Assembly (NCBI RefSeq): GCF_036365525.1
Contig: NC_090404.1
Location: 7,068,001-7,132,000 of the forward strand
DNA: 64,000 nucleotides
Source: Heterodontus francisci
Taxonomy: Eukaryota
Reading direction: 5' to 3'
The notes below the pieces were generated by a model. It did no database searches. It was not told the origin of the DNA and saw only the letters and a program-made list of their open reading frames with translations. The position numbers were made by a program, and so were the translations under genes. Below, piece by piece: positions 1 to 64,000 of the stretch (the stretch's first letter is position 1; the number at the start of each line of letters is the position of its first letter).

Positions 1-1919
1 GTTGAATTCACTGAAAAGCAGCAACCGTTTTATTCCTTTGCAAAAGAGGGAAATAATAAATCAGTCATTTACAGATTTTCACATCAGGTACAGGCAGTTT
101 CATTTTTACCATCACTTGCATAAATCATCACACACTCGAGGTATATACCAGCAGCTACTGTGTGATGGTGAGGTGATCACTTAACAGAGACAGGTGGGTC
201 GCTGCTTATTTCCCTCGATCTGCAATTACATTTTGAATTTAATAAATGCAAAAAGAAAGATCAGTGAAGCTAATTATTTCTATTTGTGGAATTGAAAGCA
301 ATATGATGTGTTTTGTTCACATACACAAACACATAAATAAGTAAACACTTGCAGGTTATTTTGCTGGAAGTGTGAAGCCAGGGGCTCAATGGGCACTGTG
401 CTAATGAAACACCCTGTTTGAATGTCTGCATTTAGCACACAATTTTGATCCTAATTGATAATTACCACAATTGTATTTGCCTGAAGGTGCTAAACCAGAG
501 ACCTGCAGATTTAGCTCTCAAGTGCTGATTAACCACAATTTTCTTGAAACAGTCTATGTGGGTTCCATGAACCCACTTCTCGTACAAGTGTTGGGTGGCC
601 TGGCTGACACACAGTGACATGTTTACGGATGGCTCAGGAGCCAACTGAGAGTGTGCACAGATTCTCAGATACAGCATTGTAGGTCCTGGTGAAGGAGATC
701 CTGGGGAGGCAGGATATCCTGTACCGCAATGGGGCAGGACACCACCTCATTCAACTGTCTCACTATCCTGCAGCAACTGGGGCTGCTCTGCCTGGCCTCA
801 TGTCCTCCCCTCCATTCAGCCAACCAGCAAGGTGCCAATGATCAAGTACTTCTTTTCTCCCGTTGACTTCGATAAGGTTAAGTCGCACAGCTCTTACACT
901 TCTTGAGTGAGGCCTTCAGAGAATTTCCAAGAATAAATTTTGATAGGGTGTTGGAAAAGTCGGAAAAGTGTCCCAGAATTTCTCCGGATGGGTTTCAAAA
1001 GTCCGCTTCAAACTTCCAGCAACCAATGGACAATAAAAGGTGATGTACCTTTAAGTAGCACAGAATACCTCTGCAGCAACGTTTTACTCCCAATCAGCTG
1101 GTTGTTGTTTAGAGAGAGGGTTGGCCAAGTGCTAGTTACCAAAATGGTGTGCAGCCGATTTAATAAGCGTTAACAGAAGATTTTCAGTAACAATCAGCTG
1201 CAGACTGATCCTCCGTATCCTAGTCCAAGTGTCAACTCTTTTACCAAGACATTATCTTCCATTAAACTCAGGCTAAATCAATGTTTCAGCTAGAGATCCC
1301 ACCTTGGCTCCATTGGAGCCTACATCGCACTTAAAGTATCAGGGACGTCCCCCCTCTACCATCCTCCCCCGACAATGTCTTTCAGGTGACATCATGAAAC
1401 AATAGTCTCGCCTCTCCCTCTTCTCTGTTGATGTGGCTATTAAAGTTCCCATAGTTCCCACACTGTGTCCTGATCAACATTCCTCCCTTCAACCATGGTT
1501 TGACATCCTTCCATCTACATGCAGCAAACCATTTATTAAGGTGGTGTGTCTTCTCTTGGTGTGCCTTTGCTGAGGGCTGTGAAGGCCAATCATTGAGGGG
1601 CAGCTGCTGCCACAAGTGCCACAACTTAATCAACCAAAATCAATGAAAATACATTGACAGATGTTCAGTCACTTTGCTCTATTATTGATGTTTCTGGGCA
1701 CAAATCGGCCACGTTCATCTGGAAATAGTTGCACCACACATTTTGGGACCTCTGAGAGAAGGTGATGATCTTGTACATCAATGCTAGTTGTTTCTTGGTG
1801 TATTACGACCAGAAACAGTAACTGACATCGACATTTTCACAATAGGAGTAATGGCCAAATACAACCACCAGGTGTCAGTGAAAGCCCGATTGTTGACATT
1901 ACATGAAACAGGTGCTGCC

Positions 1920-4130
1920 TCAGTTATTACTGTACTGAACCCTGTATCTGTTTCTATTAGACTAGACTCGGTCTCAGTTTATATGAAGCTAGAGCCGGCT
2001 TCAGTCAATATTACACTAGCTGTTGTCCCTGTTTATATTACACTAGGTCATTGTCCTATTTGTATGCCGACAAACGTTGTCTCTGATCAAATAAAAAACA
2101 GCCCATGCCTCAGTTATTTCTATATTGGCCCAAACTCAAGTGTTAATATACTGGACCATGTTTCTGCTTGTATCACACAATGCCCTGTCTAGGTTATTAC
2201 TGCACTAGACCACGTTTCTGTTTATATCACACAATGCCCTGTCTCTGTACTGTAATTAACCATCTCTCTGTTACGACTACATGTTACCCTGTCGCACCTA
2301 TTGCTGCACTGTCCATGTCTCAGCTCATAGAAATCGAGGTCTTGTATCAGTAATTACTGCACTAGGGTCTGTATCAGTTTATAATACACAATGATCTCCA
2401 TCAGTTAAAACTGCACTGGACCTTGTCTCAGGTTTTCTTATACTAGATGCTGTTTCACTTTATACGACACTATACAATGTCCCTGTTCACATGACACAAG
2501 ACTCTGTCTGAATTTTTACTGCACTCGACTCATTTTTTCTTATGCTAGATCATGCATCTGTTTGAATTACACTAGACCATGTCTGTTAATACTACACGGG
2601 ACCCAATATTAGTTTTTACTGCTCTAGGCCCTGTCTCAGTAATTACTGAACCAGACCCAGTGTTGGTTTATATTACTATAGGTCCTGCATCAATAATTGG
2701 TGCACTAGGCCCTCTCTCAGTATTCCTGCACAAGACCCTGTCCCTGATCATATTGCATCAGTTATTAGTTATCAGTTATTAGTTATCAGTTATTAGTTAT
2801 CAGTTATTCTCTCGGTTGCAACTGCCCTGCACCCTGTCTCAGCTGTTACTACAAAGGACCATGTCTCCGTTTATATTAAAGTCGGCAAAGTCTCTGTTAT
2901 TACTGCACCAAACCCTGTGTCTGTTTATACCACACTAAACCCAGTCTTAATTAACGATGGACTCGTCCATGTCTCCATCTATATTACACTGGACCATGCC
3001 CCTGTTATCACTCTACGGGAACATGTCTCTGTTCGCATTCAACTAAATCCTCTCATTTCGTTAATATTGTGGTTATTTTATGCTAGGATCTCTCTCTTTC
3101 TCGATCTCTCTCTCTGTTGATATTACACTAGATCCCCTCGCTGTTTATATTAATGTTGACCCTGTCTCTCTTCATATTACGCTGGGCCCCTTCTCTGTTT
3201 GAATGACACTATATGTAGTTTGTGTTCATATCACACAAGGCCCAGTCTCTGTTTATATTACACCAGGCTCTTGCTCTGTTCATATGATATTAGGCTTCTC
3301 TGTTTATAGTCTATTAGACCATGTCCCTGTGATTACTCCACTGAAACATGTCCCTTTATATTAAACTAGGTCTCTCTCTTCATTAATATTCTGCTGGACC
3401 CTGTCTCTGTTAATATTGCACTGGACCCTCTCCGTTTATATTACATTAGATCCCGAAATCGTGCCTCAGTTTATATTACACTAGACCTGCGTCAGTTGTC
3501 ACTGGATTTCGTCATGTCTCTGTTTATATTACACTAGACCCGATCTCTGTTCTTACTGCAATAGGCCCTATCTCTGTTCTTTTACACTAGATCCTGTCTC
3601 TGTTTATATTGCACTATATCCTATTACAGTTCTGAATGCAGTGTGTCCTGTCTCAGTTTATATTACACTAAGCCCTGTCTCAGTTCATATTGCATTCGAC
3701 CCTGTCTCAATTATCATTGGACTTCGCCTTATCTCTGTTCATATTGCTCTGGATCCTGTCTCTGTTTCTATTACACTAGGCACTGCCTCTATTCATATTT
3801 AACAAGATCATGTCTCAATTTATATTACACTAGACTCTGCCTCTGTTTGTATTAAACTGCACCCAGTCTCTGTTTAAATAACACGACACACTGTCACATT
3901 TTACGTTACACTCGACCATGTCTCAGTTATCAGTGTCACCATGTCTCTGTTTATATTACGCTAGACTCTGTCTCTGTACTTACTGCACTGGGCCCTGTCT
4001 CTGTTTATTTTGCACTCGACCCTGTCTCTGTTCATATTAAACTAGACCCTGTCTCTGTTTATATTACACTAGACCCTGTCTGTATTTATGTTACACTAGA
4101 TCCTGTCCAGGTTATCACTTCACGAGGCCA
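1920..4130 (+). repeat. Degenerate 27-bp satellite (CCCTGTCTCTGTTTATATTACACTAGA)n
   Basis: The unit is clearest at 4021-4080. Contains a (ATCAGTTATTAGTT)x~4 microarray at 2757-2808. Confidence 0.9.
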
Positions 4131-6374
4131 TGTCTCTATGAGATGAAAAAACATTATTATCAATAATGATGTTGGATTGGAAATTGGTCTCGGGTGACAG
4201 CCCAACACAGTCGTTATGGGTTTGGCCACCCGTTCCACGCAGCGCCTGATACTTAGTTTCACGACAGTCAACGGAATTAAATATCAGGTGCTGCCTCTCC
4301 CGGGCAGTCAATCCGATACTGTCCTTTCTGTGCCACTGACTGGGACCAATTCCTACCTCATATATTTGTCTGTGTGGGAGAGTGCAATCCTTTTCTGTCT
4401 GAATGAATATGTTTATTCTTGTTAATAGGAATCAGCAGCTATGTGCAATTGCGAATTGCTCCAGTATTATGTGGGTAATATTTGTGTAAAAAGGATAGGA
4501 TGAGTCTTGCACCGATTTCCCAGAAATGTACTGGCGTTGAAGGACAGGACTAAAGGTGAACATAGTGCACTGCACTTCACACGACACAGTGACAAACTCT
4601 GTTGTCTTGAAGTTTGCTAATTCACTCTTGTGTTGTACTGTGAAAATGCTCAGTTTTTAATGTTCAGGATTTTTTGGCCCTGCAGGATTTTCAATTTAGC
4701 TTTCACCTGACCGAGTGATTGTGTCAGAAACAGCTTGGAACAGTGATCTCGCAGTACCGGCTGATGGGCTGCCGCAGAGTCCTAATGCCCACGAGAAATT
4801 TCTCACCTGATCAATAGCAAAAGTGAAATGGGAATACACAATGTGTTATATACACGAGTGTGTGTGTGTGCAAAATAAATCATCCTTAATTACAAGACCG
4901 TTCCACAAAGACATGTGCGTATTTCACAGGACTTTTTCTGCATTTTATTTTCTTTTATTCAAACTGTAATTGCAGATTGCTTAATACCGTGGAATGTAAA
5001 CAGAGATATGGGCTAGTGCAGTAATAACAGAGAGACAGGACCTAACGTGAAACGAGAAGAAACATGTCTTTCTGCAATAATAGTTGAAACAATACTTTGT
5101 ACAGTAATAACTGTAAGTGGTCATGGTGTAACATGAGCAGAAGCAGGGTCAACTTTAACAATAGCAGAAACAGGTTCCTATTGAAAACTGACAGGGACAA
5201 GGTTTACAGTAATAATAATGGAAGCGGGCACTAGAATTCGAATAACAGCAGTTTTTTTTTCAAATAATAACAGTGACAAAGTTATAAGTGTAACAATTAC
5301 AGTGACAGTGACTAATGCAATAAGAGTGGAGACAGGGTCCAGAAGAAGACGTGGCTTAACTTGAGTATAACAAAGACAGTGTTTGATGCAATAATAACAC
5401 AGGCAGGCTGCAGTGTATTACTGAGCACATCACGGGATCCAGTGTGATGATAACACAGTCGTTATCCAGTGCACCAAATCGAAAGTTCGGGTCTCATCTC
5501 ATAGTGCGCGTGAGTCAGAACCTATTGAAATAATCGTAAATGCTTTGCCTAATAACAGAGTCAAGGACCACTGGAGTATGAATGAGATAGGATTAGTGTC
5601 ATGACACAGGCACTGTTCTGTGTAATGGCAGCTGGGAACAGATTATGTCATCATTGTCGAATTAGTCGCCCACTCACTCCTAAATCTGAAGCTTGTGTTT
5701 TCAAGCCCCACTCCAGAGACTCAACTATATAATCTAGGCCGATGCTCCCAGTGTTAGTATAAATGCAAGTCTTTCTGTTCTTTTGCCCACTATTTTCTTT
5801 GACTCAGAAGGAGCGAGGGGAATGGCAGACAGAGCTATTCTGCACAGTTTCTCCACCCAGCGAAGCAGGGGTTCCCAAAACATCATTGCACGTTTGACGT
5901 GCTGCCCACTCCCCCCAAAAGATATCATCACCCTTGTTTTTGTGAAGGGACTTACGACTGCAGGCCCGGGACAGACTGGGACCTGGTATAATAATAATCA
6001 CAGAGGCTGGCTCCAGGGTATCGATAACAGAGGTTGCTTTTACTGCAGGTGTTTTTACACTGAGGGAAGCATGTGCCGAATAGACACTCGACTGCAATAG
6101 GAAGAAAAGGTGCAGGGAAGCAATGATGTTTAGAGCCTAGTGCAGGCTTCTGTGTGATGGTGAGTGAAGCAGGGAGTTGTGTGATAAAATAGCAGTGGAA
6201 ATATATTGACAGAGGCACTTGTGACCGACACCACCTGACTAAGAGCTGATACACAAAAGGCTTTGACCATGAGGACATGACGGACTGCAGAGATTTCAGA
6301 TATCTGAGGTGACAATTATGCCTCTCTCAGAGGAACCAAAAATAATCTGTTCCTTCTCATCCTTCTGCACCTGT

Positions 6375-6795
6375 GAGCTGTGCCTCCGTTGGTAACCCTC
6401 TCACCTCCAAGTCACAATTTTCCGGGTTCCAGACCCACTCCAGGGCTTAAGCAAAAAAATCACGACTGGCACTGTAGCGCAGCAGTGAGGGGATGTTGCA
6501 CTGCCAGAGGCCCCGTCTTTCAGATGGGATGTTAAACCAAGGCCCTGTCTGCTTGCTCGGGTGGATATACAAACTCCCAAGGAGCTATTTAGAAGAAGAA
6601 CAAGGGAGTTATTCCTGGTGGCCTGGCCAATATTTATCCCTCAGTCAAGATCACAAAAACATATCACATTGCTGTTTGCAAATTGGCTGCTGAGTTTCCT
6701 CCATTACAATAGTGACTACACTTCAAAAATACTTCATTGGCTGTAAAGCATTTTGAGACATCTGGTGAAAGGCACTATATAAATGCAAGTCTTTC
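6375..6795 (+). mobile_element. tRNA-headed Deu-domain-like SINE
   Basis: gatgttaaaccaaggccctgtctgc...ggccaatatttatccctca core and a tataaatgcaagtcttt tail. A partial copy lies at about 5660-5775. Confidence 0.65.
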
Positions 6796-8129
6796 TCTTT
6801 TTCTTTTTTGCAGTCCCCGGGTTACACAGGGGCTGGATCTGACAGTTCATAGAAACCAATGTTTAAATCTTCTTTTTAGGGAATTTTATGTCTGAAAAAA
6901 GTCAAACTTCAAACCTCCCCAGAGGAACATTCAGAGTGTCACAAAGTTAAGTGAGCTGTTCGATTAATCCTATTTCCCACAACACGGCCAATTTGTCCAC
7001 CTTCATGTATTGAGACAATTCCCTTTGAAAGTTACTGTTCAATCTGCTTCCAGCGGCCTTTCAGGCTGTGCATTCCAGATCACAACAAATCGCTGTATTA
7101 AAACAAAATTCTCCTCATCTCCCCCTCTGGTTGTGTTGCCAAATATCTCAAATCTTTGTGTCCTCTGGTTACAACCCCTCCTGCTATTGGAAACAGTTTC
7201 TCCCTATCTACTCCATCAAAAATCCTTCCGGATTTTGCACACTTCTATCAAATCTTGTCTGCTCGAAGAGGACAACCCATGTTTCCCTTTATAAAATCTA
7301 TCAAAAACCGCTCATTTTTGAACATATCGATTAAATAGGAAGACACACAGATGAAGAGGGAGACAAGAGAATGAGAGACAGAAAGACTCAAAGAAAATCT
7401 GAGAGACTTTAAAAAAGGCAGAAACACGAGGTGGTGAGAGATAAAAAGCTGAGTAATAGAGGGAACAAAGAACACACAGAGAGAATTATATAAAATGAAA
7501 GGGAGAAAACGACTAGCTCCCGGTTTCAGAGAGCAGAGAGAGCTCAGTGACTGATCCACAGATACTGTCAGTTATGTCCGGGAATGGAGAATCAAATCAG
7601 AAACAACAGGTTACATTGTAAATGTCACCACAATGTGTTCTGTGTGACTTTGAACCGATTCTGTGGACAGATATAGGCCACCTTTGCAGATGTTTCCATC
7701 AGATTGTGGCCCCTGGATTTATTTTCTGCTCAGAAGTGAGATGTGTGGTTTGGAACCGGCAGCAGTGAAACAGGAAGTTGTGTTGCCCGAGAATGAAACA
7801 GCAGCTGTCAGTTTCATGCTATCACCATGAACAATTTTCCTGCCTGTGAGGGTGGATTCACTCTGATAGCACCAAGAACCAGCACAAAGATTTCTTCTGG
7901 ACTCAGCATTGCATTCACCTCTATTCACATTTTAAAAAATAATCATATGAGTTCATTTGGGTTTTTATGAAGGGGGAGATGGATTCAGGATGATCACTGG
8001 GAGAAATGAGGGGAGATTAATAAAATGCATTTTCCCCAAAGAGAATTATTCGAAAATAGGAGATTTTAAGTGAGTCAACGTCTGTCTGTACAAGCGAGAG
8101 AGAGAGAGAGGAGACAGATCTAATGCGTG

Positions 8130-8745
8130 CAGTGCAGTCTGAGGGAGAGGAGAGAGGTTCACTGAGTACAGTCTGAGAGAGAGGAGAGAGATTCAGTGAG
8201 TTCAGTCTGAGAGAGAGGAGAGAGGATCAGTGATTTCAGTCTGAGAGAGAAGAGAGGTTCACCGAGTTCAGTCTGAGAGAGAGGGGATAGGTACAGTGAG
8301 TTCAGTCTGAGGGAGAGGAGAGAAATTCAGTGAGTTCAGTCGGAGAGAGGAGAGAGGTTCAGTGAGTTCAGTCTGAAAGAGAGGACAGAGGTTCAGTCTG
8401 AGAGAGAGGAGAGAGGTTCAGTGAGTTCAGACTGAGAGAGAGGAGAGAGGTGCATTGAGTTCAGTCTGAGAGAGAGGAAAGATGTTCACTGACTGAGTTC
8501 AGTCTGAGAGAGAGGAGAGAGGTTCAGTGAGTTCAGTCTGAAAGAGAGGACAGAGGTTCAGTGAGTTCAGTCTGAGAGAGAGAAGAGAGGTTCAGTGAGT
8601 TCAGTCTGAGAGAGAGGAGAGAGGTTCAGTGAGTTCAATCTGTGAGAGTGGAGAGAGGTTCAGTGAGTTCAGTCTGAGAGAGAGAAGAGAGGTTCATTGA
8701 GTTCGGTGCAGCTTGAGAATAGGACAGAGGTTCAGTGAGTTCGGT
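8130..8745 (+). repeat. ~34-bp purine-rich minisatellite (GGTTCAGTGAGTTCAGTCTGAGAGAGAGGAGAGA)n
   Basis: About 18 tandem units, directly visible. Confidence 0.92.
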
Positions 8746-8989
8746 GACAGATGTTCTCGCCTGGGTAACGGAATGGTCTGTGTGAGTTGTCTTTCTCACA
8801 CAAGAGCACGCAACAGAATGGGTTGTGAAAAATTGTTCTTGTTATCAGATGATTGGCAATGTTATTGCATTTTGAATAAAGCGAAATTGAATAAAATACT
8901 GAAAAACACTCGGTTGACATAATCACTTATGCCGGTGCAAATGCATTGGAAGAATTAAGAATTATGTGTTCGAGGCAAACTGACTATAC

Positions 8990-9352
8990 AACACCAACAC
9001 CAGCCCCCACACCCCCGTCAACATCCACATATGCACACACCACACACACACATATACTCCACACACATTGCCACCCACACAGCACACACCCATACCCACA
9101 CACAAACACACATCATTCTCCCCACACACACAGTCACTCACAACTCCACCCCACACATACAGCCACTCACCACCCCACCCCCCCCACACACACACAAACA
9201 TATACCTACCCACACACAAACACACATGATTCTCCCCACACACACAGTCACTCACAACTCCACCCCACACATACAGCCACTCACCACCCCACTCCCCCCA
9301 CACACACAAACATATACCTCATCACACACACACGCACAGACACACACACATA
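8990..9352 (+). repeat. CA-rich low-complexity tract with a 114-bp tandem duplication
   Basis: attctccccacacacacagtcac recurs at 9115 and 9229. Confidence 0.85.
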
Positions 9353-9900
9353 AAACATTTTGTGTGAGCTATTTTCAGTTGCAGCTCTGAACCAGATGAG
9401 AGAGATAATCGTCTGGGCATTAGGACCCTATGGCAGCTCATCTGGTGGTGCTGTGAGGTCACGGTTCCAGACTCTGTCCAGTCGAAGCAGTGGGTCAGGG
9501 GAAGGTTATATCGAAAATCCTGCAGGAAAAAAAAACTGGAACATTAAAAAACAGTCAGCAATGGTCACAGTACAACATAAGTATGAATTAGCAAACCTTA
9601 ACACAACAGAGTTTGTCAGTAAGTAGTGTAAAGTTCAGTGCACTATTACTCAACTTCAGTCCTGTCCCTCAACCCCAGTTCATCTCTGGGAGATTGTTAC
9701 AAGATTCAGCCCATCCTTTCAACACAAATATTACCCATAAAATACCGGAGCAATTAGAAATTGCACACAACTGTCTTCCAACCAAAAATGATTAAATCAT
9801 CATACACAAATGTATGTCTTTATTTAATATTAATATATATGATTCTCACTGTCTACCTACCTATCTATCTAGCTATTTATCTAGCTGCCTATCTATCTAT

Positions 9901-12900
9901 AAGAACATAAGAAATAGGAGCAGGAGTAGGCCATTAGGCCCCACGAACCTGCTCCACTATTCAATAAGATCAGGGCTGATGTGATCATGGCCTTAACTCC
10001 ACTTTTCTGCCTGCCCCCTTAACCATTGACTTTCTTATAGCTAAAAATGTGTCTCAATCACCTTTGAGTGTATACAATGACCCAGTCTCCACTGCTTTCT
10101 GAGGAAGAGACATCAAACACTAACAACCCTCTGAGAGAAGAAATTCCACTTCACTCCGTCTTAAATGGAAGACCCCTTATTTTGAAACTGTGCCCCCTAG
10201 ATCCAGATTTCTCCATGAAGGGAAACGTTCTCTCTGCATCTACCCTTTCAAACCCCCTCAGAATCTTATATGCTTCAACAAGATCATCTCTTATACTTCT
10301 AAACTCCAATGAGTAAAGGCCCAACCTTCTCAACCTTTCCTCATAAGCCAACCCTTTCATCCCAGGAATCAGCCGCATGAAACCGCGCTGAACTACTTCC
10401 AATGCAAGTACATCCCTCCTTAAGCAAGGAGACTAAAACTGTATGCAGTACTCTAGGTGCAGTCTCTCCATGCCCTGTAAAGTTGCAGCAATACTTCCCT
10501 ACTTTCATATGCCATCCTCCTTGCAATACGCACCAACATTCTATTTACCTTCCTTATTTCTTGCATGCTAACTTTTTGTGATTCATGTACGAAGATACTC
10601 AGATCTCTCTGTACCACAGCATTCTGCTGCATCTCTCCATGTAAACAATATTCTGCTTTTCTATTCTTCCTGCCAACGTGGACAACCACACATTTTTCCA
10701 CATTATTCTCCATCTGCCAAATTTTTGTCCACTCTTTTAACCGACCTATATCTCTTTGCAGATAGATTGTGTCCTCCTTCCAACTTGCTTTTCTATGCAT
10801 TTTCATATTGCCCACAAATTTAGCTACGATATACTCGGCCCCTTCATCCAAGTCATTGATATAGATTGTAAATAGTTGAGGCCCCAGCACTAATCCCTGT
10901 GACACTCCGGTTTGCCAACCTGAGAATACTCCATTTATCACGACTCTCTGTTTCCTGTTAGTTAGCCAATCCTCTATGCATCGAAACAGAGAAAATAGGA
11001 GTAGGGGAAGGCAATTCGGCCCTTCGTGCCTGCGCCACCATTCATTATGATCATGGCTGAACATCCAACTCAGTAACCTGTTCCTACCTTCGCCCCATAT
11101 CCTTTGATCCTTTTAAACCGAAGAGCTATATCTTCTTGAAAACATACAATGTTTTGGCCTCAACTGCTTTCTATGGTAGCGAATTCCACAGGTTCACCAC
11201 TCTCTGGGTGAATAAATTTCTCCTCATCTCAGTCCTGAATGGTTTACCCCATATCCTTAGACTATGACTCCTGGTTCTGGACTCCCACACCATCGGGAAC
11301 ATCCTGCCTGCAACTACTCTCTCGAGTCCTGTTAGAATTTTATAGGTTTCTATGAGATCCCCCTCACTCTTCTGTACTCCAGGGAATAAAATCATAACTG
11401 ACTCAATCTCTCCTCATACGTCAGTCCCGCCATCCCAGGAATCAGTCTGGTAAACCTTCGCTGCACTCGCTCTATAGCAAGAACATCCTTCCTCAGATAA
11501 GGAGACCAAAGATGCACACAATATTCCAGGTGTGGCCTCACCAAGGCCCAGTATAATTGCAGCAAGACATCCCTACTCCAGTTCTCGAATCCTCTCGCTG
11601 TGAAGGCGAAAGTGGGAACAGGTTACTGAGTTGGATGATCAGTCATGATAATAATTAATGGTGGAGCAGCCGCGAAGGGCCGAATGGCCTTCTCCTGCTC
11701 CGATTTTCTCTGTTTCTCTTTGCCTTTTTTACCGCCTGTTGGACCTCCATGCTTACATTCAGCGACTGGTGTACGAGAATACCCAGGTCTCGTTGTGTAT
11801 TCCCCTCTCTCAGTTTATCGCCATTCAGATAATATATTACCCCCAACACCAAGAGCTCTTATCTTGTCTAAAAAATTTTATGTGGCACCTCATCGAACGC
11901 CTTTTGGAAATCCAATGCGTGGTCTCTACTAGTTTCCTTTTATCCACCCTGCTTGTTACATCCTCAAAGAACTGTAAAACATTTGTCAAACACAATTTCC
12001 CTTTCATAAACCATGTTGACTCTGTCTGATTGAATTACAGAGTCACAGATTCATAACGGCGAAGAAGGAAGCCAATCAACCCACCGAATCCATTCTGGCT
12101 CTATTTAGAGCAATGCAATCAGTCCTGTCCATCAGCTCTATCCCTGTCGCCCTGAAAATTTACTTCCCTCAAGTGCCCATCCAATTTATCATTGAAATCA
12201 TTCATCATCTCTGCATCCAGCATTCTCTTAGGCAGTAACTTCCAGGGCATTACCGCGCAATGTGTAAAGCAGTTCTTCTTCACATCCCCCTGTATTTCTT
12301 GCTCAAAACCTGAAATCTGTGCCCACTAGTCCTTGTACCATCATGTAATGGGAACAGCTTTTCTTGTCTACTCCATTCATACCTGTCACACTCTTCCACA
12401 CTTCTGTCAAAATTACCCTCAATCTTTTTTGCTCCAATGAGAACAACCTCAGCTTCTCCAACCTAAACTTGGCGCTGAAATCCCTCATCTCTGGAATCAT
12501 TCTCATAAATCTCCTCTGCATCCTTTCAAGGACCGTCACACCCTTCCTAAAATGTGGTGACCAGAACTGGAAGCAATACTTTAGTTGTAGCCGAACCAGA
12601 GCTTTATAGAGGATCAGCATAACTTCCCTGCTCTTGCACTCAATACTTCTATTTTGAAGCCCAAGATCCCAAGTGCTTTGTTAACTGCTCTTTCAATATA
12701 CTGCCACGTTTAAAGCTCTATGCACACGATCCTCCAAGTCCCTCTGCCCGTGTGCACTTTTTAGAACTGTACCAATTTAGTCTATATTGCCTCTCCTTAC
12801 CCTTTTTGCCAAAAAGCATCACCTCACATTTCTCTGTACGAACTTCCATCAGCCACTTGTCTGCCCATTCTGCTAGTCTATCTATGTCCTGTTGCAATTA

Positions 12901-13030
12901 ATTGGCAACAACCTCACTATCTGCCAACTGATTTTCTAAATTTCCTGCTACTACTTCTTTCAGAATGGATTCCAGCATTTTCCCAATGACAAATGACAAG
13001 CTAACTGGCCTATAGTTTCCTACTTTCCGT
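9901..13030 (-). mobile_element. Nested block of truncated CR1 3' fragments
   Basis: At least three RT/3'-end pieces (9901-10980, 10982-11840, 12035-12925) with LGLYSLE, VLGPQLFTIYINDL and CFQFWSP motifs. The block interrupts a (CTAT)n-like tract present on both sides. Confidence 0.85.
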
Positions 13031-13099
13031 CAGTCTGTCTGTCTATCTATCTAGCTGGCTGTCTATCTCTCTAAGAGATGTTTTACAGTGCAGCCATGA

Positions 13100-14350
13100 A
13101 TATGTAGGACCTAGTGTAATATAAGAAGAGATGGGATGGATCCACTCTTGACTGAGACAGGGATGTATGTAATATTACATGAGACTAGGCCTTGTGCAGT
13201 AATGACGTAGACAATGCCGAGTGTAAAATAAACAGAGATGTGGTCGAGTGCAGTAATAATATAAACATGTTCTCATGTGATATAAACTAGGACTGGGGAT
13301 GGCCTAGTGGAATATGAAAAGAAGCATGGCCATGTCAATCAGAAGTGAGCGAGGGCTGAATGTAATATAAGCAGAGACATGGTCTGGAGCAATATGAGCA
13401 GTAATGGTCGGTTTTATGGTAAACAGAAACACTGGGTACTGCAGCAATAACTGAGACAGGGCCAAGTGAAGCTAATAGAGCTACAGGACCTGGAATACGA
13501 TAAACTGAGACAGGGTCTAGTGAAGTTAATAGAGCTGCAGGACCTGGAAAACAATAAACTGAGAAAGGGTCTAGTGTACTCACTAATGATACTGGGTCCA
13601 GATTCATATAAACTGAGACAGGGCCTAGGATACAGGGCCTTGATTAATATAAACTGAGACAGGATCCAGCGCAGAAATTACTGATTCAGTCATTATATTA
13701 GTATGAAGTTTGACAGAGCCTAGTGCATTGATTACAGATACAGGGTCTAATTAAAAGAAACTGATTCAGGTTCCATTGGGACATAAATAGAGATAGAGTA
13801 CAGTACAATATAAACAGAAACGGGGTCCAGTTAAATATAAATAGAGACGGGATCCAGTGTAATATCAACAGAAGACAGGCTCTAGTAAAATATATTAACA
13901 GAGATGGAATCTATTTATATATATATATATATCAACAGAGACAGGGTCAAGTTTGATAAAAACAGAGACGAGGCCAGTGTAATATAAACAGAGACGGGGT
14001 CTATTGTAGTATAAAGAGAGACAGGGTCTAGTTTAATAAAACAGAGATGGGTTCTATTTTAATATAAACAGAGACGGGGTCTAGTTCAATGTAAACAGAG
14101 ACAGGGTCTAGTATAATATAAACAGAGATGGGTTCTATTTTAATCTAAACAGAGATAGGGTCTATTGAAATATAAAGGGAGACAGGGTCTAGTTTAATTA
14201 AAAACAGAGACGGGGCCAGTGTGATATAAATGGAGACAGGGTCTACAGACATATAAACAGAGACAGGGTCTATTGTAATATAAAGAGAGACAGGGTCCAG
14301 TTTAATAAAACAGAGACGGGGCCAGTGTAATTTAAACAGAGACAGGGTCC
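13100..14350 (-). repeat. Same 27-bp satellite, inverted
   Basis: (TCTAGTGTAATATAAACAGAGACAGGG)n. More decayed patches occur at about 4990-5640 (-), 5960-6250 (-), 18965-19268 (+) and 28655-28875 (+). Confidence 0.88.
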
Positions 14351-14911
14351 ACGTGCAGCATATGCGGAGAAGCTCCAGTGCGGTGAAGCAGCGCCCGTTT
14401 CATGTCAAGAATTAGGCTTTCACTGCCATCCACTGGCCAGAGATTGTCATTGCTCCCATTGGGAAAATGTCGATGTCAGTCACTGTTTCATGCAGCAATG
14501 TATCAAGAAACAAGTTGCAATGATGTACCAGCTCATCACCTTCTGTGGAAGGTACCAAAGGGTTTAAGGTGTAACTAATTCAAGATGAATGTGTCCGACT
14601 TGTGCATAGATTCTTCAGGAACAGAGTATAGTGGTTCAAATCCTGTGAATGTATTTTTGTTGCTCTTGGTTCAAGCTGACCAGGACACAGTGTGGAATCA
14701 TGGGAGCTTTAAAACCCACCTCAACAGAAAAGGGGTGGAGGAGAGATAATTGTTTCAGTTTGTCCCTGGGAAGATAGTGCCCTTTCAGCACTGCACCCAT
14801 CGGAAGCCTGGTTAATACACTCAGTTTCTGAAGCTGACGTGGAATCCATAATTTACTGATTCAGAATCAGAGTCAAGCCACTTTCGCCAAGCTGCTACTT
14901 AAATGTTTAAT

Positions 14912-17326
14912 AAAAGCAAAATAATGCGGATGCTTGAAATCTGAAATAAAAACATGAAATGCTGGAACAACTCAGCAGGTCTGGCAGCATCTGTGAAAAG
15001 AGAAGCAGAGTTAACGTTTCGGGTCAGTGACCCTTCTTCGGAACTGATATATAGAATATTAGAAAAGTCACAGGTTATAAGCAAGTGAGGTGGGGGTGGG
15101 GCAAGAGATAACAAAGGAGAAGGTGTAGATTGGACCAGGACACATAGCTGACCAAAAGGTCATGGAGCAAAGGGAAACAATGCAAATGGTGTGTTGAAAG
15201 ACAAAGCATTAGTACAGATTAGGTGTTAATGCACTGAATATTGAACAGCAGCAAGTGCAAACCTGAAAAAAAAACAGTGGGTAAGTAAACTGAACAAACT
15301 AAGATGAAATTAAATAAATGCAAAAAAAAGAATGTAAAAAATGTAAAAAAGAATGTAAAAAAAAAGAGAAGAAAATATAACTAAAAAAGAAAGTAAAATG
15401 GGAGGCTGTCATGGTCTGAAATTATTGAAGTCAATGTTCAGTCCGGCAGGCTGTAGTGTGCCTAATCGGTAGATGAGATGCTGTTCCACGAGCTTGTGTT
15501 GATGCTCACTGGAACACTGCAGCAATCCCAGGACAGAGATGTGAGCATGAGAGCAGGGGGGAGTGTTGAAATGGCAAACAACCGGAAGCTCAGGGTCCTG
15601 CTTGCGGACTGAGTGGAGATATTCCGCAAAGCGGTCACCCAGTCTGCGCTTAGTCCCCCCAATGTAAAGGAGAGCATACTGTGAGCAGCGAATACAGTAT
15701 ACTACATTGAAAGAAGTACAAGTAAATCGTTTCTTCACCTGGAAGGGGTGTTTGGAGCCTGGGATAGTGAGCAGAGAGGAGGTAAATGGGCAGGTATTTA
15801 CCTCCTGTGATTGCAGGGGAAGGTGCCATGGGACGGGGACGAGGTGGTGGGGGTAATGGAGGAGTGGACCAGGGTGTCGTGGAGGGAACGATCCCTTCGG
15901 AATGCTGACAGGGGAAGGGAGGGGAAGATGCGACAGATAGTGGCATCACGCTGGAGGTGGCAGAAATGGCGGAGGATGATCCTTTGGACATGGAGGCTGA
16001 TGGGTGGAAAGTAAGGACAAGGGGAACCCTGTCACGGTTCTGGGAGGGAGGGGAAGGGGTGAGGGTAGAGGTGTGGGGAATGGGCCGAACACCGTTGAGG
16101 ACCTTGTCAACCTTAGTGGGGGGAAATCCTCGGTTGAAGGAAAAGGAGGTCATATCAGAAGCACCGTCATAGAAGAGCAGATGCGTCGGAGACGGAGAAA
16201 CTGGGAGAATTGAATGGAGCCCTTCCAGGAGGTAGGGTGTGAAGAAGTGTCGTCGAGGTAGCTGTGGGAGTCGGTGGGCTTATAACGGATATTAGTAGAC
16301 AACCTATCCCCAGAGATGGAGACAGAGAAGTCGAGGAAGGGAAGGGAAGTGTCAGAGATGGACCATGTAAAGGTGAGAGAAGGGTGGAAATTGGAAGCAA
16401 AGTTGATACAGTTTCCCAGTTCAGGGCGGGAGCAGGAAACGGCACCGATAGTCATCAATGTACCGGAAAAAGAGTTGGGGGAGGGGGCCTGAGTAGGACT
16501 GGAACAAAGAATGCTCGACATATCCCACAAAAAGACAGGCATAACTAGGACCCGTGCGGGTACCCATAGCGACGCCTTTTACTTGAAGGAAGTGCGTGGA
16601 GTTGAAGGAGAAGTTGTTCAATGTGAGAACAAGTTCAGCCAGGTGGAGGAGGGTGGTGGTGGATGGGGACTGGTTGGGCCTCTGTTCCAGGAAGAAGCGG
16701 AGAGCCCTCAAACCATCCTGGTGGGGGATAGAGGTGTAGAGCGATTGGACGTCCATAGTGAAGAGGAGGCGGTTGGGACCAGGAAACTGGGAATTGTCAA
16801 AATGACATAGGACGTCAGAAGAGTCACGGATGTAGGTGGGAAGAGACTGGACCAGCGGAGAAAAGATAGAGTCTAGATAGGAAGAAATAAGTTCAGTGGG
16901 GCAGGAGCAGGCTGACACATTGGGTCTGCCGGGACAGTCCCGTTTGTGGATTTTGGGAAGGAGGTAGAAGCGGGCTGTCCAGGTTTGCGGGACTATGTGG
17001 TTGGAAGCTGTAGAGGGAAGATCTCCAGAGGAGATGAGGTCAGTGACAGTCCATTGGACGTTGGCCTGATGTTCGGTGGTGGGGTGATGGTCCAGAGGGA
17101 GGTAGGAAGAAGTGTCCGTGAATTGGCGTTGAGCTTCTGCAAGGTAGAGGTCGGTACGCCATGCAACAAAAGCATCACCCTTGTCTGCAGGTTTGATGAC
17201 CATGTCGGGGTTAGACCTGAGAGACCGGAGTGCCTCAAGTTCAGATGGGGACAGGGTAGAGTGAGTGAGGGGGGGGGGGGGGCAGAGAAATTGAGATGAC
17301 CAATGTCTCGCCGACAGTTTTCAATG
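14912..17326 (-). mobile_element. Penelope-like retroelement (RT + GIY-YIG), 5'-truncated and frameshifted
   Basis: IKPADKG, FYLLPKIHK, DVQSLYTSIP, GVAMGT, RYIDD, and VVYCIRC...YIG (GIY-YIG). 10-bp TSD AATGTTTAAT at 14902-14911 and 17327-17336. Confidence 0.92.
15009..15045 (-). ncRNA. Minimal hammerhead-like motif (identical copy)
   Basis: Exact reverse complement of 52893-52929. Confidence 0.65.
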
Positions 17327-18234
17327 AATGTTTAATGTGTTCAAGTGACATTTTATATCTGCATTGGTTAATACAGTTGCTGTTAAACTTCCGTATACTA
17401 ATATCACAAATAGCAACTTCAGGATTACAATTACAAAACTGTTGATTAATGCAACTGAAATTCGTTGAATCATTGAATCTGACTGGATAGAAGGAGGCCA
17501 TTCAGCCCATCGTGGCAGCTGTTTGAAAGAGATATCCAATCAGTTCCACTCTCCTGGTCTTTCTCCAAAGTCCTGACAATCTTTCCTTTTCCAGTAATTA
17601 TTCAATTCCCTTTTGAAAATTCCTAATTGAATGTGTTTGCACCAACCTTTCAGATAATTCATTCCAGCTCAAAACAAATCGCAGTATTAAAAAAAATCTC
17701 CTCTTCTTGCCCCTTATTCCTTTACCAATTGTTTTAAATCTGTGTCCTCCGGTTGCTGACATTCCTGCCAGTGGAAACAGTATCTCACTAACAACACTAT
17801 CAAAATCATTCATAATCCATGAGCTCAATTAATTCTCCCTTTAGGCCACTCTACTCTAACGGAAACGATCCCAGCTGTTGTAACCTCTCTGCAGAACTGA
17901 AGTCCCTCATCCCTCTTCCAATTCTATCAAACCCCCTCTGCACCCTCTCCAGCGGCCTTAAAATCCTCTCTGAAATGTGGATTGAAATAAATTCTGCCAT
18001 TATTTCACATTCATCTTATTTCTAAAGATACATTGGCCCTTAACATTGAGGTGTGTGGTAATCTGAGTATTATTAATATTGGTACCGATAATCTTACTTG
18101 CTTTGACACTGCAGACGGTGACTACATACTCAGCAACATCAACCTCTGCACCGTTGATGTTTCAATAAGATCACTGTTGTGAGCTGCTGATTGGACATTT
18201 CATTGATTTAAAGACTCTTTTTTAAATACAGTTG

Positions 18235-18970
18235 TTTATTTATTCATTCATGGGATGTGGGTGTCGCTGGCTCGACCAGCATTTATTTCCCATCCCTAAT
18301 TGTCTTTGAGAAGGTGATGGTGAGCTGCCTTCTTGAACAGCTGCAATCTTTGAGGTGTAGGTACACCCAGAGTGCTGTTAGGAAGGGAGTTTCAGGATTT
18401 TTACCCCGTGACAGTGATCGTGTTCCAAGTGAGGATGGTGTGTGGATTGGAGTGAACCTTGCGAGTGGTGGTGTTCCCATGCATCTGCTGCCCTTGCCCT
18501 TCTAGGTGATAGAGGTCGTGGGTTTGGAAGGTGCTGTCAAAGGAGCCTTGGTGAGTTGCTGCATTGCATCTTGTACACAGTATGCACTGCTGCCACTGTG
18601 CATCAGTGGTGAGTGAATGTTGAAGGAGGTGGTTGGGGTGCCAATCAAGCGGGTTGCTTTGTCCTGGATGGTGTCGAGCTTCTAGAGTGTTATTGGAGCT
18701 GTACCCATCCAGGCAAGTGGGGAGTATTCCATCACACTCCTGACTTGTCTCTTGTAGATGGTGGACAGGCATTGGGGAGACAGGAGGTGAGTTAATTGCT
18801 ACAGATTTTCCAGCCTCTAACCTGCTCCTGTAGCCACAGCATTTATGTGGCTGGTTAGTTTCTGGTCAATGGTGACCCCCAAGATGTTGATAGCCGGGGA
18901 TTCAGCGATGATAATGTCATTGAACTTCAAGGGTAGAAGGTTAGATACTCCCTTGTTTGATCTGGTCATT
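18235..18970 (-). mobile_element. 3' part of a second CR1/L2-like LINE family
   Basis: Shares VCTIYKMHCSN coding sequence and the cccacatcccatgaa tail with 57140-58075 and 58880-60940. Confidence 0.75.
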
Positions 18971-19269
18971 GTCTGTTATTGTTGTTGTAGACATGTCTCT
19001 CTTTATATTCCAGTAGGACCTCTGCTTGTTGTTCATAATGTAGAACATCTCTCTGTTTCTATTGCACAAGGCTCTGCCTCAGTTATTACTTGAGAAAATG
19101 CCTCTATTTATATTATATTCGGTCCTATCTTTGTTATTACTATGCTAGACGTCGATGTCTCTGATAATATTACATTCGGCTCACTCTCAATTACACTGTA
19201 ATAAACCTGATCTCTCTTTATATTGCACTGGACCTGCGTTGCACTCGATCCTGTATCTGTTTATATAAC

Positions 19270-19306
19270 AGTTCCGAAGAAGGGTCACTGACCCGAAACG
19301 TTAACT
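19270..19306 (+). ncRNA. Solo minimal hammerhead-like motif
   Basis: Identical 37-mer with essentially no other Penelope sequence around it. Confidence 0.6.
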
Positions 19307-20940
19307 CTTTTTTACATTTACCAAATAAATCAGATTTGTGTCAAACACACATTTGTTCAGTCCTTGATTTCTCCAGGACAGGAGGAAACTGATTGATGTC
19401 CTGTTAGCCACAGTTCCGTTTTTGGTCCTTTTCTGCTTTCTAACTCGACATCATTCAGTTCTTGTCGCTTCAGTTACTCTCATGTACAAGTCGCAGCGCC
19501 TCTTCCCTTCCAGACTGCCTCTCCAGCCTTGAGATCCAGGGAAGGTTATCAGTAACATGCCCGGGATCACTAAACACAAAAACTCACTCTGTAAATCACT
19601 TTCAGCTATTGGACCTAGCCAATGCCTCACAGCATCTCTCGCACCTTCGATGTGTGAATAGACCATCACGCCTGCATACTCGATTTAAATGTAAACTTAA
19701 ATCTTCCGAGCAAATGTATTCAACAACAGATGAACACTTCACATAACTGGCGAAATACTCAATTACTGTGATCTGCAATGCACTGGCTGAAAGGGTGGTG
19801 GAAGTAGATTCAATAAGTTTCCAAAGGGAATTGGATAAATAATTAAAAGGAAGAGTTTGCAGGGCTCTGGGGAAAGGCCAGGGGAGTGGGACTAATTGTC
19901 AACTCTTTCAAAGATGCTGCCGGCCCGACAATGCAGCTCTCTATTGACAGCAGACAGTCTGATGTCCAACTCCCCAAGAATAAAGATCCAAACTCTCTAA
20001 TAAATCAGCTTTATTTCAAACCATTTGCAGTAAGTTGGGTTCCAATTGCCCCGCTCCCCCGTTGCCTGGATACAAACACTGTGAACGGCAGTGCCCTCTA
20101 ATTATGGTCCCGAGACTGCGCTCCCTGTTTAAAGTGCTGTGGCACTGTCTCCCTGCGGTTCAATCCTCTGCTGTCCCCACACTCGCTTCCCTTCTTTCTG
20201 GAGATCTAACTGTTGTATAATTGCACCAGCAGTTAACAGGTACCTGTGAAATCCTCCATCTGCTGCTTTCATGCAGACATCAGCCAATTTATTTGAAGCA
20301 GGTTTTTATTAAATGAATTAACACCTGCCTAAAATGATCATCTCAGGTCTATCACACTAACATGTTAAAATGTTGTAGAATCATTACGAATCATTTTCAG
20401 ACTAGAAATTTGAACGTGCCGTTTCACTTTCAGTCAGGAACAGATCACAGTTTTACTCCAATCTCTGATTTGACAGCACATTTCCAGCATTCACCGTTGT
20501 TCATTTTGATTCTAAACACAGTTGTAAATGAGCATTCTGTTCCATGCCAAGGATCTCAGAAACATGGAAGAGAGCGGCTGGGGACACATTTCTGACACGT
20601 CTCAGCATTAACGCACACGGGGGCTTTGCTGTCAGTCGAGAGACGAGAAAGACCAAAGTGCCGTTTGTCTGTCTCACTGTGAGCCTAAAGGACTGTGGCC
20701 AGTAGAAGTTCTGTTCTTGCCGTACGATCCTTCCCCAGATTGTCATTTCTGAGATCCAGCCAGGTGATGTCAAACACTTAGGGGGGAAAGACAAAAACCT
20801 ACAACAGTGCTTTGAAAACAAAGCTGATTTATTTCATATTTATCCAGAATATTAAACCTCAGCGAAAAAATCACTGTCAAAATGAACATGGTTCAGTTCT
20901 AGGTGTGATTAACAGCAGCAATAACAGCAGAATCCAACCC

Positions 20941-21705
20941 TTACAGTCTCTTGTGAACTCGCTGGTGTGTTCGCAGGTGGGATGACTGAGTGAACCCCTT
21001 CCCACACACAAAGCAGGTGAATGGCCTCTCCCCAGTGTGAATTCGCTGGTGATTCAGTAGGTTGGATAAATGAGTGAATCCCTTCCCACACATGGAGCAG
21101 GTAAACGGCCTCTCCCGAGTGTGAATTCGTTGGTGTGTCAGCAGGTTGGATGACTGAGTGAATTTTGTATCACAGACGGAGCAGGTGAAGGGCCTCTCCC
21201 TGGTGTGAACTCGCTGTTGATTTAACAGGTTGGATGAACGCGTGAATCCCTTCCCACAAATCGAGCAGGTAAATGGCCTCTCCTGAGTGTCAACCTGCTG
21301 GTGTGTCAAAAGATTGCATGAACGGGTGAATCCCTTCCCACACACAGAGCTCATGAATGGTCTATGCCCCGTGTGAAGTTGCTGATGTATCAGAAGGCTG
21401 GATGAATTCATGAATCCCTTCACACACAGAGAGCAAGTGAAAGGTCTTTCCCCAGTGTGCGAATATTGGTGTGTCAGCAGATCCTTTTTCCTTTTAAAGC
21501 TCTTCTCACAGTCAGAACAATTAGAAAGTTCAGTGTTAGAGTGAACAAGTTGATGTGTTCGAAGGTGGGATGATTGGGTGAATCCCTTACCACAAACAGA
21601 GCAGGTCAACAGTCTCTCCCCAGTGTCACTTCTTCGATGAGAATCCAGCTGGGATGGGTAATTGAATCCCTTCCCACAGTCCCTGCATTTCTACGGTTTC
21701 TCCAT
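20941..21705 (-). pseudogene. C2H2 (Kruppel-type) tandem zinc-finger gene, probable pseudogene
   Basis: MEKP*KCRDCGKGFNYPSQL... (TAG at 21691-21693), then 8 CxxC-12-HxxxH repeats with TGERPF linkers. Three fingers have lost a Zn ligand. Further decayed fingers extend to about 21950. Confidence 0.85.
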
Positions 21706-22042
21706 GGTGTGGGTGCCCTTCTCCCGCTCCAGGTTGGATGAGAAGTTGAAGCCTCGTCCACACACGTGTGCAGTTTCTCCCCGATGTGAATGGTGGAGTG
21801 GTTTCTCAGTCTGTGCAACTGGTTAAAGCTCTTTCCACAGTCAATGCACTGGAACACTCTGACTCGGGTTTGTGTGTGTGAGTCGGTGCTTTTCCAGTCA
21901 CACTGATGTTTGAAATCTTTTCCCACAGACAGAACAAACAAACATTTCTCCTTCCACATTCAAAGGCCGATGACATTCAGACTAGATGAATTGAGTGACT
22001 GTCAGATCTTCACCTGAAGCTTGGCTTGAGTTTCCAGTCTGA

Positions 22043-23007
22043 AAATAGTAGTATATATAAATGATTTGGAGGAAAATTTAGCTGGTCTGATTAGTAAGTT
22101 TGCGGACGACACAAAGGTTGGTGGAGTTGCAGATAATGATGAGGATTGTCAGAGGATACCGCAGGATATAGATCGGTTGGAGACTTGGGCGGAGCTTTGG
22201 CAGATGGAGTTTAATCCGGACAAATGTGAGGTAATGCATTTTGGAAGGTCTAATGCAGGTGGGAGGTATACAGTAAATGGCAGAACCCTTAGGAGTATTG
22301 ACAGGCAGAGAGATATGGGCGTACAGGTCCACGGGTCACTGAAAGTGGCAACGCAGGTGGATAAGGTAGTGAAGAAGGCATTTGGCATGCTTGCCTTCAT
22401 CGGCCGGGGCACGGAGTATAAAAATTGGCAAGTCATGTTGCAGCTGTACAGAACCTTAGTCAGGCCACACTTAGAATATTGCGTGCAATTCTGGTCGCCA
22501 CACTACCAGAAGGACGTGGAGGCTTTGGAGAGGGTACAGAGGAGTTTTACCAGGATGTTTCCAGGTCTGGAGGGCATTAGCTATGAGGAGAGGTTGGAAA
22601 AACTGGGATTGTTTTCACTGGAACGACGGAGGTGGAGGGGCGACATGACAGAGGTTTACAAAGTTATGAGCGGCATGGACAGAGTGGATAGTCAGAAGCT
22701 TTTTCCCAGGGTGGAAGAGTCAGTTACTAGGGGACATAGGTTTAAGGTGAGAGGGGATGTGCGAGTCAAGTTCTTTACACAGAGTGTGGTGAGTGACTGG
22801 AACGTGTTGCCAGGGGAGGTGGTGGAAGCAGGTACCATAGAGACATTTAAGAGGCATTTTGACAAATTCATGAATAGGATGGGAAGAGAGGGATATGGGC
22901 CCCGCAATTCCTGAAGGTGTTAGTTTCGGCAGGCATCAAGATCGGCGCAGGCTTGGAGGGCCGAATGGCCTGTTCCTGTGCTGTACTGTTCTTTGTTTTT
23001 TTTGTTC
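22043..23007 (+). mobile_element. 5'-truncated CR1 inserted in the ZNF exon
   Basis: ORF 22066-22914 (SKFADD...LEYCVQFWSP) plus 3' tail. ZNF-associated sequence resumes on both sides. Confidence 0.9.
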
Positions 23008-23299
23008 AAATGCTCCTCTTCTAATACCCTGTAAAAGGAGTTTACAAATGTCATCACTGTCAGTACAGGATAGAAATTCAGAACGAACAATTCCAATTTC
23101 TATGGAACATTTTTTCCGCTCTTGCTCCCCCAAAGCTGTAAATTCCTGTCCCACACACTGTCCCTCCTCCCCGTGCAGAAAGCCAAACCCATCGCACCAT
23201 CTGCAACATTTCTTTCCTCCACTGCCAGTTTTCACTCTTCCTCGACTCTGGCTGGGTTCAGTTCCCCATCTCCGATGTGTGGAGTGAGAATCAAATCAA

Positions 23300-23730
23300 A
23301 CTTCGTGCTCACTGGGGCCCTGAAGCCCCGCCCCATTGTCTTGCGTCACCAGGATGGCCGCGCATGCCCGTGACCCCGCCCTGCCGAACATGGAGGCCTA
23401 TGGCCCCGCTCCCTGGGCCTGTCACTGCAAGTAAACATTGGGCCTGTGGCCTCTTATCGGGGCCTCACGCATGCCGTCCGGCGGAACACAGAGCGGTTTC
23501 CCCGGTGGACTTTATTCGGACCCAAAAATCCTTCAGCAACTTTCTGACCTCAGCGGTGGGTGGCAGGGGCGCGGCCTCCCCATAGTTTCTGTATCTCCCT
23601 GTACCACTTCCAGGGGCCTGCTCCAGAGCTGCAGCTTCAACTGGTGATGGAGCCGAGCCTCATCCGCACCAGCGCACCGGCCTCCTCAAACAGGCAACGG
23701 GCGGGTTCCACCCCGCGGAGCCTCTGGGGA
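23300..23730 (-). promoter_or_regulatory. GC/CpG-rich promoter and first-exon region of the zinc-finger gene
   Basis: GC boxes GCCCCGCCCC (about 23324) and ACCCCGCCC (about 23373), CGCATGC NRF1-like half-sites, and minus-strand donor-like sites. The acceptor ccttttacag at about 23030 leads into the ZNF exon. Confidence 0.55.
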
Positions 23731-24634
23731 AACACACTGTGTGTGTTATTGACTGTCAATAATTGGAGAATTCACTGATCCGACTGAGATGGAGCTGAAG
23801 CGAAATTAAATCAACTGAACGAAATACGAGAGCCTGCAGACATTAATGATTTGAATAAGGAAAGCAAACTGCCGCCCTCGCAGACAACATCAAATACAAA
23901 TTTTAATTTGAATTCGTCAATGATCCTTAAAGGGACAGTACTCTCTCTCTCTCTCTCTCTCTGTCTCTGTAGTTGGCTGTTAAAGGGATAGACCGAAGTA
24001 AAGGCAGAGTGTCTCTGCTTGCCTGTGTGATTCAGGAAGTTTGTTTTAAAAAAGTGTGCAGGAAACAATTCACTCAGTCAAGCACCAACATTTACACATT
24101 GATGAGACCAGCTCGTTCATTCTGGCAAACTGTTCGAAAAATGAGAAGAGCTTAAAAAGCAAAAATAATCTGCAGACACATCAATCCATTAACTCAAGGG
24201 ACAGACTGTTCACCTGCTCAGCATGAGGGAAATAAATTACTCATTTATCCGAAATGTTGAGACACTCGTGAGCTCACATGCGACTATCAGGGTCAGAATC
24301 TGCTATCAGTGCTTGCATTAATCTCACCCAGTTTGAATCGTCTTAATTCTGACAGTTAGGATGTGTTTCTGTTGATATTAATAACCCTCAACGAGGTAGT
24401 AGTTCAATATTATGCAGAGCTAATCAAAGGCGGAAGGGTCAGATAAAAATCCTGTGATTGTCTCCAATTAGTTTATTTTTACTTTTGTGAAATACTTCAC
24501 TCTTCAAAGGACTTTCTTCAAATACTGAAAGCTACCACAAATGGAGCAAAGCTCCATTAAACAACTGATCATAAACTGAAACGAAGCTCCTTCCAAGTGA
24601 ATCCATGATTTACTTGAACTTCTTTCAATTCAGT

Positions 24635-24862
24635 ATAGTGTATTCACTGCTCACACTGTGGTCTTCTCTACATTGGAGAGACCAAGCCCTGACTGGCTGA
24701 TTGCTTTGTGGAAAACTTCCGTTCAGTCTGCAGGTATAACTCTGAGCTTCCAGCCTCTTCCTCTGTTTCACTGGCTCAAACTGGTTCTGATAAAAGGACA
24801 CAGACCTGAAATGTTAACTGTTCCTCTCTACATTGTTGCTGCCAGACCTGCTGAGTATTGCA
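24635..24862 (+). mobile_element. Old Penelope remnant
   Basis: Decayed CGLLYIGETK coding piece and a terminal region with a degenerate hammerhead-like motif (about 24786-24820). Confidence 0.65.
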
Positions 24863-24939
24863 CCCCACAGAGACATCACACATTGCTTCCTCCCTGGGAC
24901 AGCTCAGGGTCAGACACTGAACATACTGCACCCCGTAAA

Positions 24940-26100
24940 ATAGCCCGCCCATTCCAGGTATTATTCTAGTAAACATTCTCTGAATTTCTTCCAATGCATT
25001 TACATCCTTCCTTAAATAAGGAGACCAACCCGTACACAGTACCCCAGACGTGGTCTCACCAATGCCATGTATAGCTGAAACATAACCTCCCTACATTTGT
25101 ATTCAATTCCCCTCGTGATAAACAATAACACATTCCATTAGCTTTCCTAATTATGTGTTGCACCGACATACTAACCTTTTGCGCTTCGTGCATTAGGACA
25201 CCCAGATCCCTCTGCATCTCAGAGCTCTGCAATCTCTCACTATTTAGATAAAAGGCTTCTTTGTTATTCTTCCTGCCAAAATGGACAACTTCACAATTTC
25301 CCACATCATACTCCATTTGTCAGGTCTTTGCCCACTCACTTAACCTATCTATATCGCTCTGTCGCCTCCTTATGTTCACTTCACAAGTTACCTTCCTACT
25401 TATCTTTATGTCATCAACAATCAGCAGTACCAGAATGTCTCATCTTTTCCTGATAGGTTTAATAATATTGGAAAGAGCGAAGCTATTGTCTTCGGTCCGT
25501 GCCACAACCTCCACTGCCTAACCACGGACTCCATCCCTTTCCTGTCAATTGTCTGATGCGATACCAAACGGCTCATAACCTTGGTGTCATATCTGACCCC
25601 AAGATGAGCTTCCAACAGCATATCGGCAGCATAATTCAAACCACCTATTTCCATCTCAGTCACATAAGAACTTGTAAATAAGAGCCAATGTAGGCCATTC
25701 AGCCCCTCGAGCCTTCTCTGCATTCAATATGATCAAGGCTGATCTGATTGTGGCTTTGACTCCACTTTCCTGCCTGCCGTCCCCATAACGCTGGTCAACC
25801 AAAATCTGTTTAACTCAGCCTTGACTATATTCAATGACCAGCCTCCACAACTTGCTGGGGAAGGGACAAACACAAACGACCCTCTGAGAGAAACAAATTC
25901 TTCCTCATCTCCCTCTTTAAATAGGAGACCCCTTAATTTGAAACTGTGTCCCTTACTTCTAGATTCCCCCATAAGGGGAAGCATCCTCCCAGCATCTATC
26001 CTGTCAAACCCCCTTCAAATAACAGACATTCCAATTAGATCACCTCTCAGTTGTCTAAACTACAATGAATATAAGCCAAACATGTTCCCCTATTCCTCAT
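24940..26100 (-). mobile_element. CR1 fragments and other old LINE debris
   Basis: CEVVHFGRKN and RDLGV motifs, with a CR1 3' tail at about 25665. Confidence 0.75.
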
Positions 26101-26105
26101 AAAAC

Positions 26106-26185
26106 TAATGGAGACAATCCATGCACGTGTTCTGTGTGTGGACGAGGTTTCAGCCGATGGTGTGGCCTGTTGAGCCACAAGCAAA
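26106..26185 (+). pseudogene. Single C2H2 finger fragment
   Basis: GDNPCTCSVCGRGFSRWCGLLSHKQ, lying between CR1 pieces. Confidence 0.6.
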
Positions 26186-26364
26186 GGACAAATCCCTCGC
26201 CTTCTGACTTCGCCGCTGCGTCAGCTCAACTTCATCTGAAACTTACATCAATGCATTTATTATCTTTTAGCTCGACTATTCTACCACACTCCTCACTAGC
26301 CTGCCACATTCAACTCTCCATAAGAGTAGGATGCAGTCGGGACCAAAGTCGCAAGCTGTGAGTG

Positions 26365-28085
26365 GAGCCGGAAGACATAGTTGAGGTTTTAAATGATGAC
26401 TTTTCATCTGTGTTCACCATGGAGAAGGACGATTAGGTGTAGAGATCAGGGTGGGGGATTGCGATATACTTGAACATATTAGCATTGAAAGGGAGGAAGT
26501 ATTAGCTGTTTAGCGAGCTTCAAAATGGATAAATCCCCAGGCCCAGATGAGATGTATCCCAGGCTCTTATGTGAGGCAAGGGAGGAGATAGCAGGGGCTC
26601 TGACACAAATTTTCAAATTCTCTCTCGCCACAGAAGAGGTACCTGAGGACTGGAGGACAGCGAATATGGGACCATTATTCAAGAAGGGTAGCAGGGATAA
26701 ACTAGGTAATTACAGGCTCGGGAGTCTAACATCAGTGGCAGGGAAACTATTGGAAAAAATTCTGAACGACAGGATTAATCTCCACTTGGAGAGGCAGGAA
26801 TAAATCAGGGATAGTAAGCAAGGCTTTGTCAAGGGGAGATCGTGTCTAACAAACTTAATTGAATTTTTCGAGGAGGTGACGAGATGTGCAGATGAGGGGA
26901 AAGCAGTTTATGTAGTCTACATGGACTTCAGTAAGGCTTTTGCTAAGGTCCCGCATGAGAGATTAGTTAAAAAGGTAAGAGCCCATTGAATCCGGGGCAA
27001 TTTGAAAAATTGGATCCAAGATTGGCTTCCTGGCAACAGGCAGAGGGTGACGGTCGGGGGTTGCTTTTACGATTGGAAGCCTGTGACCAGTGCTGTACCG
27101 CAGGCATCGGTGATGAGACCCTTGCTGTTTGTAGTGTACGTTAATGATTTAGATGTGAATGCAGGAGGTATGATCAGTAACTTCGCAGATGACACAAAAA
27201 TTGGTGGTGTCAGAAATAGTGAGAAAAGGCTTAGATTGCAGGACGATATAGATGGGCAGAGCAGTAGCAAATGGAATTTAATCCTGAGAAGTGTGAGATG
27301 ATGCATTTTGGGAGGGCTGATAAGGCAAGGGAATATACAATGGATGGTAGGACCCTAGGAAATACAGGGAGTCAGAGGGATCTTGGTGTATTGTCCATAA
27401 ATCACTGAAGGCAGCACCACAAGTAGATAAGATGGTTAGGAAGGCATATGTGATATTTGCCTTTATCAGCCGAGACATATAATATAAGAGCAGGGAAGTT
27501 ATGATGGACCTGTATAAAACGCTAGTTGGGCCACAGCTGGAGTACTGTGCACAGTTCTGGGCACCACACTACAGGAAGGATGTGATTGCACTGGAGAGGG
27601 TGCAGAGGAGATTCACCAGAATGTTGCCTGGGCTGGAGCACTTCAGCTATGAAGAGATACTGGATCGGATAAGTTAGTTTCCTTAGAGCAGATAAGGTTG
27701 AGGGGGGACCTGATTGAGGCATATAAAATTATGAGGGGCATTGATAGGATAGATGGGAAGAAACTTTTTTCCCTTAGCGGAGGGGTCAATAACCAGGGGG
27801 CACAGATTAAAGGTATGAGTCATGAGGATTTGAGGGGATTTGAGGAAATAGTTTTTCACCCAGAGAATGGTTGGAATCTGGAGCACACTGCCTGAAGGGG
27901 TGGTAGAGGCAGGAACCCTCACAACTTTTACGAAGTATTTCGACGAACACTGGAAGTGCCATAGCATACAAGGCTACGGGCCAAGTGCTACAAAAAAGGA
28001 TTAGAATAGATAGGTGCTTGATGGCCGGCACAGACACGATGGGCTGAAGGGCCTGCTTCTGTGCTGTATTATTCTATGACTCTAC
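26365..28085 (+). mobile_element. Truncated, decayed CR1 ORF2
   Basis: DKSPGPD, WRTAN, NFADD and a 3' tail. Confidence 0.88.
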
Positions 28086-28877
28086 ATCAACAACTGGCAC
28101 CTGTACTCGATCACTGGTCTAAAGCCTAGCTACCCGACCAACCCAAATACGTGTGTCAGGTTCGGGTCGAGTCGGGCATTTAAAAATAAATGCACTGGCC
28201 GAAGAGGTGGAACAGTTTCGAGGTTAATCCTGTCAACATTCAGAATAACAGACTATAAAGGAACAGTGATCTCAAAGACAATCTCGTGCAGCATGTCTGC
28301 AGGGGATGTGTTGAATCAGGTTCAAAGGGATTTAATTATATATGTTTTCTATATTAGACAATCAAATTAAAATCTGGAACTGAGATGGGGATATGGATTG
28401 GTGTTAGATGGGAGGATTTGGATCAGTGTATTACTCCAGGAAGTCTTGCAATCAGAGTGAAATTATTTCCAAAATGATTCCTGTAATAACAGTAATCCCA
28501 TTGCTATCTGTTGGTGTAAGACTAATTTAAGTATTTAAAGTGGAGACCACAGGCATGTTAGAGAATGATATCCAAAAGGAATTTGTGACCTGTCCAAGGA
28601 GATTAGTGAAGGGAAAGGAAGGGATGTGGAAGGCACCAGACACTGGAAGATTTCATTGTTTCTATTACGGTATGTCACATCTCTGTCTATATTACACACG
28701 ACATCGTCTCAGTTATTACTGCACTCGACGACGACTTTGTTTCTATTACACCAGATACTGTCTCATTTATTACTGCATTGCACAATGTGTCAATTTATAC
28801 TGCACTAGATTCTGACTCAGTAATGACTAAACCGCGCCATGTATCTGTATATATTACATTAACCCTTGTCTCAGTTC

Positions 28878-31125
28878 TGGTGGAGTAGCAGATAGTGAAG
28901 GGGACTGTCAGAGAATACAGCAGAATATCGATAGACTGGAGAGTTGGGCAGAGAAATGGCAGATGGAGTTCAATCAGGGCAAATGCGAGGTGATGCATTT
29001 TGGAAGATCCAATTCAGGAATGAACTATGCAGTAAATGGAAAAGTCCTGGGGAAAATTGATGTACAGAGAAATTTGTGTGTTCAGGTCCATTGTTCCCTG
29101 AAGGTGGCAACGCAGGTCAATAGAGTGGTCAAGAAGGCATATGGCATGCTTTCCTTCATCGGACGGGGTATTGAGTACAAGAGTTGGCAGGTCATGTTAC
29201 AGTTGTATAAGACTTTGGTTCGGTCACATTTGGAATACTGCGTGCAGTTCTGGTCGCCACATTACCAAAAGGATGTGGATGCTTTGGAGAGGGTGCAGAG
29301 GAGGCTCACCAGGATGTTGCCTGGTATGGAGGGCGCTAGCTATGAAGAGAGGTTGAGTAGATTAGGATTATTTTCATTAGAAAGACGGAGGTTGAGGGGG
29401 GACCTGATTGAGGTGTACAAAACCATGAGAGGTATAGACAGGGTGGATAGCAAGAAGCTTTTTCCCAGAGTGGGGGATTCAATTACAAGGGAACACGAGT
29501 TCAAAGTGAAAGGGGAAAAGTTTAGGGGGGATATGCGTGGAAAGTTCTTTATGCAGAGGGTGGTGGGTGCATGGAACGCATTGCCAGTGGAGGTGGCAGA
29601 CGCGGGCACGATAGCGTCTTTTAAGATGTATCTAGACAGATACATGAATGGGCAGGAAGTAAAGAGATACAGAACCTTAGATAATAGGCGACAGGTTTAG
29701 ATAGAGGATTTGGATCGGCGTAGGCTTGGAGGGCCGAAGGGCCTGTTCCTGTGCTGTAATTTTCTTTGTTCTTTGTTCTCATTGCATTAGGCCATAGATT
29801 ACTCGAGTTGAAAAATAATGCTTATGATAAACTTTTACTAAACTCCAGTAGGCCTCAGCGGGAGTATTGTGTCAAGTTCTGGCTACCACATTTTCAGAAA
29901 GACATCGAGAAGTTGGAGAGGGTCTGGAAAAGATTTTCTAAAATGGTACCAGGGATGAAAGATTTCAATTACGTGGCGAGAGTGAACGAACCGAGATTGT
30001 TCCACGGAGAGCAGCGAAGATTAAAAGGAGATTTCATAGAGGCGTTCAAAATCATGAAGCATTTTGATAAAATGAATAAACTGAAAGCATTTCCAGTGAC
30101 AGAAGGGTCAGTAACCGGAGGAAACAGATTCAAGGTGAACTGCAATTTAACCAAAGGCGACATATAAATGACTTGGAACTTGGAATACAGAGCAGAATCT
30201 CAAAATTTGTGGATGACACTAAATTTGGAAGTGTGGCAAACAGAGAAGATAATGTGAACCGCCTGCAACAGGACATAGATAGACTAGCAGAGTGGGCAGA
30301 CAAGTGGCAGATGGAATTTAATACTGACAAGGGTGAGGTGATGCATTTTGGCAGAAAGAATAGGGAGAGGCAATATATACTTAATGGCGCAGTTCTAAAT
30401 TGTGTGCAGGAACAGAGTGATCTGGGGGTGCATGTGCATCGATCTTTGAAGGTGGCAGGACATATTGAGTAGTTTAGTAAAGTATATGAGATCTTGGGCT
30501 TCCTAAACAGAGACACTGAGAAGAAAAGCAGGGAGGTTATGCTAAAAATTTATGAAGCTCTGGTTAGGCCCCAACAATAGTATTGTGTCCAGTTCTGGTC
30601 ACCACACTTCAGGACGATGTGAGGTTCTTTGAGAGGGTGCAGATATATATCAGGATGGTTCCAGGAATTACGTATTTTAGTTACAAGATTAGATGGGGAA
30701 AACAGGAATTATTCTCCTGATAACAAAGGAGATTGAGGGGAGATTTGAGAGAAATATGAAAGCTTATGACAGGCTTAGGACAGTTAGGCAAGGAAAACCT
30801 GTTCACATTAACTGATGGCAGAAGAACTAGGGGATACAGATTGAAGGTTGTGGGCAAGAGATGCAGGGGACTATGAGAAAGAACTTTATAATGTAGCGGG
30901 TGATAATGATCTGGGACTCGCTGCCCACCAGGGTGGTAGAAGTGGAGACAGTAAATGACTTCAAAATGAAATTGGATAGCCACTTGAAGGAAATAGACTT
31001 TCAGGCCTGCGAGGGTCGAAAGTGGGAGTGGGACCGACTGAATAGCTCTGTGGAGAGGTGGTATGGACTCAATGGGCCGAATGGCCTCCTTTTGTGCTGT
31101 AAATGACTGTGTAGCTCAATGACTC
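28878..31125 (+). mobile_element. Tandem CR1 3' fragments
   Basis: ORFs 28963-29700, 29766-30167 and 30173-30472 all encode CR1 RT C-terminal sequence. Confidence 0.88.
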
Positions 31126-31439
31126 CAGACAATATGACGGAGAAGATAAATGACAGACCAAATTGCTATGATCCGGAATGCACTGCCTGAAAGTGTGGTG
31201 GAAGCTGTTTGGTTAATAACTTTTTAAAGGGGAATTTAATAAATATTTCATATGAAAACAATAAGTAAATATCTGTTCTGGCGTAATAGCAGGGGGCAGT
31301 AGAATAATTGGATATGTCTTTCGGAAAGCTGGTACAGTCCTGAGAGGCTGAATGACCTCCGTCTCAGCTTTATCATGCTCGGAGCGTATGATTTACTGGC
31401 TGAATCCAACACTCTTTTTTTTTACACCTGTTGTGAATA

Positions 31440-31935
31440 AAAAGACTAAAAGAAAACAAGTTGCATATCTCTAGCGCATTTCACGACCACAGGACGTCTC
31501 AAAGGCTTTTCAGCCAATGAGCTACTTGTGAAGTCCCCTCACTGCAGTAATGTAGGAGACGCAACAGCCAATTTCCACACAAGAAAGCAGACAAATATAT
31601 GAATTTGGAGCAGGAGTAGGCCACTCGGCCCCTCCACAGACACAAATGCGACAATGATAAGATAATCTCTTTTTGTGATGTGTATTGAGGGATAATATTA
31701 ATCAGGGCACCGGGGATAATTTCCCAGCACTGGTTTGAAATGGTACCATGGGATATTTTCCACCTGAGAGGGCAGACAGCGCCTCGGTTTCATGTCTCAT
31801 CTGAAAGTCGATATCTCCGACAGTGGAGCACTCCACTGGAGTGCCAGTGCAATTTTTGTGCTCGTGCCCTGGTTGAGGAGTTGAAAATAGAACCTGCTAA
31901 CTCAGGGGGGAGAGTGCGAGCAACCGAACCACGGT
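31440..31935 (-). mobile_element. Deu-domain-like SINE, inverted copy
   Basis: Reverse-complement similarity to 6375-6795. Confidence 0.6.
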
Positions 31936-33544
31936 TATTGCTAATTAAAATACAGAGCAGGGAGGAATAGGTAAATGGAACTCCAGGAATTCAACAGTTC
32001 AACTTCCAATGTAGATACAGTGTTCAATCAGACAGAGTCCGGGCCTTTCAGGCATTCCCCCAGAATGTACAGTACGGACAGCAGTGCAGGAACTGACTGT
32101 GGGCACGACCTTAAATCAAGCACCAGAATATCTCTGCCATTCGGGGAATTGTACTGTATCTTTCAACCATTTAGTAGGTAACCCAGAACTTCACAATAAT
32201 CCAAAGGCTATGTGGACAAAGTGGGTCATTTTCTGCATAAGAAACTTCCGTGGAATGTGAATTGTTAAACAATTGATAGATTGAGAAACATCAATCGATT
32301 GAGAGTCGTGAAAGGCTTTGGAATCATTGATACATCGAGAGTCATCAATCGGTTGCAAGTTATCGATTGTTTCATAAAGTTGGTTGTTGTGGATCGATCA
32401 ATAGATTGGAAAAAATCAATGAATTTAGGTACATCTAATGTTTGGGAAACACGATGAAGGACACAAATATTGAGAAATATCATTTGTTTTGAATATGCAA
32501 CTCGGTTGACAGCACCCCCTCCCCCCAACCCCACCATAAAATAGGGAAATACCTATTAATTCAGAAATGTCTCTCTGTCTATCTGTTTCTGTTAGTTAGC
32601 GCAGAGACAGTTTGTTACTCCTGATAATGGGGAATTGAGGGGGTATGGGAATTGTGCACAAACCTGATTAATAATGCTCGATTCTGGGACACAAACTCTT
32701 ATACTAGGGGGAGGGGTCAATCGGGAATCGATCAACTCAGTGCCATTCCCCTAAAAAACGTCACAAATTGCACCTCGATATTAATAATTCATTTTGCACG
32801 GCCTTGGAACATTCGAAAAGAGTGTCAAAGTATAAAATCAGAGCACAAATGCGTGTGGAGAAGTGATTACAGAATATTGACATACTGGCATGTTATTGGA
32901 GGCTTTATCTCCGGCAGCAGTTTCCTCCAACACCAAAGAAGTCTAAGACAGAAGTGCAACCAGTTGTGAAGCAGGATACTGCATTAACCTCATGCTATAG
33001 AGCACTGGCCTTATAATCATGGTCAATATTGTGATTGGAATCACCATATTCAGCAACGTCGCAGACGCAGCTCTGTCCAGCTGATGCACCATGTCCACTC
33101 TAACCATATGTATCCATCTGCTCATGTTTCTTATGGTCTTTGTGATTGACAAGGGAGTCAAGTGTTAACGGAGGCAGACAGGAAAGTGGAGTTGAGGTCA
33201 CAATCAGATCAGCCATGAACTTATTGAATGGAAGAGCAGGCTGGAGGCGCCGAATGGCCTAAGCCTGCCCCTATTCCTTATGCTGTTATCACATCAAACT
33301 GAGCACATCTCACTGAAGTACTGAATTCACACGTGCAATTCGTGAAGAATTCATTCAGTACATGAATGGACTGAATGGAGAGCCTCTGGGGAGTGTGTTT
33401 AAAGGAGTTGGGGACGTTTGAATTTGTGACCACGATGTGTAATACCCACAGGATATATTTCACTGTAGCAATGATGTACAATGAATATAAGGCGGTAAAT
33501 AAAGTTACAATTTATGCTCCTTCTATGTGGGACTGTGCTAGTCT

Positions 33545-33805
33545 CCTGTGTGGCGTTTGGAAATTTTCCCTGTGATTGCGTGTGTTTTCGCCGGGTGCTC
33601 TGGTTTCCTCCCACAGCCAAAGACTTGCAGGTTGATAGGTAAATTGGCCATTATAACTTGCCCCTAGTATACTACCTCGTGCAGGTGCTAGGGAAGGTGG
33701 GGATGTGGGAGGGTAATGGGATTAAAGGATTAGTATAAATGGGTGGTTGATGGTCGGCGTGGACTCGGTGGGCCGAAGGGCCTGTTTCAGTGCTATATCT
33801 CGAAA
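33545..33805 (+). mobile_element. V-SINE (HE1-like), 5'-truncated
   Basis: V-domain ccgggtgctctggtttcctcccacag plus a CR1-type tail gggccgaagggcctgtt. Confidence 0.75.
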
Positions 33806-36132
33806 TACATTTTTCAAAAATTCATGTAGGGCAGTGGAAAAATGTATCTACTCGTTTGCTACATGTCTGCTGTGGTTGAAGTAATTCGGGTGAGTGCTTT
33901 GTTGTTCGTGAAAGGACCACATGTTCAGAAATATTGCAATAGTCCTTTCTCAACCCAGTCATAGTATCCCTCTGAGACGAAAATTCGCCATCAGCAGAGA
34001 AGGAACATCTGCACCACAGGGATACCTAAGGTTTCTCTTTGCGAATTCAGCTCGTTAATTCCGGATAACCTCGGAATTCAAAATGATCTAGAAAATCAGG
34101 AAGGACTGAAGGCGTCAGACTGATACAAATGACATAAAGGGGCCGGTTCAGGTTAGGAATAATAGATCAGAAAGATGAGACAGCATCTTCCAGGCCCATC
34201 TCTCCATCCATCCATTCATTCTCCCATCTACGAATCCATCCATCAATCAATCTGTTCATCGGTCCTTTAAACAAAACGTTCAGACCTCCAACTATCCATG
34301 CATTCCAGCATCGCTGCATCTGTCCCTCTATCCGTGCAAGTCAGTGTATTTATCTATTTCAGAAGGCATCCTCTCTCTGATGCCCTCTCTGTCTGTATAC
34401 GTGTTTGTCTGTCTATCTATCTATCTGCATATCTGTTGCAATGTTATGATGTGCTGACAGATCCTCCAGTGCACTGTTGCAACTGACAGGGTGTCTAGAG
34501 TTTGGATGTATTTCATTTCCTGAGAGATGGCAACAGTTCACAGAGTTTAACAACTGATAAAAAAATTGACTGCAGTATTGTTGCTGGGTAGATTTGTTTA
34601 TGAATTGGCCTCATTCACAATGTTAACAGTTTGAAGTTGGCTTGCAGCCAAGCGGTCAGTAATGAGGAAACAGATCTTTGATTTAATGCACAGAATATCC
34701 AGATGCTTCCTGTAAATAATATTGGGTATTCGAGGCTCCCTGACAGTAGTTAGCTGGGTTGCTGCCAAATACTGTGTGGGGCAGATTAGCGTGAATAGAA
34801 TGGACAAAAATGGAATTTAAACATTTAAACATTAACTTAATCAGCAGCGCTCTTTAAAAAAATGCATTTTACATGATATCACATCTAAAGAATGATCTTA
34901 GGTAAATGCAGTGCTCACATCACGATATAATGGGAGCTCAACATAATAAATTGACCCAAATGTCAATTAAATATGATTCTAGATAATTAAGAACATTTAT
35001 TTCGTACTGCATGAAGTCCTAGAGAGAGATTTTAATAACCCCACATTGATATAAGTGGGACTAGCATAATAAATAAATAGATAGAATTGCCTTGAATCCG
35101 CTGCATTTCCTTGACTTTTCTCACAGAGGTGCGAATACATTCAAACTAAAGACTCCTTTATTACTGATAACAGCTGCGTAACGTACAGTTTACTTTCTGA
35201 TGACTTCGGTTGTCAAACTAGCCTTCTCGTAGCCAGGCTACTATTGGATAGAGAAATGCCCTGTTTGTGATCCGTTTCCACAGTAAATATTCTTGTGATA
35301 TTCTGTAGCATAGCGTTGAGTCTTGATAACTGCGTTTCTGATACAAAAGTATGTTGCACAGTCTGTCGCTATTACAGTTATCTGCAATGATTTGGGTGCA
35401 GGGGGATAGATTTGCTGATCGACCTATCGGTTCTGATTCACTAGTTCCTGTTTTTCAAAAGCTGATCTGAATTTTACATGTCACTCCTTCATTATCAGGC
35501 AAGTCAACTTATTTTACAGGTAATTTTCAAATGGCTAGCTTAGGGTCATAGAATCAAGAGCAATTCGAGAAATACACAGAGAGAGAGAAAGACTTGTGTA
35601 ATGTGAAGTGTTTCTATTCACTCTGGTCTTTTGTAGTGTAACTGCAGTCATTCACGCTGCAAATCGAATCACTTCTCTAATATCCCGCATTTTCTGCATA
35701 AAATTATTTAAAAAGAAAACATTATCGGGGATACTTTATTGCTATAGATCGAAGGGTTGGATAGCAAGAGACAGAGCAACGAGCAGTCACTTTTGACGCC
35801 ATTAATATAATTCAATCTGAAGCTTTGACATCCTTAGTGTAGTCTTGACGAAATAAAAGGGTTTAATTCACAGGCCACAATGCAATTATTTATTACTGAA
35901 CGCATTCTCAACTGCAATATTTCCATTTAGTAACAAGTAACCGTTTGCATTCAAACCATACAGCCAAATACCTATCCCAAGAAAGAGATAAAACGTTCAC
36001 ATTTAATAATAACCCAGTCTAATGATATGAATCCATTCTTTTGGTGATGTGAAAAGTGGGACGTGGATGCAGTCAAGGCCTCGGTCAGGGAATCGATAGG
36101 CGGCGCCTGGAACCTCGCCCCCTTCTGCCGGG

Positions 36133-36140
36133 TATTTAAA
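36133..36140 (+). promoter_or_regulatory. VH promoter TATA-like box TATTTAAA
   Basis: About 100 nt upstream of the leader ATG, preceded by a GC-rich patch. No perfect octamer seen nearby. Confidence 0.55.
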
Positions 36141-36231
36141 TGCCATTCACTATCACTGCAATACAACAGTCCTGGAGCCAGTTTGCTCAGTGAGTTCTTG
36201 GCAGAACCATTTTCACCGAATTGCCAGAAGG

Positions 36232-36277
36232 ATGAGCTCGGCGATTTCTCTCAGTCTGTTACTGGTTTTCTTATCCC
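36232..36277 (+). pseudogene. IGHV: VH leader exon (signal peptide MSSAISLSLLLVFLS)
   Basis: ATG at 36232, hydrophobic peptide, phase-1 donor C|GTGAGT at 36278. The 127-nt intron ends ttttttacag at 36404. Confidence 0.93.
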
Positions 36278-36404
36278 GTGAGTAAGTTTTATTGTCCGTT
36301 TCTCTCACTGTTACTGTCTCAGTGTTAGTCTCTCTCTGGAATGTTACAGAGTCAGGAATTCTTTCACCAGGATTAATCCTCAGGGTTTTTGATATTTTTT
36401 ACAG

Positions 36405-36706
36405 GTGTCCATTCAGATGTCGTGTTGACTCAGCCAGAGGCAGAGACCGGGAAACCTGGAGGCTCCCTGAGACTGACCTGTAAAACTAGTGGATTCAATC
36501 TTGGCAACACCCGGATGTACTGGATATGACAGGTTCCCGGGCAGGGGCTGGAGTGGTTGGTTCACTACGATGCTTCATCCAGCAATAGTTACGCCCCAGA
36601 GATTAAGGATCGATTTACTGCGTCCAAAGACACTTCAAATAATATCTTCGCTTTGGCCATGAAGAACCTGAAGACCGAAGGCACCGCCATCTATTACTGT
36701 GCAAGA
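36405..36706 (+). pseudogene. IGHV: VH exon with in-frame stop
   Basis: (R)[99 protein letters not shown]. The conserved Cys, Trp and Cys are present. WIR became WI* (CGA>TGA). Confidence 0.95.
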
Positions 36707-36725
36707 AACATTACTACATTGGGTA
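36707..36725 (+). other. Germline-fused D/junctional sequence AACATTACTACATTGGGTA
   Basis: Follows YYCAR directly with no heptamer, 23-bp spacer or nonamer. It is followed by a 12-type RSS. It resembles TACTACAGTGGG-type shark D cores (from memory). Confidence 0.75.
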
Positions 36726-36755
36726 CACTGAGCAGTTACTGTCAATACAAAAACT
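36726..36755 (+). other. Degenerate D 3' 12-RSS
   Basis: CAC(TG)AGCA + GTTACTGTCAAT (12 nt, 36735-36746) + nonamer ACAAAAACT (36747-36755). The CAC is 2 nt too far from the nonamer. Confidence 0.8.
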
Positions 36756-37060
36756 CCCTCAGCGCTAATTGAAGAGTCTGGGTCAGTGCTTGCTTTTACA
36801 ATCCAACTATATATACAGTGAATTTCTATTTGTGTCCAGCACTGTCCTACTCGACGGTTTATTATGGATAAACTGATGAATTATTCATTCATCAGTTGGT
36901 GATTTCAATAATTGCTGATATGTTGCTGAGTGAAATATAAAACATCAGGATAATGTACCAACAGTGAAAAGAATCATTAGCGCAGTTAGAATTTACAATT
37001 TTAATCTGGGATGTGGATGTTTAAAATAATGAGGGCTTTATCTCCATTCTGTGCAGAGCC

Positions 37061-37099
37061 AGTTATTGTGTGACCCTGCCCAGGGAATGTAACACTGTG
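37061..37099 (-). other. JH 23-RSS
   Basis: AGTTATTGT (37061-37069) + exactly 23 nt + perfect CACTGTG (37093-37099). Confidence 0.92.
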
Positions 37100-37147
37100 A
37101 CACCATGGACTACTGGGGACAAGGGACCATGGTGACGGTGACTGCAG
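37100..37147 (+). CDS. IGHJ: JH segment (TMDYWGQGTMVTVTA), unrearranged and intact
   Basis: WGxG motif; donor G|GTAAGG at 37148. Confidence 0.95.
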
Positions 37148-40100
37148 GTAAGGAGAAAGCTCTAAAAAAAAAGCTCTCATTCAGTAACTGTTTTGTTTGT
37201 GTTTTATTTTATATTTCTGTCTATTTTAATGATGCATTGGTTCACTGAAATGTGGATTCGGTGGATTCTGTATTGAGATCTGTTGCAATGTTTTCTGTGA
37301 TTCTGCTGCAAAGGGATGAAAGATTTTAATGGCTTCTCCAAATCGGTGTTGTTGAGGGTTTCAGTTCCTGATTGATGTGATTTGGTGTACATTTGCTGAT
37401 GTGACTGTGTGTCTGGGCGACTTTAAATATCTAATTGCTGTTAAACCTTATGACGTTTCTACATTGTTTAATCTCGATGACATCTAGCTGCTGCAGGTTT
37501 TCCGAACGAACACAAACAATAAGTTTGAAATATGTTTCAAATAAGTTTATAGGCTGAAAGTTTCAGAGGTCACAAATAGCCTTACTATATTTTCATCTTT
37601 TACTGTTTGTGGTAATTTAAAAATTTTCATCTATCAATCTACTGCTCACGAATGCTCATATGTGACACAATACATTTTGATGTAATTAAGTACTGCATAA
37701 ATAACAAGTTTGCTGCTTTAGTCAGATTTACATGAATATAACCTCATTTATTATAATGCAGTGATATGAGCCAATATCAATTAAAATGCTATAGCATCAA
37801 TATTAATTTATGAAACATGTTCTTTGTACCAGTAATTCTGCTGCCATTGTTTTATATATCTCGTAATTCAGAGGCAGGCGGACTCGGCGGATTCTGCATT
37901 GAGATTTTTTTTTTTTTTTGCAGTTTTGTATTTGATTCTGCTGCAAGTGTTTGTGGAATTCAGCTGCTTCTCCATGAAAAGTACTGAGGCGGGATTCAGC
38001 CCCTCAGTGATGTGAGTTGGGTTTTACCTGCTGAGGAGAGTGTGTGTCTGTGTTCCAAAGGAAAATTTGTGAAGCTGGCGTTTCTGCTTTGTGACATTGA
38101 GCGGCTGTCGGATTTCTAATCGAATGGAGACATTTTACCTGTTCAAAACGAAAGGCAATTTTATCAGGAAAACTGCCAGGTTTCAGAAATGAAAAAAAAA
38201 CGCTTTAAGATTTTTCAAGGCATTTTTTAACTTTAATAACAGGTTTATCTATTAAACCATGGTTTGCGACGCTCTTTCAGTACGTGAAATGTTATTGCAA
38301 ATACAAACTGCATACGCAGCAAGTTTGCAGATTGGAGAGTGAAATGAATGCAATTCAAATAATTATAATGCGACAATATCTCCACATATAAACCAAATAT
38401 GCTTTAATATTAACATCGATTCATTATTCATTAAACTACTTTTACAATTCTGGCGTGCCACGCACATAATTACCATGACCAGAGCATTTTATGGGCTGGA
38501 GACAATTTTTAATTTATGCTTGAAATGATTGCAATAAGAGTGTACTTATTCCAGTGCTCTGTTCAGTTTGATGAGCGCTTTTGAATTAATTGTTATATTC
38601 CTGATTAAAACAGAGGAATGGCAGCTTGTATTTACTCATAACTTAAATAGGAGTTGTAAATTGCAGTGTGTCTGTGCAATATATCTGTCTGGTTATTACA
38701 TTCTTTGCGTGCAGCCCAAACTATGTTCTTCCTTAAATGTCATTTGTTGTTGCATAGCGCGATAATTATCACTGATCTAATATTAACCATTTTCCTGAGA
38801 CAAGAAGTCGCTGGCAGTCAACGAATTGTTCACATGATTTTATTTAAATTGAAGAAACTTGCAGACTGCATCAGGCTAGAGCCAAACAAATAACACGTTG
38901 ATGTTCAAGCAGATTCAATTAATTACACAAGGTTAATGTTATTTTTGAATTCAATAACAGCATCTTGTCTCTTACAGCTGTCCGGCTCACAGGATAGAAT
39001 TATAGGCAAAGGATAGTGTATACATGACAGTTATGCCTAATTGTTATTAAATATTAAATTGGTCAACAAAATCTCGGCTACATTTGAACATTAAATTTCA
39101 AATGTCGCAGATGATCTGAAGAATTGTTTTCGTCTATTTTACAGTGATCGTTTTGGAGCTTCCTTCAACAAAAAAGCACAATATATTTAACAATTAATGT
39201 ACAGGTATTGTCTGAACCACGGGAGTAAAATATAAAAACATTGTGTCATTAAATAGTGGCAGCACCGTCACTGATCGCAAACTGCCCAGATGTTTTTGAT
39301 TTTTTTCTCATATGGTTAAGATTTATGACAATATTTAAACACGAGAGTCCTGCTTTCACAAACAGGCGATATTACAGCCCATGGACAGTTAGTGAGATGT
39401 GACCCTGGACAGGCTTGAAACTATTTAAAATATTCCACTCTTAAATCCATCGTGTGAAATACACGCTGAGAATTGACGGAGTTTATGATATATCAACACA
39501 TTCAGATACGTGTGCAGTTGCAAGGTTGTAGATAGAAAGCAGGGCGGGACTAAATTTATTGTTCATTTTAAATTATGGAACTATGATTCGAATTAAGTAA
39601 AAGTAATATATTTGTCTGAATAGTTTCATCTATTAATATGAAGTTTATTATTTAATATTGATTAAGGGTCATAATAATTTAATTAAAACCCCAATATTTC
39701 ACAAGGTGCCAGGCAGAAACTGGTCTTGAATTAATATTAACTCATGTTTACAAACATAGTATTAAATCAGCTAACATGAAAATTAACCAAGAATATAATA
39801 ATGCTGATTCATTAAACATAAATGACCTCCCACAATTGAATAGCATAATTGCCAAGAATCCAATGAGTGCAAAATCTCAAGGGCCGGAGAGAGTTGTGAA
39901 TTACATCTGAAAGTAATTTAGAGAACAATACATTTCTTACTTAGCTGTTCTCGGCTCGATAAGGTGTCACCACAGATTTTAATGAATTAACTTTGTGCAT
40001 TGCTTCAAATCTTTTTGGTAACATTTAATTCTGAAATTGTATCAAACCAGTGGATAATCGGTTTGCAAGTTAAACGTCTCTTGATTTTCTAAATTCTTTC

Positions 40101-43065
40101 TCTGTCACTGAGTTCCTGTTGCAGACATCAAATTTCCCTGAATGTGAATTGTTTTGATGAACTCATTATAAGGGAAACTATATCTCACATATTTTCAAGA
40201 TTGCAAACAGACAGCGAGAGACAGTTGAAGGTTGAAGGGAGCTTTTGAAATGAATATCAGTTTAATCTCAAAGAGTTTACAGACTTGGACTGATCACAAT
40301 TTGATAATTGATAAATTAGACTCAAACAACTTAATTGAAATTGACAGACTGAACAGATCTGTCTGCTGAGAGCCTGATTCTTGCACCGTTTATGCCTGTT
40401 CTGTTTCTGTGCACCTGCTCACTGTGTCAGGACGAGGAGTCCTCCCTGCAGGTTGGAAACAGTCTCGTTCGTTCTCTTGCATTTTAAGGAATGCAACTTG
40501 ATCCATTTATTTCAGAAACTTGCACCTGTCAGAAACCTGAAATTCTGACTTTAAGTTTGACAAGGCGCCTCAGCAATGAGATCAGTATTCCAGTCTGTGA
40601 CAATCAGTAATAACTGTTCAGAGACACGACAGACGGACTGTGAAAGGACATTTGGTCAGTTGGTAATCTGTACTGCACCTCCCTTGCGTGAGTTTGATTT
40701 GGCAATGTAGAGGAAGATTTGCTGTATATTTAATCCATGTTATAGCTGTCCTGGGATGATGAGATAGTGTAGAGGGAGCTTTATTTTATATTAAACCTGT
40801 CCTGTACCTGACCCAGAGTGACAGTGCAGTATGGAGGTGGCTTTCCACGGAATAAAGCACTTGCGATGTCTGACCTTACAGCTCATGATAGGGCCATATA
40901 GAGGGATCTTTGCAGCTTAACTGTCCTGAAACCTGACCTGAGAATGTTTTACGCACAGTGTTTAAGGAATCTCAACCTGCATCGAACTAATAAACTGTGA
41001 GTTCTCGACCCAGATATTTGAAAATAAATTGTTCCATTGCCCAGATTAAACAACGCACATTAATTGATTCTAACATTTATTCAAACCTAAATTTTAATGA
41101 ATTAATAATTTTTAAACATGTTAAGTGTCTGATAATTATTGAATGAGATTGGTCTGATTTTTAGCGCACTTTCAGAACAAACAGTTTCAGGAAGTGACAG
41201 CAACGCTCCAGAGAGCAGCGCCTGTTCTGATCTGATGGGAAGCTGGAAGTTCTTTTGGCGATTTAAATGGAGAAAAGTCGAGACTCCAGCTCCAAATAAC
41301 CATCATGATAATCTCTTGTTTAAACCAGTATTTCGTTCAAGTATGTTCAAAAGCGAATAGGCAGTGATAAACTCTGGTGAGATGTAGTTACTGTACTGGG
41401 TCACAGCAGAGGGTACAAAGCCGCTGAAGTAAGATTTTGTGAAACTTTTGAAGCGATACAGTTAGCCTGCAATCAATGTCAATCACAATAAGATTTAAGT
41501 CTCTGACAGTATCTGATTGACTCATTTGTATTAAATCCCTCAGATCCTCTTATTTTAAAAATCCTCTTTCATTGTAACAAGCAGTAAAATATATGTCACG
41601 GAGATATTCAAAATTATGAAGCCTTTCCTCCCATTAAATTGATAAGAACTAATTCTACTGAGTCGGGTAGAATCATAGAATCTTCTCGCATGTAATGTGA
41701 CCATTCAGCCTGTCATACCTGTGTTCACTCTCAAAGAGCTCTTCAATTTAATCTTACAAGCCAGCTTTTTCGTCATAACCATGCAAGTTAGACTGCTTCG
41801 AGGATATGTCCGGTTGCCTTGTGCACTCCAGATGCACTTGCAGGGAGCCTGCACGGACACGATGGGTCGAATGGCCTCGTTTTGTGCTGTAGCCATTCTA
41901 TGGTTCTAAGAAAAACACCCTCTGTCTAGAAAGATACCTCCTTCTGCAGCCACTACCCTGCCCACTGCCCACACTCCATTTGGTTTTGCCAATTATTTAT
42001 TTTTGTTACTGACCCACTTGCCAGAGAAAACAATTTCTCCTTATCTGCTATATCAAAACATCCCATAATTTTGAATGCACTTATTAGATAACCACTGAAG
42101 GAGAACAATTCGGCTTGTATAATCGCTGGTGTAGGTGTTTTGAATAATGAATGTTTTTTACAGAAATTCAGAAACCAATTTCCCCAGCTCAGTGAGTTGG
42201 TCTGTAGAGGGCACTGATTTAAAATCAGCGTCAAATGAATGAAGGAAGAGGGTGTGAATCTACGTTTCTACACAGGGGGTTGTTAGGATCTGGGATGTCC
42301 TATCAGAAAGAGAGTTTTAAACAGGATCCAAAATAGCCAGATAAAATGGCACTTTTGAAAAGAAGATTAGGAATTGGAAGGTGAGCAGGATCGCTGGAGT
42401 GATCTTTCACAGGCTTGATGGACAGAATGGCCTCCTTCTCTGCATCATTTCTGTTATTTTATAATCCTGGGTCATGAACAGCCTAAAGATGCTCTATTGT
42501 CACTGCAGGATTTCATGGGAAAATCATGGATTTACTTTGCCTGGTAGTGTAGTTTCATGTCTTAAGCTAATTTTATAAGCACGCATTGCAATGGCACTTT
42601 TTAAGAGTAGTCGCTATTTTGTGGGGGCGGGGGAGGGTGCTTGGGGTGGGGAGGGGGTGGAAGGGTGAGGGAACCCAGCAGTCAATTTTCAGAGAGCACA
42701 TTTTCAAAAACTACAATTAACAAATACCTAGTGTTTTATTTTTGGACAAAGTTCTGTATGGATAGAAATGCATACTGTCTGAAATAGCGAAGAAACTCCT
42801 CTTTCAGTTTATGCCAATGAAAGGTACTTCATTGAGATGATTTCAAAAGGCTTTTACTTTAGTATTGTGACAGGTCCTGAAAGAGAGGTGTTTTCCTGAC
42901 CAGGGAGCCGGCATGTGATGATCACCAAATGACGAACTGATGGAAGCTCAAAGGATTTAATCGGAAAATATTGGACTCTAGATGGAGTCAAATTCGGAGA
43001 TGTCTGGTTATTTAATAATCATGAATCACAGAGTCCAACTTCTTCAATCTGGCATTCTTTCCCAG

Positions 43066-43362
43066 CGACACCGTCTCCCCCAACCCTTTACGGCCTATGC
43101 TCCTGTGCACAAGCCAACACCGGTGGCTCCGTGGCCTATGGCTGTTTGGCGATGGACTAGATCCCCCAAATCACCAGCGTTTCCTGGAAGAAAGATAAAG
43201 AGCCGATCACCACTGGATTGAAGATTTACCCGTCAGTGCTCAACAAGAAGGGAACCTACACCCTGAGCAGCCAGTTAACCATCACCGAGTCAGAGGTGGG
43301 AAGCAGCAAAATCTACTGCGAGGTTCGACGCGGAGAGTCGCTCTGGATCAAGGAAATTCCAG
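43066..43362 (+). pseudogene. IGHM: Cmu1 exon with nonsense codon
   Basis: [101 protein letters not shown] at 43158. Flanks are cccag and gttagt. Confidence 0.94.
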
Positions 43363-43574
43363 GTTAGTGTTGTGGAAACTGTGGAAAAACATAAAAGCTA
43401 TAGTGATCTTGTGTAGAGCTTTGGCTTTACGACATTTAGGGTATTGTGCACTGTTCTGATGCCAGGAAACTCCAGTTAGTATCTGCGTGACAACAAATAA
43501 CCTGTTAAAATAAAAGAACAGTTTGGATAAGTTATTAATGTCTTCGAGAAATATCTAACATGTTTTTCTTCAAG

Positions 43575-43892
43575 ATTGCAAAGGTGACATCGTCCATCCA
43601 ACTGTTATCCTCACCCAGAGTTCCAGTGAAGAAATCACAAGCAGCAGATTTGCAACTGTCTTGTGTTCAATCATCGATTTCCAGCCAGAGTCAATAACCG
43701 TGAGTTGGTTGAAGGATGGACAACCCATGGATTCGGGCTTCGCCACCTCTCCCGCCTGTGAAGTGAACGGGAACTTCTCGGCGACCAGTCGGCTGACTGT
43801 CCCCGCTGGGGGATGGTTCACCAACACGGTCTATACCTGCCAGGTCTCCCATCAAGAGGTCACCCAAAGCCGAAACATCACCGGATCTCAGG
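43575..43892 (+). pseudogene. IGHM: Cmu2 exon (frame open)
   Basis: [49 protein letters not shown]...[20 protein letters not shown]. Flanks are caag and gtaaga. Confidence 0.94.
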
Positions 43893-44619
43893 GTAAGAGA
43901 CACAAACCGAGAAAACTCCAGATCATACTGTTCTCTGATGAATATCAAATTGAACAATTTATTGGAGTCAGTACAAAGCACTGAATATTTTTCCAATTCG
44001 CCATCGTGCCTCATTCCGCTGTGAGTGCTGAATTAGAATTGCTCACGGTTCAACATGTCATCACATCTCCAAAGAATGGCTCCCTCTGCTTTGATGTCAT
44101 ATAGTGAGTCAGGTGGCCTTGCTTTCAGTTTTATCGTGATTTGGCCGATCATATTCAGAGCGGCAATAGGTGTCTGGAACTCTTTACTGTTCACAACCTC
44201 GGGATCAAGTGCCAGAAAGAGCATCTTCCCTATTTAGAAAACTGTGTTCAATTCAGGACTCATGAGCTCAGGAAGGATATATTGTCATTGGGAGTGATGC
44301 AACACAAATTGAGTAGAATGATAGCGGGGCTGAACGGGTTAAATAAGAGGACAGGTTTCATTGACCAAACTGGTATTCCTTTGTGTATAGAAGATTAAAG
44401 GGTGATCTACTTGAGGTGTTTAAGATGTTTACTGGAATTGATGGAGTCGAAGGCATAAACTTCAAATTAGACTAAGGTCATTCAAGGATGATATCAGGAA
44501 AGTTATTCACACAGTGGGTAGCGGAAATCTGGAATTCTCTTCCTCAACTCGCTCTTGAAGTATGTCATCAATTCAAAATTTTCATGTCGAGATTGACAGT
44601 TTAGAGTTCGGCAAGGGTA

Positions 44620-44915
44620 TTTTTATTTAGAGATACAGCACTGCAACAGGCCCTTCGGCACACCATGTCTGCGCCAACCAACAATCACCCTATTTATACT
44701 AACCCGACTTTCCCTACCACCTACCTACACTAGGCGCAATTTACAATGGCCAGTTTACTTATCACCTGCAAGTTTTTGGCTGTGGGAGGAAACCGGAGCA
44801 CCAACACATTCACAGGGAGAGCTGCCAAACTCCGCAAAGGTAGTGTCGAACCCAGAATCGAACCCACGTCGTTGGGACTGTGAGGCTGCGGAGCTAACCA
44901 CGGTGCTATCGGTGG
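44620..44915 (-). mobile_element. V-SINE (HE1-like) in the CH2-CH3 intron, nested in a CR1 fragment (about 44235-45000)
   Basis: tRNA-like head (gtggttag...ggttcga), V-domain and tail. Confidence 0.75.
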
Positions 44916-45740
44916 ACGGTTTTAAGGTACAGATCAGCCAGTGTCCACTTGGATGGCTGAGCAGGCTCAAGGGCCAAATGGCCTGTTCTTTTTCTTCTGT
45001 TTCTATTACTGCCCTCTAGTCACATGGTCTTCTGACTCCAGACTGACATATGAGGAGTTCTCACTCATGACATACATCAGAAAACTGCCTTTCACCGTTA
45101 TTGCTAATTATTCCCCACCTCAAAAAGATTCCACAGAATTGCACTTTCCCGGCTTTTGCCCCTCCTCTGATTGGTTGCTGCATATTTTCATCCTCCCAAA
45201 TATCGTGAGAAGGCGCTGGAAAATTAACGTTCTTCCCTGTTGGGTCTAAAATCCGGAATTCCATTTGACACTCGTTTTGAGCCAGTATGAATTCTATGTC
45301 TAGCTCGTGTCCTTGGGTGACAGGTGCGTTATATTCAGCGGAGATGTGATCGGGTGCAAGGATCAATGGACGGGCAGAAATACGAACATGCGAGCTTACG
45401 AGTTAGCAGTAGTAAGCCACTCGGCCCTTCTAGCCTGCTCCACCAGGGATTTCGGGAAGAACTTTATTCAGTGCGGACGCAATTTCTCACTCAATTATTC
45501 GATTTTTAAGCCGGGTAATTGCTTCAAAGCCCATTGCAGGCTTCTTAGTGTGCAAGTACGCAGTATATGTTATAGAATCTCCCGGAAGCTTTTTCCGGTT
45601 GTTGTCCTTCCAATAAAGTGTAATATGTAAGTTACAGCTTGAGGTTGATATCTCGAAATTGATTTATTTTCCTAGAGGCTGTATACAGGTGTCTGATTCT
45701 GAAGATGAATCTTTGATTTATTTCCATTTCTGTTTTACAG

Positions 45741-46049
45741 TTCCTTGCTCCTGCAATGATCCAGTAATTAAAGTACTGCCGCCATCAATAGAACAGGTCT
45801 TACTGGAGGCGACGGTGACGTTGACCTGCGTCGTGTCTCATGCTCCTTATGGCATCAACGTGTCCTGGACACAAGAAGAGAAGCCTTTGATATCTGAGAT
45901 TGCCGTCCAACCAGGAGAGGATCCCGACAGCGTGATCAGCAGCGTAAACATCTCGGCACAATCCTGGCTGAGTGGGGCTGTGTTCAACTGCGTGGTGAGC
46001 CATCAGGATCTGCCTACTCCTCTCAGAGATTCTATCCGCAAGGAAGAAG
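45741..46049 (+). pseudogene. IGHM: Cmu3 exon (frame open)
   Basis: [43 protein letters not shown]...[22 protein letters not shown]. Flanks are tacag and gtgagc. Confidence 0.94.
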
Positions 46050-46527
46050 GTGAGCGGTGAGATTGAAGCAATAAGTGAGAGGTTGCCCCTATTTCTTGTG
46101 ATTGTGAAAGGGAAAATTCTTCTTAACAAGTGCTCCAATGAACAACCCCAATAATTTAATTGTAATTCTACGAACGGAGTCCTCTGGAATCAGAGGTGAT
46201 GCATCTCAGGGGAAGTTAAATAGCAGATGAGAGAGAAATGATAGAAGGAGGAGAAGGAGTATTGGGTGCAGCATAAGAAATTGTACAGGCTAGCTGCGCA
46301 GAGGGGTCTTTTCCTGTGCTGTAAATTCTATGCAATTCCCCAGTGTAATAGCTTCGGTTCTCAGCGAGAAGGATTTGCTCCAGAGTGGAAAACAGGACAG
46401 GCCCCAGTGGGGAAAAGGAAAACCGTTAAAATCCAGCACAAAGCACTATTCCTATCACATCTAACCACCAGTTTTATTCTCTCTGGAATTCTCCAGTTTA
46501 TTGACATTTATTTTAATTTTTCTGCAG

Positions 46528-46918
46528 ATAAAGATCTGCAGGACCCTTCCGTGTCTGTCCTCCTGCCCCCGGCAGACGAAGTCTCCACTCAGAGATTCCT
46601 CTCCCTCACCTGCTCAGTGAGAGGTTTCTCCCCCAAGGAGATCTTCGTCAAGTGGACCGTCAATGACAAGTCGGTGAATCCCGGCAACTACAAAAACACC
46701 GAGGTGATGGGGAGAACGACAATAGCTCCTTCTTCATCTACAGCCTGTTATCCATTGCAGCGGAGGAGTGGACCAGCGGCGCTTCTTACTCCTGTGTGGT
46801 GGGACATGAAGCGATCCCCTTGAAGATCATCAACAGAACAGTTAATAAATCCAGCGGTAAACCGAGTTTTGTGAACATTTCCCTTGCACTGTTGGACACT
46901 GTCAATTCATGTCAATGA
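46528..46918 (+). pseudogene. IGHM: Cmu4 exon plus secretory tailpiece, frameshifted
   Basis: [43 protein letters not shown]...TEVM, then a -1 shift at about 46710, then [48 protein letters not shown]. Internal donor G|GTAAA at 46856/46857. Tail [20 protein letters not shown] has an N-glycan site and a penultimate Cys. Confidence 0.94.
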
Positions 46919-47984
46919 GAATCTCTCGATTGCATTTCAATCTTAAATACCTGTTCTTCCAATCGCGATTTAAATACACAACCGCTTAGTTATTTTTGCT
47001 TGCCACATTTGCTAAGTGTAGGTCAATTCATCTAAAGTAGGATATTTGCAGATCTCGGGCTCAAGTCTTTTAGAACCAGTGCTCCCAGATACACCACAGG
47101 TTGGCTGCAGAGCAAAGCTAATTCATTAGAGGATTCCGTTGAGTTACTTCGGCAACGTTTCCCCTGCTGGGGGAGGTCTGAATTTTTCCCTTCTCTAACA
47201 AACAAACGCAGGCATTTAGATCACAGTATCTCTGTTTCCCGTGTTGTCAGCCCCTTGAGAATTGGTGTCAGTTTTAAATTACAGCATAAGAAGCACTGGG
47301 AACTGAAGGGAGGGGCACACACCAACACCAAGTATACCAAAATCTCCCATCAGAAAGAGGGAAAAAGGCGATTTATTAACTCACTGTATCCCTACTTTCT
47401 CAACATAAAGAAAGGAAAAGAACAATTGCTGTTCCATTGTAGCTCCACTTCTCCAATCGAGAGAAGGGAAAGGCAGTTGTCGCCCCTCTCCCCAATTTCT
47501 ACAACAGAGAAAGGAGCAAAGCCATTTGTTAACCCACTATACTCCCACTCCCCGGATGGAGACATGAGAAGACAACTGCTCTCTATTAGATGGACTCAGT
47601 TGCCATCGGTGCAAAGTCTGCTTCTAGTTCATTGTGCGAATGTTCAAACGTTCCACATGAGAATCATATTGTAAAATATATATGCATGCAATATAATATT
47701 TTTAAACACTTCCTTGTTAATCTTATGCGACCAGATTGAATTCTAATCGTCCAAATCTGATTGTTGATCGAATCCTCCTCTGTTTTTTTCACGCTTGTGT
47801 TCCTGATGTTTCTGGGGCCCATCAGTTGTATTGCTGCGTGCATTCAGCTGATGTTATGTTGTATCTTGCACAGAATACATTTATGCACAGAACAGTGAAG
47901 AATATTCTTTACAATACACACTGTCAAGGCCATGCTCGGATATTGGTTCTCAGTGGAACTTTGAAAAATAATAAAAATGCATTG

Positions 47985-49510
47985 GCACACGGACACAAAC
48001 ACACACATAAACACACTCGCATGCACAAATACACACATACAGCGACACACACGAACAGACCCAAACGCTGAAAGAAATGCTCCCACAGTCATACACACAA
48101 ACATAAACATAAGCACACACAAAGAACAAGAACAAAGAACAAAGATAATTACAGCACAGGAACAGGCCCTTCGGCCCTCCAAGCCTGCGCCGATCCAGAT
48201 CCTCTCTCTAAACATGTCGCCTATTTTCTAAGCTTCTGTATCTCTTTTCTTCCTGCCCATTCATGTATCTGTCTAGATACATCTTAAAAGACTCCATCGT
48301 GCCCGCATCTACCACCTCCGCTGGCAATGCGTTCCAGGTGCCCACTACCCTCTGCGTAAAGAACACGTTAGTACAGTCTCACGCACAACGAAATCTAGAC
48401 ATAAAAGCATACACTAGGATACACATTAATACATATACATGGACGCACATGCTCGCAGATTAACAGATTCACACACACACACATAAGCACTTAGATAAAT
48501 AGACACATTAACACACTCACTCATACACACATAATCACCAACATCAATATGCTGACACACATGGATACACAAACACACACATGAACACATACAATATCAC
48601 AAATGTGCACATACTCACACATTAACACACACATTAATACATAGTTATTACAAAGCACTGAATATTTTTCCAATTCGCCATTGTGCCTCATTTTTTTTTG
48701 CGAGGAGCAGCTTTGACAGAACGAGATGCGGAGCGAACTTGCAGCTGAGCGGTCAATTTCAGTAAGTTACAAATCAATCCCCTTTTGTTTCGGAGGACCA
48801 GGGGACTGCTGGGTAAGGGAAAACTATTTATTTGGGCAGTTTTAAAATCTTTTTCTTTTTGCGAGGAGCAGCTTTGACAGAACGAGGTGCGGAGCGAACT
48901 TACAGCTGAGCGGTCAATTTCAGTAAGTTACAAGTTAATCCCCTTTTGTTTCGGAGGACCAGGGGACTGCTGGGTAAGGCACATACTCACACATTAACAC
49001 ACACATTAATACATAAATGTCGTTATCAACACGTAAATTTACACATTATTACAATTCTAGGGGCACACACACACACACATAAAGAAACACATCACCTATG
49101 CATGCACTTATATTGACACGTATAAACACATTAACTCACAGGGACACATTAACGCAACCATCAACACAAAAACACGGATTACCAAACTCATCGGGACACA
49201 AACACACACATAAACAAATATTAACATGCTCAGGCACGTATGGACAGATCGACAAAACACACACAGACTGTCACTTGAATACACACTTCAATGCACATTG
49301 GCACATTAACATCCATTACCATACATGGACACATAGACACAGCAGCAACATATAAACAAGCTCATTAATATACTCACACTTGTGTACACAAACAAACAAC
49401 TGAACACTTTCATTAATACTCACACAAACGCACACATGGATACGCAAACACAGTGTAATGAAAAGCAAGAGATACTCATGCCCAGATACACAAACACTCA
49501 AGTGCACAAA
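47985..49510 (+). repeat. Degenerate (CA)-rich tract in the CH4-TM1 intron
   Basis: ACAC-rich low complexity that hosts two insertions. Confidence 0.8.
48121..48365 (-). mobile_element. Short CR1 3' end in the CH4-TM1 intron
   Basis: (AAAGAAC)n tail and ASTTSAGNAFQ antisense motif; similar to 29550-29780. Confidence 0.85.
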
Positions 49511-50106
49511 TAAAAAGGCCAGATTACAGGCAAGAGCATTATTCAAATGCACTGTTTCAACAGACACCGTCTCCAACAATTTCCCTCATACATTTTGGAC
49601 CTGCAATCACAATGAAGTAATATTCTCAAAGAAACTGCGATAAATTGATGATTTCCCAACTACTTTCATGAGAAATAAACAAACAAGATTGGAATTCACA
49701 TCCGATCCCTTACTCAACACCACTGACAATCTCCAAGTAAGTAACTGTCTGATCCCTATCTTCAAAATAATTGTTATCGATCTGTAAACCTCCCTCGTTA
49801 TCTTCTCGTATTCCCTAATGATGGAACGAAATTGATGCAAAATAAAATAGAGCCTGACACTAAAGAAAAAAGAAACTGACACGTTTTCCAACACGGCCTG
49901 CATGAGGATGATAAAAGAAGAACGGCTGTGGATTTAATAAGAGAGAGAGATTGCTGAGCATGAATAACAACAATAAATAAGCATTGACAATTAAATTAAA
50001 GAACAAAATAACAGCTGAAGGAAGAGAACTCCAAATACAAAGTAACAATCTTAGATCCTGGAGTGATAAATCATCGAAATACATTTTCTCCTCTACATCT
50101 GCGTAG

Positions 50107-50234
50107 ATTCCTCAGACCACATCTGGATTGAAGACAATGAGGAAAAGAGCGGCAACATCTGGAGAACCGCTTCCACATTCATCATCCTGTTCTTCCTGAG
50201 CATTTTCTACAGTGCTGCCGTCACTCTGGTGAAG
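50107..50234 (+). pseudogene. IGHM: IgM TM1 exon
   Basis: DSSDHIWIEDNEEKSGNIWRTASTFIILFFLSIFYSAAVTLVK, a conserved antigen-receptor TM pattern. The donor reads AAG|TTGAGA instead of GT. Confidence 0.92.
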
Positions 50235-50378
50235 TTGAGAATATTCAATCCACTCACACTTCAATTTGACTGAAGCTGTTTGACAAATCTCGAAAAGTTT
50301 CATAGATTTAAAAAATAGTCTGAGATAAATATCCAGACCACGAAACCTCTGCTTCATTCTTTTATCCCTCTTTTACAG

Positions 50379-50387
50379 GTCAAGTGA
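50379..50387 (+). pseudogene. IGHM: IgM TM2 coding part (VK*)
   Basis: Polypyrimidine tract + ttacag|GTC AAG TGA, which completes the KVK cytoplasmic tail. Confidence 0.88.
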
Positions 50388-51382
50388 TCGATTGAATTTC
50401 GGTCGCCCTGAATTTTCCTCATTTTCTAACATCTCTGTATTACTCAAACAAACTGTAAAAGTAAAATTCCAACAGTTGATGGTTCTGAAACTGTAACTGA
50501 GAAATTCAGAAACATTATTTCCGTTTTTCTCTTTGTAATGTTTGAGATAATCGTGGCTTTAATGTAAATATGTTTTCGAATTTGACCTTTGTTTGAACTT
50601 GATGTGTAAATAAGTAAATATTCCTGATTCACAATTGTGTCCTTCACTTTACGTTGAGCCATTTTTTGTCTCTCTGGTCTTGTTACAGTTTTACAGACAG
50701 CTGGCAGCTCATGTGTTCTGTTCTCAGTTTATCGCACAGTTGTTACATTCAGTTTCGACCTTTCCCTTAAAAAAACGGAATTCTCTGTAAAATGCTCCTG
50801 TTGAAATTGTTAATAATCTTGAATATGGACGAACATGGACTTGCTGAATTCCTGGTGCCAATGACAACACTGTTCCATGTTCCCTATTACACGTTTTCCC
50901 ATTTCCTAGACAGCTATTTTTCACCAGTTCTGTCTGGGTTGTGTTTGAACACAATGCCCTTCAGTGAAGGAGCCGCTGCGCCATCCATAGCCCCATTAGA
51001 TTAAAGACACATTTCCCCCTGCCTTATTATGTCAATCGCCAGAGACAGAATGACTGCACAGTGACAAAGAACACCTTGCTGACTTCTCCCATCATATGGT
51101 CTATCACAGTCACATGCCAGGTTATATTAAAGAGCAGCACTCTGCTCCCACACAGCCTGATATGTACAATATGGAAGAATACTGTTCCATCAATATTTTA
51201 CAGGGCAGATATGGCACTGCTTTGATAGAGAGTAAATCTCCCTCTTCACTGTCCCATCAAACACTCCCAAGGCCGGTACAGCACAGGTTAGATACAGAGT
51301 AAAGCTTCCGATAAACAGTACCATCAAACAGGGCAGGCATTGCCCGGTGTACATACTGTGTAAAACTCCTTCTACAGCGAAA

Positions 51383-51630
51383 CATAGACATAGAAACATA
51401 TAAAATAGGAGCAGGAGTAGGCCATTTGTCCCTTCGAGCCTGCTCCACCATTCATTATGATCAGTAGCCTGTTCTGGCTTTCGCACCATACCCTTTGACC
51501 TCTTTATTCCCAAGAGCTATATATAACTTCTTTCTGAAAATATACAAAGTTTCGGACTCAACTGCTTTCGATGGTAGCGAATTCCACAGGCTCACCACTC
51601 TCTGGGTGAAGAAATTTCTCCTCATCTCAG
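51383..51630 (-). mobile_element. Short CR1 3' end inserted in the ~65-bp repeat
   Basis: MRRNFFTQRVVSLWNSLP and tail. Confidence 0.8.
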
Positions 51631-51670
51631 TACACTGTCCCATCAAGCACTCCAGGACAGTAGCAGCACA

Positions 51671-53030
51671 CTTCTTCACACCCTACCTCCTGTAAGGACT
51701 CCATTCCATTCTCCCAGTTTCTCCATCTCCGACGCATCTGCTCTGATGATGCTACCTTCCATGACGGTGCTTCTGATATGACCTCCATTTTCCTCAACCG
51801 AGGATTTCCCCCCACTGTGGTTGACAGGGCCCTCAACCGTGTCCGACCCATTCCCCGCACCACTACCCTCACCCCTTCCCCTCCCTCCCAGAACCGTGAC
51901 AGGGTTCCCCTTGTCCTCACTTTTCATCCCACCAGCCTCCATATCCAAAGGATCATCCTCCGCCATTTTCGCCACCTCCAGCGTGATGCCACTACCAGTC
52001 GCATCTTCCCCTCCCTTCCCCTGTCAGCATTCCGAAGGGATCATTCCCTCCGCGACACCCTGGTCCACTCCTCCATTACCCACACCAACTCGTCCCCGTC
52101 CCAGGGCACCTTCCCTTGCAATCGCAGGAGGTGTAATACCTGCCCATTTACCTCCTCTCTCCTCACTATCCCAGGCCCCAAACTCTCCTTTCAGGTGAAG
52201 CAGCGATTTACTTGTACTTCTTTCAATGTAGTATACTGTATTCGCTGCTCACACTGTGGTCTCCCCTACATTGGGGAGACCAAGCGCAGACTGGGTGACT
52301 GTTTTGTGGAACATCTCCGCTCAGTCCACAAGCAGGACACTGAGCTTCCGGTTGCTTGCCATTTCAACACACCCCCCTGCTCTCATGCTCACATCTCTGT
52401 CCTGGGATTTCTGCAGTGTTCCAGTGAGCATCAATGCAAGCTCGAGGAACAGCATCTCATTTACGGATTAGGCACACTACAGCCTGCCGGACTGAACATT
52501 GAGTTCAATAATTTCAGAGCATGACAGCCCCCCACTTTACTTTCATTTTTAGTCATTTTTAGTTATTTTTTCTTCCTTTTTTTTACATTCCTTTTTACAT
52601 TTTTTACAATCTTTTTTTGCATTTATTTCATTTCATCTTAGTCTCACCCACTGTTTTTTTCAGGTTGTTTTTCTTCAGGTTTGCACTTGCAGCTGTTCAA
52701 TATTCAGTATATTCACACCTAATCTGTACTAATGCTTTGTCTTTCAACACACCATTAACATATTGTTTGCCTTTGCTCCGTGACCTTTTTGTCAGCTATG
52801 TGGCCTGGTCCAATCTGCACCTTCTCCTTTGTTATCTCTTGCCCAACCCCCACCTCACTTGTTTATAATCTGTGACTTTTCTAATATTTGTCAGTTCCGA
52901 AGAAGGGTCACTGACCCGAAACGTTAACTCTGCTTCTCTTTCCACAGATGCTGCCAGACCTGCTGAGTGAATCCAGCATTTCTTGTTTTTGTTTCAGATT
53001 TCCAGCATCCGCAGTATTTTGCTTTTATTC
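51671..53030 (+). mobile_element. Penelope-like retroelement, same family, more truncated
   Basis: ORF 51778-52524 with GIY-YIG (VVYCIRCSHCGLPYIGET). Nearly identical to the 14.9-16.3 kb copy. 13-bp TSD CAGTAGCAGCACA at 51658-51670 and 53031-53043. Confidence 0.92.
52893..52929 (+). ncRNA. Minimal hammerhead-ribozyme-like motif in the Penelope terminal region
   Basis: AGTT-CCGAAGA-A-GGGTC(ACT)GACCC-GAAAC-GTT-AACT: stem I AGTT/AACT, CNGANGA core, 5-bp stem II, GAAA, palindromic AACGTT. Confidence 0.65.
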
Positions 53031-53063
53031 CAGTAGCAGCACAGGTTAGATACAACACAGACA

Positions 53064-53390
53064 CATGAGGGAGCACAAACACTGTGAATGATTCCGAGAG
53101 ACTGGTGAATATCTGACACAATATACCATTGAGCGCAAATGCGGGAATTATTCCAAGAGTCTGGGGTCCATCTGACACAACAGGGAGCACAAAGCCTAGG
53201 AATGATCCCACAGCCTGGGGCCTGTCTAATACACCAGAGAGGGCAACCGCTGGGAATGATTTCCAAAGCCTGACGTCAATGTGAAAAACAAGGAAGCAGA
53301 ATTCCTGGGTTGATTCCCAGAGCCGGAGTCCTGTCTGTCAGAAGAGAGAGCACAAATTGTAGGAATGACTGCCGGAGTCTGAGGCTTATC
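53064..53390 (+). repeat. Degenerate ~55-bp minisatellite, about 6 units
   Basis: Recurring gagcacaaa...ggaatgattcc...gcctggg...tctgacacaa. Confidence 0.7.
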
Positions 53391-53414
53391 TTATCCAGTG
53401 ACTCTGTCTTTGCA

Positions 53415-56400
53415 TTTTCCGTTATGGATACGGTTGTGGGGGACGACCTACCAGAGGAAAGCCACAGTGGCCAGGTCTCTGGCTCTGAGACTGGCACAGT
53501 GGCCCAGCAGGGAAGGGGGGAGAATAGGAGAGAGATAGTTTTAGGGTCAGAGGAACAGACAGGAGATTCTGTGGTCGCGAACGAGACTCCCAGATGGTAT
53601 GTTGCCTCCCGGGTGCCAGGATCAGGGATGACTCGGATCGAGTCCACAGGATTCTTAAGGGTGAAAGGGAGCAGCCAGAGGCCGTGGTACATCGGGTTGC
53701 ATCTGAACTGGAGTGGCACCCATATCCTGGGTGGGAGGTTTGCGAGAGCTCTTTGGGAGGGTTTAAACTAGTTTGGCAGGGGGATGGGAACCGGAGCCAC
53801 AGATCAGTGGATGGGGTAGCTGTTGAACAGGCAGATACCGAGTGCAGAGAGTCTGTGAGGAAAGTTAGACAGTTGACAGGGCAAAGATGCAGCCAGTATG
53901 ATGGGTTGAAATGTATCTATTTTAATGCAAGAAGTGTCAGGAATAAGGGCGATGAACTTAGAGCATGGATCAGTACTTGCAGCTACGATGTTGTGGCCAT
54001 TACGGAGACGTGGATATCACAGGGGCAGGAATGGATGTTGGATGTTCCGGGGTTTAGATGTTTCAAAAGGAAAAGGGAGGGAGGTAAAAGAGGTGGCGGA
54101 GTGGCATTGTTAATCAGGGATAGTATCACAGCTGCAGAAAGGGAGGTCGTCGAGGAGGGTTTGTCTACTGAGTCATTATTGGTGGAAGTCAGAAACAGGA
54201 AAGGAGCAGTCACTTTGTTGGGAGTTTTCTATAGACCCCCCAATAGCAACAGAGATATGGAGGAACAGATTGGGAGGCAGATTTTGGAAAGGTGCAGAAG
54301 TAACAGGGTTGTTGTCATGGGTGACTTCAACTTCCCAAATATTGATTGGAACCTCCTTAGTGCAAATAGTTTGGATGGAGCAGTTTTTGTCAGGTGTATC
54401 CAGGAAGGTTTCCTGACTCAGTATGTAGATAGGCCGACTAGAGGGGAGACTATGTTGGACTTGGTGCTTGACAACGAACCAGGCCAGGTGGCAGAACTCT
54501 CAGTGGGAGAGCATTTCGGTGAAAGTGATCACAACTCCCTGACCTTTACTATAGTCATGGAGAGGGACAGGAGCAGACGGGATGAGAAAATATTTAATTG
54601 GGGGAGGGGGAATTACAATGCTATTAGGACGGAACTGGGGAGCATAAATTGGGAACAAATGTTCTCAGGGAAATGCACGACAGAAATGTGGAGGTTGTTT
54701 AGGGAGCACTTGCTGCGACTGCTGGATAGGTTTGCCCCGATGAGGCAGGGAAGGGATGGTAGGGTGACGGAACCTTGGATGACAAGAGATGTGGAACAGC
54801 TAGTCAAGAGGAAGAAGGAAGCTTACTTAAGATTGAGGAAGCAAGGATCAGACACGGCTCGAGAGCTTTACAAGGTAGCCAGGAAGGAACTGAAGAATGG
54901 ACTTAGGAGAGCTAGAAGGGGACATGAAAAAGTCTTGGTGGGGAGGTTTAAGGACATTCCCAAGGCTTTCTACACTTATGTTAAGAACAAGAGGATGGCC
55001 AGAGTGAGGCTAGGGCCGATCAGGGATAGTGGAGGGAACTTGTGCCTGGAGTCGGAGAAGGTAGGGGAGTTCCGAAATGAATACTTTGCTTCAGTATTCA
55101 CTAGTGAGAAGGACCTGGTGGTTTGTGAGGACAGCGTGGAACAGGCTGATATTCTCGAACAGATTGAGGTTAAGCGGGAGGATGTGCTGGAAATTTTGAA
55201 TGATATGAGGACAGATAAGTCCCCGGGGCCAGACGGGAAATACCCAAGGATATCACGGGAAGCGAGGGAAGAGATTGCTGCGCCTTTGGCGATGATCTTT
55301 GCGACTTCACTGTCCACTGGAGTAGTACCAGATGATTGGAGGTTGGCAAATGTTGTTCCCTTGTTCAAGAAAGGGAATAGGGATGACCCTGGGAATTATA
55401 GACCAGTCAGTCTTAGGTCGGTAGTGGGCAAATTATTGGAGAGGATTCTGAGAGACAGGATTTATGATTATTTGGAAAAGCATGGTTTGATTAGAGACAG
55501 TCAGCATGGCTTTGTAAGGGGCAGGTCATGCCTCACAAGACTTATTGAATTCTTTGAGGATGTGACAAAACACATTGATGAAGGAAGAGCAGTGGATGTG
55601 GTGTATATGGATTCTAGCAAGGCGTTTGATAAGGTTCCCCATGGTAGGCTCATTCAGAAAGTAAGGAGGCATGGGATTCAGGGAACGTTGGCTGTCTGGA
55701 TACAAAATTGGCTGGCCCATAGAAGTCAGAGGGTGGTAGTAGATGGAAAGTATTCAGCATGGAGCTCGGTGACCAGTGGTGTTCCACTAGGATCTGTTCT
55801 GGGACCTCTGCTCTTTGTGATTTTTATAAATGACTTGGATGAGGAAGTTGAAGGCTGGGTTAGCAAGTTTGCCGATGACACGAAGGTTGCTGGATTTGTG
55901 GATAGTGTGGAAGGCTGTTGTAGGTTGCAACTGGACATTGACAGGATGCAGAGCTGGGCTGAGAAGTGGCACATGGAGTTCAACCTGGAAAAGTGTGAAG
56001 TGATTCATTTTGGAAGGTCGAATTTGAATGTGGAATAGAGGCTTAAAGACAGGATTCTTGGTTGCGTGGAGGAACAGAGGGATCTTGGGGTCCATGTCCA
56101 TAGATCGCTCAAAGTTGCCACCCAAGTTGATAGGCTTGTTAAGAAGGCGTCTGGCGTGTTGGCTTTCATTAACAGGGGGATTGAGTTTAAGAGCCGCGAT
56201 GTTATGCTGCAGCTCTATAAGTCCCTGGTTCGACCACACTTGGAATATTGTGTTCAATTCTGGTCGCCTCATTATAGGAAGAATGTGGAAGCTTTAGAGA
56301 GGGTGCAGAGGATATTTACCAGGATGCTGCCTGGACTGGAGGGCACGTCCTACGAAGGAAGATTGAGGGAGCTGGGGCTTTTCTCATTGGAGTGAAGAAG

Positions 56401-56775
56401 GATGAGAGGTGACTTGATAGAGGGGTACACGATGATGAGAAACATAGATAGAGTGGATAGTCAGAGACTTTTTCCCAGGGTGGAAAGAGCTATCACCAGG
56501 GGGCATAATTTTAAGGTGATTGGAGGAAGATTTCGGGCCGATGTCAGAGGTAGGTTCTTAACACAGAGAGTGGTGGGTGCGAGAAATGCGCTGCCAGCGG
56601 TGGTAGTAGAAGCCGATACATTAGGGGCATTTAAGCGACTCTTGGATTGGTACATGGATGATAGTAGAATGAAGGGTAGGTAGTTAGTTTGATCTTAGAG
56701 TAGGTTAAAGATTCGGCACAACATCGTGGGCCGAAGGGCCTGTACTGTGCTGTACTGTTCTATGTTCTTTGTTCT
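53415..56775 (+). mobile_element. Near full-length CR1-clade LINE (ORF1 esterase remnant + ORF2 APE/RT)
   Basis: VCCLPGA (ORF1), YFNARS, VAITETW, VMGDFNFP, SDH (APE), KAFDKVPH, GSVLGP, SKFADD (RT). Stops at about 56038 and 56395. 3' tail gggccgaagggcctgt...(ttctatg). Confidence 0.93.
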
Positions 56776-57139
56776 GTACACAAAACACGCTCTCTGCCTG
56801 TTAAGTTAGACGCACACACATGCTCCACTTTTCTGGTATGCACATGCAGAATCTCTGCTTCCTACCTTTCTACTGTGCCCGTGACCCCTGCTCCTCTGTC
56901 ACCTGTTTTCCTGATGACCTTTAACTCTGCTCCGCTACATTCCCTCTGATACCATCTCCCTGAACACGCTGAACAGCACCCTAGGGATCCGCCATTAAGA
57001 AGCTGAATTGTTCTCTACCTCCTTCACAGACTCACCGGATGTTTTTGACGCCTCCCAGCCAAGGGAACATCTTCAGAGATTTCTGATCAGGTCCGAGGAT
57101 CTTCCAAAATTTTCCTTCTAATGCGGAGCCGCATTTCCT

Positions 57140-58075
57140 CCATCTTCAGCTGCTTCATCAATGACCTTCCTACAATCATAAGCTGAGAAGTGGGGATGTT
57201 TGCTGCTGATGGCACAATGATCAGCACCTTTAGCAACTCCTCAGATACTGAGACAGTCCGTGTAGAAATGCAACAAGACTTGAACAATATTCAGGCCTGG
57301 GCTGATAAGTGGCAAGTAACACTCATGCCACACAAGTGCCAGTCAATGAAGATCTCCAACAAGAGCGATTCTAACCATCTCATCCTGACATCCAAGGGAA
57401 TTATGGTCGCTGAATCCTCCATTATCAACATTTTGGGCTTACTATTGACAAGAAGCTGAACAGGAGTAGCCATAGAAATACCAAGGTTCGGAATTCTGCG
57501 GCGAGTAACTCACCTCCTGACTCACCAAAGCCTGTCCACAATCTGCAAGGAAAAAGTCAGGAGTGTGATGGAATATTCCCCAGTTGCCTGGATGGGTGCA
57601 GCTCCAATAACCTTTAAGAAACTCGACGCCTTCCAGGACAAAGCAACCCGCTTAGATTGTCACCCCATCCACTAACATTCACTCCCTCCACCACCGACGC
57701 ATAGTGGCAGCAGTGTGTACCATCTACAAGATGCACTGCAGCAACTCACCAAGGCTTCTTGGACAGCACGTTCCAAACCCGCGACCTCTACCAACTCGAA
57801 GGACAAGAGCAGCAGATGCATGGAAACACCACCAACTGCAAGTTCCCCTCCAAGCCACATGCCATCCTGTCTTGGAACTATATCGCCGTTTCTTCACTGT
57901 AACTGGATGAAAATCCTGGAACTCGCTTCCTAACAGCACTTTGGATGTACCGACACCAGAAGGACTGCAGCGGTTCAATAAGGCAGCTCATCACCAGCTT
58001 CTCGAGGGCAATTAGGGATGGGCAATAAACACACACCTGACCAGCGATGCCCACATCCCATGAAGGAATTACAAA
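57140..58075 (+). mobile_element. Second LINE family, 3' part
   Basis: MFAADG (decayed FADD), WADKWQV and tail. Confidence 0.78.
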
Positions 58076-58879
58076 ACAACTGATATTCAGGTGTCAGGTC
58101 TCCTGTGGGTGAATATGATATCAGGTTAAGGGAGGGAAGATTTAACGGCCCTTTGAAGGGCTCGGAATGATATTTGGGAATGGGTGGTGTTGATGCCTGA
58201 ACTCTTTCTCTGTCCCAATCTCTCTGCTCCCTCATCCCCCACCACTATCATTTGGGGCCGTCCTGTCCTCTAAGCTACATTTATCTTGAATTGCCCTCAT
58301 TGTCTCACTCTCTGTCCCTCTGACCTTTCCCCAGACTGGGTCAGTCTCATTGGTGCACGGCCCCTTTAAGATGCTGGATAAACCTGCCATGAGTCAGAGA
58401 TTACAGGGGCTGCGCGGAGGCTGGAGATGGCCGTGGCTCACTGACGCTCAATGAATTGGGGAAATAACCAATCATAGTGCGGTGACGTGATGTAACAATT
58501 ATTCCGCCATCCACAGCTGGTCCAACTGGCCTCCACCGTGGTTCTGAGACGGAAGCTCCACCATTTTTCCATGACGGACGCTCCGACACCTCTGTGTGGC
58601 GTACGGTCGGCCATGTTTCAGTGACGTCACAGGGTGTTTGGCGTTTATTAAAAAGAACAATTCGATTGAAAGGAAAACTGAATTCAGTTTCTATCAAAAT
58701 TGTTGTTCCATATGCACCTATAAAAGTGAAGGTTTCGTCCGGTATCTCAATACATAAAGATGTGGATAAACAGTTGTCGTTGGGCACATGTGCTGTCCGG
58801 TCTCCCAGAGTACAGCGCGACCCATCCTTTCGCAACTGCTGTGAATTGTGGGAGCGACAGCCCTCCATGGCCCAGTCAT

Positions 58880-60940
58880 TAACTGAGTAAATCCAAACTC
58901 AACCACCCTTCCATCCGGGTATTGCCAGGGTTGTTATCCTGGACAGACTTAAAAGTGAGGTGGCAACCTGGTGAAGCAACAACAAAGGACTACATTCATG
59001 GTAAACAGTGACAGTAGCATGCTAGAGTCAGAGGTAAGTGATACCACAACCAATGGATCAGATCAAAGCTCTGCGGACCTGCGACATGAACATGAAGCAA
59101 ATAACCAAAGGAGGAGGCTCCAAAAAGATCCTCATCCTCAATGATGGGGAAGACCAGCATGTCACTGCAAAAGACAAGACAATTTACAACCATCTTCAGC
59201 CAGAAATGCTGAGTGGATGATTGCTTTCAGTCTCCTCCTGAGGTCCCCAGCATCGAGGATGCCAGTCTTCAGCTAATTCAAAGAACAAAGAACAGTACAG
59301 CACAGCCACAGGCCATTCGGCATTCCAAGCCTGCGCCGTATTGATGCCTGTCTAAACTAAAACCTTCGAAATTCAATTCACTCCACGTGATATCAACAAA
59401 ACGGCTGATGGCACTGACATCCCAGCTGCAGTATCGAAGACCTGTGCTCCAGAACTGGCTTTACCGCGAGCCAAGTTGTTCCAGTACATTTACAGCACCT
59501 GCATCTACCCGGCAATGTGGAAAATTGTCCAGGTATGTCTTGTCCGCTAAAAGTAAGACAATTCAGCCCGGCTAATTACCACCCCATCAGTCCATTTTCA
59601 AACATTAGCAAAGTAATGGAAGGTTTCATTGGCAGTGATATCGACTGGCAGTTTCTCAGCAAAAACCAGCTCACCGATTCTCAGTTTAGGTTCAGCAAGG
59701 GCCACTTGACTCCAAACTTCATTACAGCCTGGGTATATACATGGACCAAGGAGCTGACTTCCAGGGCTGAGATGGGAGTGACTGCCTTTGACATCAAGGC
59801 AGCATTTGACTGAGTGTGGTAACAAAGACTCTCGCAAAATTGAAGTCAATGGGAATCAGGGAGAAAATACTGCACTGGCTGTAGTCAAACCTAGCACAAA
59901 TGATTGTGGTTGTTCGAGGTCACTCACCACAGCCCCAGGAAATCAATGCAGGAGTTCCTCAGTGTAGTGTCCTCGGCCCAACCACCTTCAGCTGTTTCAT
60001 CAATGATTTTCTCTCCATCATAAGGTCAGAGACTGGGATCATCGTTGATGATTGTAGTGTTCAGTATCATTCATGTCTCCTCCAGATATGAAGCATTCTG
60101 CCCCTGCATGCATCAAGATCTGGACAGCATTCAGTCTTACGTTGTTAAGTGACAAATAACGTTCGCGCCACCCAGGTGCCAGGCAAGGACCATCCCCAAC
60201 AAGAGAGAATCTGACCATCTCCCATTCACGTTCAATTAAATGACCATCACTGTATTCCCCACCATCAACGTTCTGTGAATTAATATTAACAGGAAACTTA
60301 ACTGGACAAGACATATAAATACTGTGGCTACACGAGCAGGTCAGAGGCTAGGAATCCTGGGTCGAGGAACTCACCTCTTGACTTCCCAAAGCCTGTCCAC
60401 CATTTAGAAGGTACATGTCAGGAGTGTGATGGAATACTCTCAACATTCCTGAATGACTGGGGCTCTAACAACACTCAAGAAGCTCGACACAATCCAGGAC
60501 AAAGCAACCCGCTTCATCAGCACACCATACACAACATTAAACATTCATTCCCTCCACCACTGGCGCAGAGTGGCAGTAGTGTGTACCATCTACAAGATGC
60601 CCTGCAGCAACTCATCTCGGCTCCTTCGCCGGGACTTTTCAAATCCGTGACCTCACCCTACCTAGAACTGCAAGGGCAGGAAACGCATGGGAACACCATC
60701 ACCTGCAAATTCCCTTTCAAGCCACACATCATCCTGACGTGGATCTACATTGCCGTTCCTTCACTCTTGCTGGGTCAAAAACCTGGAACTCCGTCCCTAA
60801 CAACACCGTGGGTGTTACTATACACAATGGACTGCAGCGGTTAAGAAAGCTGCTCACCACCACCTTCTCAAGGACATTTAGGGATGGAAGACCAATGCTG
60901 ACCTAGTCAGAGACTCTCATTTCCCATGAAATAATAAAAA
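58880..60940 (+). mobile_element. Second LINE family, longer decayed ORF2
   Basis: NYHPIS, DIKAAFD, GVPQCSVLGP and tail. A small CR1 tail is nested at about 59280-59370. Confidence 0.8.
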
Positions 60941-62219
60941 AACAGACTGCAGTGTCCTGCGGAGCGGAGAGAACCTCTGAGCAGATTGCAGACTGAATCC
61001 AGAACATCACAAAGGTGGTGTCTGCTCATCAACCAAACACGGATTGAAGCAAAGAAATGGAAATAGGAAACTCTGCTGATCCCCGTGGAAGCAGGATGAC
61101 CATAAATGTAACCCCGAGAGTGATATATCACACAGAAGAAGTAGTTTTACTTTATATAATAGAAAGGGAGAGACTTTAATTTATGTCGCACCTTTCACGG
61201 CTTCAGGACGTCCAAAAGCGTCTTATAGTTAAGGAAAAACGTTTCAGGTGTAGTTACTGTTCCAATGCAGGTAATATTATTGACATAGAGTGAGGTCAGA
61301 ATACTTTTACAGAACATTTTGTCAATCTGACCCTGGTGGATGTGAAGGGATTTGGAAATGCCGATACTTTCCCGATAATTCCAATTGATCATCAATAATA
61401 AAAACAATATCGGATCACAAAAAAAATCGATGCAATTGTCTGCCGGTCTGTCTGTTTATAACACATTGAAATACCGTTCCGAACGGAACAATTGTTATCC
61501 TTCTTCAGACTATACAGTGACAATGGGTGAATGAAAAACATTGATTGCAGCACTTCACTGTTTCAGTCAACCGTGCCGTGACACCTGTGATTTAACCTTG
61601 CTGTCAATACACCGCCCTGTGCAGTATTCCCACACAAAAGTAATGCCTGTAATCTCCAGCTGTCACCTGTGAAACCACGAAACTGACGGCTTTACGTTTG
61701 GCCAAAAATGAGGTGCTGGAGCGCCATCGAGTGGCGTCAGGCGGTAAATGAAATACTGACTGTGAAAAATGTGGATTCTCAATTTACTCACCAAACTGCT
61801 GCATTATCACGTTGAACTATTATTATGCTAGAGTTCTATAGTTGTCACTGTTTTATTTTTATTATCACTGTAACTGCCGTTGCTATTTTATAATAATTCT
61901 GAGATTTCTTGTCTCGGTTTACGGGTGTGATCATGTCACTAACACATTACACGCGCATTCGCAAACATTAGCAGAACTTAGCATTAATAATTCCTCGGTT
62001 CATATGATTGGATTTCTAATTTGCTAGGACTAGAAGTCTTTCAACCTCTCGAATCATCAAATACGAAGATCAAGCAACATTCAGAAACTCCATGAAGCGA
62101 AGGTGATTAATATTTTGCTGTTGAGGTTTAATCTGTATGTTGAACCCAACACGATATAAAAATGTAAATCAATTTCATTGCATATCAAACAATTCCAGTT
62201 GGCATCATTAGGAGTTAAG

Positions 62220-62543
62220 AGAGCAAAGCTCTCTGTGAACTATCCAATCAGACACTCCGAGAGTCGGTACAACATGGGTTAGATTCAGAGTAAAGCTCCC
62301 TCAACACTGTCCTTTCAAACACTGCCAACGGAGGTATAGCACGGGTCAGGAAGAGAGTAAAGCTGCCTCTGCGCTGCCCCATCAAACACTCCCAAGATGA
62401 GTACAACACGGGTTAGGTACAGAGTAAAGCTCCCTCTGCGCTGCCCCATCAAACACTCCCAGGGCAGGAACAGCACAGGTTAAATATGGAGTGAAGCTCC
62501 CTCTGCGCTGCCCCAACAAACACTCCCAGGGCAGGTACAGCAT
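62220..62543 (+). repeat. ~63-65-bp tandem repeat (acagagtaaagctccctct...catcaaacactcccagggcaggtacagcac...)
   Basis: About 5 units. Related units occur at 51225-51380, 51630-51670 and 53031-53055, and inverted at about 40700-41000. Confidence 0.85.
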
Positions 62544-64000
62544 TGGGATTGGCTGGTCAATTTGGAGCACTTCCTGCCAGCAATCAGGGGGAGCAGCTGC
62601 ACCTGTGTTGCAGCAATTGCAGAGTGGAGAGTGGAGACTGCAACAACTGGGGAGAGGAGAGTGGAATAACTGCAAAGAGGTGACTATAGAGTGGAGACAG
62701 CTGCATTTCCTGAGGAACTGTTGCACTTTTTCAAAGATTAAGAAGACCTGCAAATCATTTTGGAGAGGTGGTTGTTGGAGCACCAGAGAACTGTTGGTTG
62801 TTTGGACTGCTGGGGGAGGGAGGAGGCACCGGAAGATCCAGAGGTGGGGCTGCCAAATTCTGTAGGGAGCCCTTGTATTTGGTCTTGTGTTTATCTGCCA
62901 TCCTGCACAGAAGGGGCTCCCTCCCCACCCCCAACTGTGTGGCTCGGGACGGCTGGAGCTGCCCGGCTGAAGACTAGCTTAATACAACAACAGAAAAGGG
63001 AGAGAACCGGGCGGCTCTAGCCGACCCGGGCGAAGAGCCCTCCCCTAACTGGAAGATTGAACTGTAGACTCTGCAGGAAGTTGCTGCAACCACCAAGTGA
63101 ACTGTAACATCCTCGCAAGTGTTCTCTCTCTTCTATCACTCGGCCACCTATCCTCTCCTCTCCTTGTCCTTTTCAACCCTATCCTCCTCTACTCCCATCC
63201 TCACCTCCCCCATCATATTGTTTGTGTTTAAGAAAACTGTCGTGTGCTTTGTTTCTTGGGGGTGGGCGTAGCTCTGCGACCCCATGGTAAGCCCCTCTTC
63301 GCCGGTGGCGGGGCCTTCCCGTTCATATGCTGCTGCGGCTGCTGCAGCTGCAGCTGTTGCCCCGTCACCGTTTGCTTTATTAACATCGAAGAATGGGGTC
63401 AAGAGCTACGTCCACCCGAACATGACTATCGAGACATGCGTGAAAGCAATGGCCGAGGTTGTCGGCCCGTCGGCCATTGTTGCAGCCTCTAAAATGTATG
63501 GGAAGGCAGTGTTGTGGAGGGCCAGGTGCACTTCCACTCCCTCCTCACAGTGAGGTGTTTGTGACGGATTTTAAGTACCTTTGACATGAAGATAACCATA
63601 GCCAGCCTCAACATCAACGGCAGCAGAGGGGCTCACCGCAGATTTCACAATCTCTCAGTCCTTAGGGAAGGGAGATACACGGTGAGCTTTCTGCAGGAAA
63701 CCCACACCGTTCCAGGAGACAAAGCCACCTGGCTCCTGGAGTGGCAGGGTGGGGTCTACATGAGTCACCTCACCCCTATTTCTGGTGGCGTGGCTATCTT
63801 GTTGGCCCCGACTTTTCAGCCGGAGATCTTGGGGATCAAGGAGCTAGTGCCGGGCCACTTGTTCCACGTCGCCATTCACCTGGGTCGCGTGCCGCTCCAC
63901 TTTGTGAACGTGTACGCGCCCAGGCCCGGCGCGTTGCAAGCGCGCTTCTTTGAAGAAGTGGCCGCTCTCTTGAGCTCCATCGATCGCGGCGAGTGCATCA
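62543..64000 (+). mobile_element. Tx1/L1-clade LINE 5' end: 5'UTR, internally deleted ORF1, ORF2 start
   Basis: ORF1 piece VGPSAIVAASKMYGKAV. ORF2 starts at ATG 63586, MKITIASLNING...FLQETH...GGVAILL...VNVYAP (APE), and is open to the window end. Confidence 0.85.

What the first reader, a model, noticed from the sequence alone, without database searches (positions are those of the whole stretch)
36698..37147. IgM gene frozen midway through V(D)J recombination: V fused to D, J still unjoined
Seen: YYCAR (ends 36706) runs straight into 19 nt of D-like sequence, with no V 23-RSS and no V-D or D-D spacers. One 12-type RSS, a roughly 305-nt spacer and a normal 23-RSS-JH remain. Known: shark clusters are V(23)-(12)D1(23)-(12)D2(12)-(23)J, and VD-J or VDJ germline-joined clusters exist in cartilaginous fish, attributed to RAG activity in germ cells. 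Inference: this is an inherited V-D1-D2 (or V-D2) coding joint. The class is known, but this junction preserves a record of that event.
Basis: partly seen in the sequence, partly recalled or inferred. Interest (0 to 1): 0.75.

Follow-up and report, generated by a model that had tools for sequence, protein, structure and literature searches.

The report
Inherited half-assembled shark antibody pseudogene
This is a dead shark IgM antibody gene whose V, D1 and D2 pieces are already fused in the genome, likely by the lymphocyte recombinase RAG acting in the germ line, a kind of gene described since 1988; the fusion sits in four tandem copies, and this copy alone has also lost the signal it would need to join J.

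Summary
Three near-identical tandem copies about 105 kb apart (0.2-0.6% diverged) share the junction and show its full 29 nt: trimmed V, 5 unassigned bases, 13 nt of D1, a 2-nt palindromic (P-type) addition, 9 nt of D2, then an intact 12-RSS. The window copy lacks 8 nt across the D2/heptamer border, so it has no 12-RSS left: its only CAC heptamer lies 14 nt from the nonamer. All four copies carry a stop in V and a stop in CH1, so they are pseudogenes. Four diverged copies with one junction argue for inheritance, not a somatic B-cell read. V-D1-D2 joins are a known class in horned shark, and here 21 of 46 J-bearing clusters are rearranged. The 8-nt loss may be a second RAG cut resealed badly (about 45%) or an ordinary deletion. 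The locus is more interesting than this gene: it holds D2 ends trimmed beside intact signals, N-like insertions and exact signal joints. Verdict: new member of a known kind, interest 0.3.

The parts
36232..36277 (+). Leader exon (ATG to GT donor); leader intron retained
   Evidence: sequence; same layout in split clusters
36405..36706 (+). VH exon ending YYCAR, about 3 nt shorter than unjoined V ends; in-frame TGA at 36527-36529 in all four copies
   Evidence: Pfam V-set E 9.8e-07 on the part after the stop
36707..36711 (+). 5 unassigned bases AACAT (N-like; 2 to 5 nt depending on the ancestral V end)
36712..36724 (+). D1 remnant: 12 of 13 nt match the D1 variant found in 4 of 24 split clusters; 3' end untrimmed
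   Evidence: (shuffle p 0.0012)
36725..36726 (+). AC, the palindrome of the untrimmed D1 end (P-type addition; could also be mutated D2 bases)
   Evidence: inference
36727..36732 (+). D2 remnant: 6 nt left here, 9 nt (8 of 9 matching D2) in L002-L004
36730..36733 (+). Site of the window-only 8-nt deletion spanning the D2/heptamer border; 2-nt microhomology
36733..36755 (+). Remains of the D2 3' 12-RSS: 12-nt spacer and nonamer (36747-36755) intact, heptamer lost
36756..37060 (+). D2-J spacer, 305 nt
37061..37099 (-). J 23-RSS with consensus heptamer
37100..37147 (+). Unjoined JH (WGQG motif) with GT donor
43066..43362 (+). CH1 with a TAG stop at 43158-43160
43568..43891 (+). CH2 (approximate limits), C1-set
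45740..46048 (+). CH3, 85% identical to a horned-shark Ig heavy chain C region
46530..46915 (+). CH4 with a 1-nt frameshift near 46710, then the secretory tail ending NSCQ
50106..50240 (+). Transmembrane exon (approximate limits)

Best explanation
This is an IgM pseudogene whose V, D1 and D2 are fused, likely by two RAG-mediated deletions in the germ line of an ancestor, present as four tandem copies, of which the window copy alone lacks 8 nt that include the D2 recombination signal. Shown: the fused layout, the parts of the junction, four copies, the stops, the 8-nt loss. Inferred: RAG cut at the V-23/D1-12 and D1-22/D2-12 signal pairs; hairpin opening, trimming and base addition gave the junction; the two spacers were lost. 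D2 and J remained a valid 12/23 pair but were not joined. The unit was later duplicated in tandem (stem of the four-copy clade 0.063 changes per site, copies 0.002-0.006 apart). The last step in the window copy is open: about 45% a second RAG cut at the D2 signal resealed through a 2-nt microhomology, 45% an unrelated deletion, 10% assembly error (my estimate). The gene is predicted to make no antibody; the window copy is predicted to be unable to join J.
For: All four lost RSSs are removed whole, and the breakpoints lie 0-4 nt inside the coding ends. D1 match p 0.0012 by shuffling. Exactly 4 copies of the junction in the assembly, 0 for the reversed control, about 105 kb apart, 0.40-0.60% different over 26 kb and 0.14-0.32% over a further 14 kb, forming a 100/100 clade. 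Leader intron, D-J spacer and spliced C exons are kept, so it is not a retrocopy. The same locus holds other products typical of RAG: exact signal joints (L034, L062-L064), an inversion with hybrid-type ends (L058), and D2 ends trimmed at an intact heptamer. Germline RAG joining is the published explanation for the class (PMC2193156 passages; PMC2193153 parts 1-2).
Against: No sperm or second-individual data: no listed contig or read in 5 runs laid bridged the junction (inconclusive by the tool's own note). No close unjoined parent survives in the assembly (nearest V 92% identical), so the split of the junction into N, P and D bases is blurred by later mutation; the 5 unassigned bases are AT-rich, not the GC-rich pattern recalled for TdT. 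For the second-cut idea: the other border events seen keep their heptamers (4 D2 trims, both L058 ends, the signal joints; L051, with a changed first heptamer base, is the one possible exception), whereas this one removes 3-5 heptamer bases, and microhomology of 1-5 nt flanks all 7 multi-base indels among the four copies.
Confidence: 0.9

Rival explanations
1. A somatic B- or T-cell rearrangement captured in the assembly. VDD-J is a common somatic intermediate in nurse shark thymocytes.
For: VDD-J intermediates are frequent in thymocytes (PMC2435157 passages). No read-level proof of the junction was obtained.
Against: One junction in four copies that differ from each other by 0.2-0.6% over 45 kb and carry different CH1 stops cannot come from one lymphocyte event. 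Family-specific contigs beside the junction sit at about four times the depth of single-cluster contigs in run X3 (44.8 and 39 against 9-11; weak: depth is no copy number and the run may be the assembly's own sample).
Confidence: 0.02
2. Ordinary deletions, unrelated to RAG, removed the spacers.
For: Multi-base deletions are common in these clusters: 21 in 1.3 kb across 24 split clusters.
Against: Two separate deletions would need four ends within 0-4 nt of heptamer borders, sparing most of D1 and D2, leaving no RSS base, and adding unassigned bases.
Confidence: 0.03
3. A functional pre-joined gene kept for an early-life antibody, needing only one D-J step.
For: Germline-joined genes are expressed in neonates in nurse shark (PMC4279169 passages). 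Three of four copies keep an intact 12-RSS and J 23-RSS.
Against: All four have the V stop and each has a CH1 stop; the window copy and one other also have a CH4 frameshift. Expression of joined heavy-chain genes was not detected in horned shark (PMC2193156 passage).
Confidence: 0.03
4. Sub-question: the window-only 8-nt loss is an ordinary microhomology deletion or an assembly error, not a second RAG cut.
For: 2-nt microhomology like the other indels; heptamer bases are lost, unlike the other border events in the locus; no read bridges it.
Against: Only 7 non-repeat indels of 3 nt or more in 44,780 aligned columns of the four copies; the chance that one spans either remaining cut site is about 0.0035 (computed after the fact). 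3 of 21 deletions in split clusters start exactly at a heptamer border (p about 1e-4), so border events recur here.
Confidence: 0.55

Closest known systems
Germline-joined VDD-J IgH clusters of horned shark and skate (Kokubu et al. 1988, not readable here; as summarised in PMC2193153)
   Same: V-D1-D2 fused, J and C unjoined, mixed with split clusters; the D1-D2 spacer inversion described there has a counterpart here (L058). CH3 is 85% identical to a Heterodontus francisci heavy-chain C region.
   Different: This junction sits in four tandem pseudogene copies and one has lost its D2 heptamer. I could not check whether this exact junction is among the 1988 clones.
Germline-joined NS4 light-chain genes of nurse shark (PMC2193156, passages)
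   Same: Joined genes nested among split ones, several independent events, trimming and P bases.
   Different: That study found little sign of TdT; here some heavy-chain joints hold 7-15 unassigned bases between exact germline remnants (L007, L067). Four of six NS4 joins are in frame; these four copies are dead.
Somatic VDD-J intermediates in nurse shark lymphocytes (PMC2435157, passages)
   Same: Same layout and same kind of junction.
   Different: Somatic and cell-specific there; duplicated and inherited here.
Open-and-shut joints (definition from PMC2213516, passages)
   Same: Cut at a heptamer border rejoined to its own signal end; fits the D2 trims in L037, L042, L052-L055, L059.
   Different: The window's 8-nt loss also removes heptamer bases, so it fits less well.
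IgM1gj of nurse shark (PMC4279169, passages)
   Same: Germline-joined IgM-class heavy chain.
   Different: IgM1gj is fully joined, expressed and lacks one C domain; this gene is partly joined, has four C exons and is a pseudogene.

Membership tests
Shark IgM cluster | One V, D1, D2, J followed by four C-mu exons, secretory tail and TM exon | tested here: met
   tblastn exon map, 78-94% to P0001; C1-set hits; named IgM hits at 61-66%
Germline-joined VDD-J cluster | V, D1 and D2 fused with all intervening RSSs removed; J unjoined with its RSS | tested here: met
Germline-joined VDD-J cluster | Junction with trimming and P/N additions at coding ends | tested here: met
   V about -3, D1 -2/0, D2 -4, AC palindrome, 5 unassigned bases; the N/P split is uncertain after about 6% drift
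Germline-joined VDD-J cluster | Inherited: present in non-lymphoid DNA of several individuals | tested here: inconclusive
   Four diverged tandem copies imply inheritance, but no run bridged the junction and the one run of another individual gave 0 reads
Germline-joined VDD-J cluster | D2 3' 12-RSS retained | tested here: not met
   Not met in the window copy (14-nt spacer, heptamer lost); met in L002-L004, so the loss is later than the join
Functional pre-joined gene | Open V and C reading frames | tested here: not met
   V stop in 4 of 4, CH1 stop in 4 of 4
Open-and-shut joint (window 8-nt loss) | Change centred on the heptamer border with the signal end rejoined | tested here: inconclusive
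   Spans the border (p about 0.0035) but removes 3-5 heptamer bases
RAG-made joint in germ cells | RAG (and TdT) present in germ cells or early embryo | not testable with these tools
   needs expression data from gonad or embryo

The most novel reading that the evidence does not exclude
RAG has cut this shark's heavy-chain locus in the germ line again and again, and not only to join genes. It re-cut this already joined pseudogene after the recent tandem duplication and destroyed its last signal; it left open-and-shut scars at D2 in at least three separate lineages of split clusters; TdT-like additions were inherited; and one exact signal joint fuses an IgM D1 signal to the 23-RSS of a different, non-IgH V family. 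The assembled locus is thus a datable record of germline V(D)J activity, able to answer whether RSS, RAG and TdT all take part in heavy-chain germline joining, a point left open in 2000.
Probability: 0.45. Interest if true: 0.55.

Novelty: new member of a known kind. Interest (0 to 1): 0.3.

Why it matters
The gene itself is a dead example of a class in print since 1988. Its value is as one dated event in a fully assembled locus: Lee et al. 2000 (PMC2193156) wrote that for heavy chains it was unclear whether RAG, TdT or the RSS were involved, because joined and split genes were too different to compare. With 24 split and 21 rearranged clusters side by side the junctions can now be parsed, and they show RSS-precise ends, P-type and N-like bases, signal joints and likely reseal scars. 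If the 8-nt loss is a second RAG cut, germline RAG activity continued until less than about 0.5% sequence divergence ago.

Tried and rejected
Read evidence: the look-up of sequencing runs listed 24 runs; the 4 holding half or more of the words are one sample, possibly the assembly's own; no RNA holder on record. Five runs were laid (X3, X4, X5, X8, X21). No listed piece bridged the junction: 36715-36729 had zero depth in the 4 runs of the narrow call, and X21 (another individual, capture library) gave 0 reads. The tool notes that records are filtered, so this is no evidence either way on the junction, the 8-nt variant or expression. Reading CACTGAG as the 12-RSS heptamer: rejected, spacer 14. 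V-D2 join without D1: rejected. Retrocopy of a somatic transcript: rejected, introns and D-J spacer kept. L070 as a long N insertion: dropped, because its 16 extra bases resemble a D2 end plus heptamer. The automatic junction parser stopped after 10 of 16 junctions; the other 6 were read by eye. Identifying the non-IgH V family: one unnamed hit at 71%, none among longer proteins, only generic antibody V hits in PDB; no reciprocal coding joint among its 5 members. Kokubu 1988 (PMC454840) and Hsu 2016 (PMC4874517) are not held; PMC2191167 and PMC2192082 gave only abstract-and-reference-length text with no useful passage. Eight paper searches listed no genome-level description of this locus or of germline open-and-shut joints in sharks, but most subscription journals are outside the library and no supplements were read. 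Earlier scan findings: none.

Full report
Setting. The window is G000:C34:7068001-7132000 of a 6.0-Gb assembly. It holds one IgH cluster on the + strand: leader 36232-36277, V 36405-36706, JH 37100-37147, four C exons between 43066 and 46915 and a TM exon near 50106-50240. CH3 is 85% identical to a Heterodontus francisci heavy-chain C region and 61-66% to named IgM chains of other sharks, so the gene is IgM and the animal is likely a horned shark or a close relative.

The observation. V runs from YYCAR directly into D-like sequence. No V 23-RSS, V-D1 spacer or D1-D2 spacer is present (449 and 377 nt in split cluster L033). A 305-nt spacer and a normal 23-RSS-JH follow. The claimed 12-RSS is not there: the only CAC upstream of the nonamer at 36747 gives a 14-nt spacer.

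Paralogues. A DNA search found three copies at 98-99% identity, about 105 kb apart (L002-L004), and a pattern search found the junction exactly four times, with 0 for the reversed control. The three other copies have 8 more bases, which complete D2 and supply the heptamer CACAGCA with a 12-nt spacer, the D2 signal matched at 36 places in the locus. The four copies differ by 0.40-0.60% over 26 kb and 0.14-0.32% over another 14 kb and form a 100/100 clade on a stem of 0.063 changes per site. Their nearest relatives are L006 (a different VDD-J join) and L063, not a split cluster (44 rows, L051, L065, L069, L071 and duplicate L062/L064 left out). The join thus predates the tandem duplication and is inherited; a single lymphocyte event cannot sit in four diverged duplicates.

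Junction anatomy. From 24 split clusters I took the V ends, D1 (mostly 15 nt) and D2 (mostly 13 nt). The 29 nt after V in L002 parse as 5 unassigned bases, 13 nt of D1 (12 of 13 matching, 3' end untrimmed), AC (the palindrome of that end), and 9 nt of D2 (8 of 9 matching) against the RSS. The D1 score was reached by 6 of 5000 shuffles; the unanchored D2 score by about 10%. Both D segments are present, so two deletions occurred, with all four ends 0-4 nt inside coding ends and no RSS base left. That is the pattern of RAG cutting with end-joining (established mechanism; PMC2193153 parts 1-2). The N/P assignment is soft: with one substitution the V end could extend 3 nt further, AC could be mutated D2, and the unassigned bases are AT-rich.

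It is a pseudogene. All four copies share a TGA in V. Each has a CH1 stop, one in the window and L003 units and another in the L002 and L004 units; the window and L003 units also have a CH4 frameshift. Whether the V stop came before or after the join cannot be told.

The window-only 8-nt loss. However it is aligned within its 2-nt microhomology, it removes the end of D2 and 3-5 heptamer bases. Among 44,780 aligned columns of the four copies there are 7 non-repeat indels of 3 nt or more; the chance that one spans either remaining cut site is about 0.0035, computed after the fact. In the 24 split clusters, 3 of 21 deletions (23 listed; I dropped one end gap and one gap in an insertion column) start exactly at the first D2 base after an intact heptamer, in L037, L042 and L052-L055, with L059 a probable fourth (p about 1e-4 for uniform placement). 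L042 is sister to L031, which has a full D2. These fit open-and-shut joints (definition in PMC2213516), so border events do recur here. Against a RAG origin for the window event: those trims, both L058 ends and the signal joints keep their heptamers (L051 is a possible exception), and all 7 indels have 1-5 nt of microhomology. No read bridged the site. I put it at 45% second RAG cut, 45% ordinary deletion, 10% assembly error.

The locus. A J pattern gave 46 matches, all on C34. By my reading, 24 are split, 21 rearranged and 1 (L071) unclassified; constant exons were checked only for the four copies. The rearranged ones are 10 VDD-J (7 junctions), 1 VD-D-J, 2 with D1-D2 joined, 2 V-DDJ, 1 D2-J, 3 VDJ and 2 inversions. 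L034 carries an exact signal joint with its D1-J coding joint, and L058 has the D1-D2 spacer inverted with hybrid-type ends, the layout that PMC2193153 describes from the 1988 work. L007 has 7 and L067 about 15 unassigned bases between exact germline remnants, which suggests TdT-like addition, unlike the NS4 light-chain joints (PMC2193156 passages). Four further V genes without J (L062-L064) carry an exact signal joint between the D1 5' 12-RSS and a 23-RSS whose 248-nt flank is 95% identical to that of L092, a member of a separate five-gene V family. That family looks TCR-like to me from recalled motifs, but the searches did not name it.

What is known. Partly joined VD-J/VDD-J clusters in cartilaginous fish, ascribed to RAG in germ cells, are in reviews (passages of PMC5192425, PMC4279169, PMC8355894) and are listed for horned shark in PMC2193153. 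VDD-J is also a common somatic intermediate (PMC2435157 passages). PMC12227049 (passages) does not discuss joined heavy-chain clusters of this kind. The 1988 paper could not be read, so I cannot say whether this junction was among its clones. Eight searches listed no genome-level account of this locus; the library lacks most subscription journals and I read no supplements.

Verdict. Real, inherited (0.9 for the RAG-made germline join), ordinary for its class, and dead. New member of a known kind, interest 0.3. The locus-wide record of reseal scars, N-like bases and cross-family signal joints is the lead worth following (probability 0.45, interest 0.55).

Noticed in passing
L062-L064 (G000:C34:6.70-6.73 Mb; 4 copies), e.g. 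L063:2025-2091; related flank in L092:1501: IgM-type V with its 23-RSS and spacer, then the D1 5' 12-RSS fused exactly head-to-head to a 23-RSS of a different five-member V family (TCR-like by recalled motifs, not named by the searches). Looks like an inherited cross-family signal joint; no reciprocal coding joint found among the 5 members.
   Followed up: partly
L037, L042, L052-L055, L059 (D2 segments): D2 shortened by 3-6 nt exactly at the intact 5' heptamer in otherwise split clusters; candidate inherited open-and-shut joints.
   Followed up: partly
L034 (G000:C34:4249700-4254000): D1-to-J joining by inversion, with an exact signal joint and the coding joint both retained; its V is about 2.5% from split L038/L040.
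   Followed up: partly
L058 (G000:C34:12957250-12959650): D1-D2 spacer inverted with hybrid-type ends, the layout described for horned shark in PMC2193153.
   Followed up: partly
L002-L004:1827-1864: The junction creates CACTGAG 22 nt from the D2 nonamer, overlapping the 12-RSS; 22 is the spacer of the normal D1 3' RSS here, so it may be a cryptic signal.
   Followed up: no
L007, L067, L068, L016, L061 junctions: Unassigned N-like stretches of about 5-20 nt in inherited heavy-chain joints.
   Followed up: partly
L070 junction; L051 junction: L070 seems to keep a D2 end plus heptamer-like bases before J; L051 has D1 joined almost directly to a D2 RSS whose first base differs, and an insertion inside its J RSS.
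   Followed up: no
G000:C34:6.95-7.38 Mb: Tandem unit of about 105 kb holding one VDD-J pseudogene (+) and one cluster on the other strand (L044-L048); SNP and stop patterns among copies are mosaic, suggesting gene conversion or unequal crossing-over.
   Followed up: partly
window 20944-21690 (- strand): 249-residue stop-free stretch of C2H2 zinc-finger repeats upstream of the IgM cluster.
   Followed up: no
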